IMG/VR virus record: IMGVR_UViG_3300028920_000028
Direction: 5' to 3' (one strand)
DNA length: 57,259 nucleotides
Source: an uncultured virus (IMG/VR IMGVR_UViG_3300028920_000028)
Taxonomy: Duplodnaviria > Heunggongvirae > Uroviricota > Caudoviricetes
In this document: piece by piece, positions 1 to 57,259 of the stretch
How the letters are laid out: each line of letters opens with the position of its first letter
Numbering within the stretch: position 1 is the first letter of the stretch
Notes under the pieces: generated by a model
What the model saw: only the letters and a program-made list of their open reading frames with translations
Database searches by the model: none
What the model was told of the DNA's origin: nothing
Made by a program: the position numbers and the translations under genes

Positions 1-346
1 TGTCCATGATGCCCCGCATGCGGGACAGCCAGTCGGGCGACAGCTTCGGCGGGAGCACGTCGTTGTCCGTGACCACGTAGTAGTCGTCCGTGACCTCCGC
101 CATCATGTGGAACACGCCCTTGTTGTACAGGCACCCGGTGTTTCGAGAGTCCAAGGTCAAAGAGGTCAGCTTGCCGCCCTCGAGGAGGCCCAGGGCGTAC
201 TCCCTGTCCTCCCTGTTGGACATGCAGTCGTTGTCGTACATGTGCAGGTCGAACGTCCCCGGGTCCGTCCGCTCGTAGATCTCCCGGACGCACCGCTTGG
301 TCATGAGCCGGCGGTGGAACGACGTGATGAATATCGGCGTCCTCAT
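1..346 (-). CDS. Glycosyltransferase family 2 (GT-A), runs off the left edge
   Basis: Hand translation from ATG 346: MRTPIFITSFHRRLMTKRCVREIYERT...MYDND...YYVVTDNDVLPP; GT2-type N-terminal strand/helix and DxD motif (DND). Confidence 0.75.
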   Translation of the reverse strand, partial: MRTPIFITSFHRRLMTKRCVREIYERTDPGTFDLHMYDNDCMSNREDREYALGLLEGGKLTSLTLDSRNTGCLYNKGVFHMMAEVTDDYYVVTDNDVLPPKLSPDWLSRMRGIMD

Positions 347-933
347 GTCTGCTGGCCTATCTGTCCCTGTATCTGCGTAAGGGCTTCCTTGACGCCCTTC
401 ATCTCGGTTTCCAGGTTCAGCTGCTGGTCGGGGACGTTGAGGATGGCGTACTGCATGGTGTCGCACATCCACCTCGTCATCGCCGACTGCACCATCGCCG
501 GGAACTTGCCCTCGATGAGCCGCCGCACCCTCTCGTAGGACTCCTTCAGCTGCTCGTCCTCATTGACCATCTGGGTGACGCTCTCCTTGAACGTCCTCAC
601 GGACTCCTCGACGATCATGCTCACCATCTGCTCCCGGGAGGACCTGTATTCCCTCATGCGACCCTGGTAAGTGCTGGACGCGCGTATCTCGTCGTCGGTG
701 GCCTTCGACGCCCTTTTGTCGCTGCCCCACGACGACAGGGACGCGTCCCTCGCCCTCATGTCGGTGAGAACGGACTCCTCGTACGCCCTGCGCTCCTCGG
801 CGTACGGCTCCTCGAGCCACTTGCGCATGACCTCCACGGCCAGGGACTTCTTCTGCTTCGCGCTGAGCGACTTGAACATGTCGACGATCGTGTCGCCGAG
901 CTGGTGCGCCTCAATCTTCAACGTCACGTCCAT
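343..933 (-). CDS. Hypothetical helical/coiled-coil protein
   Basis: 196-aa ORF with natural composition; ATGA overlap with the downstream gene. Confidence 0.75.
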   Translation of the reverse strand: MDVTLKIEAHQLGDTIVDMFKSLSAKQKKSLAVEVMRKWLEEPYAEERRAYEESVLTDMRARDASLSSWGSDKRASKATDDEIRASSTYQGRMREYRSSREQMVSMIVEESVRTFKESVTQMVNEDEQLKESYERVRRLIEGKFPAMVQSAMTRWMCDTMQYAILNVPDQQLNLETEMKGVKEALTQIQGQIGQQT

Positions 934-1225
934 CGGTTCCCTCCTTTTCCACGGGTTCGTAGAATGCGTTGAGTCTTTCCTCGTTGAGGACCATGAGGGT
1001 CTTCAGCCGCCCCACGGCGATGTAGTCCCCGTATTCGGCCTTCTCCGTGTCCCCGTCCCCTGTTTCGACAAAGATCGCCCCGTCGGCGAACACGATGTCG
1101 CCGTCGTCGTACGCCCTGACGAAAACCTCCGGCAGATCCTCGAAGTTTGGCTCGTCGAGGAGGTCGGACACGGCATACACGTCGACCTCGAGCGGCTTCC
1201 TCCTGCATCTCAAAGGCTTTATCAT
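911..1225 (-). CDS. Hypothetical phage protein (MIKPLRCRRKPLEVDVY...)
   Basis: Real part of ORF 911..1852; start overlaps the methyltransferase stop; RKKPvxVxA-like N-terminus and ...AEYGDYI motif typical of a small phage family. Confidence 0.65.
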   Translation of the reverse strand: MIKPLRCRRKPLEVDVYAVSDLLDEPNFEDLPEVFVRAYDDGDIVFADGAIFVETGDGDTEKAEYGDYIAVGRLKTLMVLNEERLNAFYEPVEKEGTDGRDVED

Positions 1226-1833
1226 CGCGCCCCCCCGTCGTGCGTTATGAAGTAGTTGCCTGGGATGGCCGTGCCCGGGTAGGGCGCGAAGTCCAGCTTG
1301 AACCCGGGCATCACCCCCCATATGTCCCTGATAACGTCCTCGTCCGGCGTCCACAGGTGCTGGGGGTTCCCCCTGTGATCCTGGTCGGGGAGAGACACGA
1401 TGACCCCCTTCACCGCCAGATCCCGCATCCTCTCGGCGCAAACCCTCACCTCGTCCAGGGGCATATGCTCGAGCGTCTCGAAGCACATGACCGCGTCGTA
1501 CGCGCCGGGGAGGTCCAAGTCGGCGAAGTACCCCTCGTGCACCGCGTACCTTATGAAGTTGCGGTCGGCGTACCTGCGCGCCGCCGCGGCCAGGTCGGGT
1601 ATCAATTCCACGCCCTCGACCTTGAAGCCCTTCCCTATGAGAAGGAAGTCGAGCCACCCGTCGTAGCTGCCGATGTCCAAGGCGGTTTCGGCGCCGATTT
1701 CCTTGAGAAAGCCGGTCGCCTTGAGGTAGTGGTTTGCGTCCCGGACATTGCCCATGTGGGCCATCGGGTTCGGGAGGTAGCCCCCCGGCAGCCGCACCGA
1801 GTGCGCCCGGATCCGCTCCGTCCTGTCCCTCAT
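1222..1833 (-). CDS. Class I SAM-dependent methyltransferase
   Basis: ALDIGSYDG motif I, GVEL motif II, YDAVMCFETLEHM. Confidence 0.85.
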   Translation of the reverse strand: MRDRTERIRAHSVRLPGGYLPNPMAHMGNVRDANHYLKATGFLKEIGAETALDIGSYDGWLDFLLIGKGFKVEGVELIPDLAAAARRYADRNFIRYAVHEGYFADLDLPGAYDAVMCFETLEHMPLDEVRVCAERMRDLAVKGVIVSLPDQDHRGNPQHLWTPDEDVIRDIWGVMPGFKLDFAPYPGTAIPGNYFITHDGGAR

Positions 1834-2477
1834 GGCATCCCCACCCATTCAAAGTCCCCCGTCCCCTCGTCCCACAGCACCGCGTGGCTCCATCCGTACC
1901 CGAGGCCTATGGTCCTGACGCCCCCGTAGTCGTAGACGCCGTAGTAGTGGTGGTGCCCGAACGCGTGCAGCCTCGGCCTCAGCAGCGCCGCGAGCCCGGA
2001 CACCTCCGGCTTCCCCCTGTCAGACCACTTGCCGTCCGGCGGGTACGGCGACGGGGCCTCGTGCGTGAGCAGTATGTCCGCCCCCTTCGCGTCCGACGTT
2101 ATAGCTTCTATCTCCTCGCGCAGATAGTGCCTGTCCCGGCTCCCCGGCACGTTCGCCCGCGTCTCCCCGAACCATTTGGGGGAGAAGTTGCCCCCCAAGG
2201 CGGCCACCCTGATCGCGGCGCCGCCCACATCGAACTCGTAGATGTTCCCGTTTCTCATGAACGGGCCGCGGGGCGCCTCCCCCATCCCGCGCAGCGCCGC
2301 CCAATTCTCGTGGTTGCCCTGGATGAAGTGGAAGTTCCCCGGGAGATCCGGCGGGTACTCCAGCCCCTCCCCCCCGAAGTCCCCCACCTGGAGCCAGAGG
2401 CCCACGTCCGGGAGGCCCGACATCATCTTGAGGGCGTCCCCGAACTTCCCGTGGACGTCCCCCAGCAACCCGATCAT
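1830..2477 (-). CDS. Calcineurin-like metallophosphoesterase
   Basis: GDVHG, QVGDFG, GNHE, LLTHEAP, FGHHH motifs. Confidence 0.9.
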   Translation of the reverse strand: MIGLLGDVHGKFGDALKMMSGLPDVGLWLQVGDFGGEGLEYPPDLPGNFHFIQGNHENWAALRGMGEAPRGPFMRNGNIYEFDVGGAAIRVAALGGNFSPKWFGETRANVPGSRDRHYLREEIEAITSDAKGADILLTHEAPSPYPPDGKWSDRGKPEVSGLAALLRPRLHAFGHHHYYGVYDYGGVRTIGLGYGWSHAVLWDEGTGDFEWVGMP

Positions 2478-2605
2478 CCCTCTGGCCTCTCCTCGTTGGG
2501 CTTGAAAAACTTCGAACCCTTGTACATCACGTAGGCCACGACGGCGGCCACGGCGACGAACAGCAGCCTAGACCCCCACCAGCTCGCCTTCCTTCTCCTG
2601 AACAT
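2474..2605 (-). CDS. Small single-TM membrane protein (43 aa)
   Basis: Hand translation MFRRRKASWWGSRLLFVAVAAVVAYVMYKGSKFFKPNEERPEG; fills the gap with an ATGA overlap. Confidence 0.6.
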   Translation of the reverse strand: MFRRRKASWWGSRLLFVAVAAVVAYVMYKGSKFFKPNEERPEG

Positions 2606-2625
2606 GTCTGCCCCCTTTCAGCCGG

Positions 2626-3420
2626 CTAGAAACCGAGATCCTCCAGCGTCCGCTGGTCGCCCTCGGTGTGAAGTTCCCCGTCGTCCACGAGGGGGTGGGA
2701 CGTCACCCACCGGTGCACGTACCCCCTGTCCGCCGTGAATATCGGTATGTCATAGTCCAAAACCCACTCGCACCTCTCGTCCCCGTCCCTGCGGTCGAAG
2801 CAGCAGATCCCGCGCTTGATCCTGGTGTCGAAGTCGTTCCAGTTGACACCCCGCTCCATGAGCATGTCCTGCAGCTGCGACGAGTTCTTGCCGACCATTT
2901 CCCCGTGGCTGTAGTGTTCCCTGACAGCCATCTGGACGGAGTTGCGCGTGCAGTCCTGCTGGCGCCATATGAAGTAGTTGGCGACATCGTCCTGCGGGAC
3001 GTTGAAGGCCCTGCAGTCGAAGTGCGGGGCCTCGTCCCCGCCGAACCTGTTGTGGATGACGAGCGCGCACTCGGCATATCGGGCCGTGAACTCCGAGGCC
3101 GTCACGGACAGGATCTTCTGCAGGCTGTAGTCGAAGTACGCATCCTCGTCAATGTGCCTGTAGTCAGCCAGGAACAGCGACACCTCGTCCGAGAAGTGGT
3201 ATCCGAACCTGGCTCCGGGGACGGCCTCGCACAGCTTCACCATGGCATAGCACATGCAGTCGTGAAAGACCTCGTCGTACGGTCGCTTGAATCCCTTGGC
3301 GTATGTGTGGAAGGCCCTTCCGTCCAGCCTGACTATCACCGGCACGCGGCGGGTCAGCGACGCCGATGTCGTGACCGCCTCGTACCTCTTCATCCTGTCG
3401 CCTATCGACGACCCCTTCAT
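2626..3420 (-). CDS. thg1: tRNA(His) guanylyltransferase Thg1-like protein
   Basis: GDRMKRYE, IVRLDGRAFH, FSDEVSL, FDCRAF, YFIWRQQDCTRNSV motifs. Confidence 0.93.
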   Translation of the reverse strand: MKGSSIGDRMKRYEAVTTSASLTRRVPVIVRLDGRAFHTYAKGFKRPYDEVFHDCMCYAMVKLCEAVPGARFGYHFSDEVSLFLADYRHIDEDAYFDYSLQKILSVTASEFTARYAECALVIHNRFGGDEAPHFDCRAFNVPQDDVANYFIWRQQDCTRNSVQMAVREHYSHGEMVGKNSSQLQDMLMERGVNWNDFDTRIKRGICCFDRRDGDERCEWVLDYDIPIFTADRGYVHRWVTSHPLVDDGELHTEGDQRTLEDLGF

Positions 3421-4037
3421 GGCGCCTCCACTTCCAATGCCCTCATGATGTCGCCGACCACTTCGGCGTCCTTCCTGTGCAGGTTCGACGGGTTCCACGG
3501 CACGCCGCCGCGCAGAAGCCCCGAGGGGTGGTAGGTCGGCACCATCGGCACGAGCCCGAGGCCGCCGCCCATCCGCACGTAGTACAGGCTCCCCCTGTCC
3601 GCCGAAATCGCGGCCCTGCTGTCCTTTATGAGCGCCCTCTTCGCCGCGTTGCCGAGCGGCACGACCGCGCGCAGCCCGCGGGTCCGGAGATAGGCGATGT
3701 CGCGCTCGAGCAGCGGCCTGCAGTGGGCCAGCTCCTCGTCGGTCGGCACCCGGTTGCCCTCGGGGCAGTCCCTTATCGTGTTCGAGAACGCGACGCCCAC
3801 GTACCTCCCCACCTTCCCCCGCACCCACACCATCTGGCTGCGTATCCTCCTGCCCGCCGGCCCGCAGAACGGGCGGCCGCGCCTCTTCTCCTGCCTGCCG
3901 CCTCCCTGCCCCACGAACAGCAGGCTGACTTGGCCGTCGGGATCCGGATACATCTCGGTGGGGAGCATCGTGCACGAGCCCCAGGCGGGGCAGCCCTCGT
4001 CCCCGCAGTCGCACCTGATCCTTCTATACGCGGCCAA
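3417..4037 (-). CDS. Uracil-DNA glycosylase family 4-like protein
   Basis: Cys-rich N-terminus, LLFVGQGGG (GEAPG variant), RPFCGPAG, CPEGNRVP, TYHPS. Confidence 0.8.
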   Translation of the reverse strand: MAAYRRIRCDCGDEGCPAWGSCTMLPTEMYPDPDGQVSLLFVGQGGGRQEKRRGRPFCGPAGRRIRSQMVWVRGKVGRYVGVAFSNTIRDCPEGNRVPTDEELAHCRPLLERDIAYLRTRGLRAVVPLGNAAKRALIKDSRAAISADRGSLYYVRMGGGLGLVPMVPTYHPSGLLRGGVPWNPSNLHRKDAEVVGDIMRALEVEAP

Positions 4038-5772
4038 CCTTGGCCCTTCCCCGCCGCGACCGAACCCTGCCGTTGCCGCCGCCCCCGTGCGGGACGGCAG
4101 ATAACTTGACGTTACGCGAGCGGACGCCGCCGCTCACGACCGTTGTGGATCCCGCCAGGCGAAGTCTGCCCACAACCCCCTCTGCGGTTTTCTCGTCCGT
4201 CTTTGACGCCTCGTACGGGTCGTTGCCGCCGAAGTTGCACACCTGTATCGCCCGCTTCGACATGAGTATGGACTCCACCGCGGCCGACAGGCTCTCGTTC
4301 GTCACCTCGTCGCTGAGCAGGACGGCCTTCTCGACGAGCTCGCAGATGTCCGCCTGCGTCATCCCGTTTCCGATCACGGAGTCGAAGATGTCGGCGTCCA
4401 CGTCGCCGATGGCCGGGAACTCGGGGCGTATGGACTCGTCGGAGGACACAATCTTCCCGAACCTGGCCTCCATCACCTCGTAGGCCTCCTCCGCGGTCTG
4501 CGGGGGCTTGATGAGTATGACCTGGTCAAGGCGCCCGGGGCGGCTGATAAGCGTGTAGTGCACCAGCTTGGTGTCGTTGATGGTGGCTATGAAGACCGCG
4601 TTCAGGGACCGGTTCACGTCGTCTATGCAGTCCAGGAAGACACCGAGCCTCTCGTTCTTCTCGTCGAACCTGTACGAGTCGAGATCCTCCAGCACCACTA
4701 TGCACGGCTGCATGTAGGAGATGGTCTTGAAGGTCTCCTTGATCTCCCACGGCACGCCGAAGTTGTCGGCGCTCAGGTAGACCATCGGGAAGTCCCGGAG
4801 GGAGTCCTCCAGCTTTCGGATGATGGTGGACTTGCCCGTGCCGGGCACCCCGACGAACGCGTAGCCGCGCTTGCGCCCGCGCCGCAGCACCTTGCGCACC
4901 TCCGCCGAAAACGACGCGATGTCGTATTGGTTTATCCGCTCCCCGAAGGTCATTCGCCGCCGGGACCGCAGCCCCCTGCTTATGTGTATGACGTTGTTCG
5001 ACACGTCGAAGTGGCGCAGGAAGTCCTTGAAGACCGCGCTCTTGAGGCGCTCCCTCGCGGCGTCCACCGCGCTTTCCTCGTCCTCGGCCGGCGCGGGCAT
5101 CCCCGGATCCGCCCCCAGCACCATGGACGAGAGGTAGAATATGGTGGAGGCGGTGATGGTCAGCTTGTCGTCGAACTTGAGGTAGGACAGTTCCCACACG
5201 AACCTGCGGCCCTCGAAGTTGATGAGCACGAACACGTTGCCGTGCTCGACATCCCACATGTCCCGCGCGCTCTGGAGGTCGTCCTTGTAGAAACCCTCTA
5301 TCGCGAACTCCGTCGTCTTGGGCTTGCCGGAGATCCACAGGCAGATGTCCTTCCCCAGATCGAAGTTCGCGCTGACGAACACCTTGTCGTCGCCCTTCTC
5401 GGGGTCGCGGCACCCGAGCAGCCTGCGGACCTTGACTTCCTTTTCGTTGTAGACGTTGGGCTTCTCGGTCGTGACCCTGTGGAAGCGGCGGATCTTCGAG
5501 GCCAGGTGGCTTGTCAACACCACGGCCGGGGTGCCGTACTCCACGATGTCCATAACCCTCTTGATGCGCGGCCCCGCGAACCTCGTGCGCTTGGCGAACT
5601 TCGCCGTGGCGCGGGCGATGTCTATCAGAAAGGTGGGGGAGTTGTTGTAGGACGAAAGGAGATACTTCGCGAGGCCCCTCAGGTTTCTATCGTAGGAGGC
5701 CGCATTCTCCGCCCCCTCCACCGCGTGGTTGTCATTGCCCGGAACCTGTCCATCCATGTATAGAAGAGACAC
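4024..5772 (-). CDS. AAA+ ATPase with long N-terminal domain
   Basis: Walker A GVPGTGKS, Walker B VVLEDLD, SRH LISRPGRLD. Confidence 0.88.
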   Translation of the reverse strand: MSLLYMDGQVPGNDNHAVEGAENAASYDRNLRGLAKYLLSSYNNSPTFLIDIARATAKFAKRTRFAGPRIKRVMDIVEYGTPAVVLTSHLASKIRRFHRVTTEKPNVYNEKEVKVRRLLGCRDPEKGDDKVFVSANFDLGKDICLWISGKPKTTEFAIEGFYKDDLQSARDMWDVEHGNVFVLINFEGRRFVWELSYLKFDDKLTITASTIFYLSSMVLGADPGMPAPAEDEESAVDAARERLKSAVFKDFLRHFDVSNNVIHISRGLRSRRRMTFGERINQYDIASFSAEVRKVLRRGRKRGYAFVGVPGTGKSTIIRKLEDSLRDFPMVYLSADNFGVPWEIKETFKTISYMQPCIVVLEDLDSYRFDEKNERLGVFLDCIDDVNRSLNAVFIATINDTKLVHYTLISRPGRLDQVILIKPPQTAEEAYEVMEARFGKIVSSDESIRPEFPAIGDVDADIFDSVIGNGMTQADICELVEKAVLLSDEVTNESLSAAVESILMSKRAIQVCNFGGNDPYEASKTDEKTAEGVVGRLRLAGSTTVVSGGVRSRNVKLSAVPHGGGGNGRVRSRRGRAKVGRV

Positions 5773-5815
5773 ACACCCTCCGACAGCCTGACGTTTTTAC
5801 TGTTCCTTACGCCAT

Positions 5816-5844
5816 AATATACTGTCATGGAGGGCGGACATTAA
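5816..5844 (-). promoter_or_regulatory. Putative promoter TTAATG-N17-TATATT
   Basis: Same -10 hexamer as seven other intergenic sites; upstream of the AAA gene. Confidence 0.5.
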
Positions 5845-5866
5845 AGCCCCACCGGCAAAAACCTGA

Positions 5867-6028
5867 TTATCTGCCGTAACCTGAGGATTTCCGCCCGTAG
5901 ACGCTACTTCCGTAGCCGGCCTTCCCTTCCTTTCGGGCCTCCTCCTCGGCCTCCGGGGTCCCGGGAGGGGCCTTCTTCGGCGGCGAGTCCTGCTTGGTCA
6001 TCCTCGGCTTGCGCTTTCCGTACGGCAT
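5867..6028 (-). CDS. Small basic protein (53 aa)
   Basis: Hand translation MPYGKRKPRMTKQDSPPKK...GYGSSVYGRKSSGYGR; GGAG upstream. Confidence 0.5.
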   Translation of the reverse strand: MPYGKRKPRMTKQDSPPKKAPPGTPEAEEEARKEGKAGYGSSVYGRKSSGYGR

Positions 6029-6062
6029 GGCACCACTCCTTTTTCGATTGTTGCCGCGGCCC

Positions 6063-6590
6063 CTAATCCCCCAACAGCTGCCCGAGGGCGTAGTCCCTGA
6101 GGATCATGGTGAGCAGGGCGGCCCCGAACCCTATGTAGGCCGCGTTCCTCTCGAGCCACGTGCGCCGGCTCTTCAGGTGCAGCCTGGCGATCTCCTGCTG
6201 GTAAAGCGACTCGGCCGCCAAAGCCTTGTCGTAGTACGACTTCATGAGGTACTCGCGGTACCTCAGCTCCCGCACGTGCCTGGGCCACGCGGCTTCGTAG
6301 TAGAGGCTCAAGGCCGCCTTGCGCTCGCTTATCAAAATGCCGCCGGGGATCTCCATGGTGTCCCCGTCCTCGGTGACGAGGGTGCCCGGGCCGACGGCGA
6401 TCGACTTGAAGTCCTCGTACGTCGAGTCCACGACGGCGCTGGTGTCCTGGTCGGCCAATGGCTGGATGCTGTCCAGCTCCAAATATTTTGGCATGAAGCT
6501 GTACTGAAGCGGCGGCTTGTCCAACGCCTGTTTGGGGGCGCAGGACGCAACCAACATGATTCCGAGCGTAAGCAGGATTGTACCTTTCAT
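6063..6590 (-). CDS. Lipoprotein with C-terminal TM helix, spanin-like
   Basis: MKGTILLTLGIMLVAS-C lipobox; C-terminal AAYIGFGAALLTMIL hydrophobic segment. Confidence 0.6.
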   Translation of the reverse strand: MKGTILLTLGIMLVASCAPKQALDKPPLQYSFMPKYLELDSIQPLADQDTSAVVDSTYEDFKSIAVGPGTLVTEDGDTMEIPGGILISERKAALSLYYEAAWPRHVRELRYREYLMKSYYDKALAAESLYQQEIARLHLKSRRTWLERNAAYIGFGAALLTMILRDYALGQLLGD

Positions 6591-6592
6591 AA

Positions 6593-6958
6593 TCACCCCA
6601 TCATCGCGGCGAGCCTCTTCCGGCGCTCGCTCTTGTCCGTGATCTTCTTCACTTCCTTGAGCTCCTCGATCTTGGCGGCGTTCTTGGCCTTCGCCGCGGA
6701 CACCTCGATGGCCGCCTCCATCTGCGCCTCGTGGAGATCCTCCTTGATGTCGTCCATCGCGCCCCGCACGGGATCCGGCCCCGCGCCCCCGCCGTCGCCC
6801 CTGCGTCGGTTGATGAGGCTGACCACGATGACCACCGCCGCGGGCAGCAATATCAGGGCGTACTTCCAATACTTGCGCGTTACGGGGTTCCTCCACGTCA
6901 CGCCTATGACGATGGCCACCGCCAGTATCGCCGCCAGGGCTATCCACTCCCACGACAT
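6593..6958 (-). CDS. Two-TM protein with C-terminal coiled coil (lysis accessory?)
   Basis: MSWEWIALAAILAVAIVIGV and YALILLPAAVVIVVSLI TM segments, then an Ala/Lys/Glu helix. Confidence 0.65.
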   Translation of the reverse strand: MSWEWIALAAILAVAIVIGVTWRNPVTRKYWKYALILLPAAVVIVVSLINRRRGDGGGAGPDPVRGAMDDIKEDLHEAQMEAAIEVSAAKAKNAAKIEELKEVKKITDKSERRKRLAAMMG

Positions 6959-7191
6959 GCCTGACCTCCTTGGTCCTTGTTCACAGCGTCTATGAGGCGC
7001 CACGCGCGCCGATACAGCCTCACCATCAAGGGGACCCCGATCACCACCATTATGGCCCAGCAGGCCAGCGTGTGGGCGGAGCCGGTGACGATGTAGGTTA
7101 CCACTGATATGCCCAACGCGTACGCAGTCGTCAGGGTCGCGAATGCGGCCGCCGCGAGCAACATATTCTTCTGCGCCCTCGGACCCATCAT
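6940..7191 (-). CDS. Small two-TM membrane protein (holin-like size)
   Basis: MMGPRAQKNMLLAAAAF...; two hydrophobic segments and a basic C-terminus. Confidence 0.55.
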   Translation of the reverse strand: MMGPRAQKNMLLAAAAFATLTTAYALGISVVTYIVTGSAHTLACWAIMVVIGVPLMVRLYRRAWRLIDAVNKDQGGQACRGSG

Positions 7192-7640
7192 TGCCCCGGC
7201 TCCTCCCCGGTGCGGGGCGCGCCCAACGCCCTCGCCACCCTCTCGTAGTCCTCCACCGCCTTCCGGCACCTGGCCACCACCCACGCCTCGATCCTTTCCC
7301 ACTCCTCGGGTGTCATGTCGCCGAGGCCGGTGACCGAGCCGCCGGCCCTGCTGGCGCTGCGGTCGTCTATCACCAAGTCGGCGAGTACCTTCGACCTCCC
7401 CAGCGGGCCGTCCCCGATGGACCGGTTCACGGCGTCGAACTCGAGTCCCTGCATCCGGCAGTACTCCACCGCCCCCTCGAGGCCGTACATGGGTTCGCGG
7501 CACGTGGACAGGATGACCCGGCACCCGAACTCCCCCTTGAACCTCTTGAGGATCTCGATGGCGCGACCGATGGGCGGCCCGACCTCGGGGTAGCAATGCT
7601 TCACTATGGTCCCGTCGAAGTCGACGGCTATCGTCAGCAC
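7188..7640 (-). CDS. HAD-superfamily phosphatase
   Basis: IAVDFDGTIV motif I, ILSTCR motif II, K..ADLVIDDR motif III/IV. Confidence 0.88.
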   Translation of the reverse strand: MLTIAVDFDGTIVKHCYPEVGPPIGRAIEILKRFKGEFGCRVILSTCREPMYGLEGAVEYCRMQGLEFDAVNRSIGDGPLGRSKVLADLVIDDRSASRAGGSVTGLGDMTPEEWERIEAWVVARCRKAVEDYERVARALGAPRTGEEPGQ

Positions 7641-8932
7641 GGCGTCAGTCCCTCTCGCTCACGATCATCTCGACGGGTATGTTCACGCGGTTCGCCTGCC
7701 CGAGCGCCGAGAAGACGGGGGCCATCGAGTGGTCGATGCCCCGTAGCTTCTGCCGCATCAACACTATCGGCGAACCGATCTTGTGGGCTGGCGGGCAGTT
7801 CCTGGCCACCTCGCCGTCCATCCGCTTCATCAACGCCACCTTGGCGCCTACGGTCATGTCCCTCATCCTCATCCTCCATGACGTTGCCCGTGGGCCTCGT
7901 GCGCCTGTGCAGCGCCTTGCGCAGCCCGCGCAGATTGCCCCTCCGGTATGATATGGCGTCCCCGAACTCCTTGGGGAAACGCCTCCTCGCCTCGATGGCG
8001 AACTCCCTCATCTCCGCGCCCGCCCCCACCGCCGACTGCACCTCCGCGGCCATCCCGGCGGCGCGGGCCACGCCGGACTCGATACGGCCCTCCACCGCCG
8101 CCTTGATCCTGTCCGAGTCCCCACGGAACTCCTCCGGGATGCCCTCCAGGTATCTTTGGGGTATCGCCCCGAGGGCGGGGTCGTAGGCCTCCCAGAAGGC
8201 CAGCGGAGTCATGCGCGACACCATCTTGTGTATCCGGCAGTACTCCTCCCCCTTGATTTTGACCTTGAGGCCGTTGGAGAAGGTCACGACGCAGCCCTCC
8301 CGGTTCCCGGGGAGCGCCCTTATGTGTTCGGCAAGGGCCTCCAGCGACCCGAAGTCCGGCAGGAGCGGGGCAACGCGCACGCCCATCCAAGCCGCCTCCG
8401 ACGACAGCCTGTCGTGCGGCATCTCCCGGCCGGTCTCGATCTCGACGGCGCCGAGGAGGACGAGGCCCTCGAAGTCGTACGATATCACTATCTTGCGGCT
8501 GTAGATGATCTCGAACAGGTACGTGTAGCCGGAATCCATGGCGTCCGCGCGCACGTTTTCCCCGAACCACCGCTGGCCCCATTGCGCCATCTCCGAGTCG
8601 AACGACCCCCTCGTCGCTATGCGGTGCGCCCCCATCCAGCGGAAGTGGACGCCCAGGTAGCCGTCCAGCTTCTCCTGCGCGGTGAATGGCAGGTCGGGGA
8701 GGTTCTCGTACCTCGTCTCCTCGACCTCGTTGAGGTTGAAGAACTTGGACCAGGGGCGCGCCACGCACTCCCCCGACCGCTCGTCCAATATGAGGCCGCG
8801 TGCGGAGCGGGTGTACTCGTCCCACAGGGAGCCGTAGACGGCGGCGTGGTCGTAGTTGAGGATGGCCAGGCCGTCCTTGAACCTCTTGAGCACGTGCGGG
8901 TGCTCCAGATATGCCTTCACATCGTAGACCAT
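7634..8932 (-). CDS. T4 Rnl1-like RNA ligase
   Basis: ARGLILD, KFFNLNE, EKLDG (motif I), FEII, EGCVV, KVKIKGEEY. Confidence 0.9.
   Translation of the reverse strand: MVYDVKAYLEHPHVLKRFKDGLAILNYDHAAVYGSLWDEYTRSARGLILDERSGECVARPWSKFFNLNEVEETRYENLPDLPFTAQEKLDGYLGVHFRWMGAHRIATRGSFDSEMAQWGQRWFGENVRADAMDSGYTYLFEIIYSRKIVISYDFEGLVLLGAVEIETGREMPHDRLSSEAAWMGVRVAPLLPDFGSLEALAEHIRALPGNREGCVVTFSNGLKVKIKGEEYCRIHKMVSRMTPLAFWEAYDPALGAIPQRYLEGIPEEFRGDSDRIKAAVEGRIESGVARAAGMAAEVQSAVGAGAEMREFAIEARRRFPKEFGDAISYRRGNLRGLRKALHRRTRPTGNVMEDEDEGHDRRRQGGVDEADGRRGGQELPASPQDRFADSVDAAEATGHRPLDGPRLLGARAGEPREHTRRDDREREGLTPC
7645..7872 (-). CDS. Hypothetical protein overlapped by the RNA ligase tail
   Basis: GGAGG RBS; natural composition, unlike the overlapping ligase-frame tail. 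Confidence 0.55.
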   Translation of the reverse strand: MRMRDMTVGAKVALMKRMDGEVARNCPPAHKIGSPIVLMRQKLRGIDHSMAPVFSALGQANRVNIPVEMIVSERD

Positions 8933-8958
8933 AGGAAGATTGACGAAATAGTAGGGTA

Positions 8959-9519
8959 TTAGTCATGGTCCCAGATCGGATCCCTCGATCCCATGAAGGG
9001 GCTGACCTCCACGAGGTACTTCGCTATCTCGGGGAAGTCGGCGATAAACATCGGGTAGGTCTCCATGTCCCCCGTGTCCACGGCCTTGATGAGCCTGGCG
9101 AGCATGTCCACCTTGAACTGGATCTGGTCGTTCCAGTCGTGCCGGAACTGCTCGTACTCCCGCTCCGAGAACATGATGTCCGTCACGACGTCTATCTGCG
9201 GCACCGATGTCCCGCGCCTGTCGACCGTGTATTGGAAGGTGAGCGCCGTGTTGATCAGCGTCCCCTCCGTCCTGTGGCTGCGCAGCATCCGCACCCCGTC
9301 TATGTGCAGCGTCCTTACGCTCGTGAACACGAAGTTTCTCCAGTCCCCGGACCCCATGTGCCGGCGCCGCTCCTCGACCTCCGAATACCGCAACCGCTTG
9401 TAGCAGTGCGGCGGAAGCGAGAACACCGAGAACTGCCTGACGTGGGGGCTCGACTGCCCGAACACCAATTTCGCGGCGTAGTACGAGTACCCGCTCTTCG
9501 GATATCGATACTCGTTCAC
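8959..9519 (-). CDS. Hypothetical protein
   Basis: 186-aa ORF with natural composition. Confidence 0.7.
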   Translation of the reverse strand: MNEYRYPKSGYSYYAAKLVFGQSSPHVRQFSVFSLPPHCYKRLRYSEVEERRRHMGSGDWRNFVFTSVRTLHIDGVRMLRSHRTEGTLINTALTFQYTVDRRGTSVPQIDVVTDIMFSEREYEQFRHDWNDQIQFKVDMLARLIKAVDTGDMETYPMFIADFPEIAKYLVEVSPFMGSRDPIWDHD

Positions 9520-9722
9520 GGGGGACGCCCCTCAAAACCAAGCCCACGGGCCATGCCCGGAACCCATGTCGCTGAAGTCCCGGACGCGCCCCCGGACGGA
9601 ACCACGGACATGCAGGAGCAGCCGCAGGCCGATGTTGTAGTACTCCAACCTCTTCAGTCGGTGAAAGAGGTGATGGTCAAGGCCCCTCTCCACGGAATTG
9701 CTGACCCTGGCCGCCTCGGCCG

Positions 9723-10010
9723 CTACCGCCTCTTCTTTTTCCTGTGGCATACCCCGAACCTCCTCTGCTTCCTGATCCACCCCACCCATCTGCGGATTGC
9801 CGGATGCGCGCGGAGGGCCTCGATACTGTTCAGGGAATCGCATAGCTCGCGATTCGTGAACAGCGAGTGGACATGGTCGCCGCAGTCGATGCAAACGCGT
9901 ATCTTGGCGCCGTGCCTGCCCTTCTTGGACACGGGCGTCAAATGGTGTCCCTCCATGTATCTGGGCGACGGGGCCGTCCGGCCGCACAGCTCGCATGTCA
10001 GATCCCCCAT
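9723..10010 (-). CDS. HNH endonuclease-like protein
   Basis: CELCGR, EGHHLTP, VCIDCGDHVH. Confidence 0.75.
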   Translation of the reverse strand: MGDLTCELCGRTAPSPRYMEGHHLTPVSKKGRHGAKIRVCIDCGDHVHSLFTNRELCDSLNSIEALRAHPAIRRWVGWIRKQRRFGVCHRKKKRR

Positions 10011-10039
10011 GACTTGACGCGCCCCCGGCGGAAGGGCGC

Positions 10040-10390
10040 CTACCCCCCTTCACCCTCCCGATCCTTGCGGGCCCGCAGCTTGCCGACGAGGCCGTTCATG
10101 AACCGCGCGGCGGCGTGGGCGTGGCAGTACGCCGCCGAGTCGGGGCAGTAGCACTTGAGGACGACCTCCTTCTCCATGCCCTCCTTTGCCAGCTCGATGA
10201 ACTCGCCGCGCCGCGTCTCCCATCTGCGCTTGAGCAGCCCCTTGTAGTACTCGGTGTACTCCTCCCCGTCCATGCGCCCCAAGCGCACGGCCATCACCTT
10301 GCCCCAGTCGTCCGGGGCGAGGACGTGACCCGGGTTGCCCTTGATGGTGATGTCGAGGCCCTGCTGCTTCATCGTGCCCTTTCTGAACAT
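10040..10390 (-). CDS. DUF488-like protein
   Basis: LAP...W, Y..YY..LL, VVLKCYC...YCHAH motif pattern. Confidence 0.55.
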   Translation of the reverse strand: MFRKGTMKQQGLDITIKGNPGHVLAPDDWGKVMAVRLGRMDGEEYTEYYKGLLKRRWETRRGEFIELAKEGMEKEVVLKCYCPDSAAYCHAHAAARFMNGLVGKLRARKDREGEGG

Positions 10391-10393
10391 GGG

Positions 10394-10762
10394 CTAGTCC
10401 CCCTTTCCCGCCGGCTCGGCCCTTCTCCACACGGTCTTGTACCCGTCCCTGTCCTCGAGTTCGCACATGAGCGCGTCGATGCCGTTCGTGCAGCCGGCGG
10501 CGTCGAACTTCAGCATCTCCGTCCGGTGGCGCCTCTGCCAACCCATGACCCGGCTATTCGCCTTCATCTCCAAGAGGTCACCCTCGTGTATGACGGCATA
10601 CGGGGGTAGGTCGAACTCCACGCCGTACCCGTTGTCCACGAGGTCGCCGTCGGGGTCGGTGCGCATCACCACGATGGGCGGGCAGCCCAGGCGCTCGAAC
10701 AGCCTGACTATCTTCCTCGCCACCAAGTCCCTGCCGCGCGGCTCCGTGTGCCTCTGCATCAT
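10394..10762 (-). CDS. Hypothetical protein
   Basis: Starts MMQRHTEPRG; overlaps the upstream stop. Confidence 0.65.
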   Translation of the reverse strand: MMQRHTEPRGRDLVARKIVRLFERLGCPPIVVMRTDPDGDLVDNGYGVEFDLPPYAVIHEGDLLEMKANSRVMGWQRRHRTEMLKFDAAGCTNGIDALMCELEDRDGYKTVWRRAEPAGKGD

Positions 10763-11067
10763 TCCCCCTTCTGAGCCACCGCCCCGTCCATCGGCCTCAT
10801 GCAATCCAGGCTGCCGTCGTCGTTCATCACCACGCAGATCGGACCCATGCCGTCCTCGCCGATGCCGAACATCCCGTTGAGGAAGCCCAGCAGCCCCACC
10901 CTCGTCTCATCCCCCTCCGCCATCACCTGGATGGTGGGGTGGTCGGCGATCGCCGCGTTGCAGGGCACCCGTGTCTCTATGAGCGCCTTGGCGCACCCGG
11001 GGTCCTTCTCGATGACGTCGTTGAACAGATCGCACACGTCCTGCACCGTGACACTATCCTTGATCAT
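10759..11067 (-). CDS. Hypothetical phage protein
   Basis: 102 aa; RVPCNAAIADHPTIQV, VGLLGFLNGMFG. Confidence 0.7.
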   Translation of the reverse strand: MIKDSVTVQDVCDLFNDVIEKDPGCAKALIETRVPCNAAIADHPTIQVMAEGDETRVGLLGFLNGMFGIGEDGMGPICVVMNDDGSLDCMRPMDGAVAQKGE

Positions 11068-11068
11068 C

Positions 11069-11773
11069 CTACGCCCCTTTCTTCGCGTGGTACTCGAACT
11101 TCCCCTCGCCGTTCTCGCCCTGGCTCTCGTCGCCGTGGTCGAGGTTCTTGGCGCCGAGCTCGACCGTCTTCACGATGCCGACCTGGAAGTTGTCGATGAC
11201 CTTCTCGTACAGGCCGCGGTAGATGGACAGGAAAGCGTCGATGGCGGCGCGCGGGTGCTGGAAGTTCGCCCGGGGGTGCTCCGAGAACTCCTTGTGGCTG
11301 ATGTAGTGCCACGGGTCGGTGGCCTCCATCTCGTAGTCGTCGAAGAGCATCAGGCCGCCGACCTTCAGCAGCTCCCACACCATGACCGCGTCCCGCAGGT
11401 TGCCCTGCGCGTTGTGGTCGCCGTCGAGGTAGCCGAGGTCTATCCGATTCCTTTCGAACGCCATCTTCGGGAGCACGCGCTCCGAGTAGTCCGGGATGTG
11501 CATCAGATTCACGTCCGTCCTCTCCCGGAGCAGATCGAAGTTGTGGGCCATGTTCGGTGCGGGGTCCGGCTCTATGGCGAAGTACCGGCACCTGGGGCCG
11601 GTGAGGACGTTCTCGCAGAACCATATGGTGCTGCGGCCCTCGAAGATGCCGACCTCGAGGAACCGCAGGCCCTCCCTGCCCCCGAACATCCCCTTGACCT
11701 TCTCGTAGTTGGCGTAGTGGTCGTCCGTCCACCAATCGAACTTCGGGTCGAACCTGTAGCCTTCGTCGCTCAT
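11069..11773 (-). CDS. SAM-dependent methyltransferase (Methyltransf_24-like)
   Basis: FLEVGIFEGRSTIW, YLDGDH, LKVGGLMLFDDY. Confidence 0.88.
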   Translation of the reverse strand: MSDEGYRFDPKFDWWTDDHYANYEKVKGMFGGREGLRFLEVGIFEGRSTIWFCENVLTGPRCRYFAIEPDPAPNMAHNFDLLRERTDVNLMHIPDYSERVLPKMAFERNRIDLGYLDGDHNAQGNLRDAVMVWELLKVGGLMLFDDYEMEATDPWHYISHKEFSEHPRANFQHPRAAIDAFLSIYRGLYEKVIDNFQVGIVKTVELGAKNLDHGDESQGENGEGKFEYHAKKGA

Positions 11774-12186
11774 TTCGATTTCCTCCTGTGGGCCTCGAGC
11801 CCGGGCACGAGCGCCAGCACGTGGTCGTCCGTGTAGTACATTGCGTTGTCCAGGCAGTCAAGCTGGTAGATGCACGCCTTGGCGACGTCGGCCCTGGACG
11901 TGCGAAGCAGATCGTTTTGCAGGGCGTCCCGGATCTCCCTGAAACGATCCGGCTCCAGCGGCACGAGCGCGCGCCGGCTCCAGCATATCCTGTGGAACGG
12001 CAGGAGGCTCGCGGCGAGGTCGCACAGCATCGCCTTGTCCTCGAGTCCCACCGTGCCGCCCTTGAACAGGTTGGCGTAGGCGTGCGCCCTCCATCTGTAG
12101 CTGCCATCGCGAAGGTCATCAGGCACATCAAGCCCGTTCCGGTTGATGGCCCTTCTCACCCTGGCTGTGTCTCTCAAGGCCCTCAT
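11770..12186 (-). CDS. Hypothetical protein
   Basis: 138-aa ORF with ATGA overlaps on both sides. Confidence 0.65.
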   Translation of the reverse strand: MRALRDTARVRRAINRNGLDVPDDLRDGSYRWRAHAYANLFKGGTVGLEDKAMLCDLAASLLPFHRICWSRRALVPLEPDRFREIRDALQNDLLRTSRADVAKACIYQLDCLDNAMYYTDDHVLALVPGLEAHRRKSK

Positions 12187-12410
12187 GCGCCCCCCCGGCC
12201 CAGTCGGCTGCCCCGCGCCCCCGCACGCGGGGCGAGGGTCGGAATCCGTTCAAGAAACTTGTGCACAAGCGAACGCCGCAGATCAATCCATGCGTCGTCC
12301 GCGCGCAGAAGGACGCCTCTGCTCGTGGCATCTTCGAGATCGCGGGCCATGCCGACATACCTGTCGGTAAACCAGCCGCTGATCTGCCTGCCGTCCCTGA
12401 GCCGTATCAT
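12183..12410 (-). CDS. Hypothetical protein (MIRLRDGRQISGWF...)
   Basis: Real tail of ORF 12183..13565; ATGA overlaps. Confidence 0.55.
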   Translation of the reverse strand: MIRLRDGRQISGWFTDRYVGMARDLEDATSRGVLLRADDAWIDLRRSLVHKFLERIPTLAPRAGARGSRLGRGGA

Positions 12411-12724
12411 GTCTTCGCCACCATCGTCAGCCCCGCTATGCGCATGGTGCACCCGACCCATTGCCACGCCGTGAACTTGGCGCCGGAGAACAGGATGACC
12501 GACACGGTGCATGCGGTTATCATGAAGAAGTCGTAGAACAGGGCGTCCACGGCGATGCGCCTCGAGAACGCCGTCACAAGCGGCCACATGGGGACCGCCC
12601 CGAGGAGGCACAGGGACACCGCCTTCCAAACGCTCCTCTCCGCGTTCAGGCGCACGCTCAACCATCCGTAGAACGTGTAGTACGCGATGGTGAACGGCAC
12701 CCACACGAAATAGAATCTCACCAC
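12407..12724 (-). CDS. Small multi-TM membrane protein (SMR/EamA-like size)
   Basis: About four hydrophobic segments in 105 aa. Confidence 0.6.
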   Translation of the reverse strand: MVRFYFVWVPFTIAYYTFYGWLSVRLNAERSVWKAVSLCLLGAVPMWPLVTAFSRRIAVDALFYDFFMITACTVSVILFSGAKFTAWQWVGCTMRIAGLTMVAKT

Positions 12725-12739
12725 CGCCCCCCATACGCG

Positions 12740-13624
12740 TCAGTTGTTCCCGCACTGCCCCGGCTTGTACAGGTCGCGCTCCCACGTGCCCTTGTATATC
12801 TTCGGCACGCCCCGCACGTCTATCCGCCCGGCTTGGAAGTCCTTCACGACCCTGTAGTTCGGATCGTACCGATTCTCCTGCACGTTCCCGACGACGACCG
12901 GATCCTCGAAGCACGCCAGGATGTCCCCGTCCTGCCAGCCGCCACGTATGAGCACGTTGCGGTAGCCGCGGACGCAGGCGCACTCGGTGCCGCCGCGCTT
13001 GTATTCGCTGTCGATTGCCAGGAAGTCCTCGGGCGTGTAGGCCCTCACGTCCTCGAAGTCCCTGCCCCTGTCCTCGCCCTTGAAGTCCTGTATCTTGTAG
13101 TCGAACCCGCGCTCCCTCCACATCCTGCGCGCCCCCAACAGCGTCTCTCGCGTTCCGGCGAACAGCAGTTCCTTGATGTAGACGGGGACCCCGAGGGATC
13201 GTATCAGTTCGGCGTTGCGCTCGAACTTCTCCACCAGCTCCGGCACGCCGCCTATCATGCGCCTGTGGAAGGTCAGGCCGACTCGGTGCACCCTTGGGGC
13301 GTATTCGGCTATCGTGCGGTAGTTCTCGGCCTCCTGGATGCCGTTGGTGAGTATGTCCGCCCGCTCCATCGTCGCGGCCCTCATGAAGGCGCGGATGGTC
13401 CCGGTGTTGGTGCGGATGAACGGCTCGCCGCCGTGGAAGTGGACGATGATGTCCTCGGCGTCCTTCAAATGGGTGTCCCGGAACCGGCACCAATCCTTGA
13501 GGGTGAACCTGTGCGGCTCGGTGTAGTTGAGGGCGTGGCGCTCGGTGTGGAAGCAGTAGCTGCAACGGAGGTTGCAGTCATAGGAGATGGGGTAAGCACA
13601 AAAATATTTCATCTGGATATACAT
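12740..13624 (-). CDS. Radical SAM protein
   Basis: CNLRCSYC cluster motif, HFHGGEP, LTNG, C-terminal twitch/SPASM-like C...GDILAC. Confidence 0.9.
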   Translation of the reverse strand: MYIQMKYFCAYPISYDCNLRCSYCFHTERHALNYTEPHRFTLKDWCRFRDTHLKDAEDIIVHFHGGEPFIRTNTGTIRAFMRAATMERADILTNGIQEAENYRTIAEYAPRVHRVGLTFHRRMIGGVPELVEKFERNAELIRSLGVPVYIKELLFAGTRETLLGARRMWRERGFDYKIQDFKGEDRGRDFEDVRAYTPEDFLAIDSEYKRGGTECACVRGYRNVLIRGGWQDGDILACFEDPVVVGNVQENRYDPNYRVVKDFQAGRIDVRGVPKIYKGTWERDLYKPGQCGNN

Positions 13625-13675
13625 GGCGGCGGGGGAACCGCACAATGTCCAATCCCCCGCCGCTTCTCTCTGGTT

Positions 13676-13852
13676 CTAAGGCCGGACTTCTGTTGCCAGG
13701 CGTTGCCGGCTTGCCCCCTCTGCGGCGCGCAGCCGCATATTCAAAAGTCCCAGCATGACCGCGAACAAGCCGCCGACGATGGCTCCTTCCACACCTCCCA
13801 ATGCCGCGCCAACTGCGGCGGCGCTGAAAAAATGGACCATGTCCTCGCTCAT
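13676..13852 (-). CDS. Small glycine-zipper membrane peptide (58 aa)
   Basis: Hand translation MSEDMVHFFSAAAVGAALGGVEGAIVGGLFAVMLGLL... Confidence 0.45.
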   Translation of the reverse strand: MSEDMVHFFSAAAVGAALGGVEGAIVGGLFAVMLGLLNMRLRAAEGASRQRLATEVRP

Positions 13853-13874
13853 GACACACCTAACATATTGATAT

Positions 13875-14226
13875 TGGTGGAGGTGCGGAGAGTCGAACTC
13901 CGGTCCGCGAAACGATCCATGAAGGCCTCTTCACATGCTTGTCCGGCCTGGTTAACCGTCAGCAGGGACCGGCGCCCGCCGACGGTGGCTGTGCACTGGA
14001 TCTCGGCCTCGGCGCGCGCACAGGCGCCTTCGGCCCAGTCACTGTATTGACCCTCCCCAGGCTACTGTGACCCCTGGCCCGGTTCAGGGAAGCCGCAACT
14101 AGGCAGCTTCGGCGTAGCTGTACTCTTCGGCAGTTGTTTACCGGGTCGGCTTGTTACGCGGCCAACCGACCAACCGCGGCATGCAGCCTACAATTCACGC
14201 CACACGTCGAAACCAAATACACCCCC
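13875..14226 (-). ncRNA. ssrA: tmRNA (352 nt), tag AEEYSYAEAA*
   Basis: 5' GGGGGUGUAUUUGGUUUCGAC; 3' CGGAGUUCGACUCUCCGCACCUCCACCA; acceptor stem with G3.U wobble; tag frame 14131..14099. Confidence 0.96.
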
Positions 14227-14242
14227 ACATTGTCAAAGAACG

Positions 14243-14449
14243 CTACCGCTTGTATGGACACGGTCCGCCCAGCCGCAGGGGCTGGACAAGCGCCGGATCT
14301 ATAGGCCTATGGGGCCTTCTCAAGTATCTGCGCACCGCTTTGATCGCATCGAACCGCGCCTTCGGGTCGATGCTGATGGTCATCTGGCAGTACCCTTCCC
14401 GCTCCTCGGGAGGCACTTTGCAGTCCCTGCACTCCGCCCGGCTACTCAA
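14243..14449 (-). CDS. Hypothetical small Cys-containing protein
   Basis: 68 aa, GGAGG RBS, lies between promoter and tmRNA. Confidence 0.5.
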   Translation of the reverse strand: MSSRAECRDCKVPPEEREGYCQMTISIDPKARFDAIKAVRRYLRRPHRPIDPALVQPLRLGGPCPYKR

Positions 14450-14466
14450 GGTTGACCTCCTGCCCT

Positions 14467-14494
14467 AATATACTATCTGAAAGCGAAATATCAA
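14467..14494 (-). promoter_or_regulatory. sigma70-like promoter TTGATA-N16-TATATT
   Basis: AT-rich intergenic site upstream of the small ORF and tmRNA. Confidence 0.65.
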
Positions 14495-14506
14495 CTGATC
14501 ATTCGG

Positions 14507-15145
14507 CTAGGTTTCCTCGATCCTGAAATCCCCGAGCGTGATGACGTAGCTTTTCCTCTCCTTGCGCACGGCGTACCGTATGATGGCCTCCGTGGCGACG
14601 GCGACCGCCAGCATGATTGTGTTGCGGGCGAGCGGGTAGTCGCACACGTCCGGCTCCGTCGTGTCCTTCGGCACCCGGTACGACTCGTTCCAGATGACCT
14701 CCGCGTAGTCCTTGGCCAGCCCGACATGCAGGCAGTCCGTCCCGGTCTCCGCGCAGTACCCGGCCACGAGGGCCCGGCTGGCGCTGTTGTCGAAGCCGTC
14801 CACGACCAGCGTGGGCGTCCCGATCACTTTCACCGCGTTGCGCTCCTCGAGTCGCTGCGTCACGGCCTCGAGGGCCGCCCCGCAGGACGCGAACGCCCCG
14901 TTCTTGAGCATGGTCGCCTTGTACTGCCCGACCTCGCGGCGCGTCCACACCTGGGTGGGGATGTTGTGCACCTCGACGCGATCCATGTCCACGACGCGTA
15001 TGGCCCGGAAGCCCTGGCGGACCATGTTGTCCACCAAGTTCGAGCCCACGGCCCCGGCGCCGCACACGGTCACCGGAAGGGCCGCTATGGTCTGCATGGC
15101 GGCATTGCCCCTGTAGGCCGCCTCGTGCGCCAGCATGTCAGCCAT
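14507..15145 (-). CDS. ThiF/E1-like ubiquitin-activating adenylyltransferase
   Basis: VCGAGAVGS, VVDMDRVEVHNIPTQ, GQYKA, VVDGFDN..SR; lone C-terminal Cys in DVCDYP; no CxxC Zn pairs. Confidence 0.92.
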   Translation of the reverse strand: MADMLAHEAAYRGNAAMQTIAALPVTVCGAGAVGSNLVDNMVRQGFRAIRVVDMDRVEVHNIPTQVWTRREVGQYKATMLKNGAFASCGAALEAVTQRLEERNAVKVIGTPTLVVDGFDNSASRALVAGYCAETGTDCLHVGLAKDYAEVIWNESYRVPKDTTEPDVCDYPLARNTIMLAVAVATEAIIRYAVRKERKSYVITLGDFRIEET

Positions 15146-15317
15146 CTTTGGCTCCTTTCCCCCTCTTGCCCCTGCTCGGCCTGTAGTAGCTGCAGTTCTG
15201 CCCCTTCTTGGGCGCCCTCTTCAGCAGCGAGATGACGAGGCAGTTCGAATGGTACTCGCAGTCCGTGTACGGGCACCTCGGGGCGCCCGCCCCCGTTTCC
15301 CCGTGTCCCCCGCTCAT
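15138..15317 (-). CDS. Small Cys/His-rich protein (59 aa)
   Basis: Hand translation MSGGHGETGAGAPRCPYTDCEYHSNCLVISLLKRAPKKGQNCSYYRPSRGKRGKGAKDG; overlaps both neighbours. Confidence 0.6.
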   Translation of the reverse strand: MSGGHGETGAGAPRCPYTDCEYHSNCLVISLLKRAPKKGQNCSYYRPSRGKRGKGAKDG

Positions 15318-15739
15318 TCCGCCCCCGGCGCGCTGACGTCCCTTCCGTCGAACATCGATCCGAGCGTGACCCTGCCGACCCTGAGGAGGCCGGCGCGCAC
15401 CCAGCGCATCTCATACCGGATGAACCGATACGGCATGTCGGCGCGCCTCCTGTACACGAAATACCGTGTCGACGCCCCGCACGTCACGCCGCAGACCATC
15501 GGTGCGCCTGACGCCACCACCCACGACCGCATCGTCTTGTCGTCCGTGGCGCTGGGCGTGTCGAACTTCTCGCCGGGGTGGGTGTGCCTCCAGCCGACCA
15601 GCGACCTGTCGTCCCAGGCCCTTTCCCAGTCGAAACCCACGTCGCCGGCGCCGCCCCTCGAAACATGCCTCTCGCGCCAGACCCACGTGCGCCCCAGGCG
15701 CGCCCCGCGCATGAACCAGCATTCCTCGGCGAACGGCAT
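15314..15739 (-). CDS. JAB/MPN+ metalloprotease (deubiquitinase-like)
   Basis: N-terminal Glu (EECW) and GWRHTHP......PSATD JAMM motif. Confidence 0.88.
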   Translation of the reverse strand: MPFAEECWFMRGARLGRTWVWRERHVSRGGAGDVGFDWERAWDDRSLVGWRHTHPGEKFDTPSATDDKTMRSWVVASGAPMVCGVTCGASTRYFVYRRRADMPYRFIRYEMRWVRAGLLRVGRVTLGSMFDGRDVSAPGAE

Positions 15740-15771
15740 CAGTCGTCTTCCTTTGAGATCCTCATTGAACT

Positions 15772-15800
15772 AATATACTTTTTTCCAGCCTGTTTGTAAA
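15772..15800 (-). promoter_or_regulatory. sigma70-like promoter TTTACA-N17-TATATT
   Basis: Directly upstream of the JAB-Cys-E1 operon. Confidence 0.7.
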
Positions 15801-15817
15801 AATCCAACCGCAGGGCT

Positions 15818-16228
15818 TCACAGCTCCAGCTCCCTTCGAAGTTTCTCGGCGGCCTCCCCGACATCCTTCGGTATCTCGCACTCCCATACGACCTTCACGT
15901 CCCACCCCATGGCGCGGAGATCCCGCACCGCCTTCCTGTCCCTCTTGACGTTGCGCTCCAGCTTCGCCCTCCAAAACTCGACGTTCGATTTCGGGATCCT
16001 CGACCCCCGGCATTTCCGGTGCTGGTGCCAGAAGCACCCGTGGACGAAGATGGCCAGCCTCCTGCCAGGCATCACGATGTCGGGGTTCCCGGGGAGATCT
16101 CGGCGGTGGAGGCGGTATCGACAGCCCATGCCGTGCAGGGCGCGGCGCACCACCATCTCCGGGCCGGTGTCCTTCGACCGGATCCGGCTCATGATGTAGC
16201 TACGTTTTTCGACCGACACGGTGTCCAT
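15818..16228 (-). CDS. vsr: Very short patch repair endonuclease Vsr
   Basis: MDTVSVEKRSYIMSRIRSKDTGPE, LPGNPDIV, FVHGCFWHQH, VVWECE. Confidence 0.95.
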   Translation of the reverse strand: MDTVSVEKRSYIMSRIRSKDTGPEMVVRRALHGMGCRYRLHRRDLPGNPDIVMPGRRLAIFVHGCFWHQHRKCRGSRIPKSNVEFWRAKLERNVKRDRKAVRDLRAMGWDVKVVWECEIPKDVGEAAEKLRRELEL

Positions 16229-16230
16229 CG

Positions 16231-16518
16231 TCAGGGGCGCTTCCCGGGGGCCGACCCGGACACCCTCACGTCCGGCCCCAGCCTGCCCCACCCGCCCCTC
16301 TGCCGCGACATGCAGGCGTTGATGCCCCGTTTGGTCACGTCCAGCTCCGCGGTGAACGCCAGGTGGGTGCCGTCCTTGAGCGCGACGCGGATCCTTTGCA
16401 CACGGGAGATGCGCGGCGGGTCGATGTCCACATGGTCGATGTCCTCCCCTTTGTAGTATTCCTGCGGCACGGTCGCCGACTCGCGCTGCCCCTCCGGCTG
16501 TTGTTTCTGTTCGTCCAT
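16231..16518 (-). CDS. Hypothetical protein
   Basis: ORF with RBS, collinear with neighbours. Confidence 0.55.
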   Translation of the reverse strand: MDEQKQQPEGQRESATVPQEYYKGEDIDHVDIDPPRISRVQRIRVALKDGTHLAFTAELDVTKRGINACMSRQRGGWGRLGPDVRVSGSAPGKRP

Positions 16519-16532
16519 TTCGACCCCCCTGT

Positions 16533-16718
16533 TCATAAGGCGCTACTGCCGACCCCCAGTGCGCGGCGGCAGTGCGGACACATGTAGACATCGATCGTCG
16601 CAAGCGCGCCCTCGCTCTTGAAGTGAATCTCCTCAATCGCCTTTCCGCAGTGCGGGCAGACGGGGAGGTGGTCAACCTCCACTATTTTCAGGCGCTTCTT
16701 CCTCCTCGGCACCGGCAA
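16533..16718 (-). CDS. Small Zn-ribbon protein
   Basis: CPHC...CPHC. Confidence 0.6.
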   Translation of the reverse strand: MPVPRRKKRLKIVEVDHLPVCPHCGKAIEEIHFKSEGALATIDVYMCPHCRRALGVGSSAL

Positions 16719-17412
16719 CTCCCCTCTCGAGCTCCTTCCTATGCTTTCTCACCAGATACTTGACATCCTTGTAGGCGTCGATCGACACGCCGGCCTCTAT
16801 CTTCAGCTCGCAGAAGGATTCGATATCGCGAAGTGCGTGGCACTCGGCAACTGCGTTGGTGTCGGCGGGCGCGGCATGCGAAACCGGCTTCGACCAGATC
16901 ACCGGAGATATCTCGTCGTCCGTATCCTCGGGGAATGCGGCGCCCTCCTTCACCGTCACCGGACCGGGCCATTCTGGCGGGCTGCTGTCGGACATCTTCC
17001 CCTTCTTCTTGGGCTTCGGACGCTTGTTGCTCTCGTGGCTCCAGTCCCTGGACGGATACGTGTGCCTCACCTCGCCATCCTTGTACAGGTGGCCGGCGGG
17101 ACCCGACTTGTACCTACAGGGCTTGTTGGTGTCCTTGTAGAAACCCGAATAGGAACCGTCAAGAGCGAGGACAATGTCATACGCCGCGCCATTGATGGCC
17201 TCGATCTCGTAGGGGAGCGGTCCGCGCGCCAGCTTCGACTTGAACTCCGCGACCTCGAGCCTATCGGACCCGTCGCCGTCCAGGGGCATGCCGAACCTGC
17301 CGCTGTGCCCTATGTTGCCGTTCACGTGAAACAGCATCAAGAGCCGTTCGAACCTGTGCATCACCTCCGCGCTGGAGGCCGTCACCGTGAATGTCTTGGT
17401 CACTTCCTTCAT
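16672..17412 (-). CDS. Hypothetical protein
   Basis: AGGAG RBS before MKEVTKTF. Confidence 0.65.
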   Translation of the reverse strand: MKEVTKTFTVTASSAEVMHRFERLLMLFHVNGNIGHSGRFGMPLDGDGSDRLEVAEFKSKLARGPLPYEIEAINGAAYDIVLALDGSYSGFYKDTNKPCRYKSGPAGHLYKDGEVRHTYPSRDWSHESNKRPKPKKKGKMSDSSPPEWPGPVTVKEGAAFPEDTDDEISPVIWSKPVSHAAPADTNAVAECHALRDIESFCELKIEAGVSIDAYKDVKYLVRKHRKELERGVAGAEEEEAPENSGG

Positions 17413-17741
17413 TGTCAATCTCCTATTTGCGGGCGCCATTTCAGCCTGGTCGCCACTTCGGCAAAGGGCCTTGTGAATCCCCTTCTGAGTATCTCATCCA
17501 AACGATCCATTATCCCCCCGCTCACTCGAGTCCCTTTTGAAATCTGAAAAACCGAGAAACGCATTGAGGGCGTCGTCCAAAGGCATCATTAGCCCTGAAT
17601 CGACCCGACAAAACGGGTCGGCCCCCACCTGCCTTTCAACAGCGTCACCCACATGCCATTGCAGATCCCCCATCATGAGCCTGAGACGCTTTCCCCTTAT
17701 CGTGATACGCCTGACCATTCCATCCCTGCCGGCACAGCCCG

Positions 17742-17978
17742 TCATCTGAACGTCCTGTAGCGCTCGACGCATCCCAGGGTGCGGAGTCTGAAGAAGGTCG
17801 AGAATACCCTCCAAGCGGAGGAACCCAAGTCCGCCCACGTCGATGATATGACACGCTGCCTTGCCTCTTGGGACACATGTCGGTTCACCGGGTGGTTCTG
17901 GTCGTCCGTTTCGATGAAACATCGGTAGACGCCCTCCTTGACGGCCTCGCTCACATTCGTGCGGGGGTCGCGGGTCAT
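17742..17978 (-). CDS. Hypothetical protein (frame uncertain; 17494..17922 is an alternative)
   Basis: ATGA overlap with the upstream gene. Confidence 0.4.
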   Translation of the reverse strand: MTRDPRTNVSEAVKEGVYRCFIETDDQNHPVNRHVSQEARQRVISSTWADLGSSAWRVFSTFFRLRTLGCVERYRTFR

Positions 17979-19342
17979 GCGGCGCCCTCCAGCCTGTAGA
18001 CGTTGCCGGCCTTCAGGAAACCCTGCTCATCCGCCCATATCATGGACATGAGCGCTATGACATTGTCGGTCGGGGGGATCCTGCGGTCGCGCAGGCGCAC
18101 GCACACCTCCGACACGAGCTTGCCCCTGCGCCACACCTTGGTGTGCCATCGATCCTTGAACACCTGGTAGACATCGCCGCTTCGCCCCCTCACATTGACG
18201 AACCCGTACTTGACGTACTTGCGGAAGTTGTCCTCGGACACCATCTCCCGCAGGGTCTCCTGGGCGACTATCTCCCGGTCGGACTGCGACCTTTCGGGGA
18301 TCTTCCGGCCCCCGATGCGAATGACGAGATTCGCGCGAACGGTGCGCCTCACGACCTCCTTGACGTTCCCGGGGTCGTCTCCTCCGCAATCGAACCACAA
18401 CAGGTCATCGACATGCGCATCGGCCGGCACCGTCAGGACTCTACCAACAATCTCCCGCTTCACGTGGTCGACATTGTAGGAGGTAACGTAGGACACGGAA
18501 GGGGGCGCTGTCGACCGACGCCCCGACTCCGGACGGGGCACGCCTATCACCGCAGACTGTCCGCGCTGCGGTGGATACCGCAGGAGCGTGTCACGAGTCC
18601 TGTTCTCCATGGGCACCTCGGGTAGCTGCCCGTTCGAACCGGCAATCTCGTCGAACGGACGCCCCTCCTGTTCCTCCTGATAATAATTGTATCGGATCGC
18701 CTCAAGGGCGGAACCCCGAAACCTCCTGACGGTAACACCCGTGGCCTCGGCACAGTCATCCTCGTCCATGTCATCGCCGCGGTCATCGTCCAGCAACCCG
18801 CAGCTCACCCCCTCGGATCGGGCGAAATCCACACATCTCTCTGCCTCCTCGCGGGTTTCCTGGTCTTGCGGCCTTGACTGGGTGACGCGCGTGGGACACC
18901 CCTCGTCCCCTATGCGCGCCGGCATACCTTCGATATCGTCCACTGCCACCACAGGCTCGTCCGCCCGAGGCCGCAGGGCTATCGAACGCGATGTGTTCGG
19001 CCGCTCGAAGTTCGGCGATCGGGGCACGCAACTCGTGTTAAACCGCTGGAAACCGTCGTTCTCGCTGTCGCGGCAGACATGCTCATCGCTTTCGATATCG
19101 ATGTTGACGCGCGCATCCAGTTCCCGAACCTCGGCCCGGCTATTGTGTATCGCGGAGTACTCCTTGAGCCTGCTGTCCACATACTGCCCGAGGAGCCGTA
19201 TGCCCCGTGCATCCATCCTCTCGCCCACGAGGGACGACTCGTCCAGATCCCATGTGACCTTCTGGACGTATGTGTCACGAGGGTCGGGGGACGCGTGCCT
19301 CCTCCGAAACTCCCTGACCGCCTCCACGAGACTATCAGCCAT
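17975..19342 (-). CDS. Hypothetical protein with globular C-terminal domain
   Basis: 455 aa; disordered middle; C-terminal ETLREMVSE...GFVNVRGRSGDVYQV...CVRL..IPPTDNVIA. Confidence 0.7.
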   Translation of the reverse strand: MADSLVEAVREFRRRHASPDPRDTYVQKVTWDLDESSLVGERMDARGIRLLGQYVDSRLKEYSAIHNSRAEVRELDARVNIDIESDEHVCRDSENDGFQRFNTSCVPRSPNFERPNTSRSIALRPRADEPVVAVDDIEGMPARIGDEGCPTRVTQSRPQDQETREEAERCVDFARSEGVSCGLLDDDRGDDMDEDDCAEATGVTVRRFRGSALEAIRYNYYQEEQEGRPFDEIAGSNGQLPEVPMENRTRDTLLRYPPQRGQSAVIGVPRPESGRRSTAPPSVSYVTSYNVDHVKREIVGRVLTVPADAHVDDLLWFDCGGDDPGNVKEVVRRTVRANLVIRIGGRKIPERSQSDREIVAQETLREMVSEDNFRKYVKYGFVNVRGRSGDVYQVFKDRWHTKVWRRGKLVSEVCVRLRDRRIPPTDNVIALMSMIWADEQGFLKAGNVYRLEGAA

Positions 19343-19351
19343 TGTTGACCC

Positions 19352-20077
19352 CTAGTAAAAGTAGCACCCCGGACGGTAGCAGAAGTAGTCCTCCCAGTCA
19401 TCCTCCTCCTTGCGTATCCGCCGTCCCTCCAAATACAGGGCCGCGTCCAAGGAGGCGACCGTGAATGTCCCCTCAAAGTAGTGGTATATCCACTCAACCG
19501 CCTGCAGGCAGTCCATACGCAGGCACGTCTCCCCATAGAGGTCGAAGCGGTTGCCCTTGTACCCGCCAACCACCAAATGCCTCCGGAGGGCGACTATCAG
19601 ATTGTAGTCCACGCAAGCCTTCTGCGGACACGGCGCCGCGTAGCCAAGATGGTCAAGCATCATCCAGAGAAGAGTCTCCCGCTTGCGAAGCGGGTCGCCG
19701 CCGAACACATGGGTCAAGCAATCCCACCAGCGGGGATCGTGTATGGCCGTTTCGATAGCGCCGTCATCGGTGAAGCCCTTCAGGAATTCCAAGGTGCGGT
19801 CGCGCATTCGCCGGCGAACGTCTACCAGGTTCATCTCCTCGATGGGCTTTTTTCCAAGCGCGACGGCCGTCCAATCCTCCGAACTCGGGCCGGGCCACCT
19901 GACCTCGCCGTCTTCCTCCCAATAATTGAACTGCCCGCAGGCCATGACGGCGGCCCTTGTGATTACATCGCGGTCGGACATGTACGGGGTCAGTTCCAGC
20001 ACATCATACCACGGAAGCGGATTCGGTTCCCCAAGGGAACTCGCCAGACACTTGGCAAACTCGAAATTGACAGGCAT
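19352..20077 (-). CDS. Queuosine-salvage hydrolase (DUF2419/QNG1)-like protein
   Basis: Ordered motifs QFNYW, DPLRKRETL, VDYNLIVALRRHLVV, ETCLRMDCLQAVEWI, LDAALY resemble NF.FW, KRAQ, ADY.VP.VL, E.EIR, ID..LW. Confidence 0.55.
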   Translation of the reverse strand: MPVNFEFAKCLASSLGEPNPLPWYDVLELTPYMSDRDVITRAAVMACGQFNYWEEDGEVRWPGPSSEDWTAVALGKKPIEEMNLVDVRRRMRDRTLEFLKGFTDDGAIETAIHDPRWWDCLTHVFGGDPLRKRETLLWMMLDHLGYAAPCPQKACVDYNLIVALRRHLVVGGYKGNRFDLYGETCLRMDCLQAVEWIYHYFEGTFTVASLDAALYLEGRRIRKEEDDWEDYFCYRPGCYFY

Positions 20078-20078
20078 G

Positions 20079-20513
20079 TCACTTCCCCTGTGTTTCAGTT
20101 GCGACGCAGGATCCCCTCTCCGAGCGCGGCCTCCAAGCATGGAGCCCGGGCGTATCGACGCACGCGCGGCACGTGTAGGATTCAAGGTTCGGCTTCGGCC
20201 CCCGCGCGCACGTCTCGCACCGCCTTGGGATCGGCTCGAACATCTCGCAGTAGCCGTGCTCCCCGCACAGGTTCACCCGGCGCTCCCAATGCCCGTCGTA
20301 GTTGACAAACACGCAGCATAGGTAGAACCCGAGCGTCTCGGAACACGCGCAACTGTCGGGGCTCGGGGAGTGGCAGCAGTGCTTGAACGCCTCCATGCGG
20401 TTCTTGCACACGCAGCAGCACCCCTTCCAACGGGACTCCAGCTGACAGGGCATCGCGTCCCTGTATTCGAATTCGATCTGCTTGTACTCAGAGCCTTCCG
20501 GCGTTGTACTCAT
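20079..20513 (-). CDS. Cys-rich hypothetical protein
   Basis: Many Cys residues in 144 aa. Confidence 0.55.
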   Translation of the reverse strand: MSTTPEGSEYKQIEFEYRDAMPCQLESRWKGCCCVCKNRMEAFKHCCHSPSPDSCACSETLGFYLCCVFVNYDGHWERRVNLCGEHGYCEMFEPIPRRCETCARGPKPNLESYTCRACVDTPGLHAWRPRSERGSCVATETQGK

Positions 20514-21039
20514 CCCACCTCTCCTGCCAATGTTCGTCGGCCGCCTTCTGGCACTCCGGGCAGTAGGTGGCCCAGTTCCTGCGGTCGTCCGCGTACCGCG
20601 TCTTCTGCCTCCGGCGCTTCGCGTCCATCCGCAGGCACGGCCCCTCGAAACCCTGGCACCTCACCCCGTCCCTGACTTGATAATCGCACGGGCCGTCCTT
20701 CGTGCACACCATCGCCAAACGCCCGCAGTCGGGCGGGTGGGGGTGGGCGCAGTAGATGGCGTCGCCGTGGGCCGCCTTCAGCTCCGCTATCTCGCGCATC
20801 AGGTCGCCGACCTTGCGGTTGAGCACGTCCATCGAGGTGTCGGCGATGCGGGCATCCCTGCAGGCCGGCGGCAGGATCATGCCCCCCTCGTGTTCTATGA
20901 GATCCACACCCCACAACCGACACTTGGGCCTCGCCCCGTCGGCGCCCCTCTCCATATTGGGGCAGTCATCGGCGCAATGGACCTCGTCCTCGTCCCACCT
21001 GATCAGGACCGGGCGCCTCACATAAAAGGCCGGCATCAT
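20488..21039 (-). CDS. Cys-rich hypothetical protein
   Basis: Several Cys clusters and a central coiled coil. Confidence 0.6.
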   Translation of the reverse strand: MMPAFYVRRPVLIRWDEDEVHCADDCPNMERGADGARPKCRLWGVDLIEHEGGMILPPACRDARIADTSMDVLNRKVGDLMREIAELKAAHGDAIYCAHPHPPDCGRLAMVCTKDGPCDYQVRDGVRCQGFEGPCLRMDAKRRRQKTRYADDRRNWATYCPECQKAADEHWQERWDEYNAGRL

Positions 21040-21224
21040 TCCCCCCTCGGGCCCACCGGCAGACTGCACTCCTCCAGTTTGAGGCCGACGAAGTCCGCCT
21101 GGGAAAGCCCCGTCTTGACCTTGGTGGACAGGACCTTGCCCTCGAGGTTCCTGAGATAGGATCTCTCGAACTCCGACTCGGGGGTCAGCATGAGCACGCC
21201 TTTGCTATCGAGTATCGCTTCCAT
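21036..21224 (-). CDS. Hypothetical protein
   Basis: 62 aa, GGAGG RBS, ATGA overlap. Confidence 0.6.
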   Translation of the reverse strand: MEAILDSKGVLMLTPESEFERSYLRNLEGKVLSTKVKTGLSQADFVGLKLEECSLPVGPRGE

Positions 21225-21390
21225 CCTGCCTCCTCTTCCAGCGTCGAAGTTGCCTGTGGAACCACCTCATCAAAGTGCCGTGGTGGCCCAGGTTCGACTT
21301 CGGGTTGCTCGCGTTGTGGCCGCCGCAGGTGCAGTCCTTGTCGCTGCAGTCCTCAGGGTGCCTCGGGCTTTCGAACTTGTTTCTTCCCAT
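21205..21390 (-). CDS. Hypothetical protein
   Basis: 61 aa, collinear with neighbours. Confidence 0.45.
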   Translation of the reverse strand: MGRNKFESPRHPEDCSDKDCTCGGHNASNPKSNLGHHGTLMRWFHRQLRRWKRRQDGSDTR

Positions 21391-21405
21391 GCCCCCACCC
21401 CAGGT

Positions 21406-22065
21406 CTACCCGTCCATCGCCGACTTCACGGACTCCCATTTGGCCCGCACGTCATCGTGCACTGACCCGGGCACTTCCAGCGCCAAACAGTGCACGGCCT
21501 TGTCCATCTCCCTGACGGCGCCGCGGAGCCTTGCGTCGCGACCCTCCGCCATGACGCCGTGCTCCCGCTCCAAAAGGCCCTCAAGCGACCTCTTGAGATC
21601 CCCGAGACAATGCCCCACCTCCTCCGCCTTCCCTTGGATGGCCATCAGCGACTTGGCGCCCTCGGAGTGCTTGCTCCCCAGGGTCAGCATGCACCCGATC
21701 CTTCGGCCCCCGCGGCCCTTGGCGCTGACCGCGAGGACCACGCCGGGCGGGATCTTCAAGGAGGGGATCACCAGCGCCTTCCACACCGTGCCCACGATGC
21801 CCTGCCTCAGCATGTCGGCGTCCGTGCTCCTCACAAACACGGACGTGTCGAACTTTCGCATCTCCGAATAGGCCACCTTCGATATCAGAACCGCCCCGAC
21901 ATCGGCGTCGAGTTTCTCGATCTCGACAAACACCCTCCGGAGGGCGCCCTCGGACAGCTTGTGGGTCGGCATCTTGAAGTCGCCGACGATCTCGATGCCC
22001 GAGAGGGAATCCTCGAACGACGCGCCGCCCTCCAGCATCTTCAGATAAGAGTCATCCCTCATCAC
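21406..22065 (-). CDS. Protein resembling a fragment of an HK97-fold major capsid protein
   Basis: ...AVLISKVAYSEMRKF...LRQGIVGTVWKALVIPSLKIPPGVVLAV resembles the capsid A-domain pattern. Confidence 0.45.
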   Translation of the reverse strand: MMRDDSYLKMLEGGASFEDSLSGIEIVGDFKMPTHKLSEGALRRVFVEIEKLDADVGAVLISKVAYSEMRKFDTSVFVRSTDADMLRQGIVGTVWKALVIPSLKIPPGVVLAVSAKGRGGRRIGCMLTLGSKHSEGAKSLMAIQGKAEEVGHCLGDLKRSLEGLLEREHGVMAEGRDARLRGAVREMDKAVHCLALEVPGSVHDDVRAKWESVKSAMDG

Positions 22066-22741
22066 CGGAGTCCCCCCTCCCCATCATGGACTTGAGTGTC
22101 CGCCACTTCTCCCTCAACGCGAACGCCGCCTTCTCCGCGTGGGAGAGGTAGATGGCGGTCACCTCCTCGGGCATCGCCTCGACGGCCTCGTCCACCTCCT
22201 TGAAGGCCCTTTCGAACAGATCCGCCGGGTCCGGCCCCTCAATGGGGGCCGCGCCTTTGTACCTCTCTTGGTATCTCTGTATGAGCTCCTCGACCCTCTT
22301 CTCCGAGAACTCCACCCCCGCCCACTCCTCGAGGGCGTGGACCACCTCGTGCATGAGGACCTCCGCCACGATGTACGGGATGTCAGCCGGCTCGATGTCC
22401 TTCTCCGCCACCGCGGCCATGAGCGCGCCGAGGTTCAGGACGACGTGGGCGTGCCCCTCGTGATCCACCGATCCATCCATGAACGCCGCAAAACCCGGTA
22501 TCCAGTCCTGCTGGAAGACCTCGATCTTGAGATGGTCGGTCAGTTCCGACCGATCCTCCGCCATTGCGACTCCTTCCTCGACTTCCCTGCGGGCCTGCTG
22601 CCTCGCCCGCTTCTTGTTGCCGTCGTGGAACTCAGCCTCCCACCAGTTAACTCGACCTCTCTGCGGGTGGTTGTCGGGGAGGTTGCCCGGGTGCTGCCGC
22701 TGCCTTCCGTATCTCTGCACTTTCTTCGCCCCCTGTGCCAT
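22052..22741 (-). CDS. HExxH zincin-like hypothetical protein
   Basis: VLMHEVVHALEE; alternative start at 22564. Confidence 0.55.
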   Translation of the reverse strand: MAQGAKKVQRYGRQRQHPGNLPDNHPQRGRVNWWEAEFHDGNKKRARQQARREVEEGVAMAEDRSELTDHLKIEVFQQDWIPGFAAFMDGSVDHEGHAHVVLNLGALMAAVAEKDIEPADIPYIVAEVLMHEVVHALEEWAGVEFSEKRVEELIQRYQERYKGAAPIEGPDPADLFERAFKEVDEAVEAMPEEVTAIYLSHAEKAAFALREKWRTLKSMMGRGDSGDEG

Positions 22742-22859
22742 CCTGTCGCGGCGTATCTGCGCTTCTCTGCGGCCGTGGCGCGGCGCCCCGGAAGCACCAT
22801 CTCGCCGCACGCGCACATCTGGACATCGTCCGCGCTGCCGGCGGGACACACGGCGCATT

Positions 22860-23156
22860 CTACCCGGGCTTCACGGGCTTCCCGCACATCGGGCAGTAGT
22901 TGAACATGATGACCGCCTTCTTCCATGCCTTCGACTCGCTGCCGTCCTTCCGCCTCGGATGGTATCTGAAGCGTATCGGCTCCGGCACCTCGTCGATCAT
23001 GTTCAGCTTCTGGTTGAAGCCGAAGCCCGTGTTCGTGAGCTCCGCGCTCTCCCCGTACTCCTCCTTGAGCTTCGCCTTCAACTTCGACATGCAGTCGCAG
23101 TTCACACGCACCCCCTCAGAATAGCATCGACGCCAGGTCATGGACGAGCAGGACAC
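22860..23156 (-). CDS. Small Zn-binding phage protein
   Basis: N-terminal CDC and C-terminal FNYCPMCGK. Confidence 0.6.
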   Translation of the reverse strand: MSCSSMTWRRCYSEGVRVNCDCMSKLKAKLKEEYGESAELTNTGFGFNQKLNMIDEVPEPIRFRYHPRRKDGSESKAWKKAVIMFNYCPMCGKPVKPG

Positions 23157-23397
23157 CCAGGACTATGCCGATGTACGCCGCGGCCGACAGCAGCGCCCTT
23201 AGAAGCACCCTCACGCCCGCCGGCAACCCGCCCCCGGTGGAAAACAACACGATGCTCGTCTCCTGATGCATGGGGGGCGCCCTCCGAAAAAGGGGGGCCG
23301 GGCGACGTGCGGGGAACCCCGCGGGGACCCCGCCTGAGGCCCAATCACCACACACACGTGGGTCGCCCGACCCCGGATGCCTATTTCCTGTCCGATC

Positions 23398-24303
23398 CTA
23401 CCACCTATATATCGCGTTTCTGTCCTGCCCCTCCCGCATCACCGTCACGAGGCTCTTGAGGTCGAAGTTCGAGTCGCCGCCCTCGAGGCAGATGCCCGCG
23501 CTCAACACGGTGTGCGCGCTGTCCTTGGCGACGATGCTCGTGTACTGCTCCCCGTCGACCTCGTAGGTCACCTCGTACTGGGTGGCCTTCTCCCGGAATC
23601 CGAGGAAGACGCCCCCGGCGTGCTCCACGTCGGCGCGTATCCCGCGCTCCGACCGCGACCTCAACTCCTCCTGCCTGCGCCTGCGCTCCGCGGATCTCAT
23701 CCGCCGCATGCGCTCCCTGGCCTCGCGGTCGAGGGCCATCCGCATCGCGTAGACAGCCCGCTCCTCGAAGGTCAGGCCGGGATACCTGATGTAGGCGGCT
23801 TCTATCGGCTTCGCGAACATCTCGCGGAGGTAGACCGCCTTGGACGGGTCGTTGGACGCGTCCAGGCGCTCATACCACAGGTTGGCCCCGTCGTGGCGGC
23901 ACACGACCCTGTCGAAGTCGTCCACCATGTCGTCCGTGAGGAACACGGGGTGCAGTCGCCCCCACTCCAGCCCGCGCGCGTTGCCCTTCATGGGGATGCC
24001 GTGGTACACGCCGTCGATGCGCAGCGCCACCGTCACCATCAGCTTCGGGAGTCTCGCGAGATACCCGTCGATCTCCTCGATGTCGGCGTCGCCGACCATC
24101 TCGGCCGTCTTGAACCCGGAGGCCTTGAACCGGTACCAGCCCGGCCTCTCCGGCCTCCCTATCGAAAGGGGGTGGCTGATCCGCCCGATCCAGGCCCTCA
24201 CCTCCGTGGCGTCAACGACCGGGGCCACGAAGGTGCCGCCGACGAAGTCGCTTTCGGACTTGCCCAGCTTGGATATGGCGCCAAGGATGCCATCCACGCT
24301 CAA
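23398..24303 (-). CDS. Uncharacterised protein of the Ubl-TROVE operon with C-terminal GICL motif
   Basis: 301 aa; coiled coil followed by VLSAGICLEGGDSNFDLKSLV. Confidence 0.8.
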   Translation of the reverse strand: MSVDGILGAISKLGKSESDFVGGTFVAPVVDATEVRAWIGRISHPLSIGRPERPGWYRFKASGFKTAEMVGDADIEEIDGYLARLPKLMVTVALRIDGVYHGIPMKGNARGLEWGRLHPVFLTDDMVDDFDRVVCRHDGANLWYERLDASNDPSKAVYLREMFAKPIEAAYIRYPGLTFEERAVYAMRMALDREARERMRRMRSAERRRRQEELRSRSERGIRADVEHAGGVFLGFREKATQYEVTYEVDGEQYTSIVAKDSAHTVLSAGICLEGGDSNFDLKSLVTVMREGQDRNAIYRW

Positions 24304-24545
24304 CCTCCGGCTCCTGAATCGATCTTGCCCACGCCCCCGTCCAAGGGGGCGCCCCGCAGGTCGAGCGGCCTACGAGGCCCCGCAGGGGCCGTGGAAGGGG
24401 CGGGGGGGACGGCCATGGACTCCACGACCGGCCCCCACTTCTCCACGAACCGCAGGACGTCAAGGGCCAAGAGGGAATCCTCCCCCTTGGCCCTCCTCCC
24501 CAAGGCGTCCAGCTCACGAGCGAGCGTGGCGAAGTCCTGCAACAT
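24300..24545 (-). CDS. Hypothetical protein
   Basis: 81 aa; fills the gap within the operon. Confidence 0.5.
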   Translation of the reverse strand: MLQDFATLARELDALGRRAKGEDSLLALDVLRFVEKWGPVVESMAVPPAPSTAPAGPRRPLDLRGAPLDGGVGKIDSGAGG

Positions 24546-24553
24546 GCCGCCCC

Positions 24554-26128
24554 CTATTTGAGCGGGCGCCGCCGCCTGAGCGGCTCGTCCATGATTTCAA
24601 ACACGAGGTCGAGCCTGCTCTTCCTCGCCAGCAGCTGCACGATCCCCGGGAGGCCGTAGTAATCCCCGTCCTCCGGCTCGTAGCGGTCGTACTCGATCCC
24701 CGCCCCCGTAAGCGAGTCCGACAGGTTGCGGTACTGCCGCCTGCCGACCCGTATGATGACCACGTGCGGGGCGACGCCCGTCTCGCGCTCATAGACGCGG
24801 TAGACCTGCGCGAAGCTCGGCGAGCAGTTCTCGCCCTCGTCGGTGACGAAGACGATCTGCTCCGCCACGAATCCCTTGTGCATCAGATAGCGCAGGGCGC
24901 AGCCCATGGACGTCTGGCTGTGGGGCCGGACGGGCATGAACGCGCGCTCCCAGTCGGACATCTCCCTGCCCTCCGACTCGACCTCCAGGGGCTGGTCGTT
25001 GAAAGCCACGACCTTGAGATCCGCCTCCGTCGCGCCGGACACGATTGCGGCCAGGCGCTTGCCGACCTCAATCGCCTCGTACATGCTGCCCGACCTGTCC
25101 ACGAATATCGCCGTGGGCAGCGTGATGGAGCCTTGGCGCTTGATCTGCTTGTCGGCGACCTTGTCCAGCTTCTTGGCCGTCTCGGCGTCCTTGACCCTGC
25201 CGGTGGCGACCGCGGTCTTGGACTTCAGCGCCGAGACGCCCTTGGCCGTCTGGGCCTTCTTCAGCTTCTTGTCGACGACGGCCTTGATCTCGGGCACGTC
25301 CATGGCGCCGCGCTCCTCCAGGGAGGCGATGTTGTTGATCACCTCCTGCGGCGACATGTTGTTCGCGAGGGCCGCGAGTATGCTCGGGGTCACCTTCTCC
25401 ACGAGCCCGACGGCCACCGTGTACGGGATCTTGTGCTCGACGATGAGCCTCGCGGCCTCCTCGGGCGTCGGGGCCTCCTGGATCCGCTTGGTGACCTCCA
25501 GCTTGCTGTCGGACGGCCGGTCGCCCTCGAACAGTATCTTCTGAGCCCTGTCGCCCGGCTTGATCTGCAGGCCCTTCACCCTGTACAGGTTCTTCAAGTC
25601 GAAGAACGACCGGACGGCCATGGCGTCGAACACCTTCGGCTTGCCCTCGAGCCACCGCAGGTACTGCGTGACCTCCCTCTTCAAACACCCGGGGACGTTC
25701 GTGTGCAGCCCGGCGTCCACCTCGGAGACGCGCACCTTCTCGATTGACTTGCCGCGGCGCACCATCTTCTCGCCGGTCTTGGTGCGCACCTTGACCTTCT
25801 TGCCCTTGATGAACCCGACGACCTTGTTCTTCATGAACAGGGGCATGTCCCGGAACAGGGCCAGCCCCACCTCGCGGTTCTCGAGGTACGGGTCGGTCAG
25901 GAGCATGGCCGTGAACACCTCCTTGTGGTCGCGGATGCCGGAGCCCGCGCGGTCGTACCAGCACGCGAGGTGCGCGTAGAAGAGGGGATCCTGCTCGCGG
26001 ACGTTGCCGTGTATCTCCTTGATCTTGTCGGTGTCCCGGTGGGGGCAGCTCATGAACGCGTTCAGCAGCGCGAGCCTGTTGTCCGCCTGGGCCTCCTCCG
26101 GCTGCCCCGCGGCCGCATTCCTGTTCAT
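24554..26128 (-). CDS. Ro60/TROVE-like protein with C-terminal vWA domain
   Basis: Helical N-terminal region (DPLFYAHLACWY, LIVEHKIPY, MSPQEVINNIASL); vWA MIDAS FVDRSGSM, T (QTSM), VTDEGEN. Confidence 0.8.
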   Translation of the reverse strand: MNRNAAAGQPEEAQADNRLALLNAFMSCPHRDTDKIKEIHGNVREQDPLFYAHLACWYDRAGSGIRDHKEVFTAMLLTDPYLENREVGLALFRDMPLFMKNKVVGFIKGKKVKVRTKTGEKMVRRGKSIEKVRVSEVDAGLHTNVPGCLKREVTQYLRWLEGKPKVFDAMAVRSFFDLKNLYRVKGLQIKPGDRAQKILFEGDRPSDSKLEVTKRIQEAPTPEEAARLIVEHKIPYTVAVGLVEKVTPSILAALANNMSPQEVINNIASLEERGAMDVPEIKAVVDKKLKKAQTAKGVSALKSKTAVATGRVKDAETAKKLDKVADKQIKRQGSITLPTAIFVDRSGSMYEAIEVGKRLAAIVSGATEADLKVVAFNDQPLEVESEGREMSDWERAFMPVRPHSQTSMGCALRYLMHKGFVAEQIVFVTDEGENCSPSFAQVYRVYERETGVAPHVVIIRVGRRQYRNLSDSLTGAGIEYDRYEPEDGDYYGLPGIVQLLARKSRLDLVFEIMDEPLRRRRPLK

Positions 26129-26181
26129 CTGGATCTCCGCTGTTGGTGTGGGGCGCGCCTGTCGGCGGCGCGCCGGGTGCC

Positions 26182-26258
26182 GCGGGGATGTTCCCGAACG
26201 GGAACATCCCCGCCCCGTTGCCTTGAAACCTCAACCGATGTTCCCGACCGGGAACATC
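26182..26258. repeat. Twin palindromes GATGTTCCCGANCGGGAACATC, 50 bp apart
   Basis: Copies at 26187-26208 (extends to a 14-bp stem, 26182-26213) and 26237-26258 differ by one base. Confidence 0.9.
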
Positions 26259-26514
26259 AGCCGAACACGGCCTGCGGCCGGACGGTGACGTTTCCGGTCG
26301 GGCCGACATCGACGTGCATCTCCTGGAACTCCGAGAGCGGCCGGTCATAGTAGATGGCCAGCGCCATGTGGATCTGCGCCGGCGTCACATTCTGCGGAGT
26401 CGGCTTAGTGCCAGACGGGATGCCGATGGTGTTGTAGTCCGACGGCTGGAACAGATCCTCGAACTCGATGTCCTCCGAACGACCCTCGTACTTCACGTGC
26501 ACCATGTTGGACAT
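26257..26514 (-). CDS. Ubiquitin-like (beta-grasp) protein ending in Gly
   Basis: 85 aa: beta-hairpin VHVKYEGRSEDIEF, helix PAQIHMALAIYY, terminal strand NVTVRPQAVFG-COOH; AAGGAGG RBS. Confidence 0.7.
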   Translation of the reverse strand: MSNMVHVKYEGRSEDIEFEDLFQPSDYNTIGIPSGTKPTPQNVTPAQIHMALAIYYDRPLSEFQEMHVDVGPTGNVTVRPQAVFG

Positions 26515-26563
26515 GACGCCCTCCTTTCGAGCCGCGTTGTCGGTGCGGCGCCCCGTTGGATGG

Positions 26564-26592
26564 AATATACTTTTGCCGAACCCTTTTGTATA
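26564..26592 (-). promoter_or_regulatory. sigma70-like promoter TATACA-N17-TATATT
   Basis: 50 nt upstream of the Ubl start. Confidence 0.65.
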
Positions 26593-26630
26593 CCGAAAAT
26601 CTCAACTTTTTTACACGGCCCGGACGCAGA

Positions 26631-26661
26631 AAGGGCCGGGAAACTGGGTTCCCCGGCCCTT
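26631..26661 (-). terminator. GC-rich hairpin, probable end of the ncRNA transcript
   Basis: AAGGGCCGGG/CCCGGCCCTT stem followed by a short U-rich run. Confidence 0.6.
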
Positions 26662-26694
26662 GCACAGACGCCCTACCAAGATGTCATAAAAGAA

Positions 26695-26870
26695 GGCTCT
26701 TCGGTATCAATCCCCGCCCGAGTCTCGGATGCGTGTGCCCCGCCTTCCCTTAATCGGGTTGGCAGGGCGTTCGTCCCGACAGGCACTCATGGCCTGCCGG
26801 AACTGTCTTATCACTGTCCATGATAGATGTACGCCCCCGCATAGAGGACAGAGACTGATATCAAAGAGCC
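26695..26870 (-). ncRNA. Structured RNA module 2 (Y-RNA-like), 176 nt
   Basis: 26846-26870 pairs with 26695-26719 (24 of 25 positions, counting GU); encloses GGGGCGUACAU and three hairpins. Confidence 0.7.
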
Positions 26871-26876
26871 GTCTCC

Positions 26877-27039
26877 GGCTCTTCCTTATTCAAGACGGCA
26901 CGAGTCGCTGGTGCGTGTTTTGGATTGCATCCAGGGATATGATCCCCGAACCTCTTGGTTGATAGCCAAGCGCTCTACCCAATTGAGCTAAATGCATGTA
27001 CGCCCCAACCTGGAGCGCCGTCCTGAATGAGAAAGAGCC
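26877..27039 (-). ncRNA. Structured RNA module 1 (Y-RNA-like), 163 nt, enclosing a tRNA-like domain
   Basis: 27015-27039 pairs with 26877-26901 (24 of 25 positions, counting GU). Confidence 0.72.
26921..26997 (-). tRNA. Aberrant tRNA-like cloverleaf, anticodon AUC, encoded CCA
   Basis: AUGCAUU UA GCUC AAUUGGGUA GAGC G CUUGG CUAUCAA CCAAG AGGUU CGGGG AUCAUAU CCCUG GAUGCAA U CCA. Confidence 0.75.
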
Positions 27040-27051
27040 AAACGCTGACCA

Positions 27052-27080
27052 AATATACCAACATCAAGCGGGATTGTCAA
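27052..27080 (-). promoter_or_regulatory. sigma70 promoter TTGACA-N17-TATATT driving the ncRNA
   Basis: Perfect -35 and 17-bp spacer; predicted TSS about 27045. Confidence 0.85.
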
Positions 27081-28261
27081 CCCCTGTATGTCGATTCCCC
27101 GTCGAGCATGGTGATGCTGTACCTGCTCTCCTTGCCGATCTCCTCCCGCCAGCCCTTCTTGCGCAGCTGGATGGGCATCCTCCACGTCAGCCCGTAGGTG
27201 GGGTGGACGCCCAACAGCCACTGGTAGGGCTCCGAGAAGGCGCCGATGCGCTCGAGTGCGAACTCGTCGGTGGCCATCCACGAGCCGTTGATGATCGTCT
27301 CGCCCGTCGTGTGCTGCTGCGTGGCCATCGTGTGGAAGTGCCCGAAGAGGTAGTAGTGGGGCACCTGCCCCGACACCGTCCCGATGGCGTTCAGTCGGCG
27401 CGTCTTGCGCTCGATGCCGTACCATGGGAGACTGTTCCAGCTCCGTATGTCGTCCCCGTGGTTCAGCACGAAGTTCCAGTCGTAGACGGAGAGGATCATC
27501 GACCAGGTATCCGGGCACACGATCTCCAGGCGCCCCTCCTCGACGAGGCCCCTCAGCCGCGCCGCCGCGTGCGCCACCACGAGGTAGTCCCAGTTGTCGT
27601 GGGCGCCGCGGAAGTCCTTCTTCGGGGTCTTGCGGCCGTGGTTGCCGGACACGCTGCAGAAGACGATCTTGGGGAAGTAGCGGCTGAGGTCGGTGATCAT
27701 CATCGCGATCAGCTCGCCCATGCCCATGGCGTTCTTCAGGGAGTTGCGCCACTTGCTGTGCTCGGTGGCCCCGTGTATCTCCCCGCTGACGTAGTCGCCG
27801 AGCCCGGAGATGTACAGGGTCTCGAACTTGTACGCCTTCATGTTGTCCACGAGGTGGGAGATGGTCGTGTCGACTATCCTCTCCGCCCTCTGGCAGGCCA
27901 CGTCGAACCCGAACTCCTCCAAGCCCCTGACCCTCTTCGGGAGGATCTCCTGGTCGCCGTGGCTGTCGGACAGGACGAGCATGGCGGACTCGGTGATCTG
28001 CGACTTCCTTCCCATGATGGAACTGTAGGGGGCGAAGGTGGAGAACGGCGCCTGATCCTCGATGAGCGGGGCCAGGCTCTTGAAGAGCGTGGACTCCCTC
28101 TGCGCCCTCTTCAGCTCCGCGCCGAGCCTCCGGTTCTCGTCCTGCAGCCTCCTGATGTCCTCCTGGGCCGAAAGCTCGTAGGAGCCCTCGTCGTCCGTGC
28201 CGTTGGCCGAGATTTTCCTGACCAGCTTGAGCCTCTTCGCGAAGTTTTTGGGTTTTGGCAT
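27077..28261 (-). CDS. Calcineurin-like phosphoesterase with N-terminal coiled coil
   Basis: LSDSHG, LGDYVSG, SGNHGR, NHGD, FGHFH. Confidence 0.85.
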   Translation of the reverse strand: MPKPKNFAKRLKLVRKISANGTDDEGSYELSAQEDIRRLQDENRRLGAELKRAQRESTLFKSLAPLIEDQAPFSTFAPYSSIMGRKSQITESAMLVLSDSHGDQEILPKRVRGLEEFGFDVACQRAERIVDTTISHLVDNMKAYKFETLYISGLGDYVSGEIHGATEHSKWRNSLKNAMGMGELIAMMITDLSRYFPKIVFCSVSGNHGRKTPKKDFRGAHDNWDYLVVAHAAARLRGLVEEGRLEIVCPDTWSMILSVYDWNFVLNHGDDIRSWNSLPWYGIERKTRRLNAIGTVSGQVPHYYLFGHFHTMATQQHTTGETIINGSWMATDEFALERIGAFSEPYQWLLGVHPTYGLTWRMPIQLRKKGWREEIGKESRYSITMLDGESTYRG

Positions 28262-28440
28262 TGGTGCTTCCTTCCGGTGTGGTGCGCCTCCTACAACCAA
28301 TTTACTAACTCGGCGCACCTAAATTAAAGGAAAACATGAGGGTTAGCTGTTTCGGACCCTATCGAAAACGGCATGAACGAATTATTAAGATGTCAAGGCC
28401 GGGGGCTCTCGGAATGATGTATTAATACCTGGGCTAATAC

Positions 28441-28863
28441 ATGTCTTACCGGGGGTGGCCCATGAAAGATCGATGTGACTTCCATTGGTTCGGCCAGAAA
28501 TGGGAATGCGTGCGGGGAAAGCCCGATGACGCGCACAACGGCGGCGAGTGCGACAACGCCGGAAAACGCATCATAATAGACTTGGGGCTGGACCAGGAGG
28601 AGACCCTCACCGTCCTGCACCACGAACTGGTCGAGGGATCGACGTACTTGATCGGGTGCGTGTACTCGAAGACCTACCCGGACGACAGCGACCTGTATAT
28701 CATGACGCACAGCCAGATGGACTTGATGAGCTCCGAGGTACGCGGCGCCTACGAGGACATCAAGAGGAAGATGACAGGCGACGACCCGAAGGAAAAGCCC
28801 CCCCGAGCGCAGCCCAAGCAACCGATTAAGAAATCAAAGAGAAGGCCCAAAAAGGGACGTTGA
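28441..28863 (+). CDS. Hypothetical zincin-like protein (only plus-strand gene called)
   Basis: GECD....RIIID...TVLHHELVEG; divergent AT-rich intergenic region upstream. Confidence 0.65.
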   Translation: MSYRGWPMKDRCDFHWFGQKWECVRGKPDDAHNGGECDNAGKRIIIDLGLDQEETLTVLHHELVEGSTYLIGCVYSKTYPDDSDLYIMTHSQMDLMSSEVRGAYEDIKRKMTGDDPKEKPPRAQPKQPIKKSKRRPKKGR

Positions 28864-28869
28864 GGCGGC

Positions 28870-29226
28870 CTAGTCCAGGAACTCCTCGTAGGCGTCGTCG
28901 TCGAACGGGTCGAAATCATCACTCATCCACCCGTCGTCGTCGAGGATCCCCTCTTCGCCCAAATCGCCGATGTCCTTGATGCGGGGGCACTCCTCCATAG
29001 CGCACTGCGGGCAGACCAAGTCGAACGACCCGTCGTAGTCGAAGTCCTTCATGGTCATGCCCGCCAAGGTTATCTGCCCCTGCCCGCCCTCGGGGGGCAG
29101 CTCCTCGTACAACACCGGGGGCCCGTCCCCGACGTCGGCCAGCTTGAACCAATAGACGAGGTCGCCGTCGCCGTCCCGTATGGGGTCGGGGTTGAGCTCC
29201 CCGCATCGGCTGCAGAACGGTTTCAT
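28870..29226 (-). CDS. Acidic Zn-ribbon protein
   Basis: CSRC...CPQC and an Asp-rich tail. Confidence 0.65.
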   Translation of the reverse strand: MKPFCSRCGELNPDPIRDGDGDLVYWFKLADVGDGPPVLYEELPPEGGQGQITLAGMTMKDFDYDGSFDLVCPQCAMEECPRIKDIGDLGEEGILDDDGWMSDDFDPFDDDAYEEFLD

Positions 29227-29247
29227 CCGAGAACCCCCTCTATGCTG

Positions 29248-29273
29248 AAAAAGGGGGGCCTTCAACCCCCCTT
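29248..29273 (-). terminator. Intrinsic terminator
   Basis: GGGGGG/CCCCCC stem followed by U5 on the minus strand. Confidence 0.55.
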
Positions 29274-29322
29274 GACCCCGCCGCCCGAGGCGGGCGGGGC
29301 CTGACGAAATCGCGGGCCGGGA

Positions 29323-29652
29323 CTAGGCGCCCTTCCCCTTTTTTCCCTTGAAGCCCCTCGAGGCGATGTAGAACGACCCCATGCCCCTCACGGACGGGTC
29401 GTCGCTGTCGAGCGCCCGCTTTGCCGCCTGCATCATCGACTCGCCCTTTCGCCTGTACTGGCCCAGGCGGCCCTTCCTGAGGTTGATGCCCTTCACCCAC
29501 TTCTTCTTGCGCTGCCGGGCCGCCTCGATGGACTCCCAAGCCGCCTCGATTTCCCTCTCCGCAGCCTCGACCTCCCGGTATGCCGTCTCGATGAGTTCGA
29601 CGTCGCTGGCGATGAGCTCCTCGGCCCCCGTCTTTTCAACAATGTCGCTCAT
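29323..29652 (-). CDS. Coiled-coil hypothetical protein
   Basis: AGGAGGT RBS; 109 aa. Confidence 0.7.
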   Translation of the reverse strand: MSDIVEKTGAEELIASDVELIETAYREVEAAEREIEAAWESIEAARQRKKKWVKGINLRKGRLGQYRRKGESMMQAAKRALDSDDPSVRGMGSFYIASRGFKGKKGKGA

Positions 29653-29682
29653 ATCCCACCTCCTGTGAACATAGGCGGAATT

Positions 29683-29964
29683 CTATGAATCGATAATTAC
29701 GTCTATTCCCATCCTCCGGAGCAGTTCCTTCCTGCGCCGGTTGAATGGGTGGGGACACTCCATCCCCGTCTCCCCCATGCACGCGCCGCACCCTATGCAC
29801 TCCGAGGGGATGCTCTCCGCCCACTCCCTGAACGGCTTGGCGTATTGCTCCACCCAGCCGTACAGCGCCGTCTCGCCGAGGTCGTAGCCGGCCTCCTCCG
29901 ACTTGAGCCACTTGTACCGCCCCATCTGCCGGAGTTGCTCATCGAGTATGAAGGAATTCCGCAT
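29683..29964 (-). CDS. DUF4032-like protein with C-terminal Cys cluster
   Basis: YKWLKSEEAGYDLG..A..GW; CIGCGAC..CPH. Confidence 0.55.
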   Translation of the reverse strand: MRNSFILDEQLRQMGRYKWLKSEEAGYDLGETALYGWVEQYAKPFREWAESIPSECIGCGACMGETGMECPHPFNRRRKELLRRMGIDVIIDS

Positions 29965-29981
29965 GCGCCGTTCCGATGCAT

Positions 29982-30008
29982 AAAAGGGCCGCCTTTGTGA
30001 GGCGGCCC
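29982..30008 (-). terminator. Intrinsic terminator
   Basis: GGGCCGCCT/AGGCGGCCC stem plus U4. Confidence 0.6.
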
Positions 30009-30037
30009 CATGAATCGATTATGGCGAATTGCGGGGG

Positions 30038-31207
30038 TCAACCCACGGGCATCCCCTTGAGCATGCCCTCGGGCTGCTCGGACACCTCCACGGTGCCCGC
30101 CTCGAGCATCCTGTCCACTTGCTCCTTGAACACGAAGTAGATGGTCATGACGCTGTCGGGCTTGTCCTTCCACGTGTCCAACGGGTAGGGATCCTCTACG
30201 AGATCCTGCCGGATCCTCGCGCCCGCGCCTACGGCGACCTCCTTCCTCGGGGGCGCCGCCTCCTCCACCCGGACTCTGCGCCTCACCGACATCGACCGCA
30301 GCGGGCTGCCGACCCTCCCGGAGGTCTTCACCTCGCCAGGGGGCGGCGCGGGGACCGCGCCGGCGGCGGGGGCCGACGAGCAGTTGTAAGCATGGATCTC
30401 GGAGTCCGCGGACATGTGCCCGGCGGCGCCGTCGCCGAGAACGAACATGTCCGGCTGCGTTTCGCCGCTGATCTTGACACCCGCCGACAGCCCCTTGGAA
30501 AACCCGAGCGACGTCTGCGTTGAGTTCGTGTACGCCCAGTAGTTCAAGGTGTGGTTCGGAGTATCATCATACAGTTTGTACCCGCTGTGCGGGAACTGAT
30601 ACAGCAGGCCGCCACCGAACGACGGCGCCTGCCTCGGCCTCGCGACCTTGGGCCTGTAGAACGCGAACCCGAAAGCCGGCACGGTGTTCTCCTTGCCGAT
30701 CATCTTCGTGGCGATGTCCCGCACCTCGTCCTCGGTGAAGTACATCTGTCTTCCGTGTCCATTGTTCACCCAAACATCCAGCCACAAGGTATTTGGAGCC
30801 GCCACGTAGTTGCCAAACGGCCATTTATACCCACACTCTGGACAGAACCTTTCGACTTGGAACTTGCACCCGTGCTTCGGACACTTCTCGTCGTAGCGCT
30901 CAAGATGGAATCCAGAACACATCATTCCAGTTATTGGGTTACAGCCTTTCACAACAGGGATGATTGCGGTGTTGTTCTGATCGCAGGATGTCCAATCGAA
31001 CCAAATTCCCTTGTTTGGCCTCACCGGTATGATGAACACGCCCGGGCCGCGCATCCACGAGCCCGGGTACTCCTTGAATATCTCCGAGGGATAGACGGGA
31101 AGTGCCGTCCCCGGCGGCAGGTCGAAAATCTGATCGCCCTTGAGCCTGTCAGCCTCCATGACGCTGGCGTAGAAACCTTTGTGCTTCATGACTGTTCCGT
31201 GTGACAT
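30038..31207 (-). CDS. Uncharacterised conserved-type protein (LPPG...WLD...GAGARIRQ..EDPY)
   Basis: About 390 aa with an inserted CPKH...CPEC Zn ribbon. Confidence 0.75.
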   Translation of the reverse strand: MSHGTVMKHKGFYASVMEADRLKGDQIFDLPPGTALPVYPSEIFKEYPGSWMRGPGVFIIPVRPNKGIWFDWTSCDQNNTAIIPVVKGCNPITGMMCSGFHLERYDEKCPKHGCKFQVERFCPECGYKWPFGNYVAAPNTLWLDVWVNNGHGRQMYFTEDEVRDIATKMIGKENTVPAFGFAFYRPKVARPRQAPSFGGGLLYQFPHSGYKLYDDTPNHTLNYWAYTNSTQTSLGFSKGLSAGVKISGETQPDMFVLGDGAAGHMSADSEIHAYNCSSAPAAGAVPAPPPGEVKTSGRVGSPLRSMSVRRRVRVEEAAPPRKEVAVGAGARIRQDLVEDPYPLDTWKDKPDSVMTIYFVFKEQVDRMLEAGTVEVSEQPEGMLKGMPVG

Positions 31208-31258
31208 TTCATTTCCCTCCATGGATGGTGGGGGAGGGTCGCCCCTCCCCCTGCCCTG

Positions 31259-32248
31259 CTAGTACGTCCGATTGCCCGACACGTGGAAAGGGTCGGCGGG
31301 GGCCTTGCTCGGCCGAGTCTCGAGGAGAATCAGCTTCGGAAGGTCGTCAATCTCCTTGCGGTCGTCGAACAACTTGGACATCGATGGCCACGTCTTCCTC
31401 AAGTCGGCGATGCCCTTCGCGGCGCTGGCGTGGAGCGCCCTGCTGTCCGCGTGGCTGTCCTTGCTGAACTTGCTGGCGTGGTCGACGACGAGCCTGGCGT
31501 ACGCCCTCTCATCCTTGCCCACGACCGACCAGTTCAGTTCGCACACCTCGCAGTAGCCCTTGAACAGGGTCTCGCCGCAGATGGGGCAGAGCTCCACCTT
31601 GCGATCATCCACGTTGAGGTCGATGATGCGGTAGACGTTGACCACCGTGTCGCCGTACGGCACGATCATGCTGTTGACCTTGCCCTTCCGGGCGCGCTTC
31701 AGCAGATCCATGCTGTAGTCGACGTCGATGGGCTCCTTGCCGGGCTCGTGCCCGCCGTTGCTCTTGAGAACGATGAACGGCTGGCCCTTCGCGCGGCGGT
31801 TCAGCTCCTGCTCCATCTCGTAGTCGCGCTCGTCGACATAGCGCTCAAGCAGTTCCCTATCCTTGTGCTGGGCGATGGGCTTCGTCATGTCGACGAGCTT
31901 CGTCACCGTCGCATAGAGGGACGAGGTGTCCGTGGGCTGGGCGACGGTGAGGGAGGGCTTCCCCCCCTCCTTTTCGCCCTCGTCCTTGGCGAACGGGTCG
32001 CGGCCCTTCAGCCACGACACGGCGGCCGCCGCCCGGGCGGCTTTGACGCCTTCGACGTGCGCGGTCAGGGCGTCCGAGACCATGGCCCCCGTCGTGGACT
32101 CGGCGTCCATGAGCTCGACGGCGTCCTCGTCGCCGTACTCGATGCCGAGGCCCTTGGACAGGGCGCCTTCGATTTCGGACTCTTCGACCTTGAGGATTTG
32201 AGCGGCGTTCTTGACCCGCTCCTGGAGAGAAATGGTGTTGCGGTCCAT
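31259..32248 (-). CDS. Hypothetical protein with Zn ribbon
   Basis: CPIC...CEVC; GGGGG RBS before MDRNTI. Confidence 0.75.
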   Translation of the reverse strand: MDRNTISLQERVKNAAQILKVEESEIEGALSKGLGIEYGDEDAVELMDAESTTGAMVSDALTAHVEGVKAARAAAAVSWLKGRDPFAKDEGEKEGGKPSLTVAQPTDTSSLYATVTKLVDMTKPIAQHKDRELLERYVDERDYEMEQELNRRAKGQPFIVLKSNGGHEPGKEPIDVDYSMDLLKRARKGKVNSMIVPYGDTVVNVYRIIDLNVDDRKVELCPICGETLFKGYCEVCELNWSVVGKDERAYARLVVDHASKFSKDSHADSRALHASAAKGIADLRKTWPSMSKLFDDRKEIDDLPKLILLETRPSKAPADPFHVSGNRTY

Positions 32249-32387
32249 AGGTATCCCCCTATGAGGTGCGGGCGTATCACGGCCCGCGGTTTTCAGGCTC
32301 CGAGGCTGCGGCGGCCTTCCCGCACATGCGCTCAAGGCTGCATGTTCGCCTTTGCATCTGTATCTATGCCGGCCGGCATCTGGCGCG

Positions 32388-32416
32388 AATATAACTCAGG
32401 TTTCCCCCGTTGTCAA
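32388..32416 (-). promoter_or_regulatory. sigma70 promoter TTGACA-N17-TATATT
   Basis: Perfect -35 and 17-bp spacer. Confidence 0.8.
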
Positions 32417-32838
32417 CCCTCAACCTCAGGTTTCGGCCGCTCCTTGACCTGGACGAGGCCCCCGAGGAGCCGGAGCTCGATGGGCGCTATCTCCTCGTCG
32501 TCGTATATCGTGGCGGGCTCGGTGACCTGAAGGGTGATGTACTCCTCCTCGACTTCGTGGAGGGCCCTCCCGCACTCCTTCTTGGCCTCGTCGTCCGGGA
32601 ACACGTAATTGCCGTTCCCGTCGATTTTGACTTTGCCCTGGTCGTCCTTGGCGGCGTATCGCAGGACGATGTCCGCCCTCGACTTTTTCAGGGTCTCGCC
32701 GTGGCTCGCCAGTTCGTCGATCGCGGTGTTGATCTCGATGGTGGTCTTGGCCGGCATGCGCCTGGTCTGCAGCAGGCTTTGCACGGCCGCCCCGAACTCG
32801 GGCTTCATGATGAAACGGTTCTTGATCTTGATGTCCAT
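32413..32838 (-). CDS. Hypothetical protein downstream of the fibre gene (chaperone-like)
   Basis: AGGAG RBS; helical 141 aa. Confidence 0.7.
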   Translation of the reverse strand: MDIKIKNRFIMKPEFGAAVQSLLQTRRMPAKTTIEINTAIDELASHGETLKKSRADIVLRYAAKDDQGKVKIDGNGNYVFPDDEAKKECGRALHEVEEEYITLQVTEPATIYDDEEIAPIELRLLGGLVQVKERPKPEVEG

Positions 32839-32867
32839 GTGCTATCTCCTTGTATTATGTACTGCCA

Positions 32868-34229
32868 CTACGACCAAGTGGCCAACGTGGTCGGCGAGTT
32901 GTTGTAGTTCTTGGCTTTCAAGTAACTAGTACCCCCGAAATTCTCCTCGTACCAAATCACGCAATACCCGACGGTAGGCGCGCTTGGCTCAGTCGTGTCA
33001 TCCGCACGAAGGTACGTGGTCGCTCTGATGATGGAACCTTGGGTGAGCTGATCACTCACGATGTTTCCGCCTGTCGCCGTGATATTCGCGTTCGTGTCGA
33101 GATCCGCCCCGTCGATGGTGATGGCCGTCCCACATATCGACACATCGTGTGCTATGATGTCGTTTGCGAGCAGATCATGCATGTTGATATCGTTGACATT
33201 CAGATCGGTGGCCACAATATTGCCCGTGAGGTTCAACGTCACGGCCGCGATTCCCTGCCAACGCAGGGGTGTAGATGGATTGCCCAAATCGTAGGTTGCC
33301 GTGACGGAGGGCACGATATCTCCCGTCACCGTCTGCGGGCCGGAGGTCATAGAACCATCGGTGCCATCGACCGTAAATGTAGCCGTAACGGTATCACCTA
33401 GATTGATATCTCTTGCCGCCAGAACGTTGTAGCGGTTACCCGGTGCGCCGATGCTGAATAATCCAAGATCGTAAGGTACTGTGTTGTACAACGGAGAGAT
33501 ATTCCCGGTTTTGACAATGGTTCCGCAGAGCGTGGAACAATTCACCTCATCGACGTACAGAGATTCCATGTACGTCCCGGACGTCCCGATGTCCTTCACG
33601 CCGGTGAGATCCCCCGTCATCGTGAGGTTCGTGACGCCCAGGTCGCCGCTGACGGTGAGGTCGCCGGAGATTGTCAGGTCGCCGACCGTGAGCGAGGACT
33701 CGCCGAAGATGTACGACGTCGCCCCGATCTCGGCCGTGAGGGTGGGGGACACCCCGTCATCGAACATCTTCAAGGCGACATCCTTGAAGGTGATGTCGTA
33801 TTGGTTGCCGCCGATCTCGTCAATCTTGAACGCGCTGGAGCCGCCCAGCTGAAGGGTGTTCCCGTCGAGGAGGGCCGCGCTCGCCCCGACCGTGACGGTG
33901 TCGGTCGTGCCGTCCAGCGTGATGTTGCCGACCGTGACGGTGCTGTTCGTGGAATCTACCACCGTCTCAAGAGCGGTCACCCTGTCGACCAGTCCGTTGC
34001 CGCCGCCAGCGGGGTCGAGGACGTACTCCTGGAGCGCCCCTATCTCGTCCGACACGCGCTCGAGGGCGATGCGCTCGGTGCCCCCCCACTCGTCGTCGTC
34101 GTCGGTCTGGGGTATGTTGAGGACGATGCCGAAGAGGTTCTCGTCACCCTTGGCGTAATAGATGCCCTTGGGGCCCTTGCTGAAATCGTAGAGGCCTCCC
34201 ATGGACGTGAATGCGGAATAGTCAGACAT
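32868..34229 (-). CDS. Tail fibre/spike-like virion protein
   Basis: T/G/D/V-rich beta repeats (GDLTISGDLTVSGDLGV, GDIVPSVTATYDLG). Confidence 0.7.
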   Translation of the reverse strand: MSDYSAFTSMGGLYDFSKGPKGIYYAKGDENLFGIVLNIPQTDDDDEWGGTERIALERVSDEIGALQEYVLDPAGGGNGLVDRVTALETVVDSTNSTVTVGNITLDGTTDTVTVGASAALLDGNTLQLGGSSAFKIDEIGGNQYDITFKDVALKMFDDGVSPTLTAEIGATSYIFGESSLTVGDLTISGDLTVSGDLGVTNLTMTGDLTGVKDIGTSGTYMESLYVDEVNCSTLCGTIVKTGNISPLYNTVPYDLGLFSIGAPGNRYNVLAARDINLGDTVTATFTVDGTDGSMTSGPQTVTGDIVPSVTATYDLGNPSTPLRWQGIAAVTLNLTGNIVATDLNVNDINMHDLLANDIIAHDVSICGTAITIDGADLDTNANITATGGNIVSDQLTQGSIIRATTYLRADDTTEPSAPTVGYCVIWYEENFGGTSYLKAKNYNNSPTTLATWS

Positions 34230-34280
34230 CGGGCTTCTCCTTGCGAGGCAGAATGTCCATCGATCGCAGGAGAAAAGGAT

Positions 34281-34295
34281 ATTAATACTGTATTA
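34281..34295 (-). promoter_or_regulatory. Candidate late-promoter motif TAATA-N5-TTAAT
   Basis: Same pattern at 56834-56848; both precede structural genes. Confidence 0.4.
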
Positions 34296-34351
34296 TGGAT
34301 CCGTCACGGCGTGGCACCCGCAACACCAAGTTGCCCCGCGACTTGCGGCCC

Positions 34352-35260
34352 TTAGCCGATCGGCTTGACCTTGAACTTGAGAGTCACAGAACACTTGAAC
34401 CTGTCCGGGTGTCGGAGATACTCGAGGTAGTGTTCGAAGGGGATCTCCTCGTCCTCGCCTTTGCCGGCGACTTTGAAGGACATGCCGCCGTCCCGCTCCA
34501 CCAAGGTCAGATCCCCCTTGTGGGAGTAAATGATCGCCTTCCCCGCCGCAAGCGCGTCCTCCGCCGGCGTGTCTTCCGGCGCTTGGCCGACCCCGCCCGG
34601 GGCGCCGGGACTGTCCCCCCCGCTCATCTGATTGTAGCGCCTCTCGATGCCCGTGAGGATCCCGGGGATGTCCCGCGCCGGGGATTCGTGGCTCATGATG
34701 TACTCCACGGCGTCCCTGACGATGTCCGGATCGTCGGCCTTCTTCACCTTCTCCCAATGCGCATCCGTGAATCGGCTCTCCTTCGCGGGCTTCGCCAGCT
34801 CCTGCCTGGCCTCCTCGGGCATCTTGTGCGAATCCTGCTTGAGCGTCTGCACGCGCTTCAGCCTCGCCATGGATATGTTCAGGATTTCGGCCGCCTGCTT
34901 GTCGCCTATCCCCCTCTGGTTGAGCCTCAGCGCGGCGTTGCACAGCTCCATGAGGCTGAGGTCGCGCCTGAGCTGGTTCTCGCTTATCGACACGAGGAAG
35001 GCCTCATCGTCGGACAACCCGCCCTTGACCACGTACTCGGACTCGTCGAGCTCGTAGTCCCCGCCGTGAATCTCGAGCAGCGACAGATATCTCCTGTGCC
35101 CGGCCACGACCTCGTACGCGCCGCCCCCCTCCGCCGGACGCAGCACGACCTTGCTGAGCAACCCATCGGATCTGATAGACCTCACGAGGGCGCTGAGGTC
35201 GTCCTCGTCGTTGGGTTGGCGAACGTTGCAGCTGCTGACCGTCAGATCGCTCAGCTTCAT
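34352..35260 (-). CDS. ParB/Spo0J-like protein
   Basis: LVRSIRSDGLL, YEVVAGHRRY, ENQLRRDLS, HTH. Confidence 0.88.
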   Translation of the reverse strand: MKLSDLTVSSCNVRQPNDEDDLSALVRSIRSDGLLSKVVLRPAEGGGAYEVVAGHRRYLSLLEIHGGDYELDESEYVVKGGLSDDEAFLVSISENQLRRDLSLMELCNAALRLNQRGIGDKQAAEILNISMARLKRVQTLKQDSHKMPEEARQELAKPAKESRFTDAHWEKVKKADDPDIVRDAVEYIMSHESPARDIPGILTGIERRYNQMSGGDSPGAPGGVGQAPEDTPAEDALAAGKAIIYSHKGDLTLVERDGGMSFKVAGKGEDEEIPFEHYLEYLRHPDRFKCSVTLKFKVKPIG

Positions 35261-35733
35261 GTTGGGGCTCCTTTGGATCTAGCGTGGTTGGCATACATGT
35301 TGGCGTACATGCCTATCTTCGTCGGGCTCGTGGTCTTGGCCACGTTCCGGAGGATGCGGTGCAGGAACGGGTCGCTGTAGTCGGGGGACACCCCCCTCTT
35401 CGAGAGGGCGCCCAGGAACAGGTCGGCCCTCGGGTCCACACGCTCGTCTTCGGACTCCCGGGCCCGCCCGAGCTCGGGCATCGGGTTGCTGTCCGAGTAT
35501 ACCTGCTCGGGGTCGACATGGAAGTACTCGGCGTCGCTGTGCCTCACGTCCTCGATGTCCGAGACGCGGATGTCGAGGGGCTCGCCCTCCCTCGTCGTGA
35601 CCTTGAAGCGCTTGCCGTCGTAGGACGGATCGTCGTGCATGGCCCACCACGCGTCCCGCAGCGCCTTCTCCCTCTCGAAGGACTTGAGGTTGAACGTCCT
35701 CGACTCGCCGCTTCTCAGTGTGACGGTGATCAC
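35257..35733 (-). CDS. Hypothetical protein
   Basis: GTG start (MITVTLRSGE) overlapping the upstream stop. Confidence 0.65.
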   Translation of the reverse strand: MITVTLRSGESRTFNLKSFEREKALRDAWWAMHDDPSYDGKRFKVTTREGEPLDIRVSDIEDVRHSDAEYFHVDPEQVYSDSNPMPELGRARESEDERVDPRADLFLGALSKRGVSPDYSDPFLHRILRNVAKTTSPTKIGMYANMYANHARSKGAPT

Positions 35734-36224
35734 AGTTCCCTCCCCCTCTGAAACCTCACGGGGGCAAGAAGATCGACCTTGATGGCGGCGTGCTTCACCC
35801 CGGCCTCCTCGAACATGGCCTTGGTGCGCCTGTGGCTCTCCTCCCACTCGGGCCTGTCGTCGGCGTCCGCCCAAACCTTGTCGGTCAGCACGACCCAGAT
35901 GCCCGCCTGTATTATCGCCCGGGCGCACTCGGCGCATGGAAGCCCGTTCGTGTACATCGTGCATTGCTTGAGGCAGACCCCGGCGCGCGCCGCGTTGTAT
36001 ATGGCGTTGCGCTCGGCGTGCTCCATCCAATGGTACTTCTCGGGCCTTATGAGGCGCCCCGGCAGCGGTTTGACCTTGCGCACGAGGCCGTTGTACCCCG
36101 TCGAGCGGAGGATGTTGTCCTCCCCGACGACGACGGCCCCGACATGCGTGTCACGGTCGTCGCTGCGGCTGGCCACCATGTAGGCCATCGTCATCCAATA
36201 GGCATGCCACTCGACGGGTATCAT
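35730..36224 (-). CDS. dCMP deaminase
   Basis: VGAVVV, TGYNG, HAERNAI, PCAEC. Confidence 0.92.
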   Translation of the reverse strand: MIPVEWHAYWMTMAYMVASRSDDRDTHVGAVVVGEDNILRSTGYNGLVRKVKPLPGRLIRPEKYHWMEHAERNAIYNAARAGVCLKQCTMYTNGLPCAECARAIIQAGIWVVLTDKVWADADDRPEWEESHRRTKAMFEEAGVKHAAIKVDLLAPVRFQRGREL

Positions 36225-36661
36225 CAGCCCTTGGCCCCGTGGTCGCGCATGGCGACGGAGGAGAGATGGGACAGCTTGTTGCCGAGGATCCTCACGGCCG
36301 GCAGGTCGAGGTCTATGGCGGGGCTGAGCCGGATCTCCCCGCCCGCGAGCACGAGAAGGGACAGTTTCAGGCGGCGGAAGAACGCGCCGATGACCTGGAA
36401 CAGCCTCCACGGCCACGGCTTGACTATGCGCCAAGGCTCGTGGACATACCATTCCGACGGGAACGAGAAGTCCACGGAACTGAAGGACAGGTTGTCGTCC
36501 TTGTCCCGCTCCCAGTAGAAATCGATCTTCATAAGGTGCTCGAGGTTGTCGCAGAAGGAGCACTCGACGTAGACCGACGCTGTGTACATCTTCTCATCCC
36601 CGCAATCCGCCTCCGTGACGTTCGAGACTGTCACGGGATCCTTCCTGTCCGTGCTGTCCAT
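36224..36661 (-). CDS. Hypothetical protein
   Basis: 145 aa, collinear with neighbours. Confidence 0.6.
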   Translation of the reverse strand: MDSTDRKDPVTVSNVTEADCGDEKMYTASVYVECSFCDNLEHLMKIDFYWERDKDDNLSFSSVDFSFPSEWYVHEPWRIVKPWPWRLFQVIGAFFRRLKLSLLVLAGGEIRLSPAIDLDLPAVRILGNKLSHLSSVAMRDHGAKG

Positions 36662-36664
36662 GCG

Positions 36665-38635
36665 CTACCCCTCAAATAGGCTCTCGGTGACTATCCTCAC
36701 GGAGTCGTCCCTCACGGCCCCCGGCTTGTCGTCCGCGGGGATGGCGGGGGCGCCGCCCGCCAGCGTGAAGAACTCGTTCTCGTCTATGATCTTGACCCCC
36801 AGCTTCGTCGCCTTGCGGTTCTTGGAACTGCCGCTGTTCGGGTCGTTCGTGACCAGATACCCCAACCCGGCCCCGACGCTCGTCTTGGCCACGCCGCCCC
36901 TTTCCGCCACGAAGTTCTGGAACGTCTTGCGGTCCATCGCCTTGAGGGAGCCGGTGACGCAGAACGACTTGCCCGTCAGAGGCCCCACGACCTTCCGTTT
37001 GATCCTCACCACGCGCAGTATGTCGTCCGCGATGGGGGCTATCTGCTCGAGGCCCTCGATGATGCTCGCGGCCTTCGACTCGCCAATCTTGGAGAGTTTC
37101 ATCAGATCCTCCGCCTTGGCCCCCGCCACGCCATCCCACGTGCCGTACCTCTCGGCAAGGAGGGCCGCCGTCGACTTGGCGCACTTCGGTATCCCGAGGG
37201 CCTCGATGAACTTCTCGAGGAACATCTCATTGGTGTCCATGAGCGCCTTGAAGAACGACATGATCGTCTTCTGCCCCATGCCGGGTATCGCCGCCACATC
37301 CTGCTTCTGCAGCGAATAGAGGTCGGCCACCGACTTGACCTTCCCCATGAGGTACAGGGCATCCACGAAGCTGTCCGAGAATCCCTTGACCCCTATGACC
37401 TGCAGCCAATAGGTTATCCTGGCGACATCCCTTTGGTGGCACCTCTTGGAGCGGCACCACAGGTTCACGCCGTCGTCCTCCAACTTGGATTCGCAGGACG
37501 GGCATATGTCCGGTATCTCATAGTCGTCGCCCGGGACCACCACCTCGACTATCTGCGGGATGATGTCGCCGCGCTTCTCGATGGTGACCTCGGCCCCCAC
37601 CCCGATGAACCTCTCGCGGATGTAGTCGTAGTTGTGGACCGACGCCTTCCTGATGGTGCTCCCCATCAGCTTCACCGGCGCCAGGGTGGCCACGGGGGCG
37701 ACCCTCCCGGTGCGCCCGACGCTCGGCACTATCGAAAGCACCTTCGTCGAGGCCTGGTCGGAGTCGAACTTCAATGCCATCTGACCAAGAGGCCTGTTCC
37801 TCTCCACGCCGAGCTGATCCTGCTGCTCGATGCTGTCCAGCTTGAGAACGAGGCCGTCTATCTCGTAGGGCAGCTTCGGCCTCTGCTCCTTCACCTTGCG
37901 GTAGGTGTCGAGTATGCCCTCCACGTCGGGGCATTCGTAGGTTTCCACGACATCGAAGCCCAGCTTCTTGAGGGCCGCGACCTTCTCCATTTCCGTCTTG
38001 GCCTTCCCGGTCACATTGTAGGCCATGAACCGGATGTACTTGCTGTATTTGCCGTCGTATCGCCGGGCTATGCCGGCGGCGGCGTTGCGCGGGTTCTCGT
38101 ACTTGTCCCCGACCATCCTCTGGACGGCTTGGTAGTCCGCCGTGTTGAAGAGGCCCTCGCCGCGGACCGCGAGCTTGTTGGCTATCGGGAGGATGCCGGG
38201 CACGTCCCTGAACATGCAGACGTTCGGGGTTATGTTCTCGCCCACGACCCCGTTGCCCCTGGTGACGGCGGACTTGATCTTGGCCGCGTATTTCAGTTCA
38301 AGCGAAAACCCGTCCAGCTTGTGCTGAAGCACCCATCTGGCGGACTTGACCCCGAGAAGGCCGAGGGTCTTGTCCACGTAGGCCCTGATGTCATCCTCGT
38401 TGTCGACCTTGTTCTGCGACCCCATGGCGATGTCATGCGACTCCTTCGACCAGCCGCTACTCGGTACATGGCCCACCTTTGCCAGGCGGGGATGGTCGGG
38501 CGGGAGCTGACGTAGCACCCCGTCCTTGAACAGGTCGTACGCGGCATCGGAAACCAGCGGCTTGCCGTTATAGTAGGCGTCGTCGTACTTGTCGAGGAGG
38601 TCGAGCCTCCTCTTGAGTTCCGGGTCAGTCTTCAT
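36665..38635 (-). CDS. ligA: NAD-dependent DNA ligase
   Basis: DAYY..PLVSDAAYD, KLDG, TRGNG..GENIT, NPRNAAAG, IDGLVLK, GRTG, Zn finger, HhH, BRCT. Confidence 0.97.
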   Translation of the reverse strand: MKTDPELKRRLDLLDKYDDAYYNGKPLVSDAAYDLFKDGVLRQLPPDHPRLAKVGHVPSSGWSKESHDIAMGSQNKVDNEDDIRAYVDKTLGLLGVKSARWVLQHKLDGFSLELKYAAKIKSAVTRGNGVVGENITPNVCMFRDVPGILPIANKLAVRGEGLFNTADYQAVQRMVGDKYENPRNAAAGIARRYDGKYSKYIRFMAYNVTGKAKTEMEKVAALKKLGFDVVETYECPDVEGILDTYRKVKEQRPKLPYEIDGLVLKLDSIEQQDQLGVERNRPLGQMALKFDSDQASTKVLSIVPSVGRTGRVAPVATLAPVKLMGSTIRKASVHNYDYIRERFIGVGAEVTIEKRGDIIPQIVEVVVPGDDYEIPDICPSCESKLEDDGVNLWCRSKRCHQRDVARITYWLQVIGVKGFSDSFVDALYLMGKVKSVADLYSLQKQDVAAIPGMGQKTIMSFFKALMDTNEMFLEKFIEALGIPKCAKSTAALLAERYGTWDGVAGAKAEDLMKLSKIGESKAASIIEGLEQIAPIADDILRVVRIKRKVVGPLTGKSFCVTGSLKAMDRKTFQNFVAERGGVAKTSVGAGLGYLVTNDPNSGSSKNRKATKLGVKIIDENEFFTLAGGAPAIPADDKPGAVRDDSVRIVTESLFEG

Positions 38636-39080
38636 CGGTGGCCTCCGGACACGTGAACCGCCGGCTCAGGAACATGCCGATGGTCTCGATTCTGCCGCCC
38701 TGCAAGCCGTCCCTCGAAGGGTGCGGGTCATGGGCGATTGTCGCCCCGTGGATCCTGTCCAGCCTCATGACGACCGCGTGCCTGGCCTCCAGGAACCGGG
38801 GGGAGCGCCCCGAGCCGACCACGTAAATGCCGTCCATGGGCACGAACACGCTCCACACCCTCGGCTCGATCGGCCACTCGCAGTACCACAAGCCCTGCGG
38901 CGCGAGCCATTGGTCGAGCGAGTACGTCCAATGGAACTTCGCCAACCTGTCGATGGCCATGAAGTGAGGCACCAGCCCGACCTTCAGTTCGAAGATGCTG
39001 GCCACGCAAGCCCGCAGGCAGTCCCCCATGGGCTGCTCATCACCCTCCATCGGGAGATCTATCATGTCCACCGGCTTCAT
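38625..39080 (-). CDS. Hypothetical phage protein (papain-like Cys/His pattern)
   Basis: GDCLRACVASIFEL...SPR..HAVV...HDPHPS. Confidence 0.65.
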   Translation of the reverse strand: MKPVDMIDLPMEGDEQPMGDCLRACVASIFELKVGLVPHFMAIDRLAKFHWTYSLDQWLAPQGLWYCEWPIEPRVWSVFVPMDGIYVVGSGRSPRFLEARHAVVMRLDRIHGATIAHDPHPSRDGLQGGRIETIGMFLSRRFTCPEATDED

Positions 39081-39083
39081 TGG

Positions 39084-39464
39084 TCACTTCCTCTCGGTTA
39101 CCTGGACGCACGACCATATCGGTATCAAGTACTCGACCTTCTTCAGTACGTCCCTCACCACCCAATAGCCGCTGCTTGTCACCGGGAACGTTTCGGCGTC
39201 CACATCCATGGTGGTGCCGTCAACAAACTCAACAGTCACCTTGGTCGGCAGGCCAAACCCCATGCACCCTATGTAATCGTCGGTGCTCTTCACGTACAGC
39301 ACGGATGCCGCAGAAAAGGCGCGGGCTGGCTCACCCCCCATCGAATACGGCATGATACAGCCCTCGGTCCGACCGTACTTACCCTCGAACTCAAACCGAC
39401 GACCGTCCTTCAGAATAATCTCGATATGGCGCTTCTGCTCAAGGGCCGGATATGTTTCGTTCAT
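39084..39464 (-). CDS. Hypothetical beta-rich protein
   Basis: Starts MNETYP; two similar I/V.I/V.(L/F).DG halves. Confidence 0.6.
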   Translation of the reverse strand: MNETYPALEQKRHIEIILKDGRRFEFEGKYGRTEGCIMPYSMGGEPARAFSAASVLYVKSTDDYIGCMGFGLPTKVTVEFVDGTTMDVDAETFPVTSSGYWVVRDVLKKVEYLIPIWSCVQVTERK

Positions 39465-40009
39465 CCCTCGCCCTCCTCCTGATCCTCCTCCCACTCGACG
39501 ACGAACATGACGCTGCCATCGCTGTTGCCGAAGAAGTTGGGCATCCTGTCCCGCGCCCGCTTCAGGGCGCAGTAGCACGGCAGCAGCACCCTCCATGTCG
39601 GGCTCTTGCGCTCCTCCTCGATGACCTGCTTCTTCTGCTCCTCGCTCAGGTTGTCGAGGGATCTGTTCGACAGTATTGTGTACTGCGAGGGGTTCTCAAC
39701 CTGCCCCTTCGCGATGTTGATGATCCTGTAGCCCTTGCCGAAGCAGTCGCGGCAGCTCGACCTCGCGTGCTCCGACACCTCGTCGACGGTGACGTGGCGC
39801 GGGTGTATGTACAGTTTCGTCCCGTCGCCCACGCCGTGTTCGACCTCGTCGAACTCGACCCCGTCCGCATCGGTCAGCCTGCTGCCGTCGTCGCGCACCT
39901 TGCGCGCCTCGAGGATCTTGTTGATCACCAATTCCACGTTGACGCGTCCGACCCTCTCCGAGAAGTCGCCCGTGCCCTCAACCCTCCTGGGTTGTTTCTT
40001 CTTCGCCAT
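39461..40009 (-). CDS. Hypothetical protein with DnaJ-like CxxCxGxG motif
   Basis: CRDCFGKG...PCYC. Confidence 0.65.
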   Translation of the reverse strand: MAKKKQPRRVEGTGDFSERVGRVNVELVINKILEARKVRDDGSRLTDADGVEFDEVEHGVGDGTKLYIHPRHVTVDEVSEHARSSCRDCFGKGYRIINIAKGQVENPSQYTILSNRSLDNLSEEQKKQVIEEERKSPTWRVLLPCYCALKRARDRMPNFFGNSDGSVMFVVEWEEDQEEGEG

Positions 40010-41126
40010 TCCCTGTGTCCTCGTCCGGCACGGCCCTGGAGAAGACGAGGTTCACGTACCTCCCCGCCGCCCTCTCCAAGGCGAGCCTCTTCAAGCTGTC
40101 GAAGTCCTTCGCCACCAGCGCCACGTGGCGCGCCAAATCGAGCCTCGTCACTATGTCGCCCGCCTGCTCGGCCTCGTGGAACACGGCCGTCCTCATGGGG
40201 GCGGTCAGCCCCTTGCTGCGGCATATGTGCAGGCAGTCCTGCCTCACGGAGTATATGCCCTCCGTGGCGGCGCGCAACGCCGTCCCTATCTCGCCCGCCT
40301 CCCCGCGGAGCCTCTCGAGGAGGGCGGGGACCATCTCGGAGACCTGCTGCGCCTGCAAACCCACGTACTTGGACGTGAAGAAGGGATCCCCGCCGTAGAG
40401 CGCGGCGAAGGACACCTTGTGGACGGGATCGTGCACAAGCGCGTCCACGCTCATCGGGCACGCACCCAGCTCGGAGAACACGAGGTCGAAGGCCATCCTG
40501 TACTCGGCGCCCTTGAAGGGCACCCTGTCGTCGGTGACGAACCGCGCGTGCAGTATCAGGTCGTCCTTGCCGTCCCCGAATGCGAACTCCACCCCGCCGT
40601 TGCCGCCCAGCGCCTTCAAGACGGCGGACACCACATCGGACGACCGGGGCGGCACGGCCCTCTCGGCGAAGATAGCCCGTATCATCGCCACGCTCGCGCC
40701 CTCGCGGATCCTCGCCACGGCCCGCCCCTTCTTGTCGTCCGCGTCGAGGCCCGCCTGGAGCGACCTGACGATCGACTCCCTCATGGCGGGTCGGTTGGAC
40801 GAGAAGAAGGAGTGGGGGACGCCCAGGAGCCTGCAGAACTGCTTCTGGGCGTGGACTATCCTGGGATCCTTGGGGCTGGTCGGGTCGCGCTTGAAGTCCA
40901 GCCGGCGGGGCAGCGCGCCCTCGGGCATGTCCAGCCACATCCCGTTGTCGCCCGCCCTGAAGCGGACGGTGCGCAGGTCGACGAACATGTCCCTCCCCCC
41001 GGAGGACCACTCCGCGAGCCTGCGCACCAAGGAGTCGCCGTCCTCGCCGGGCGCGCCGGGGGCGGGCGCCCCCTTGTCCGACGGCCGTACAGACCCCAGA
41101 AGTTCATCGATGGATATATCAGGCAT
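39978..41126 (-). CDS. DUF932-like hypothetical protein
   Basis: AQKQFCRLLGVP..FF, MIRAIF; 382 aa. Confidence 0.5.
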   Translation of the reverse strand: MPDISIDELLGSVRPSDKGAPAPGAPGEDGDSLVRRLAEWSSGGRDMFVDLRTVRFRAGDNGMWLDMPEGALPRRLDFKRDPTSPKDPRIVHAQKQFCRLLGVPHSFFSSNRPAMRESIVRSLQAGLDADDKKGRAVARIREGASVAMIRAIFAERAVPPRSSDVVSAVLKALGGNGGVEFAFGDGKDDLILHARFVTDDRVPFKGAEYRMAFDLVFSELGACPMSVDALVHDPVHKVSFAALYGGDPFFTSKYVGLQAQQVSEMVPALLERLRGEAGEIGTALRAATEGIYSVRQDCLHICRSKGLTAPMRTAVFHEAEQAGDIVTRLDLARHVALVAKDFDSLKRLALERAAGRYVNLVFSRAVPDEDTGNGEEETTQEG

Positions 41127-41171
41127 TCCGCAACCGTAACGTCTCGATGTTATATGTGCGCCGCCGATGTT

Positions 41172-41200
41172 AATATACTTATTGCGAAGGTCGGATTTAA
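41172..41200 (-). promoter_or_regulatory. Putative promoter TTAAAT-N17-TATATT
   Basis: Shared -10 hexamer; intergenic. Confidence 0.55.
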
Positions 41201-41216
41201 CCCGAAATCGTCTTGC

Positions 41217-41738
41217 TCAGGCGAATATCTGCTCGGTCCGAATGCACTCCATGACATGCGACAAGTCGCTGTCCCTAGCCAAGTTGAACACGGGAATGCC
41301 ATAATGGGACGCAACCCGCAGAGCCTGCGCCGTGCCGCCGACCCTCCGTCCGCCGCTCGTCCAGCACACGATGAACCTGGAAGGGTCGTCGAGACCCCTG
41401 CCGAGCACTTGGTAGCAGTTGCGGGCATGCAGTTCGCGCGCGCCCGTGGACAGGGCATCCCATGCCGGGTGGAACGACTCCGCCATTTTGAGGGCCGCCT
41501 CGTCCACGCCCTCATATGGGGAGGTTCTGGTGTTGAAGCCCCGCCAGGGCAGATACACCTCCTTCATCGACCCGTCCGAAACGCCGGCCTCGAACGCGGC
41601 GTCGGCCCCGACCGCGCCCCCGGAGCGCAGGACGTACCCCCTGCGCTCCAGAAAGTACGCGATGCGGGTCATCAACTTCATGACCTCGAAAGGCGTCCGC
41701 CTGCTACCCACGCCCGTGTAGCACGGCCTAGAATGCAA
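41217..41738 (-). CDS. DprA/Smf-like (SLOG) Rossmann protein
   Basis: YTGVGSRRTP, LRSGGAVGAD, HARN..QVLG, GGTAQALRVA; probable TTG start. Confidence 0.8.
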   Translation of the reverse strand: MHSRPCYTGVGSRRTPFEVMKLMTRIAYFLERRGYVLRSGGAVGADAAFEAGVSDGSMKEVYLPWRGFNTRTSPYEGVDEAALKMAESFHPAWDALSTGARELHARNCYQVLGRGLDDPSRFIVCWTSGGRRVGGTAQALRVASHYGIPVFNLARDSDLSHVMECIRTEQIFA

Positions 41739-42501
41739 AGACCTGTCCCTTCGCGACGAAATCCGCGAAACCGTCCTGCTTGGCATTGGGAAGGCCCTCG
41801 GCGTCGCCGTTCCAATGATAGAGGTACATCTTGGCCTTCTGCTCTTTTGGAAGCCCCTTCAAGTCCTCATAATGGGCGTGCACCCCGGACGCAAACGGGG
41901 CGGTCTCACAGTCATGGAACACGACATCAGCGTCGGCGATGAAGTCTTTCAGCTGCGCCGGGGCGAACTGCGTATCCGATGTGATGAACACCTTGGCGCC
42001 GTGCTCCGTCGTAATCATCAGCCCGAAGGACTTCACAAAGGTGGTGTCCGCCACCACATGCACAGTCTGCACCGTCTTGCAATGGATGCCGTCGAAGTCG
42101 AACGACCCGCTGTTCGGCAGCTTCACGACATCGAAAAACGTGTCGAGGGTGCTGTCCATCATCTGGATGGAATCGAGACCCCCCTTCAGGCTGTGGTGCC
42201 ACAGGTCATGAAGAAGCTTGGAGTTGCCGTACAACACGGGCTTGAATCCGGTCTTCACCGTTTTCACGAAATAGTTGGTGAAGGCGACATACTCCAGCCC
42301 CCCGACATGGTCGGCGTGAAGATGGGATATGTAGACGGCGTCGATATCCAAGGCCGTGAGTTCCTTCTCCCTGAGCGCCCATCGGATGTCGCCCCCGCAG
42401 TCGAATAGCATCCTCTTTCCGCTCTCACCCGTCAGCAGCATGTTGCTCTGGTAGTTGTCGACCGTGAACGCGGATCCGCTTCCCAAAAATGTTATGTGCA
42501 T
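41728..42501 (-). CDS. Metallo-beta-lactamase-fold hydrolase (RNase Z/cyclic phosphodiesterase-like)
   Basis: FLGSGSAF, DCG, SHLHADHVGG, TSDT, HAHY. Confidence 0.9.
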   Translation of the reverse strand: MHITFLGSGSAFTVDNYQSNMLLTGESGKRMLFDCGGDIRWALREKELTALDIDAVYISHLHADHVGGLEYVAFTNYFVKTVKTGFKPVLYGNSKLLHDLWHHSLKGGLDSIQMMDSTLDTFFDVVKLPNSGSFDFDGIHCKTVQTVHVVADTTFVKSFGLMITTEHGAKVFITSDTQFAPAQLKDFIADADVVFHDCETAPFASGVHAHYEDLKGLPKEQKAKMYLYHWNGDAEGLPNAKQDGFADFVAKGQVFAF

Positions 42502-42533
42502 GTGAAACCCCTTGAGTTGAAGTAGCCTTGATT

Positions 42534-43409
42534 TTATTGTGTCCCGGTTTCAGGCTGCGCGCCGCGACCCTCGTCACGCTTCTTCCTGTCCCTCTTCGCG
42601 ATCTGGGCCTGGCGGTTGCGGAGGTACTTCAGCCTCGCCAAGGCGTCCCGGTACACGAAGCCCCGGGGGAGGGACACGTCGCCCTTGTTGAACCGCTCTA
42701 TCTGCCCCTGCACGTTCCGTATCTCCTCCGTGATCTCGCCCCACGTCAGGCTGCGCGACCTCTTCTGCGCCGACTTCATGACCTTGCCCCTCCATTCCTC
42801 GTATGACTCCCTCACCTGCTCCTTTATCATCTTGACCATGTTGTTGGACACCCCCAGGATGCGGGCCACGTCCGCGCCGTTGCACCCGCTCGTGCGGTAT
42901 TTCAGGTAGCTGCTTATCCGCGACGCAGCCTTGGGCGTCCTCGTCCGGCGCACGTAGCGCATGAAGTCCCCGAGCTCGATGTTCGCGTGGATGTCGTCGT
43001 TGAGGCACACGTGCGACGCGCCGTAGCGGGGATCCACGACGTTGTCGATGTACGGGCTCTGACCGACGACCGCCGTGCGCTCGTAGACCTCGACCACCGC
43101 GTCGTCGTCCGACCCCCTGTTGCGCCCGCCCTCGCGCACCCACGAAACAAGCGTGTGCTTCGCCCGGGGGTTGCGGTTGGCGAGCACGGGGAAGAGCCAC
43201 GAGAACAGCGTCATGATGTACGTCTTGAACGTGCCGCGGCTCGGATCGTACGTGTCGAGGGCCCTCGTCTCGATCAGCTTGACGTAGAACTCCTGCACCG
43301 TGTCCTGGATGATGTCGGCATCCCGTATGCCCGTCTTGTAGGCCATGTACCGCCAAAGATCCCCCTCGTTTTTCCTCGCGAACTCGTCGACGTTGGTGAC
43401 TCTAACCAT
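42534..43409 (-). CDS. RNA polymerase sigma-factor-like protein
   Basis: Region 2-like DTVQEFYVKLI...YDPSRGTFKTYI; region 4 HTH GADVARILGVSNNMV. Confidence 0.75.
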   Translation of the reverse strand: MVRVTNVDEFARKNEGDLWRYMAYKTGIRDADIIQDTVQEFYVKLIETRALDTYDPSRGTFKTYIMTLFSWLFPVLANRNPRAKHTLVSWVREGGRNRGSDDDAVVEVYERTAVVGQSPYIDNVVDPRYGASHVCLNDDIHANIELGDFMRYVRRTRTPKAASRISSYLKYRTSGCNGADVARILGVSNNMVKMIKEQVRESYEEWRGKVMKSAQKRSRSLTWGEITEEIRNVQGQIERFNKGDVSLPRGFVYRDALARLKYLRNRQAQIAKRDRKKRDEGRGAQPETGTQ

Positions 43410-43420
43410 TTGGAAGCCTC

Positions 43421-46027
43421 CTAGATTTTCAGCCACAGGCACAATGCCAGAAACGCGTCCAAGGAAACCTTCCTGGACGACTCGTACCAAACCTCCCCGC
43501 TCTTCCTGTTCACCAGCGAAACCCTGCAGCGGGGGCCGATGAACATGCCCTCGCTTATGGCAAGCATTTTCAACGCCGCCTCGAGCTGGTGGACGGTTAT
43601 GATGTCCATGTCCTCGATCGGGTAGAGGAACACGCCCCGATGATCCATCCGATCCTTTATCTTGATATCCCGCAGGGCCTCGTCCGGCTCCGTCGACGAG
43701 GCCGCCTCCAACCTGTCGCGGGCCTTTTCGGAGGCCGCCAGCACCGCCTCCCGCACGGTCACCGTGAAATGGTGGAACTGCCCGTCGGACATCGTCTCCG
43801 TGGGCTCCCGGTCTGCGGCACTCGTTTCCCGCGGGGCCCTCCTCGGCTCCGTTTCCGGCACCGGCTCGGGCATCTGGATATCGGGTTCCGCGGGCACGCC
43901 CCCCTCGGCGCCGCCCTTGCAGGCTTCAGATCCCTGCTCGTCCTGGCGCGGGGCCGGGCTCGCGGCGGGTGCCGGCGCCGGCTCGGCCGGGGCACCCCCG
44001 CGCTCCTTCCAATAGTCGCGGTCGACGTGGAAGCTGTCCCCGTACTCGGCATCGACCTCGAGCGGGACGACCCACCCCAAGGCCTCCACCAAGTCCCTCA
44101 TCTTCATTATCTCGCAGAGTTCGGGGACGAAGAAGTCCATCTTGTCCTCCCTCACCTCGAACACGATTTCATCGTGTATGGGCATGAGCATGCGGACATC
44201 GTCGCCGTAGCCGTTGTCGCGTATCCACTTCCAGCAGCGGTAGAGGGCTATCTTGATGATGTCGGCCCCGGATCCTTGCACCGCCGAATTCACCGCGCAG
44301 CGGTCGCCCTTGGCCTGCACCTTCTTGTCCGTGGCCGCGTAGAACTCCTTCAAGGGCCTTCTTCGCCCGAACGCGGTCTTGCTGTAACCCCGTTTCCGGC
44401 TGCGCTTGATTTCGGCGTCGATCCACTTCTTCAAAGCCGGGTAGCCCCGGAAGAAATTGATGATCATCTTCCTGGCCGTCTCGAACGGGATCTTCGCCTG
44501 CGCGGCGAACCTGGACGCGCCCCCTCCGAACAATGTCAAGAAGTTGAGGGTCTTGCCTTTCGACCTCTCCTTCTTGTTTTTTTCGGCCGTCATCGACGGG
44601 TCGTTATATATCACCTTGGCCGTCATGAGGTGGAGGTCGCCGCTGCCCCTCTGGAAGACATCGAGCCACTTGGGTTCCCTGGAGAAGTTCGCCGCTATCC
44701 TAAGTTCCTCGCCGCTGTAGTCGATGGTGAGGATTTTGTACCCCTCTCGAGCCACGATGGCGCCGCGGAGGTCGAGCGCGTTCGGGTCGTCCTCGTCAGG
44801 CTTCGGTATGTTCTGGCAGTTGACGCCGCTGTACCCGTCCTCGTGCAGGCCCTTGCCCCCGCTCGCCGAGAACCGTCCGGTGTCGGCCCTCAGCTGGTTG
44901 AGCTGGAACTTGACGAATCCGTCCTCGTCAACGTTGTTTAGGAAGTTGTCGACGTACGTCCCGACGATCTTCTCGAGGCCGCGGTACTCCAGGATCATCT
45001 TAACGACAGGGGTGTCGGCTATCTTCATAAGGGTCCCCTCGTCCGTCTTGTACTGCCCGGACGCGGTCTTCTCCCTCTCGGGGTACTTGATGCCCATCTC
45101 CTCGAAGAGCATGACCCCGAGTTGCTTGGGGCTGTTGATGTCGACCTCCCGCCCGGCCGCCTCATATATGGCGGACGTGCACGTCCTCATCCTTCCGACG
45201 AGCTCCTCGCGCTTTTTCTGCAGGTACTCGATGTCGAGCCTGCACAGGTTGCGCTCCATCTCCATCACGGCGAACTGGCAGCGCTTCTCTATCTTCTCGT
45301 AGACCGCCCACGGGCCGCCCTTGCGGTCGGGGTCCTGCTCGTCGAGGGAGAGGGTGAAGTGCTCGTAGAGCCCGAACGTGTTCATGGCGTCGCTGCAGCC
45401 GTAATAGACGGCTATCTGCGGGGGGACGAGATCGAAGCGGATCAGCTTCTTCTTGCCGGAGGTGACCCCGAGCTTGGCGATGCCTATCATCTCGCGCCCG
45501 AGCTTGGACTCCGACAGCTTCTTCAAACCCCTGTCGCGCGAGGACGCGTCGTCCACGCCGGCCATCAAGTGCGTGTCCTCGTACATGCTCTCGTCGGCCA
45601 CGTCGATGCCGTGGTTGTGGAGCACCTGCCCGTCGAACTTGAAGAAGTGGTATATGCACCTGCAGTTCTTGACCAGGCGACCGAGCTCCCGCACCACGAA
45701 GTCGTAAGGGAGGTTGTACTCCCTGTCCTCGTGGGAGACGGGGACGTAGTAGCCGACGTACTTCGACTCGGCGAGGCACACCCCCACGATTTTGGTGGCG
45801 GGCTTCCCGTCCCGGCCGACCCTGGTGTTGAGGCCCGTGGTCTCGAGGTCGAGCGCGCAGAGCCCCAGGCCGATGAGCTTGTCGACGAGGTCCGTGAACT
45901 CCTCCCTGGTGCGGACAAGGTTGAAGGAGCACTCCTCCATCCACTCCTTCTTCTCGATCAGCCCCTTGACCTTGTCGTCAACGAACTCGGTCAGAAGGTC
46001 GCTCACGACCTGCAGTTCCTCACCCAT
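43421..46027 (-). CDS. polA: DNA polymerase family A with 3'-5' exonuclease
   Basis: LDLETTG, YGCSDA, DTGRFS, NCQNIP, DYSGEELR, R..GKTLNF, QGSGADIIK, IHDEIV. Confidence 0.96.
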   Translation of the reverse strand: MGEELQVVSDLLTEFVDDKVKGLIEKKEWMEECSFNLVRTREEFTDLVDKLIGLGLCALDLETTGLNTRVGRDGKPATKIVGVCLAESKYVGYYVPVSHEDREYNLPYDFVVRELGRLVKNCRCIYHFFKFDGQVLHNHGIDVADESMYEDTHLMAGVDDASSRDRGLKKLSESKLGREMIGIAKLGVTSGKKKLIRFDLVPPQIAVYYGCSDAMNTFGLYEHFTLSLDEQDPDRKGGPWAVYEKIEKRCQFAVMEMERNLCRLDIEYLQKKREELVGRMRTCTSAIYEAAGREVDINSPKQLGVMLFEEMGIKYPEREKTASGQYKTDEGTLMKIADTPVVKMILEYRGLEKIVGTYVDNFLNNVDEDGFVKFQLNQLRADTGRFSASGGKGLHEDGYSGVNCQNIPKPDEDDPNALDLRGAIVAREGYKILTIDYSGEELRIAANFSREPKWLDVFQRGSGDLHLMTAKVIYNDPSMTAEKNKKERSKGKTLNFLTLFGGGASRFAAQAKIPFETARKMIINFFRGYPALKKWIDAEIKRSRKRGYSKTAFGRRRPLKEFYAATDKKVQAKGDRCAVNSAVQGSGADIIKIALYRCWKWIRDNGYGDDVRMLMPIHDEIVFEVREDKMDFFVPELCEIMKMRDLVEALGWVVPLEVDAEYGDSFHVDRDYWKERGGAPAEPAPAPAASPAPRQDEQGSEACKGGAEGGVPAEPDIQMPEPVPETEPRRAPRETSAADREPTETMSDGQFHHFTVTVREAVLAASEKARDRLEAASSTEPDEALRDIKIKDRMDHRGVFLYPIEDMDIITVHQLEAALKMLAISEGMFIGPRCRVSLVNRKSGEVWYESSRKVSLDAFLALCLWLKI

Positions 46028-46574
46028 TTCTCGCCCCTTCCACCACCCTCAGCACGGCGCCCCGCAGCGTTTCCGCCGCCTCCCGCCTCTTGTCCTCGGG
46101 GGTCGCGTGCCTCAGTAGCATGTACGCAAAGACGATCCTCTCGTACTTCTCGTCCTCCAGCCTCCCGCGCAGCATCCGTATCGCCTGCAAAAGGCGCTCC
46201 ACCACCAAAGCCGACTCGTCCACCTTGACGGCCGGAGCCTCGATGCGGCGCCGCCTCGTCTCCTCGATGGCCTCGGGCAGGTCCCCCGTCGGTATACGGT
46301 ATTGCCGGACCAGGTACGAGACGGCCTGCCAGAATGTCATCGCCTCCCGCTGCTGGACGTACGAGAACAGATCCCACCGCCTCTTGCACACCCAGCAGTA
46401 CGACGAGTCCGTGTCCGCGTAGTACCGCGCGCTCTTCTTCCTGTCGGCCCCGTGGAAGTCGCAGCTGTACTGCTCCTCCATGTCGGCGACCGGTATCTTC
46501 CCCTCGGCCGCGAGCAGATCCCCGAGCGTCACGTACTCGGCGATTCTCCTCTTCAGCGACTCGAAATCCTTCAT
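46020..46574 (-). CDS. Primase-type CHC2 zinc-finger protein (no TOPRIM domain)
   Basis: CDFH.......S......YCWVC, DLFSYVQ..E.MTF.QAV. Confidence 0.8.
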   Translation of the reverse strand: MKDFESLKRRIAEYVTLGDLLAAEGKIPVADMEEQYSCDFHGADRKKSARYYADTDSSYCWVCKRRWDLFSYVQQREAMTFWQAVSYLVRQYRIPTGDLPEAIEETRRRRIEAPAVKVDESALVVERLLQAIRMLRGRLEDEKYERIVFAYMLLRHATPEDKRREAAETLRGAVLRVVEGARNG

Positions 46575-46575
46575 C

Positions 46576-48111
46576 CTACGTCCTGGACAGCACGGTCTCC
46601 ATGTTCCCGACCGGGTCGCTGCCCGACTCGCCGGAGAAGTCGTATATGTACTTGCTCTCGAAGTCTATGCTGGCCTGGAAGGGGTCGAAATGCTTCTGCC
46701 TCCGGTTTTTCAGGTTGCATACCTTCATCAAGCCGTTCTTCCTGTCGTCGTCGCTGATGAAGAGGGTGATGGCGACGTCGCTCGACCGCTCCGCCTCGTG
46801 GGCGCCGGAGAAGCACGTCGGCTGGTACAGCCCGTCGTTGGCCTTCGCGTCCTTGAAGCTGTCCCTGTTGACCTGGAAGGGCGAGAGTATCCGGAGGCCC
46901 TTGCCGTTGTTGAAGGTCATGCAGAGGCGCTTGAGGGACTTGATGATGTTGTTCACGTTCTCGTTGTGGTCGCGGCTCCGAAGCTCCCGATCGATGGCGA
47001 GCATGCTGATGTAGTCCACCACGAGGAACTCGAGGTCGCGCCCGTCGGCCTGGTACTCCTGCTGCCACTGCCTGGCCTTGAAGTCGATGTCCGAGACGGT
47101 GACGGCGGGCTGCGACGGCTGCCACACCGTGAACCGGCCGAAGTCCGGCGAGTCCTCGAAGTCCTTGCACACTATCTCGAAGAACTCCTCCTCCTTCTCG
47201 CTCAACTCCCCGTAGGTGACATCGTTGTAGGATATGTTCCCGATGACGTCGGCGTACTCCGGGCACATCTTCCTGAACCTCCGCTGGTTGCAGCTGTGGA
47301 GGACATACAGCGCCTGCCTTATCTCCTTGAAGTTCATCTCGAGCGACACGAACGCCGTGTTCCACCCGCTGTACAGCGCCCTGTACCCCATGTTCAAACT
47401 GAACGTGGTCTTGCAATGCCCGGTCCACGCAGCGACGAGCATCAGCTCCTGGTTTTTGAGGCCCTTGCAGTGCCGGTCTATCTGCGATATCCCGGTGTAG
47501 ATGCCCAAAGCCTCGGTCGGATCCTTTTTCACTTTCTCATACTCCTCCATGACCTCGTGTGAGTCCTCGGCGCTGACGATTTGCGACTCCGTCTTCACGC
47601 CGTACATGTCGCGCATCATGTCCTTGGTTTCCTGGGCGAAGTAGCTTATCGCCTCCGGGACCCCCTTGAGGATCCGTTTTGTCCTCCCCCTGCCGGTTTC
47701 CAGCCCCACCGACGCTATCTTGTTGGCGTTCGACAAAACGCGCTCCAGCTTCAGGACGCGCTGGTCGTCGTTGTACGTCCGCAGGAGGGCCTTGTAGTCC
47801 TGACCGACGTACGGCTGCTGAAGGCGTATCTTCTCGAGGAGCGCGAGGACGGTCTCGTTGCCCTCGACGGTCTCGAAGTGGCTTTTGACGTACTCGTAGG
47901 ACGGCAGCTCCGGCGACGACGGGTCGCAGTCGCGGAGGTGGTTGTGCAGGAAGTGGTAGAGGGTCTTGAACGCCTTGTCCTCGGGGGCGTCCGGCACGAC
48001 CTGCTGCAGCGACCTGAAGTTCTTGACCAGGTCGGGCTGCGTGATCGTGGGCTGCCCCCCGGCGCCTTTGAAGTTGATTATCGAGCGGAATACGGACTCA
48101 AGGTCTACCAT
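46576..48111 (-). CDS. dnaB: DnaB-like replicative helicase
   Basis: TGISQID, AAWTGHCKTT, FVSLEM, VVDYI, FQVNR, KNR. Confidence 0.88.
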   Translation of the reverse strand: MVDLESVFRSIINFKGAGGQPTITQPDLVKNFRSLQQVVPDAPEDKAFKTLYHFLHNHLRDCDPSSPELPSYEYVKSHFETVEGNETVLALLEKIRLQQPYVGQDYKALLRTYNDDQRVLKLERVLSNANKIASVGLETGRGRTKRILKGVPEAISYFAQETKDMMRDMYGVKTESQIVSAEDSHEVMEEYEKVKKDPTEALGIYTGISQIDRHCKGLKNQELMLVAAWTGHCKTTFSLNMGYRALYSGWNTAFVSLEMNFKEIRQALYVLHSCNQRRFRKMCPEYADVIGNISYNDVTYGELSEKEEEFFEIVCKDFEDSPDFGRFTVWQPSQPAVTVSDIDFKARQWQQEYQADGRDLEFLVVDYISMLAIDRELRSRDHNENVNNIIKSLKRLCMTFNNGKGLRILSPFQVNRDSFKDAKANDGLYQPTCFSGAHEAERSSDVAITLFISDDDRKNGLMKVCNLKNRRQKHFDPFQASIDFESKYIYDFSGESGSDPVGNMETVLSRT

Positions 48112-48121
48112 AATCCCCCCC

Positions 48122-48832
48122 TCACAAGTCGGCGGCCATCGACTGCGCCCTGCGCGCCGATTCCGATGAGGAGCGTGACCGCGTCCCATGCCCCTTGAGC
48201 CCCGAGAACGCGGTGTCGACGTTGAGCGAGGGCCATCCCTCTATCAAATCGGACGCGGACCCCCGGGACTCGTCGGCGGAAAACTCCTTGCTGCCCAGGA
48301 GGGCCGCGCTGTCCGGCGCGTACAGCCACGTGGGCCTGCGCGCCCGTATCCTGTTGGCCATGACCTCCTGCGTGCCCGGGGCGATGGCGCGGTTGTTCAC
48401 CCGGGCGACGCACATGATGACGAGGAGGTCGAGCGGCGTGAGGAGGTCGACGGTGGGGATGACGCCGTTGGGTTGCGCCATGGCGTACTTCTCGGCGATG
48501 TCCGCGCCCGTCAGCGCGTCGAAGCGCTTGTTGAACGGAAAGTGGATGATGAAGAACGCCTTGACCACGTACAGGAAGAGGCTCTCGCTGCCGTAGAACA
48601 GCATGTCCTTGAAGGGCAGCTCCCTGCACACCCGTATGCAGTCCTCGCCGTCAACGTATCCCACCCCGGCGATTCTCTCGTGCCTCTCCGACACGTACCT
48701 GTTGAGGGTGCATATGCACGGCGTGGAGATCTCGCTGGAGACCGGGCGGCCGTTCACGTCGAGGTCGCCGCGGGGGATGATTTTCCTTCCCTTGCCCCCG
48801 CAGTACGGGCAAGGGCCATTTCCATCTGTCAT
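48122..48832 (-). CDS. Degenerate DnaC/helicase-loader-like protein
   Basis: CPYCGGKG...PCIC Zn module, DLLVI strand, NR..ARRPTW; no Walker A; adjacent to DnaB. Confidence 0.55.
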   Translation of the reverse strand: MTDGNGPCPYCGGKGRKIIPRGDLDVNGRPVSSEISTPCICTLNRYVSERHERIAGVGYVDGEDCIRVCRELPFKDMLFYGSESLFLYVVKAFFIIHFPFNKRFDALTGADIAEKYAMAQPNGVIPTVDLLTPLDLLVIMCVARVNNRAIAPGTQEVMANRIRARRPTWLYAPDSAALLGSKEFSADESRGSASDLIEGWPSLNVDTAFSGLKGHGTRSRSSSESARRAQSMAADL

Positions 48833-48861
48833 TCTGCCTCCCGCGCGGAACGACCGCGCAA

Positions 48862-50604
48862 TCATTCAAAAACCGAATGGAACAGCTCGTCTATCTCGTT
48901 CTCCGAATCGCCGAACAGGCCGCCGTCGCCCTTGAACTCGATGGCGCCCTCCGCGATGTCGCCCATCACATCGGTGATGAGGTTCTTCTTTCCCTCCAGT
49001 ATCTTGATGACGTGCTCGTCGATGGTGCCCCTGCACACCATGTGGACGAGCACTATGTGGTCGTATATGCTGCCTATCCTCTGGGCGCGCCCGATGGACT
49101 GGTACAGGTCCCCGTACGACCACGGCGTGTCGTAGAAGAGGATCACGTTCGCCGCCTGGAGGTTGATGGCCGCCGACCCGGCGGTGGTGATGAATATGAC
49201 CTCGACTCCCCCGTCCGGGTCCTGAAACGCCTTGCGGGCCTCCTCGCGCTCCTCGGATGTCTTGTCCCCGTCTATCCGCACGTACTTGATGCCGAGGGCG
49301 TCGAGGATGCCCTCCAGCCGCACTATGCCCGACTTGAAGCGCGTGAACACGATGACCTTGTCGCCCTTCAGCTCCTCGTCGAAGAGGCGCTTGAACTCGG
49401 CCTCCTTGGCGCTGTCGCCCCTCTCGCGAACCCACTCCGGGCCGTTGGACACAAGCTGGCAGAAGGACAGGGCGGCTATTTTGCTGTCCTGCAGGCCGCC
49501 CTCGGTGAGGGAATGGTCGTATTGGGCGGCCAGCCTCTCGAGGGCCTCCTCGTCCCGGGCGGTGGGCTCCGCGCTGGACTCCACCCTCTCCTTCATTTCG
49601 AAGTAGCGGTCGCGGACGACCTTGCGGTACAGCTCGCCGGACAGGGCCTGCTTGTACAGGTTCCTCTGCTCGGGGAACATGTCGATCTCGACTTTCTTCG
49701 AAATCAGCCGCGGGAGCTCCGCGGCCACCTCCCTGGTGCGCCGTATCAGGAAGTACGGGTCGATCTTGTCCTTGAAGTCGTCGAGGTTGACGTAGCCGAC
49801 TATCTCGTTGAAGTACCGCCTTTTGCCGTGCCTGAATATGGAGCGCTTCTTGCGGACGGTGTATCGCTGGAAGAACTTGTTCTTGCCGCCGAAGAGGCCC
49901 GGTACGACCACCCGGTATATGTTGTACGCCTCCTCCAGCCTGTTCTTTATCAGGGTCGCGCTGACGCCGTAGACCCTGCTGGCCGCCGAGGCTATCTTGT
50001 CGGCGCCGAAATGGGTCTTGGTCTTGTTGTTCTTGATGGCCTGCACCTCGTCGAAGGCCACCATGAAGTTGCCGCCCCGGTTGGAGATCAGGAACTCGTA
50101 GTCCTCCTGGACGTTGTAGTACCCGCATATGAGGACGTCGGCGTCGATCGTGTCGTACTGCGCCTTGCGGGCCTCGAAGTTGTTCAGGGTCCTGTACTTC
50201 GCGCCCGAGGCCTTCATCTCGTCGACCGTGCCGTGGCGTTTGCCGTCCCTTGAGACGGCGTACTTGTTGCGCAGGACGTGCACGGACACCCCGGTGGTGA
50301 ACTTCTCGAACTCCCCGGCCCATTGGAACATGGCCGACTTCGGGGTGATGACGAGCAGCTTGAGGGTCGAATCCTTCGCCAGGCTGTAGCAGTAGCCAGC
50401 GATGACCTGGACGGTCTTACCCAAGCCCACGGCGTCGCCGAGGATCATGCGCGCCAGGCACAGGAAGTGCAGGCAGCCTATTACCTGATAGTATCTTAGC
50501 TTTGTGGAGGGGCGGATATACGGGCAGGGCTTCAGGGAGGCGTTCTTGCTCGCCCTGATTTTCATCAGGAAGTCGTAGTTCGACGGCTTGACTGAAAAGC
50601 CCAT
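48862..50604 (-). CDS. SNF2-family helicase
   Basis: LRYYQ, GDAVGLGKT, FDEVQ, SATLIKN, AINLQAA, QSIGRAQRIG. Confidence 0.93.
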   Translation of the reverse strand: MGFSVKPSNYDFLMKIRASKNASLKPCPYIRPSTKLRYYQVIGCLHFLCLARMILGDAVGLGKTVQVIAGYCYSLAKDSTLKLLVITPKSAMFQWAGEFEKFTTGVSVHVLRNKYAVSRDGKRHGTVDEMKASGAKYRTLNNFEARKAQYDTIDADVLICGYYNVQEDYEFLISNRGGNFMVAFDEVQAIKNNKTKTHFGADKIASAASRVYGVSATLIKNRLEEAYNIYRVVVPGLFGGKNKFFQRYTVRKKRSIFRHGKRRYFNEIVGYVNLDDFKDKIDPYFLIRRTREVAAELPRLISKKVEIDMFPEQRNLYKQALSGELYRKVVRDRYFEMKERVESSAEPTARDEEALERLAAQYDHSLTEGGLQDSKIAALSFCQLVSNGPEWVRERGDSAKEAEFKRLFDEELKGDKVIVFTRFKSGIVRLEGILDALGIKYVRIDGDKTSEEREEARKAFQDPDGGVEVIFITTAGSAAINLQAANVILFYDTPWSYGDLYQSIGRAQRIGSIYDHIVLVHMVCRGTIDEHVIKILEGKKNLITDVMGDIAEGAIEFKGDGGLFGDSENEIDELFHSVFE

Positions 50605-50648
50605 ATTTCCAGAAACTTTCCGGCGCGGGGTTGGACAACGCGTACCTG

Positions 50649-50677
50649 AATATACCAACCGTGCCGGCTGAATCTAA
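50649..50677 (-). promoter_or_regulatory. Putative promoter TTAGAT-N17-TATATT
   Basis: Upstream of the replication operon. Confidence 0.55.
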
Positions 50678-50727
50678 ACTAGGAACCTGAAAAACGAAAC
50701 ATACATCGTGGCTATCAGGTTCGCAAC

Positions 50728-51969
50728 CTACATCTTCGGGCCCATGCCCTGCGAACCGACCTGCTTCACGATGGTCTGGTGCATCTTCTCGATTTCCTGC
50801 TGCTTCTTCGCGATGTCGCTGAACAGCTTGGAGGCGTCCTCGTTCTTCTTCGGATCGGACGATATGGGAACCGACGGCTGATCCGCCGACGAGGTCCCGG
50901 TGGCGCTCGGGGCGGTCGTGGCGGGGCCCTTGGACATGATCTGCGCCACCACCCTCCTCGCCGCCTGCCTGATGTCCATGCTTTCCTGCTGGTCCCTGAC
51001 GAGCCTCTGCATCACGTCCGTGCCGCCCGAATAAGGCTCGGAGGCGTAGTCCCCCTTGCTCCGGCGCCGTTTGCCTTTTGAGGCCGTTTTCAGGGCGCTG
51101 TCGCCCGGTTCGACCTTCTCCCCCTCCGTCGGGGCCACGGGCTGCGTACCGGGCTTGAAACGCGGCCCCTCGGCCTCCTGCGGCTCCCCCGGGCCCTCCA
51201 TCTTGTCCTTGAGGGACTCTTTTTCCTCGCCCTCCCCCTCCTTGACGTAGGGGGCCACCTGCTCCTGATAGGCCTTCTGGCCCCCAAGGTAGTGGCCATA
51301 CCCGCCCTTGATCTGGTCGTGGGTCGGCTTGCTGAGATCGGGGAGCATCAGCTGCCTGAGGTTCGGCACGTAGATTCTGTACTCGTCGAACTTCCTGGAG
51401 AACACATCGTAGGCCATCTTGTTCCCGGCGGGCACGATGTTCTTGAGCAACATCTGCCCTATGTCGGCGGGCGCCTTCTGGTCGATATACACGGAGTCCG
51501 ACCCTGTGTCGGGGTTGATAACGTTCTCGTTACCCGACTTGTCCTCGAACAACAGGAAATCCGCCTCGATCGTCTCGGCGGTCACGGGGGCGCCGTCCGG
51601 GTACACCCGGGCGGTGTTCTCCCTTTTTGTGCCAATCGGGTTCAGGTCGCAGGTGTAGACCACGTAGGTCTTGCCGTCCTGGCTGTACCTGTTGGTGCGG
51701 AGCGCGATTTTGTTCCAGACGAAGTAGTCCGCGAAGTACTGGCCCGTGTTGCCGCCCTGCAGCTTCTGCACGAGGGCCTGCTTCTCGGGGGAATCCCTCC
51801 TCAGGATGTCGCTCATCGAGGTGAACTGTATGGAGCTCTCGGGGGGCGCCTCAAAGAAGTAGTATCTCCTCGTGTCGACGGCCGGCTGTCCCCTGTCGGG
51901 GTCGGCCATGGGCTTGTCACCCTCGGCTTGCGCGGCGTATTTGTCCAAGACGTCGTATACAGTGACCAT
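50728..51969 (-). CDS. Hypothetical protein, possibly virion-associated
   Basis: 413 aa; follows the structural genes. Confidence 0.7.
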   Translation of the reverse strand: MVTVYDVLDKYAAQAEGDKPMADPDRGQPAVDTRRYYFFEAPPESSIQFTSMSDILRRDSPEKQALVQKLQGGNTGQYFADYFVWNKIALRTNRYSQDGKTYVVYTCDLNPIGTKRENTARVYPDGAPVTAETIEADFLLFEDKSGNENVINPDTGSDSVYIDQKAPADIGQMLLKNIVPAGNKMAYDVFSRKFDEYRIYVPNLRQLMLPDLSKPTHDQIKGGYGHYLGGQKAYQEQVAPYVKEGEGEEKESLKDKMEGPGEPQEAEGPRFKPGTQPVAPTEGEKVEPGDSALKTASKGKRRRSKGDYASEPYSGGTDVMQRLVRDQQESMDIRQAARRVVAQIMSKGPATTAPSATGTSSADQPSVPISSDPKKNEDASKLFSDIAKKQQEIEKMHQTIVKQVGSQGMGPKM

Positions 51970-51979
51970 CGTGCTCTCC

Positions 51980-54900
51980 TTACGGTGCCTTCACCACCGG
52001 CCGCCCCACAAGTTCGAAGGCGTCCACCGAATCGACGCTCGTGAACGTGGAAAGCAGATTCCGCGTCCCCGAGCAGGTCTCGCCGCTCACGGCGACCAGA
52101 TACAGCCTGCCTGTGACATCGCGCGTGCCCGAGACAAGATCCTCGGCCGACCTGGCGAACAGGTAGAACTGGCAAACCTTCCTGCGGCGCCCGCCCTCCT
52201 GCGCCGCCCCTAGATCCTGGTAGATCACGTGCGGCCGCGGCGTGCCGGACTCGAGCCGGAACACCGGTGTGGCCCCGGAGGCCAGCAGGAAGTCGTACCG
52301 CCCCCTCGTGTTGGTCTTGACCTGCGCCCCCAAAACGAAGTCGTTGGCCCGGGACGAGAGCGGGTCGTTTGGTTTGGCGGCGGCGAGCGTCGCCAGGAAC
52401 TTGAGTGCCCCGGCCGGCAAGTCGAGGTCGTCGGATTTGCAGGAGTGGTCGGTGACGTACGTGCCCGTGGAGTCGGTGACCACATAGGACGGAAGCCTGT
52501 CGACGACGTTCGACACGCCCGATGACGGTGTGTCCTGGCGGTAGACGGCGTACGGGGCGCCCGTGTAGCCGGCGCCGACGTAGAGTTCGGACAGCCTCAA
52601 ACCGCCCGTTCCCGTGACCGACTCAACCCTGTAGCCCGTGTTCTCGTCGATCACCCCGGTCGCCCCCACGGCGATGTAGTCGCCCGCCTTGACCCTCCCC
52701 GACCAGTCAACCCCCGTGTCCCCGCTGACAACGCGCTCGCCGTTGAGGACTGCGACCGTCCCGTCGGAGTAGCCGTGGTTCGCGATGGACCCCGACCCCA
52801 AACTTGTCAGCAGGGCCCCGCAGTCGGACAGGAGCTTGCCGCGCAACTCGGTGGAGGCCGACAGGATGCCTTGGTACGGGGTCATCCTGTAGTAGAACGT
52901 GTAAGGACTTTCCGATCCCGTCACCGCGCTGTGCACGAGGACGGGGACGCGTATCTTCGACTTGCCCACCGTGCCCGACACCACTATCCTCGTCGGCAGC
53001 CAATCCACCGCGTAACTCGATGGCCCCATGACCGGAAGATCATCGTTGGCGGTGGTTTCCGTTATGTTGAAGTAGGATCCGTCCGAATGCACGAACGCCT
53101 CCGGCACGCCTACCTCGTGCTTGTCGCCCACCGGGCCGACCATGCTCGTCTTCGTCGCCAGGGCGATGATCGGCTTCCCGACGGACGACGTGTCTACCAC
53201 GTATTTGCCCGGGGTGTCCTCCTCGGCGACGACCTCGATCATCTCGTAGGTGTCGGTGACGCCGCGCCCCTGCTTGTTCGTCTCGAAGAACTTCATGCTC
53301 CCGGACAGGTCGTAGGCGGACCCCGCGTCGTCCGGTACCTTGCTGCCCGTGTAGAGCGTTATCTGCACGTCGGTGCTCGGATGGGCCGCGGCCGTGATTT
53401 CGTAGCTGTCCACGACGTAGGGCGGCCCGACCGTCACGGACCGGGCGACGGAGAAGGACACCGGGTCGCCGTAGGAGGACCCCGATGCGGGCCTCACGCT
53501 CTTCACGCCCAATATGTAGTACCCGTTCAGCCTGCCGCCTGAGAGGCTCTCGGTCACCTTCCCGGCCCCGTTCGTGGCCCTGTGTATGACCAGTTCGTGC
53601 CCGAAGTTGTAGCCCTCGGTGTAATTCCCGCCGCGGTAGCGCACGAAGTCGGCCGCGTCAGTGTCGCCGACGTTCGGGGTCAGTCCGAAGTACAGCAGTT
53701 GCTGGGAGTTGTTGAACCTCACACCGACCGTCCGATCCCTCGTGGCGATGGGCATGTACGTGCCCTTGGACGCCTCCAGCATCTGCCGGGGCACGTCCTT
53801 GAACCCGGAGGGCGATGAATCGTACTCGAACGTGAACTCAAGGTACAGGCTCGCCGAGGTGCCGACGAGGTTGCTGCCGGCCGCGATGGTGACGGACGAG
53901 GTGTCGTAGGCCACCCCGGTCACCAGCGCGCCGAGGTCGGTGCTGAACACGCCCTCCGTCGAAACCATGCTCCCATAGCTCTTGTCGAAGAAGCTGGAGA
54001 CGGATATGGTGCCTGCCGACCAGGTCGCCCCGTTGATGGGGACCTCGACGACGCAGTTGTCGTGCTTCACGGAGGCGTTGCAGAAGGCCCTCCGGAACCC
54101 GTCCCCCGTCCCCATGTTCGGGATGTTGTCCGACCCGGTGCTGTTGATGCGCTCGGCCTTCGTCAGGATCGCGCCGCCGCTGACGGCCGAACTTGATAGC
54201 CCGTCGGCGTCGTGTCCCCGCTCCGCAGCGGTGGATAGGTCGCCCGAAAGAAGCCTCGACAGGGTGGTTTGGACGGAGTCGGCGACGTCGCCGGAGTCGG
54301 AGGCGACCCGGTGCCTGAAATCGACGACATCCTCCGCGCAGACCGCGTCCGCGATCGTGGCGTCCGGCCTGTCCTTGACGTAGCCGTCGGCCGACCTGGC
54401 CACGGTGGTGTACCCGTTGTTGATCTGCGTGGCGTTGAACACGGAGGCCGAGGGCACGCGCCTGTAGACCAGGAGCATCGGTATGGCGTAGACATAGCCG
54501 TCTACCGTCTCGAGGTTGGTCTGCGCCGTGGACGACCCGTCCCCGGCGACGTACAGGCCTATGTCGTCCGCGCCCTTGGGGGCGAAGGAGTAGAACGTGT
54601 ACTCCCCGGTGCTCCTGCCCCCGATGGGGTGCACGCCCACGTCGGCGAAGACATCGCTGTCGGCCGACAGGACCGTGGAGACGGACTCCGAACGGATCCT
54701 GTATTGCACCTGCACCCTCTGCGAGGTCTCGGTGCCCACGGCGGGCCAGAGGATCTCGTTGTCCGTGTACGGGGTCGCGGTGACGTTGCCGTAGGGGTAG
54801 AGGGGGTCGGAGTAGGACACCAATTTGCGCCAGACCTCGAGGAAGACGAAGTCGTACCGCTGGCCCGCCGCGTCGTTCAGCTCGATGACGTTGTTGTCGT

Positions 54901-55246
54901 CCGGCGAGTTGACGCCCTGGACGAGTATGCGCCAGCCGTTCACCACGGCGACGTTGCCGCCCTTCGACACCAGCTTAAGGGTGTTGGCCTCGTAGGACTC
55001 GGATGTCAGCACGTCGCCCGACTGCGCATCGGACTCCGAAACTGTGGAGGAGACGTCGCCCACCCGCATCCACCCGGACGGGAGCGCCAGCCTGGAGGCC
55101 TCGAGGGCCTTCTGGTTGCCGATCTGGTTGATCAGGTTCCACTCGGACGTCAGCGGCGGCCGGCCTGTGAGGAAGACCACGTTGTCGAGGCCCCTGCCGT
55201 CGACCTCTATTACCCTGTTCTGCCCGGTGCCGTAATAGTCCGACAT
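51980..55246 (-). CDS. Large virion structural protein (baseplate/tail)
   Basis: 1088 aa, beta-rich; N-terminal VVFLTGRPPLTSEWN, DFVFLEVWR, ETSQRVQVQYRIR, TVDGYVYAIP. Confidence 0.75.
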   Translation of the reverse strand: MSDYYGTGQNRVIEVDGRGLDNVVFLTGRPPLTSEWNLINQIGNQKALEASRLALPSGWMRVGDVSSTVSESDAQSGDVLTSESYEANTLKLVSKGGNVAVVNGWRILVQGVNSPDDNNVIELNDAAGQRYDFVFLEVWRKLVSYSDPLYPYGNVTATPYTDNEILWPAVGTETSQRVQVQYRIRSESVSTVLSADSDVFADVGVHPIGGRSTGEYTFYSFAPKGADDIGLYVAGDGSSTAQTNLETVDGYVYAIPMLLVYRRVPSASVFNATQINNGYTTVARSADGYVKDRPDATIADAVCAEDVVDFRHRVASDSGDVADSVQTTLSRLLSGDLSTAAERGHDADGLSSSAVSGGAILTKAERINSTGSDNIPNMGTGDGFRRAFCNASVKHDNCVVEVPINGATWSAGTISVSSFFDKSYGSMVSTEGVFSTDLGALVTGVAYDTSSVTIAAGSNLVGTSASLYLEFTFEYDSSPSGFKDVPRQMLEASKGTYMPIATRDRTVGVRFNNSQQLLYFGLTPNVGDTDAADFVRYRGGNYTEGYNFGHELVIHRATNGAGKVTESLSGGRLNGYYILGVKSVRPASGSSYGDPVSFSVARSVTVGPPYVVDSYEITAAAHPSTDVQITLYTGSKVPDDAGSAYDLSGSMKFFETNKQGRGVTDTYEMIEVVAEEDTPGKYVVDTSSVGKPIIALATKTSMVGPVGDKHEVGVPEAFVHSDGSYFNITETTANDDLPVMGPSSYAVDWLPTRIVVSGTVGKSKIRVPVLVHSAVTGSESPYTFYYRMTPYQGILSASTELRGKLLSDCGALLTSLGSGSIANHGYSDGTVAVLNGERVVSGDTGVDWSGRVKAGDYIAVGATGVIDENTGYRVESVTGTGGLRLSELYVGAGYTGAPYAVYRQDTPSSGVSNVVDRLPSYVVTDSTGTYVTDHSCKSDDLDLPAGALKFLATLAAAKPNDPLSSRANDFVLGAQVKTNTRGRYDFLLASGATPVFRLESGTPRPHVIYQDLGAAQEGGRRRKVCQFYLFARSAEDLVSGTRDVTGRLYLVAVSGETCSGTRNLLSTFTSVDSVDAFELVGRPVVKAP

Positions 55247-55255
55247 TCTCTATCC

Positions 55256-56206
55256 TTATCTGCCGCGGTCGATAATGCGCATGCGCACGAACGACAGCGG
55301 GTCTATGACCTTGGACTCTATGGTCGGGATCTGCGCCATGAAACCTATCAGGTCGTCGTAGCTGCCCGCCAGCTTGTCCATGACCTCCTCGGACAGGAAC
55401 CACGACGCCGGGTAGCGCGTGTTCCTGTGGAACGCGTCGTCGATGTAGACCAGCGGGGCGGCGGACACGGCCGCCTCGGAGACCATCTCCTTGATCGTCC
55501 CGTAGCTGTCGCTCACCCCCGGTATCAGCACGCTGGCCATCATGCGGCCGTCCTCCGGGTCGTCCGACGAAAGCTTCCTGCGCAGCCTCTGGGCGGACTT
55601 CGACAGCATGTCGCTCGACCCCTCCACGGACGACCAGGGGAACTTACCCCCGTCCATCCTGCCCCGCACGCGGTCGAGTATGGCCTGCATGTCCTTGGAA
55701 CCCCACATGCTCTCCACGAGCCTCTTGCGGGTGAGCATCATCGATGCGTCCTTGACCATCGAAACCGCGGACGACACGGCGGACGCCCTCTCCGACAGCA
55801 CGCCGACGTTGTGGGCGAGCGCCTCCATGTTCATGGCATCGTCCAGCTTCAATTCGGCGGGCTCCACGACCCCCTCGCCGCCGCCCTTGAGCCCCCTCAC
55901 CGTAACCTTGCCCTCGCCGAGGCTCCCCTTGAGCTTCTCGACGACCGACTCCATCTGCTCCTCGGACGGCCCGTGGAGGACCACAACCGTCCGTGGCCTC
56001 CCGCCACGGAACACCTTGGACACCAGGTCGGACACCACCGTGGCGAACGGATCGCCCGGGTCGCCCGAGGCCACGTCGTAACCGTTCAGCATGCATCTGC
56101 TGGACGGGCCGTCGGAAACGACGTTGACGCTGTCGCCGCCGACCTTGATGCGGCCGGTGACCTCAAGCGCCGATGCCTCGATCTTCCGTACGATATGCCT
56201 CATCAC
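55256..56206 (-). CDS. Hypothetical protein
   Basis: 316 aa, ATGA overlap. Confidence 0.7.
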   Translation of the reverse strand: MMRHIVRKIEASALEVTGRIKVGGDSVNVVSDGPSSRCMLNGYDVASGDPGDPFATVVSDLVSKVFRGGRPRTVVVLHGPSEEQMESVVEKLKGSLGEGKVTVRGLKGGGEGVVEPAELKLDDAMNMEALAHNVGVLSERASAVSSAVSMVKDASMMLTRKRLVESMWGSKDMQAILDRVRGRMDGGKFPWSSVEGSSDMLSKSAQRLRRKLSSDDPEDGRMMASVLIPGVSDSYGTIKEMVSEAAVSAAPLVYIDDAFHRNTRYPASWFLSEEVMDKLAGSYDDLIGFMAQIPTIESKVIDPLSFVRMRIIDRGR

Positions 56207-56814
56207 GCGGTTATCCGGAAGATGATGGTCAGCGCCATCGTCGCCGTCTTGTTGATGACGGGTATCGTGCGCCAGTTGATCATCGTTCCCGTGTTCCTTT
56301 CGGACGTGGCGTCACCCCCGAACAACGCCAGTTCCACCATGGGTCCGACACCCTCGGACTCGCCGAAGGTCACCACGTAATCCACGATGTTGGTGCGGGT
56401 GGTGGTCGGCTCGCCCGTGTCCGGGTGCACGAAGGTCGACATGTCTATCTGCTTGCGGAAGTACTCGTTCTCGAGCAGAGTCTGCGATGTGGTCGGGGCC
56501 GGCGGGTCGAACATGTCCCAGCTGGCGTTCCCGCTCCCCACGGCCAGGTAGGATATGCCGGCGGCCGGCTCGGAGTTGTCCTTGAGGAGCCGCGCTATCA
56601 GGATGGACGCGGTGTTGACGATGATGTTGCTGTGGTGGTACTCGCGGACAAGCTGGCCGTGTTCGTAGGCCTTCACGAAGAGTTCGCCGCTCAGCTGCGG
56701 CTGCCCCTCCCGGAAGATCATGGAGGAGGACATCCTCAAGGTTCCGCCCGCGGCTTTCTTCAGGTTCTCCCGGAATTTCGGCATTGATTTCCTCGCTGAT
56801 TCTGGATGTGACAC
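56203..56814 (-). CDS. Baseplate/tail-collar-type structural protein
   Basis: NIIVN, YLAVGSG, TLLENEYFRK, ELALFGG, INKT pattern. Confidence 0.75.
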   Translation of the reverse strand: MSHPESARKSMPKFRENLKKAAGGTLRMSSSMIFREGQPQLSGELFVKAYEHGQLVREYHHSNIIVNTASILIARLLKDNSEPAAGISYLAVGSGNASWDMFDPPAPTTSQTLLENEYFRKQIDMSTFVHPDTGEPTTTRTNIVDYVVTFGESEGVGPMVELALFGGDATSERNTGTMINWRTIPVINKTATMALTIIFRITA

Positions 56815-56833
56815 GGACTAATAAGGTCTTGCC

Positions 56834-56848
56834 ATTAAAAGGTTATTA
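56834..56848 (-). promoter_or_regulatory. Candidate late-promoter motif TAATA-N5-TTAAT
   Basis: Matches 34281-34295. Confidence 0.4.
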
Positions 56849-56869
56849 CCTTCCCCCCTGCGGCGGGGG

Positions 56870-57259
56870 TCAGAGCCTCACGAACTCCTGTATCTCGGTG
56901 ACCTTCACGTAATTCGAGGGGAGAAGCTCGCGCACTATGCGCTTGTTGAGCTGGTAGTTCGCGTCGGACAGGCCCAGGCTGGAGGGCGAGGCCCCGTCCC
57001 TCAGGGCCTCCACCTCGTCGGTCGTCAGCACCACCAAGGCCAACGGGTAGCTCGACGCGGCCACCGAGGCGCTGACCTCCTCGGTGCTCTCCAAGAGGGT
57101 CCCCCTGAAGACCAAAGTCTGCATAACCGCTTGATCCACGTTCCAGTAGAACCTGACTATGTTGTCCGCGACGTCGTCGAGCAGGTTGACGGGATCCTCG
57201 ACAATTATCCCGGTCTCGCCCATGTTGAAGGTCACCAGGAACAGCTCCTGGTCCCAATT
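56870..57259 (-). CDS. C-terminal part of a probable structural protein (starts beyond the window)
   Basis: Open frame to the right edge, ending ...EIQEFVRL. Confidence 0.6.
   Translation of the reverse strand, partial: NWDQELFLVTFNMGETGIIVEDPVNLLDDVADNIVRFYWNVDQAVMQTLVFRGTLLESTEEVSASVAASSYPLALVVLTTDEVEALRDGASPSSLGLSDANYQLNKRIVRELLPSNYVKVTEIQEFVRL

What the first reader, a model, noticed from the sequence alone, without database searches (positions are those of the whole stretch)
26695..27039. Two tandem RNA modules, each closed by a 25-bp stem with compensatory differences
Seen on the minus strand: module 1 GGCUCUUUCUCAUUCAGGACGGCGC pairs with GUGCCGUCUUGAAUAAGGAAGAGCC; module 2 GGCUCUUUGAUAUCAGUCUCUGUCC pairs with GGGCGGGGAUUGAUACCGAAGAGCC. 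Each pairs at 24 of 25 positions, with a single C/A mismatch at position 10-11, even though the inner stem sequences differ. Both have GGGGCGUACAU exactly 25 nt after GGCUCUUU (169-nt period), and a 6-nt linker separates the modules. Cargo differs: a tRNA cloverleaf in module 1; three hairpins in module 2 (UAUCA/UGAUA, an 11-bp stem with 7-nt loop, GCCCUGCC/GGCGGGGC). Known: Y RNAs consist of a long 5'/3' Ro-binding stem plus an effector domain, tRNA-like in bacterial YrlA. Inference: a new Y-RNA-like class, a shared handle with interchangeable cargo; alternatively RNase III processing stems.
Basis: partly seen in the sequence, partly recalled or inferred. Interest (0 to 1): 0.9.

Follow-up and report, generated by a model that had tools for sequence, protein, structure and literature searches.

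The report
Modular Y-like RNAs beside phage Ro60
Two adjacent small structured RNA genes in a giant phage share one conserved docking stem but carry different inner domains (one is a complete tRNA look-alike), and they sit just upstream of a very divergent Ro60-type RNA-binding protein, so they look like a widespread, undescribed variant of the known Y RNA-Ro60 partnership.

Summary
Two tandem modules of 163 and 176 nt lie on the minus strand. Each is closed by a stem pairing 24 of 25 positions, and both have the same core 25 nt after the shared 5' end. The downstream gene, invisible to Pfam TROVE, has a Ro60 fold: the top 12 PDB hits are all Ro60.

The modules belong to a large family. A covariance model built from 42 diverse copies finds 192 matches in the window plus 93 related loci. 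Of 43 loci with at least 3 kb of upstream sequence, 41 carry 1-7 modules, and all 112 lie upstream of the Ro-like gene. All 44 modelled pairs show compensatory changes. The handle is shared by tRNA-like and non-tRNA cargoes.

It is not YrlA. Rfam YrlA does not match, the GNCGAA motif is replaced by an invariant GCNUACA ... GCA-N4-RACU core, and the tRNA domain is unpermuted, with an anticodon loop and often CCA.

Best reading: Y-RNA-like partners of a phage Ro60 homologue, a new variant of a known kind. Transcription and binding are untested.

The parts
27052..27080 (-). sigma-70-type promoter of the RNA operon, TTGACA-17 nt-TATATT with TG before the -10
   Evidence: 11 of 12 consensus matches. 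The same TTGACA-17-TATATT lies 43-47 nt before the first module in 6 of 6 close-clade loci.
26877..27039 (-). Module 1 (163 nt): 25-position closing stem, 4x4 internal loop, core helix with GGGCGUACA / ACGCAC, tRNA-like cargo
   Evidence: R1 score 134 bits, E 2.6e-34.
26921..26997 (-). tRNA-like cargo of module 1: unpermuted cloverleaf, anticodon loop CUAUCAA, T loop AUCAUAU, discriminator U followed by CCA
26996..27006 (-). Core motif GGGGCGUACAU of module 1 (family-invariant GCNUACA)
   Evidence: invariant in 42 of 42 aligned modules.
26871..26876 (-). 6-nt linker GGAGAC between the modules
26695..26870 (-). Module 2 (176 nt): the same handle, cargo of three hairpins
   Evidence: Found by the tRNA-type model R1 through the handle alone: 38.3 bits, E 1.6e-7.
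26622..26673 (-). Terminator-like GC-rich hairpin (14-bp inner stem) followed by UUUCU, ending the RNA operon
   Evidence: -34.2 kcal/mol, z -3.25. The consensus terminator scan did not call it because the U tract is weak.
26564..26592 (-). Weaker promoter-like site before the protein genes
   Evidence: 9 of 12 matches.
26257..26514 (-). orf85 (P0124), a conserved small protein between the RNA array and the Ro-like gene
   Evidence: tblastn hits in 85 of 93 loci; no Pfam or NCBIfam family; beta-grasp/ubiquitin-like lead only.
24554..26128 (-). Ro60-fold protein (P0001, 524 aa): helical-repeat ring plus vWA domain with MIDAS
   Evidence: AF2 pLDDT 80. The Foldseek top 12 are all Ro60, E 7.7e-11 to 4.6e-9, TM 0.50-0.61. 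Invariant D344, S346, S348, T406 and D430.
23398..24303 (-). orf301 (P0123), a conserved gene downstream of the Ro-like gene, with an OB-like domain
   Evidence: tblastn hits in 71 of 93 loci; AF2 pLDDT 85; only middling OB-fold matches.

Best explanation
The 345 nt are a two-gene operon of non-coding RNAs. It has its own strong promoter and a terminator-like hairpin, and it lies directly upstream of a three-gene cassette (orf85, a Ro60-fold protein, orf301) in a huge phage. Each RNA is built like a Y RNA. Its 5' and 3' ends pair into a long closing stem. A conserved internal loop and a short core helix (5' GCNUACA, 3' GCA-N4-RACU) form a constant 'handle', and a variable cargo domain sits on top. 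I infer four steps. (1) The dimeric precursor is cut into single modules in or beside the closing stems, which are at least 22 bp long. RNase III is the obvious candidate, and a conserved UCUUUSA motif at the stem base may mark the site. (2) The invariant core of the handle docks on the Ro60-like ring. (3) The cargo recruits other factors: the tRNA-like domain would attract tRNA-recognising proteins, and the hairpin cargo something else. As with Ro60-Y RNA-PNPase, the RNA would then tether or gate the Ro-like protein during infection. (4) The partner may include the conserved OB-like orf301 or a host exoribonuclease. Shown here: structure, conservation, covariation, genomic linkage and the Ro60 fold. 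Inferred: transcription, processing, binding and function.
For: Stability: z -7.4 to -10.4. Transcription signals: promoter 11 of 12, conserved in 6 of 6 close loci, and a terminator-like hairpin. Ro60 fold of the neighbouring gene, with a complete MIDAS; 6 of 22 family members weakly hit Pfam vWA_Ro60. Family size: R1 gives 192 matches at E <= 0.01 in the window plus 93 loci. Linkage: 41 of 43 loci with at least 3 kb upstream carry modules, 112 of 112 hits lie upstream of the gene although equal downstream flanks were searched, and 94 of 112 are on the same strand. In five whole phage records, hits of 100 bits or more occur only at the Ro locus. Ten of 12 more distant loci from bacterial MAGs also have hits. 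Covariation on a sequence-anchored MAFFT alignment of 42 modules: 77.0% of cells paired against 34-44% when partners are slid, score 0.578 against at most 0.214, 0 of 500 shuffles as high. On the model-fitted alignment of 115 distinct rows: 86.5% paired against at most 43.6%, and 44 of 44 pairs with changes on both sides. Core: invariant in 42 of 42 modules, and the N of GCN covaries with its partner (UA 16, AU 11, GC 9). This pattern of invariant bases inside covarying helices is expected of a protein-binding site. Shared handle: 123 of 141 distinct modules have both core motifs, 81 tRNA-type and 42 other. Precedent: YrlA genes lie within 4 kb of Ro60 on the same strand in 254 bacteria and 22 phages (Chen 2014, section read). 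Thermus phage phiLo has two Y-like RNAs upstream of its Ro60 that bind it in EMSA (passages).
Against: No transcript evidence could be obtained. The Ro-binding motifs described so far (GNCGAAN0-1G, CGAA, GGUCCGA) are absent from the handle. Rfam YrlA does not match. The Ro-like protein is very divergent (12-15% identity to solved Ro60s), and its RNA-binding surface was not examined. Eighteen of 112 modules lie on the opposite strand. One true module lies about 220 kb from the Ro gene, in a tRNA cluster of G002. The conserved neighbours orf85 and orf301 could be the real RNA partners. The intact anticodon loop and the encoded CCA in 45 of 80 tRNA-type modules fit equally well with release of a tRNA-sized product.
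Confidence: 0.65

Rival explanations
1. The stems are processing scaffolds. The long closing stems and the conserved core serve only to guide nucleases (RNase III, RNase P, 3' trimming) that release the cargo. The functional products would be tRNA-sized RNAs, possibly chargeable or acting as decoys, and small hairpin RNAs. Ro60 would be only a neighbour.
For: Closing stems of 22 bp or more are the size of RNase III substrates (established knowledge). The tRNA domain is unpermuted with an open acceptor stem. A discriminator followed by CCA is present in 45 of 80 modules, and canonical T loops are frequent. The anticodon loop keeps Y32 (40 of 42), U33 (37 of 42) and R37 (39 of 42). M. smegmatis YrlA is cut by RNase P and receives CCA (Chen 2014). 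The phage also encodes T4-type RNA ligase 1 and a Thg1-like enzyme.
Against: The same handle encloses 52 distinct non-tRNA cargoes, so it is not a tRNA-specific device. Ordinary tRNA genes of related phages lack the handle (L094-L096). The 'anticodons' are not a decoding set: 22 different triplets in 40 loops, many beginning with A, and 'Leu' and 'Ser' calls of 73-77 nt without a long variable arm. The invariant core and the tight linkage to the Ro-like gene are not explained.
Confidence: 0.17
2. The RNAs are partners of another conserved cassette protein (OB-like orf301 or the small orf85) rather than of the Ro-like ring.
For: orf85 is found in 85 of 93 loci and orf301 in 71 of 93. The central domain of orf301 gives OB-fold matches of the RsgA, S17, aIF1A and RNase II type, at Z 5-6 and Foldseek E about 4e-4.
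Against: The fold matches are only middling and may reflect a common arrangement. There is no precedent for such a pairing. Ro60 proteins are the known partners of stem-plus-cargo RNAs encoded beside them.
Confidence: 0.12
3. It is a chance palindrome, a repeat or a degenerate tRNA pseudogene with no function.
For: None beyond the absence of expression data.
Against: The fold z-scores. Compensatory changes in 44 of 44 pairs across loci whose Ro-like proteins are only 42-87% identical and whose modules range from 29% to 68% GC. The conserved promoter.
Confidence: 0.01

Closest known systems
YrlA-type bacterial and phage Y RNAs (Rfam RF02553; Chen et al. 2014, PMC4201824; Wang et al. 2018, bioRxiv 10.1101/312249)
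   Same: Both are encoded beside a Ro60 gene, mostly upstream and on the same strand. Both are modular: a stem formed by the 5' and 3' ends carrying a conserved protein-binding region, plus a cargo domain that mimics tRNA with near-invariant D and T arms. Several different RNAs often sit in a row.
   Different: The RF02553 model does not match. The handle core is GCNUACA / GCA-N4-RACU, not GNCGAAN0-1G. The tRNA domain is not permuted: the handle leaves from the acceptor end, the anticodon stem-loop is intact, and CCA is often encoded. YrlA instead has a closed acceptor hairpin and no anticodon loop, and joins Ro's site through the anticodon stem. The closing stem is longer, 25 positions in this clade.
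Yrl1 and Yrl2 of Thermus phage phiLo with phiRo60 (PMC12135203; PDB 9KOP, 9L5Y)
   Same: A phage Ro60 homologue has two Y-like RNA genes directly upstream. phiRo60 is among the top fold matches of P0001, and it gave the only, non-significant, profile hit in PDB (E 0.79).
   Different: The phiLo RNAs are described as stem-bulge-stem RNAs with a CGAA motif and one or two hairpins. No tRNA-like domain is mentioned in the passages I read. Here there is no CGAA core, there is a full cloverleaf cargo, and the cassette has two extra conserved genes.
D. radiodurans Yrn1 (Chen 2014)
   Same: Its T and D elements lie in the natural tRNA order, with an anticodon-arm-like hairpin between them. That is the same orientation as here.
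   Different: Yrn1 has only a partial tRNA resemblance, with no full D arm and a 6-nt loop. It keeps the metazoan-type Ro-binding helix. The modules here score as full tRNAs in Rfam (35-72 bits).

Membership tests
Y RNA (Ro60-associated ncRNA, functional class) | Encoded within about 4 kb of a Ro60 gene, usually on the same strand (criterion of Chen 2014) | tested here: met
   Module 2 ends 567 nt upstream of P0001 on the same strand. In 41 of 43 related loci, 112 of 112 hits lie upstream and 94 of 112 on the same strand.
Y RNA (Ro60-associated ncRNA, functional class) | Long stem formed by pairing of the 5' and 3' ends, with a conserved interruption, plus a separate cargo/effector domain | tested here: met
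   covariation.
Y RNA (Ro60-associated ncRNA, functional class) | Known Ro-binding sequence (GGUCCGA in animals, GNCGAAN0-1G or CGAA in bacteria and phage) | tested here: not met
   The conserved core is GCNUACA / GCA-N4-RACU. There is no CGAA at a conserved handle position; the one CGAA in the window lies in the cargo of module 2.
Y RNA (Ro60-associated ncRNA, functional class) | Physical binding to Ro60 | not testable with these tools
   No protein-RNA co-folding or experiment is available here.
YrlA (Rfam RF02553) | Covariance-model score of at least 69 bits | tested here: not met
   No match even at E <= 10 in 26300-27400. None at gathering score in 14 plus 12 related loci. In 5 related phage records, 0 of 5 exceed the cut-off, and the weak hits lie in tRNA clusters, not at the Ro locus.
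YrlA (Rfam RF02553) | Circularly permuted tRNA mimic: T arm, closed acceptor hairpin, D arm, no anticodon loop | tested here: not met
   The Rfam tRNA alignment covers model positions 1-71 in natural order with a 7-nt anticodon loop.
tRNA (Rfam RF00005) | Cloverleaf covariance-model score of at least 29 bits | tested here: met
   49.5 bits in the window; 26 further cargo hits of 35-72 bits in 14 loci.
tRNA (Rfam RF00005) | A coherent decoding identity (standard anticodon, class-appropriate variable arm) and free, chargeable ends | tested here: inconclusive
   The window anticodon is AUC. There are 22 different triplets in 40 loops, many starting with A. 'Leu' and 'Ser' calls are 73-77 nt long. 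The ends are locked in the handle, and processing is untested.
Ro60 / TROVE protein (for P0001) | Pfam TROVE domain match | tested here: not met
   No TROVE hit for P0001 at E <= 1. None of 22 family members hit it at E <= 0.1.
Ro60 / TROVE protein (for P0001) | Ro60 fold: helical-repeat ring followed by a vWA domain with MIDAS | tested here: met
   The Foldseek top 12 are all Ro60 (frog, human, Deinococcus Rsr, phage phiLo), E 7.7e-11 to 4.6e-9, TM 0.50-0.61, over 520-570 columns. The MIDAS residues are invariant.

The most novel reading that the evidence does not exclude
This is a distinct ribonucleoprotein system of huge phages and of some bacteria. Its parts are a Ro60-like ring, a small ubiquitin-like protein, an OB-fold protein, and arrays of up to seven handle-bearing RNAs. 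The RNAs display natural-topology tRNA bodies with intact anticodon loops, free-running triplets and often CCA. The tRNA bodies would work as baits or sensors for host tRNA-cleaving defence nucleases, or be released as tRNA-like effectors, with the Ro-like ring handing damaged RNAs to the phage's own repair enzymes (RNA ligase 1 and a Thg1-like enzyme are encoded 18-24 kb away).
Probability: 0.2. Interest if true: 0.8.

Novelty: new variant of a known kind. Interest (0 to 1): 0.62.

Why it matters
Y RNAs and Ro60 are conserved from bacteria to humans, yet what the RNA cargo domains do is still unclear. This family supplies hundreds of natural variants. One constant handle carries swappable cargoes, including the most complete tRNA mimic yet seen in such RNAs. 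The partner protein is so divergent that standard annotation misses both the protein and the RNAs. The family therefore widens the known range of Ro60 systems into huge phages. It offers a new candidate Ro-binding core to test, with invariant bases set in covarying helices. It also points to two unstudied conserved partner proteins. Ro60 systems are probably under-counted in viral metagenomes.

Tried and rejected
- Single-sequence searches were too weak. phmmer of P0001 against PDB found nothing relevant. The search for related loci with the single protein found 0 relatives in viral contigs. The alignment-based scans succeeded.
- blastn of the RNA region against named phages matched only about 58 nt of the tRNA-like part in 6 records.
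- nhmmer profiles of the two handle halves recovered only the close clade, 7 loci plus the window. Structure-aware search was needed.
- A crude long-stem scan (20 of 22 pairs) was noisy and was dropped.
- RNAalifold on the 42-module alignment did not call the closing stem by itself. I wrote it in by register and tested it against slid controls.
- Expression: no whole genome is held for the window. No RNA holder is listed among the 5 runs. Read laying was not used because only DNA contigs were on offer.
- The Atlas gave no usable hit for orf301.
- The review PMC10870794 is not held.
- Three full-length R1 hits of about 50 bits outside the Ro locus (L094-L096) turned out to be ordinary tRNAs without the handle.
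- A hairpin loop motif in the cargo of module 2 (GCC-N2-3-AGUGC) recurs in only 4 true cases among 52 non-tRNA modules. It is too few to build on.
- Literature: three full-text searches listed no paper describing Y-like RNAs with this core, or Ro60 arrays in huge phages. Only titles and abstract starts of those lists were seen, apart from the papers cited.

Full report
**Observation.**
On the minus strand, 27039-26877 (163 nt) and 26870-26695 (176 nt) are two tandem units separated by GGAGAC. Both begin GGCUCUUU and end AAGAGCC. In the minimum-free-energy folds each is closed by a stem pairing 24 of 25 positions, with one unpaired position (11 in module 1, 10 in module 2). Both carry GGGGCGUACAU from position 34. 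The folds are far more stable than dinucleotide shuffles: z = -10.35 for the whole, -7.35 for module 1 and -8.58 for module 2, and none of the shuffles folds as well.

Module 1 encloses a cloverleaf. Rfam tRNA scores 49.5 bits against a cut-off of 29, and ARAGORN calls tRNA-Asp(AUC). Module 2 encloses three hairpins.

**Transcription unit.**
A near-consensus promoter, TTGACA-17-TATATT with 11 of 12 matches and a TG extension, ends 13 nt before module 1. A 14-bp GC-rich hairpin followed by UUUCU lies 20-70 nt after module 2. The consensus terminator scan did not call it. The same TTGACA-17-TATATT stands 43-47 nt before the first module in 6 of 6 close-clade loci, and looser matches occur in most of the 12 more distant loci inspected. 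Whether the RNAs are made could not be tested, because no RNA run holds this DNA.

**The neighbouring gene.**
The 524-aa ORF at 24554-26128 (P0001) has no Pfam TROVE match. None of 22 family members has one, although 6 of 22 weakly hit vWA_Ro60. PHROGs gives only 'RNA-binding protein' at E 9e-5.

An AlphaFold2 model built from 22 homologues (pLDDT 80) matches Ro60 structures and nothing else over its full length. The top 12 Foldseek hits are frog and human Ro60, Deinococcus Rsr and Thermus phage phiLo Ro60, at E 7.7e-11 to 4.6e-9, TM 0.50-0.61 and 12-15% identity. The MIDAS residues of the vWA domain are invariant.

The family is large. The search returned 712 proteins at E <= 0.001, many on contigs of 135-470 kb, and the window's own contig is 463,769 bp. 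The only named relative is an uncultured 595-kb phage, at 38% identity. The window also holds phage replication genes. This is a huge phage.

**Related loci.**
Alignment-based scans fetched 13 viral, 80 metagenomic and 12 MAG loci. Close relatives show rows of 3-5 modules with the same handle and different cargoes. AT-rich distant relatives show the same architecture with different stem sequences.

ARAGORN finds tRNA-like elements in 62 of 93 loci. Nearly all are immediately preceded by GCNUACA.

A MAFFT alignment of 42 diverse tRNA-type modules, cut only by distance from the TACA and ACT anchors, has invariant GC-UACA, GC(A) and ACU. With the closing stem written in by register, 77.0% of cells pair against 34-44% for slid partners. 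The covariation score is 0.578 against at most 0.214, and 0 of 500 shuffles reach it. The N of GCN covaries with its partner: UA 16, AU 11, GC 9.

**Census with a covariance model.**
Model R1 was built from that alignment. It gives 192 matches at E <= 0.01 in the window plus 93 loci. After removing identical sequences these are 89 tRNA-type modules (at least 70 bits) and 52 full-length matches of 21-56 bits with other cargo. The second group includes window module 2, at 38.3 bits and E 1.6e-7. A model trained only on tRNA-type modules thus finds the others through the handle alone.

Of the 141 distinct modules, 123 have both core motifs. In the 57-kb window only the two modules match.

Of 81 distinct loci, 62 have hits. 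Of the 19 without, 15 have under 1.1 kb of upstream sequence. Among the 43 loci with at least 3 kb upstream, 41 have hits, with 1-7 modules per locus (mode 3). All 112 hits lie upstream of the Ro-like gene although the downstream flanks were searched too, and 94 are on the same strand. One hit, an ordinary tRNA in L079, was dropped before these counts. The counts are lower bounds for non-tRNA cargo.

On the model-fitted alignment (150 best hits, 115 distinct rows), 86.5% of cells pair against at most 43.6% when slid, and all 44 pairs show changes on both sides. That alignment leans towards the structure, so one search is the independent check.

In five whole related phage records, hits of 100 bits or more occur only at the Ro locus. 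Partial hits are ordinary tRNA clusters. One genuine module lies about 220 kb away, in a tRNA cluster. Ten of 12 loci from bacterial MAGs, with Ro-like proteins at 38-55% identity, also have hits just upstream.

**Anatomy of a module.**
From outside in, a module has five parts.
- **Closing stem.** It has 25 positions in this clade. Family-wide the inner 12 pairs are paired in about 85% or more of rows and the outer 10 in about half to two-thirds. Its 5' arm often starts with UCUUUSA: 54 of 141 modules against 80 of 5000 random windows.
- **Internal loop.** It is 4x4, with conserved bases, and RACU lies on the 3' side.
- **Core helix.** It pairs GCN with N'GC.
- **Unpaired UACA(U).**
- **Cargo,** followed by an A-rich linker back to GCA.

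The tRNA-type cargo has the natural order of arms. Its D arm is nearly invariant, and its T loops are mostly canonical. The window's AUCAUAU is a variant seen in 4 modules. The anticodon loop keeps Y32, U33 and R37 but carries 22 different triplets in 40 loops. A discriminator plus CCA is present in 45 of the 80 modules that could be parsed, out of 87.

**Comparison with known Y RNAs.**
From Chen et al. 2014 I read sections 5, 6 and 10. YrlA genes lie within 4 kb of Ro60 on the same strand in 254 bacteria and 22 phages, and they share GNCGAAN0-1G. Their tRNA-like domain is permuted: T arm, closed acceptor hairpin, D arm.

From Wang et al. 2018 I read passages. [quoted passage not shown]

From the phiLo paper I read passages. 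It reports two Y-like RNAs with a CGAA motif upstream of a phage Ro60, which bind it and host PNPase in vitro.

The modules here match the class in location and modular plan. They fail YrlA membership on three counts:
- There is no RF02553 hit even at E <= 10. None appears in 26 related loci at gathering score. None of 5 related phage records exceeds the cut-off, and the weak hits there lie in tRNA clusters.
- The core sequence is different.
- The tRNA body is unpermuted, with the handle leaving from the acceptor end.

Earlier notes of this scan say that rows of Y RNAs sharing one handle are common beside bacterial rsr. The array principle is therefore not new.

**The cassette.**
orf85 lies between the array and the Ro-like gene and is found in 85 of 93 loci. 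orf301 lies just downstream and is found in 71 of 93. Neither has a Pfam or NCBIfam family.

orf85 ends in glycine, and its Atlas model resembles small beta-grasp, ubiquitin-like proteins. This is a lead only (TM about 0.5 to named families).

The orf301 model (pLDDT 85) has a central OB-like domain with middling matches: Z 5-6 and Foldseek E about 4e-4.

A co-fold of the Ro-like protein with orf301 gave weak support. The score was 0.59 and the best of 3 controls 0.13. That mark was reached by 116 of 157 solved complexes and by 2 of 215 mismatched pairs. At 0.60 or under, however, it was reached by only 18 of those 157 solved complexes and by both mismatches that passed. The runs agree in at least 62% of contacts and the partner's pLDDT is at least 75. 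This is not enough to claim binding.

**Verdict.**
The two modules are real, conserved, structured RNA genes of a large and so far unannotated family. The family is tied to a divergent Ro60-fold protein in huge phages and in some bacteria. The most likely mechanism is Y-RNA-like: a constant handle docks on the Ro-like ring and variable cargoes recruit partners (confidence 0.65). Processing of the closing stems is likely in any case, and as the sole function it is the main rival (0.17). I class this as a new variant of a known kind.

Noticed in passing
window 13875-14226 (-): A full-length tmRNA gene (Rfam 117.8 bits, tag peptide AEEYSYAEAA) lies in what is otherwise a phage replication and RNA-metabolism region.
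   Followed up: no
window 2626-4014 (-), 7634-8932 (-): A Thg1-like tRNA-His guanylyltransferase domain (E 2.6e-27) and a T4-type RNA ligase 1 (E 1.5e-17) lie 18-24 kb from the Ro locus. Together they form a tRNA-repair toolkit in the same phage.
   Followed up: no
window 26257-26514 (-) and 14507-15145 (-): orf85 is conserved in 85 of 93 loci, ends in Gly, and has a beta-grasp/ubiquitin-like predicted fold (lead only). A ThiF/E1-like gene (E 4.7e-26) lies 11 kb away. This may be a ubiquitin-like conjugation link to the Ro cassette.
   Followed up: partly
window 23398-24303 (-): orf301 is conserved downstream of the Ro-like gene in 71 of 93 loci, has an OB-like central domain, and gave weak co-fold support with the Ro-like protein (0.59 against a best control of 0.13).
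   Followed up: partly
window 41728-42501 (-): A metallo-beta-lactamase-fold protein matches the anti-Pycsar Apyc1 family (98.7 bits, cut-off 50). It is a candidate counter-defence nuclease for cyclic nucleotides.
   Followed up: no
module 5' ends, e.g. window 27037-27031 and 26868-26862 (-): A conserved UCUUU(G/C)A motif on the 5' arm at the base of the closing stem occurs in 54 of 141 modules against 1.6% of random windows. The 3' arm usually pairs with it through G-U, so it is the 5' strand sequence that is kept. It may be a processing signal.
   Followed up: partly
G002:C1:179619-179823 (-) (L097): A genuine handle-bearing module sits inside a tRNA gene cluster about 220 kb from the Ro-like gene of that 424-kb phage.
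   Followed up: partly
L080 7848-8449 (+): A tmRNA hit (87.4 bits) is overlapped at its 3' end by a group I intron hit (99.1 bits) in a related phage locus.
   Followed up: no
L109 6604-6691 (-): A ZTP riboswitch lies 1.7 kb from a distant Ro-like gene in a Ktedonobacteraceae MAG contig. This suggests that some members of the family sit in bacterial chromosomes.
   Followed up: no
window 27077-28318 (-): The upstream gene P0002 is a metallophosphoesterase-type 'exonuclease' (PHROG 284, E 1.4e-35). It is conserved next to the array in 11 of 93 loci, among them the close relatives of the window.
   Followed up: partly

What the first reader, a model, noticed from the sequence alone, without database searches (positions are those of the whole stretch)
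26921..26997. tRNA mimic with AUC anticodon, non-canonical T-loop and A1:A72 mismatch, embedded in a larger RNA
Seen: intact D arm, perfect anticodon stem, 5-bp T stem and encoded CCA, but T-loop AUCAUAU instead of UUCGAAU, a first-pair mismatch, U73 and anticodon AUC. Known: bacterial tRNA-Asp uses GUC (Q34) with G73, and A34 Asp tRNAs are essentially absent. Unlike YrlA, this cloverleaf is not permuted. Inference: not a decoding tRNA but a decoy or effector domain (e.g. bait for anticodon nucleases or uncharged-tRNA sensors); a decaying pseudo-tRNA is also possible.
Basis: partly seen in the sequence, partly recalled or inferred. Interest (0 to 1): 0.72.

Follow-up and report, generated by a model that had tools for sequence, protein, structure and literature searches.

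The report
Stalked tRNA look-alike in huge phage
A large uncultured phage encodes a well-kept but rule-breaking tRNA look-alike mounted on a ribosomal-RNA-style processing stem, one of a family of such cassettes that probably act as tRNA mimics and not as ordinary decoders.

Summary
A 77-nt cloverleaf lies at 26997..26921 on the minus strand, with anticodon AUC, T-loop AUCAUAU, an A1/A72 mismatch, U73 and an encoded CCA (ARAGORN; Rfam tRNA 49.5 bits). It has its own sigma70-type promoter. Leader and trailer pair around it into a stalk of about 30 bp, and a second stalked, non-tRNA cargo and a terminator follow.

Every contig of this huge-phage clade that extends past the neighbouring exonuclease gene (14, some duplicates) carries an array of the same cassettes. 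Each cassette has a boxA-like element, a covarying leader-trailer helix, invariant GCNUACAU and ACUYG motifs, and a variable tRNA-shaped cargo.

The odd features are not decay. The T-loop is shared with one relative across compensatory stem changes, and the A/A mismatch, U73 and CCA recur under unrelated anticodons. A34 anticodons recur (AUC, AUU, AAU, AAC), and the anticodon changes on conserved bodies.

Two orthologues lack an acceptor stem. One related 466-kb phage already has 47 ordinary tRNA genes elsewhere.

My best reading (about 0.5) is a non-decoding tRNA mimic, made through a pre-rRNA-like route, that acts as bait for tRNA-targeting host factors. A nuclease-resistant decoding tRNA remains a serious rival. 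No RNA data exist.

The parts
27052..27080 (-). Sigma70-type promoter: TTGACA, 17-nt spacer, TG-extended TATATT. The predicted start is about 27045, at the base of the stalk.
   Evidence: 11 of 12 hexamer positions match; 2 promoter-like sites in 1.4 kb against 0.3 expected. An equivalent promoter lies 73-90 nt upstream of the first module in 12 of 13 related loci.
27028..27038 (-). boxA-like element of module 1 (GCUCUUUCUCA), at the base of the leader strand.
   Evidence: 2 mismatches to GYTCTTTAANA, the gamma-proteobacterial boxA consensus (passage read in PMC5725501). An element in the same register occurs in 33 of 38 non-redundant modules.
26998..27044 (-). Leader (5') strand of the module 1 stalk. 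It holds the long helix P1, the internal-loop motif CUCCA, the short helices P2 and P3, and the start of the invariant GCGUACAU (26996-27003), whose last two bases are tRNA positions 1-2.
   Evidence: Fold. Consensus structure and covariation: 9 of 11 P1 pairs changed on both sides, and 0 of 500 shuffles reached the observed score. GCGTACAT occurs 5 times in the window against 1.1 expected.
26921..26997 (-). The flagged 77-nt tRNA-shaped cargo: anticodon AUC, T-loop AUCAUAU, A1/A72, U73, CCA.
   Evidence: Its orthologues are aligned.
26872..26920 (-). Trailer (3') strand of the module 1 stalk: AAACA, CGCA (P3), CCAGC (P2), the GACUC loop motif and the 3' strand of P1.
   Evidence: The flank-to-flank duplex is -62.5 kcal/mol, z -6.8.
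26695..26870 (-). Module 2, with the same scaffold: boxA-like GCUCUUUGAUA at 26859-26869, GCGUACAU at 26827-26834 and CGCA..GACUCG at 26719-26734. Its cargo (26734-26826) is a 93-nt three-hairpin RNA that is not a tRNA.
   Evidence: Fold -103.2 kcal/mol, z -7.6. Motifs. The hairpin with loop CAUGAGU is shared with the second module of L096. ARAGORN and Rfam call nothing there.
26627..26660 (-). Terminator-like hairpin (14-bp G+C-rich stem, then UUUCU) that closes the two-module RNA unit.
   Evidence: RNAfold of 26620-26675 (-) gives -34.2 kcal/mol. Sequence. The consensus scanner missed it. The next gene (26514..26257) has its own promoter-like site.

Best explanation
The 77-mer is a selected tRNA-shaped RNA that does not follow tRNA rules. 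Its D arm, variable loop and position match the phage tRNA-Asn(GUU) found at this place in distant relatives, so it most likely derives from that lineage.

It is the cargo of a cassette built like a miniature pre-rRNA: a host sigma70 promoter, a boxA-like element, and a leader-trailer helix of about 30 bp with conserved internal motifs (CUCCA/GACUYG and GCNUACAU/CGCA). A clade of huge phages carries arrays of such cassettes between an Mre11-type exonuclease gene and a small conserved gene. The cargos range from near-normal tRNAs to tRNA bodies without acceptor stems, circularly permuted tRNAs and bare anticodon-like hairpins.

Shown here: the cloverleaf, the stalk, the boxA-like element and the odd positions are conserved or covary.

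Inferred pathway: host RNA polymerase transcribes the array early. The boxA-like element recruits Nus factors, which protects the untranslated transcript from Rho. The leader-trailer helix brings the ends together, and host RNase III cuts it.

Inferred role: the product is a non-decoding tRNA mimic. Its exposed anticodon arm and elbow compete for, or trap, host factors that attack tRNA anticodon loops. A34 replaces the G34/Q34 of the QUN-anticodon tRNAs that some anticodon nucleases recognise.
For: 1. It is a real and selected structure. Rfam tRNA scores 49.5 bits. The window and L001 keep an identical D arm and T-loop AUCAUAU, while 3 of 5 anticodon-stem pairs and T-stem pairs changed on both sides.

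2. The stalk is real. z is -5.7. Across 15 modules 96% of cells pair against 69% in shuffles, 30 of 37 pairs have double changes, and 0 of 500 shuffles reach the observed score. The flank duplex is present in 8 of 8 clade tRNAs tested (z -5.6 to -8.8) and absent in 15 of 15 free-standing tRNA-Asn(GUU) genes of distant relatives (z -1.8 to +2.0).

3. A boxA-like 11-mer sits in a fixed register in 33 of 38 non-redundant modules, 3 of them perfect matches (consensus from the passage). Sigma70-type promoters stand upstream of the first module in the window and in 12 of 13 related loci.

4. The acceptor end does not track the anticodon. Pair 1:72 is mismatched in 8 of 15 modules (A/A in 6), and U73 occurs in 8 of 15. 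A1/A72 + U73 + CCA occurs with AUC, UCC, UAC and an 8-nt loop.

5. Orthologues of the first module, with the same D arm and anticodon stem, lack an acceptor stem. L100-3041 (loop CUAUUAA) and L097-2448 match Rfam tRNA only over model positions 7-64 and carry a 3' hairpin instead.

6. The anticodon changes on conserved bodies: AUC/AUU/UCU in one orthologous group and UCC/UAC/UUU in another. L097 and L098 differ at 14 of 4329 bases, and one of those differences is anticodon base 36 (AAU versus AAC). In my reading, non-U33 or 6- and 8-nt loops occur in several cargos.

7. The cassettes are redundant with ordinary tRNAs. The 98%-complete 466-kb relative holds 47 ordinary tRNA genes in a separate cluster, including Asn-GUU, Asp-GUC, Leu-UAA and Ile-GAU. 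A34 occurs there only in Arg-ACG and Leu-AAG. None of these genes has the flank motifs.

8. A T4 Rnl1-type RNA ligase is encoded within about 13-19 kb of the array in the window, G001 and G002. Repair of tRNA cut by an anticodon nuclease is this enzyme's classical role (stated for coliphage rnl genes in a passage of PMC10264068).
Against: There is no RNA evidence of any kind: no RNA run holds the locus. Transcription, ends, charging and modification are therefore untested.

NCCA follows the acceptor stem in 9 of 15 aligned modules, including this one. In two permuted cargos CCA also follows the acceptor 3' strand. This is what genes for tRNAs matured to a chargeable end look like.

A pre-rRNA-type stalk is normally removed, so 'embedded' may describe only the precursor.

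Several sister cargos look like ordinary decoders (Leu-UAA, Ile-GAU, Val-UAC, Gln-UUG; Rfam 59-63 bits).

GAU is the commonest U-ending codon in the window's genes, which fits a GAU reader.

The acceptor-less orthologues could be decayed copies.

The sample is small and partly redundant: L096 and L102, L097 and L098, and L100 and L101 are near-duplicates, and L002 = L109.

No tRNA-targeting nuclease of any host is known, because the host is unknown. That AspRS needs G34, G73 and C38 is recalled knowledge and was not tested.
Confidence: 0.5

Rival explanations
1. It is a working decoder that resists nucleases. RNase III, RNase P and 3' trimming release a mature tRNA from the stalk. It is charged despite A34 and U73, by a host or phage enzyme, and reads GAU. 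A34 and the altered T-loop protect it from host anticodon nucleases that deplete the G34/Q34 tRNAs.
For: The cloverleaf and tertiary positions are intact and CCA is encoded. NCCA is present in 9 of 15 modules. Sister cargos have ordinary anticodons and Rfam scores of 59-63 bits. GAU is the top U-ending codon in the window: 236 GAT among 16,695 codons. The published hypothesis holds that phage tRNAs carry anticodon-loop changes to escape tRNases such as PrrC, VapC and colicins D and E5 (PMC10264068, abstract and passages). A pre-rRNA-like stalk is compatible with release (PMC10250234 passages).
Against: The A34 anticodon matches the commonest U-ending codon in only 1 of 3 phages with large samples. 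GAT is top in all three, while G001 carries AUU and G002 carries AAU. G001 already encodes Asn-GUU and Asp-GUC. The same acceptor end (A/A, U73) serves unrelated anticodons. Orthologues lack acceptor stems. The window T-loop lacks the U54/A58 pair. A34 in a two-codon box risks misreading if deaminated (recalled knowledge).
Confidence: 0.25
2. The functional unit is the scaffold or the whole two-module transcript. The tRNA shape serves only as a folding, stability or RNase P/Z 'punctuation' device, so its anticodon and acceptor details are free to drift.
For: The most invariant letters are in the flanks (UCUUU, CUC, GCNUACAU, GC, ACUYG), not in the cargo loops. Cargos of very different kinds sit in the same scaffold, down to 29-37-nt hairpins. 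The anticodon drifts.
Against: Anticodon arms stay perfectly paired through compensatory change: 5 of 5 pairs have double changes and 100% of cells pair. In every tRNA-derived cargo type I read, the anticodon arm was the part kept free, wherever the stalk attaches (acceptor end, D-loop or variable region). A34 recurs instead of varying at random.
Confidence: 0.1
3. It is a decaying pseudo-tRNA, a relic of the tRNA-Asn(GUU) gene that distant relatives carry after the exonuclease gene.
For: 16 of the 51 distant loci scanned have tRNA-Asn(gtt) downstream of the exonuclease gene, and the D arm and variable loop resemble them. The acceptor tops of the orthologues L096 and L001a are imperfect and lack CCA.
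Against: There are compensatory changes in the anticodon and T stems between the window, L001 and L096. The deviant T-loop is shared. The cassette keeps its own conserved promoter, boxA-like element and covarying stalk. All 14 close relatives that extend beyond the exonuclease gene keep arrays.
Confidence: 0.06
4. It is an uncharged-tRNA signal. A tRNA that cannot be charged but carries CCA would engage T-box leaders or ribosome-bound RelA and so reprogram host amino-acid or stringent responses.
For: The elbow is intact, NCCA is present and the anticodon is defined. Features that should block charging are present (plus recalled identity rules).
Against: Orthologues without CCA or without an acceptor stem could not act this way. 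The host is unknown. No T-box or specifier evidence exists.
Confidence: 0.05

Closest known systems
Phage tRNAs with anticodon-loop changes proposed or shown to evade host tRNases. Sources: PMC10264068 (abstract and passages read). PMC11464382 (T5 tRNA against PARIS) and PMC11555353 (tRNAs against retron effectors) were seen only as search listings with the start of their abstracts.
   Same: It is phage-encoded. It is a tRNA-shaped RNA whose deviations cluster at the nuclease-relevant wobble region. It occurs with a T4 Rnl1-type ligase in the same genomes.
   Different: Those are chargeable decoders with standard anticodons and free-standing genes. This one has A34 in a two-codon box, U73, a 1:72 mismatch and an altered T-loop, and it sits inside a conserved boxA-plus-stalk cassette. 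Some of its orthologues have no acceptor stem.
YrlA and bacterial or phage Y RNAs (Chen et al. 2014, PMC4201824, abstract and passages read; Rfam YrlA)
   Same: A tRNA-like module is carried on a long helix formed by the RNA's two ends. The family occurs in phages and is thought to be non-decoding. Some sister cargos (the L002 module at 6558, L104-5450 and L104-5609, L105-4505) have the T arm, sealed acceptor and D arm order.
   Different: There is no Rfam hit other than tRNA in the window or in 9 related loci. No TROVE/Ro60 gene is found in the window's 72 ORFs or in G001 and G002. The window cloverleaf is not permuted and keeps a full anticodon arm. The stalk carries boxA-like and GCNUACAU/ACUYG motifs; no Ro60-binding helix was identified.
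Pre-rRNA units of bacterial rrn operons: boxA plus a leader-trailer helix cut by RNase III (PMC10250234 and PMC5725501, passages read)
   Same: A boxA-like element stands directly before the leader strand of a helix of about 20-30 bp. That helix encloses a stable RNA and covaries. Transcription is from a sigma70-type promoter.
   Different: Here the enclosed RNA is a tRNA-shaped cargo of 30-110 nt, one per helix, repeated 2-7 times per array. boxC was not found. Nus binding and RNase III cutting are untested. The additional invariant motifs have no rrn counterpart that I could establish.
Circularly permuted tRNA genes of red algae and archaea (recalled; mentioned in the PMC3326292 abstract seen in a search listing)
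   Same: Sister cargos L100-3796 and L105-4312 are permuted in the D-loop and have NCCA, an intervening hairpin and a 5' acceptor strand. When rotated in silico, ARAGORN recognises them as tRNAs.
   Different: The window element is not permuted. I saw no bulge-helix-bulge motif in the consensus structure. Joining is hypothetical.

Membership tests
Canonical bacterial elongator tRNA-Asp | Cloverleaf with standard tertiary positions (U8, A14, R15/Y48, G18G19, A21, U54/A58, U55, C56) | tested here: inconclusive
   All are present except 54/58, which reads A54/U58. Rfam tRNA scores 49.5 bits. The 45 tRNAs in the ordinary cluster of relative G001 score 32-71 bits, 37 of them above 52.
Canonical bacterial elongator tRNA-Asp | Anticodon GUC (G34, modified to Q) | tested here: not met
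   The anticodon is AUC. The ordinary tRNA-Asp of relative G001 is gtc.
Canonical bacterial elongator tRNA-Asp | Paired 1:72 and discriminator G73 (AspRS identity; recalled) | tested here: not met
   A1/A72 is unpaired and position 73 is U.
Canonical bacterial elongator tRNA-Asp | Aminoacylation with Asp and decoding of GAY codons | not testable with these tools
   No RNA or biochemical data exist; no RNA run holds the locus.
YrlA / Y RNA | Match to the curated YrlA or Y RNA covariance models | tested here: not met
   Only RF00005 (tRNA) is significant in the window region. Other hits have E 0.23 or worse. In related loci nothing but tRNA reaches gathering score.
YrlA / Y RNA | Partner Ro60/Rsr (TROVE) gene nearby | tested here: not met
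   There is no TROVE hit among the window's 72 ORFs or in G001 and G002, while the control rang in Deinococcus and Bacteroides. A host-encoded Ro60 cannot be excluded.
YrlA / Y RNA | tRNA-like head with sealed acceptor, in which the stem replaces the anticodon arm | tested here: not met
   The window cloverleaf has the normal order, an open acceptor end and a full anticodon arm.
rrn-type boxA + leader-trailer processing unit | boxA element upstream of or at the base of the leader strand | tested here: met
   GCUCUUUCUCA has 2 mismatches and GCUCUUUGAUA has 1 mismatch to GYTCTTTAANA. 33 of 38 modules have at most 2 mismatches in register. Binding of NusB/NusE was not tested.
rrn-type boxA + leader-trailer processing unit | Long covarying helix between leader and trailer enclosing the stable RNA | tested here: met
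rrn-type boxA + leader-trailer processing unit | Cleavage by RNase III and Nus-dependent antitermination | not testable with these tools
   No phage RNase III gene is found in G001 or G002, so a host enzyme would be needed.
Nuclease-evading phage decoder tRNAs | Anticodon-loop substitutions relative to the targeted host tRNA, with decoding retained | not testable with these tools
   Host and host tRNAs are unknown: no genome is held, and the genome-contig scan found no array.

The most novel reading that the evidence does not exclude
These huge phages carry a previously undescribed RNA cassette system. Arrays of 'mini pre-rRNA' units (boxA, leader-trailer helix, GCNUACAU/ACUYG junction) mass-produce a fast-evolving repertoire of anticodon-arm baits. 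These baits include A34 or N33 variants, bodies without acceptor stems and sealed tRNA bodies, and they neutralise tRNA-targeting immunity. In some members the D-loop-permuted cargos are matured into real tRNAs by removal of the stalk and sealing by the phage Rnl1-type ligase. That would be the first permuted tRNA genes in a bacterial virus.
Probability: 0.15. Interest if true: 0.9.

Novelty: new variant of a known kind. Interest (0 to 1): 0.74.

Why it matters
tRNA cleavage is now recognised as a common antiphage strategy, and phage tRNAs as a counter-measure. This locus suggests a different tactic: a dedicated array that supplies tRNA-shaped RNAs whose anticodon loops diversify while their bodies stay fixed, and that is expressed in the style of host rRNA.

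If the cargos are baits, they are natural RNA inhibitors of tRNA-targeting effectors, and their anticodon repertoire would report which tRNAs the hosts attack.

If they are decoders, they would be the first A34 tRNAs for Asp, Asn and Ile in a bacterial system, and the first tRNAs individually wrapped in boxA/leader-trailer units.

In both cases the scaffold is a conserved RNA-processing signal that has not been characterised, and it can be tested in laboratory bacteria.

Tried and rejected
- Own genome: none is held.
- Close phage relatives in GenBank phages: none. Only a 58-nt tRNA-to-tRNA match to two Streptomyces phages.
- Exact 30-mer of the anticodon region in IMG/VR: 0 hits.
- Strict flank pattern in IMG/VR: 8 loci. 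Two are the contigs already found. The other 6 have no tRNA within the match and look like coding sequence, so I judged them chance hits.
- Same pattern in 185,579 species genomes: 44 single matches. None has a tRNA, a second module or a convincing boxA plus stalk. One (L216) is a 21-nt tandem repeat that happens to contain both motifs. No prophage or host was identified.
- Y-RNA reading: no Rfam hit and no TROVE gene.
- The 524-aa neighbouring ORF (24554-26128) as a hidden Ro60: no PDB sequence match better than E 0.39. It is conserved in synteny and remains unassigned.
- Ribozyme or other known RNA in the flanks: nothing below E 0.23.
- Codon compensation: the A34 anticodon fits the top U-ending codon in 1 of 3 phages only, and GAT is top in all.
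- Expression: no RNA holder is listed among the sequencing runs.
- attP or integration relic: rejected, because it is a complete tRNA-shaped gene with its own promoter and does not match a canonical tRNA.
- Literature: searches found no description of stalked or boxA-flanked phage tRNA-like arrays, of phage permuted tRNA genes, or of A34 Asp/Asn tRNAs. This covers only the held open-access library.
- UACAU as the recalled cleavage pentad of Bacillus and Staphylococcus MazF: noted and not testable. Only the title of a paper on a UACA-specific Deinococcus MazF was seen, in a reference list.
- A resemblance of the junction motifs to 23S rRNA 5' ends was recalled. Rfam reported no rRNA match in the region scanned, so I dropped it.
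Full report
OBSERVATION. The flagged interval holds a tRNA-shaped gene on the minus strand. ARAGORN reports tRNA-Asp(atc) at 26921-26997 (-), the only tRNA in the 57-kb window, beside a tmRNA at 13875-14226 (-). The Rfam tRNA model scores 49.5 bits (gathering score 29, E 1.3e-7) and marks only pair 1:72 as non-standard. All usual tertiary positions are canonical except 54/58 (A54/U58 in place of U54/A58).

CONTEXT. The window is a 63% G+C piece of a large phage. 64 of the 72 ORFs I called lie on the minus strand. They include family A DNA polymerase, DnaB, an SNF2 helicase, NAD ligase, ParB, a T4 Rnl1-type RNA ligase (7634-8932), Apyc1-like and ThiF/JAB proteins, and a baseplate-like protein. 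No whole genome is held, and GenBank phages hold no close relative. The tRNA lies between an Mre11-type exonuclease gene (27077-28318, phrog_284) and an 85-aa ORF (26257-26514).

THE LARGER RNA. A near-consensus sigma70 promoter (TTGACA, 17 nt, TG-TATATT; 11 of 12 positions) sits at 27080..27052. From about 27045 the leader pairs with the trailer around the cloverleaf: -80.1 kcal/mol, z -5.7, 0 of 200 shuffles as stable. A second unit follows directly (26870..26695; -103.2 kcal/mol, z -7.6). It has the same flanks but a 93-nt three-hairpin cargo that no tool calls a tRNA. A strong hairpin followed by UUUCU (26660..26627) ends the unit. GCGTACAT stands immediately 5' of both cargos, and ACGCA-N3-G-N-GACUCG stands 3' of both.

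RELATIVES. Searching with the exonuclease protein gave 2 close IMG/VR contigs: L001 (73% identity, 466 kb, 98% complete) and L002 (71%, 131 kb). It gave 17 close metagenome loci at 63-80% identity, with G+C of 36-59%. All 14 close loci that extend past the exonuclease gene carry arrays of 1-7 of the same cassettes on the same strand. A strict regular expression finds modules in 12 of 19 close loci on the plus strand and in none on the minus strand. L103 and L111 have variant or truncated modules, and the other five end too early; in L112 an intein-like insertion in the gene uses up the contig. Among 141 distant loci (0.91 Mb) the expression hits once, in coding sequence. The synteny exonuclease, array, 85-aa ORF, 524-aa ORF is conserved.

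STRUCTURE OF THE SCAFFOLD. I aligned 15 tRNA-bearing modules. RNAalifold and pair counting give a long helix P1 in which 9 of 11 pairs changed on both sides. An internal loop follows, with invariant CUC(C)A on the 5' side and (G)ACUYG on the 3' side. Then come P2 and P3 (GCN/NGC), and a junction with invariant UACAU on the 5' side and an A-rich stretch before CGCA on the 3' side. The acceptor helix has only 5 consensus base pairs, and the D, anticodon and T stems are as in tRNA. Overall 96% of cells pair against 69% in shuffles, and 0 of 500 shuffles reach the observed covariation. The stalk is specific to this clade. Flank-to-flank duplex z-scores are -5.6 to -8.8 in 8 of 8 clade tRNAs tested. 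They are -1.8 to +2.0 in 15 of 15 free-standing tRNA-Asn(GUU) genes that distant relatives carry after the same exonuclease gene.

rRNA-STYLE LEADER. The published gamma-proteobacterial consensus is GYTCTTTAANA (passage in PMC5725501). 33 of 38 non-redundant modules carry an 11-mer with at most 2 mismatches at a fixed distance (31-45 nt) upstream of GCNUACAU, and 3 are perfect. In the whole window such matches number 34 on both strands together (21.3 expected), and the two module leaders are among them. boxA followed by a long covarying leader-trailer helix that encloses a stable RNA is the layout of pre-16S and pre-23S rRNA, whose helices are RNase III substrates (passages in PMC10250234). 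Sigma70-type promoters precede the first module in the window and in 12 of 13 related loci. I therefore read each cassette as a miniature pre-rRNA-like transcription and processing unit. Nus binding and RNase III cutting are inferred. The phages encode no RNase III (0 of 2).

ARE THE ODD POSITIONS DECAY? No. The first-module orthologues share the D-arm stems and the first six D-loop bases (window AUC; L001, L096 and L100 AUU; L097 UCU). Anticodon-stem pairs 28:42, 29:41 and 31:39 changed on both sides, and T-stem pairs changed too. The window and L001 share the exact T-loop AUCAUAU. The acceptor end is a family trait. Pair 1:72 is mismatched in 8 of 15 modules (A/A in 6), because A1 and U2 are the last letters of the invariant UACAU. 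U73 occurs in 8 of 15 and NCCA in 9 of 15. The combination A/A + U73 + CCA occurs under the anticodons AUC, UCC and UAC and under an 8-nt loop. ARAGORN calls A34 anticodons in the window (atc), in L001, L096 and L102 (att), in L002, L109 and L097 (aat), and in L098 (aac). L102 is nearly identical to L096, and L109 is the same contig as L002.

DECODER OR MIMIC? Evidence for a mimic:
- L100-3041 and L097-2448 are orthologues by D arm and anticodon stem. They have no 5' acceptor strand, carry a small hairpin after the T arm, and match Rfam tRNA only over model positions 7-64.
- Other cargos are sealed-acceptor permuted bodies, D-loop-permuted tRNAs, bodies with 6- or 8-nt loops or a non-U33, and short anticodon-like hairpins (my reading of the printed sequences).
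- In all the tRNA-derived types the anticodon arm is the part kept free.
- Anticodons change on conserved bodies. L097 and L098 differ at 14 of 4329 bases, one of which is anticodon base 36.
- G001 has 47 ordinary tRNA genes in a separate cluster. They lack the flank motifs, include Asn-GUU, Asp-GUC, Leu-UAA and Ile-GAU, and show A34 only in Arg-ACG and Leu-AAG.

Evidence for a decoder:
- The kept CCA.
- Ordinary-looking sister cargos.
- The removable nature of rRNA-type stalks.
- GAU is the commonest U-ending codon here. But GAT is commonest in all these phages, so the anticodon-to-codon match holds in only 1 of 3 large samples.

MECHANISM PROPOSED. Shown: the promoter-like and boxA-like elements, the covarying stalk, the conserved odd cloverleaf, the array family, and the Rnl1-type ligase in all three large records. 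Inferred: early transcription by host RNA polymerase with Nus factors, RNase III processing, and a product that is not charged. Its anticodon arm and elbow would engage host tRNA-directed factors, with A34 replacing the G34/Q34 that enzymes of the colicin E5 type depend on (the dependence on the wobble modification is stated in a PMC10264068 passage). I give the non-decoding mimic about 0.5, the nuclease-resistant decoder 0.25, a scaffold or punctuation role 0.1, decay 0.06 and an uncharged-tRNA signal 0.05.

COMPARISON WITH KNOWN SYSTEMS. It is not a member of tRNA-Asp: the anticodon, pair 1:72 and the discriminator tests fail. It is not YrlA: no model hit, no TROVE gene, not permuted, and the anticodon arm is present. 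It works most like a cross between phage anti-tRNase tRNAs and Y-RNA-type tRNA mimics, expressed in rRNA style. My literature searches found no description of such cassettes.

LIMITS. No RNA data exist. The host is unknown. There are about 10 independent lineages, several loci are near-duplicates, and some cargo readings are by eye. The aminoacyl-tRNA synthetase identity rules and the MazF motif are recalled knowledge. Supplements of the cited papers were not read.

Noticed in passing
window 26734-26826 (-): The cargo of module 2 is a 93-nt three-hairpin (cloverleaf-like) RNA that is not a tRNA. Its middle hairpin (GGCC-AUGAGU-GCC core, 7-nt loop CAUGAGU) is shared with the second module of L096. 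Related loops (CGUAAGU, CGUAUAAGU) occur in L001 and L100 cargos.
   Followed up: partly
L100:3796-3920; L105:4312-4430: These are D-loop-permuted tRNA cargos: 3' half, NCCA, an intervening hairpin, then the 5' acceptor strand and half of the D arm. Joining the cargo ends would recreate a canonical D arm. When rotated in silico, ARAGORN calls them tRNAs (CAU, and one with an odd loop).
   Followed up: partly
L002:6566-6655; L104:5458-5570 and 5617-5726; L105:4513-4600; L100:4014-4110: Sealed-acceptor, YrlA-like permuted tRNA bodies (T arm, closed acceptor, D arm) that, unlike YrlA, also keep an anticodon arm. They usually form the last cassette of an array. Rfam gives no YrlA hit.
   Followed up: partly
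window 14231-14241 (-), just before the tmRNA at 14226..13875: A boxA-like 11-mer (GUUCUUUGACA, 1 mismatch) lies 5 nt upstream of the phage tmRNA 5' end. No leader-trailer helix was examined there, and it may be chance: 6 sites in the window have at most 1 mismatch.
   Followed up: no
window, all 72 called ORFs: Codon use is odd for a 63% G+C genome. ATA (237) far exceeds ATT (37), and AGG (515) is the commonest Arg codon. ATA is also the top or a major Ile codon in relatives G001 and G002, and G001 encodes tRNA-Ile(tat).
   Followed up: partly
L177:3861-3937 (G001 tRNA cluster): ARAGORN calls a tRNA with anticodon CTA (labelled Pyl), a possible amber suppressor, among the 47 clustered tRNAs of the 466-kb relative. 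This hints at TAG reassignment or suppression in that phage.
   Followed up: no
L112:3390-4449; L110:3557-4516: In two relatives an insertion interrupts the exonuclease gene. In L112 the inserted reading frame looks like an intein or homing endonuclease by eye, and in L110 the protein match is split into two blocks.
   Followed up: no
window 7634-8932 (-), 1830-2477 (-), 41728-42501 (-), 14507-15739 (-): Counter-defence and RNA-repair-type genes: a T4 Rnl1-type RNA ligase, a calcineurin-like phosphoesterase, an Apyc1-like anti-Pycsar metallo-beta-lactamase-fold protein, and a ThiF plus JAB pair.
   Followed up: no
L216:1480-1800 (Acidobacteriota MAG contig): A 21-nt tandem repeat contains both GCGTACAT and AACTCG, like an 'empty' junction without cargo. 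It is probably coincidental or a coding heptad repeat.
   Followed up: no
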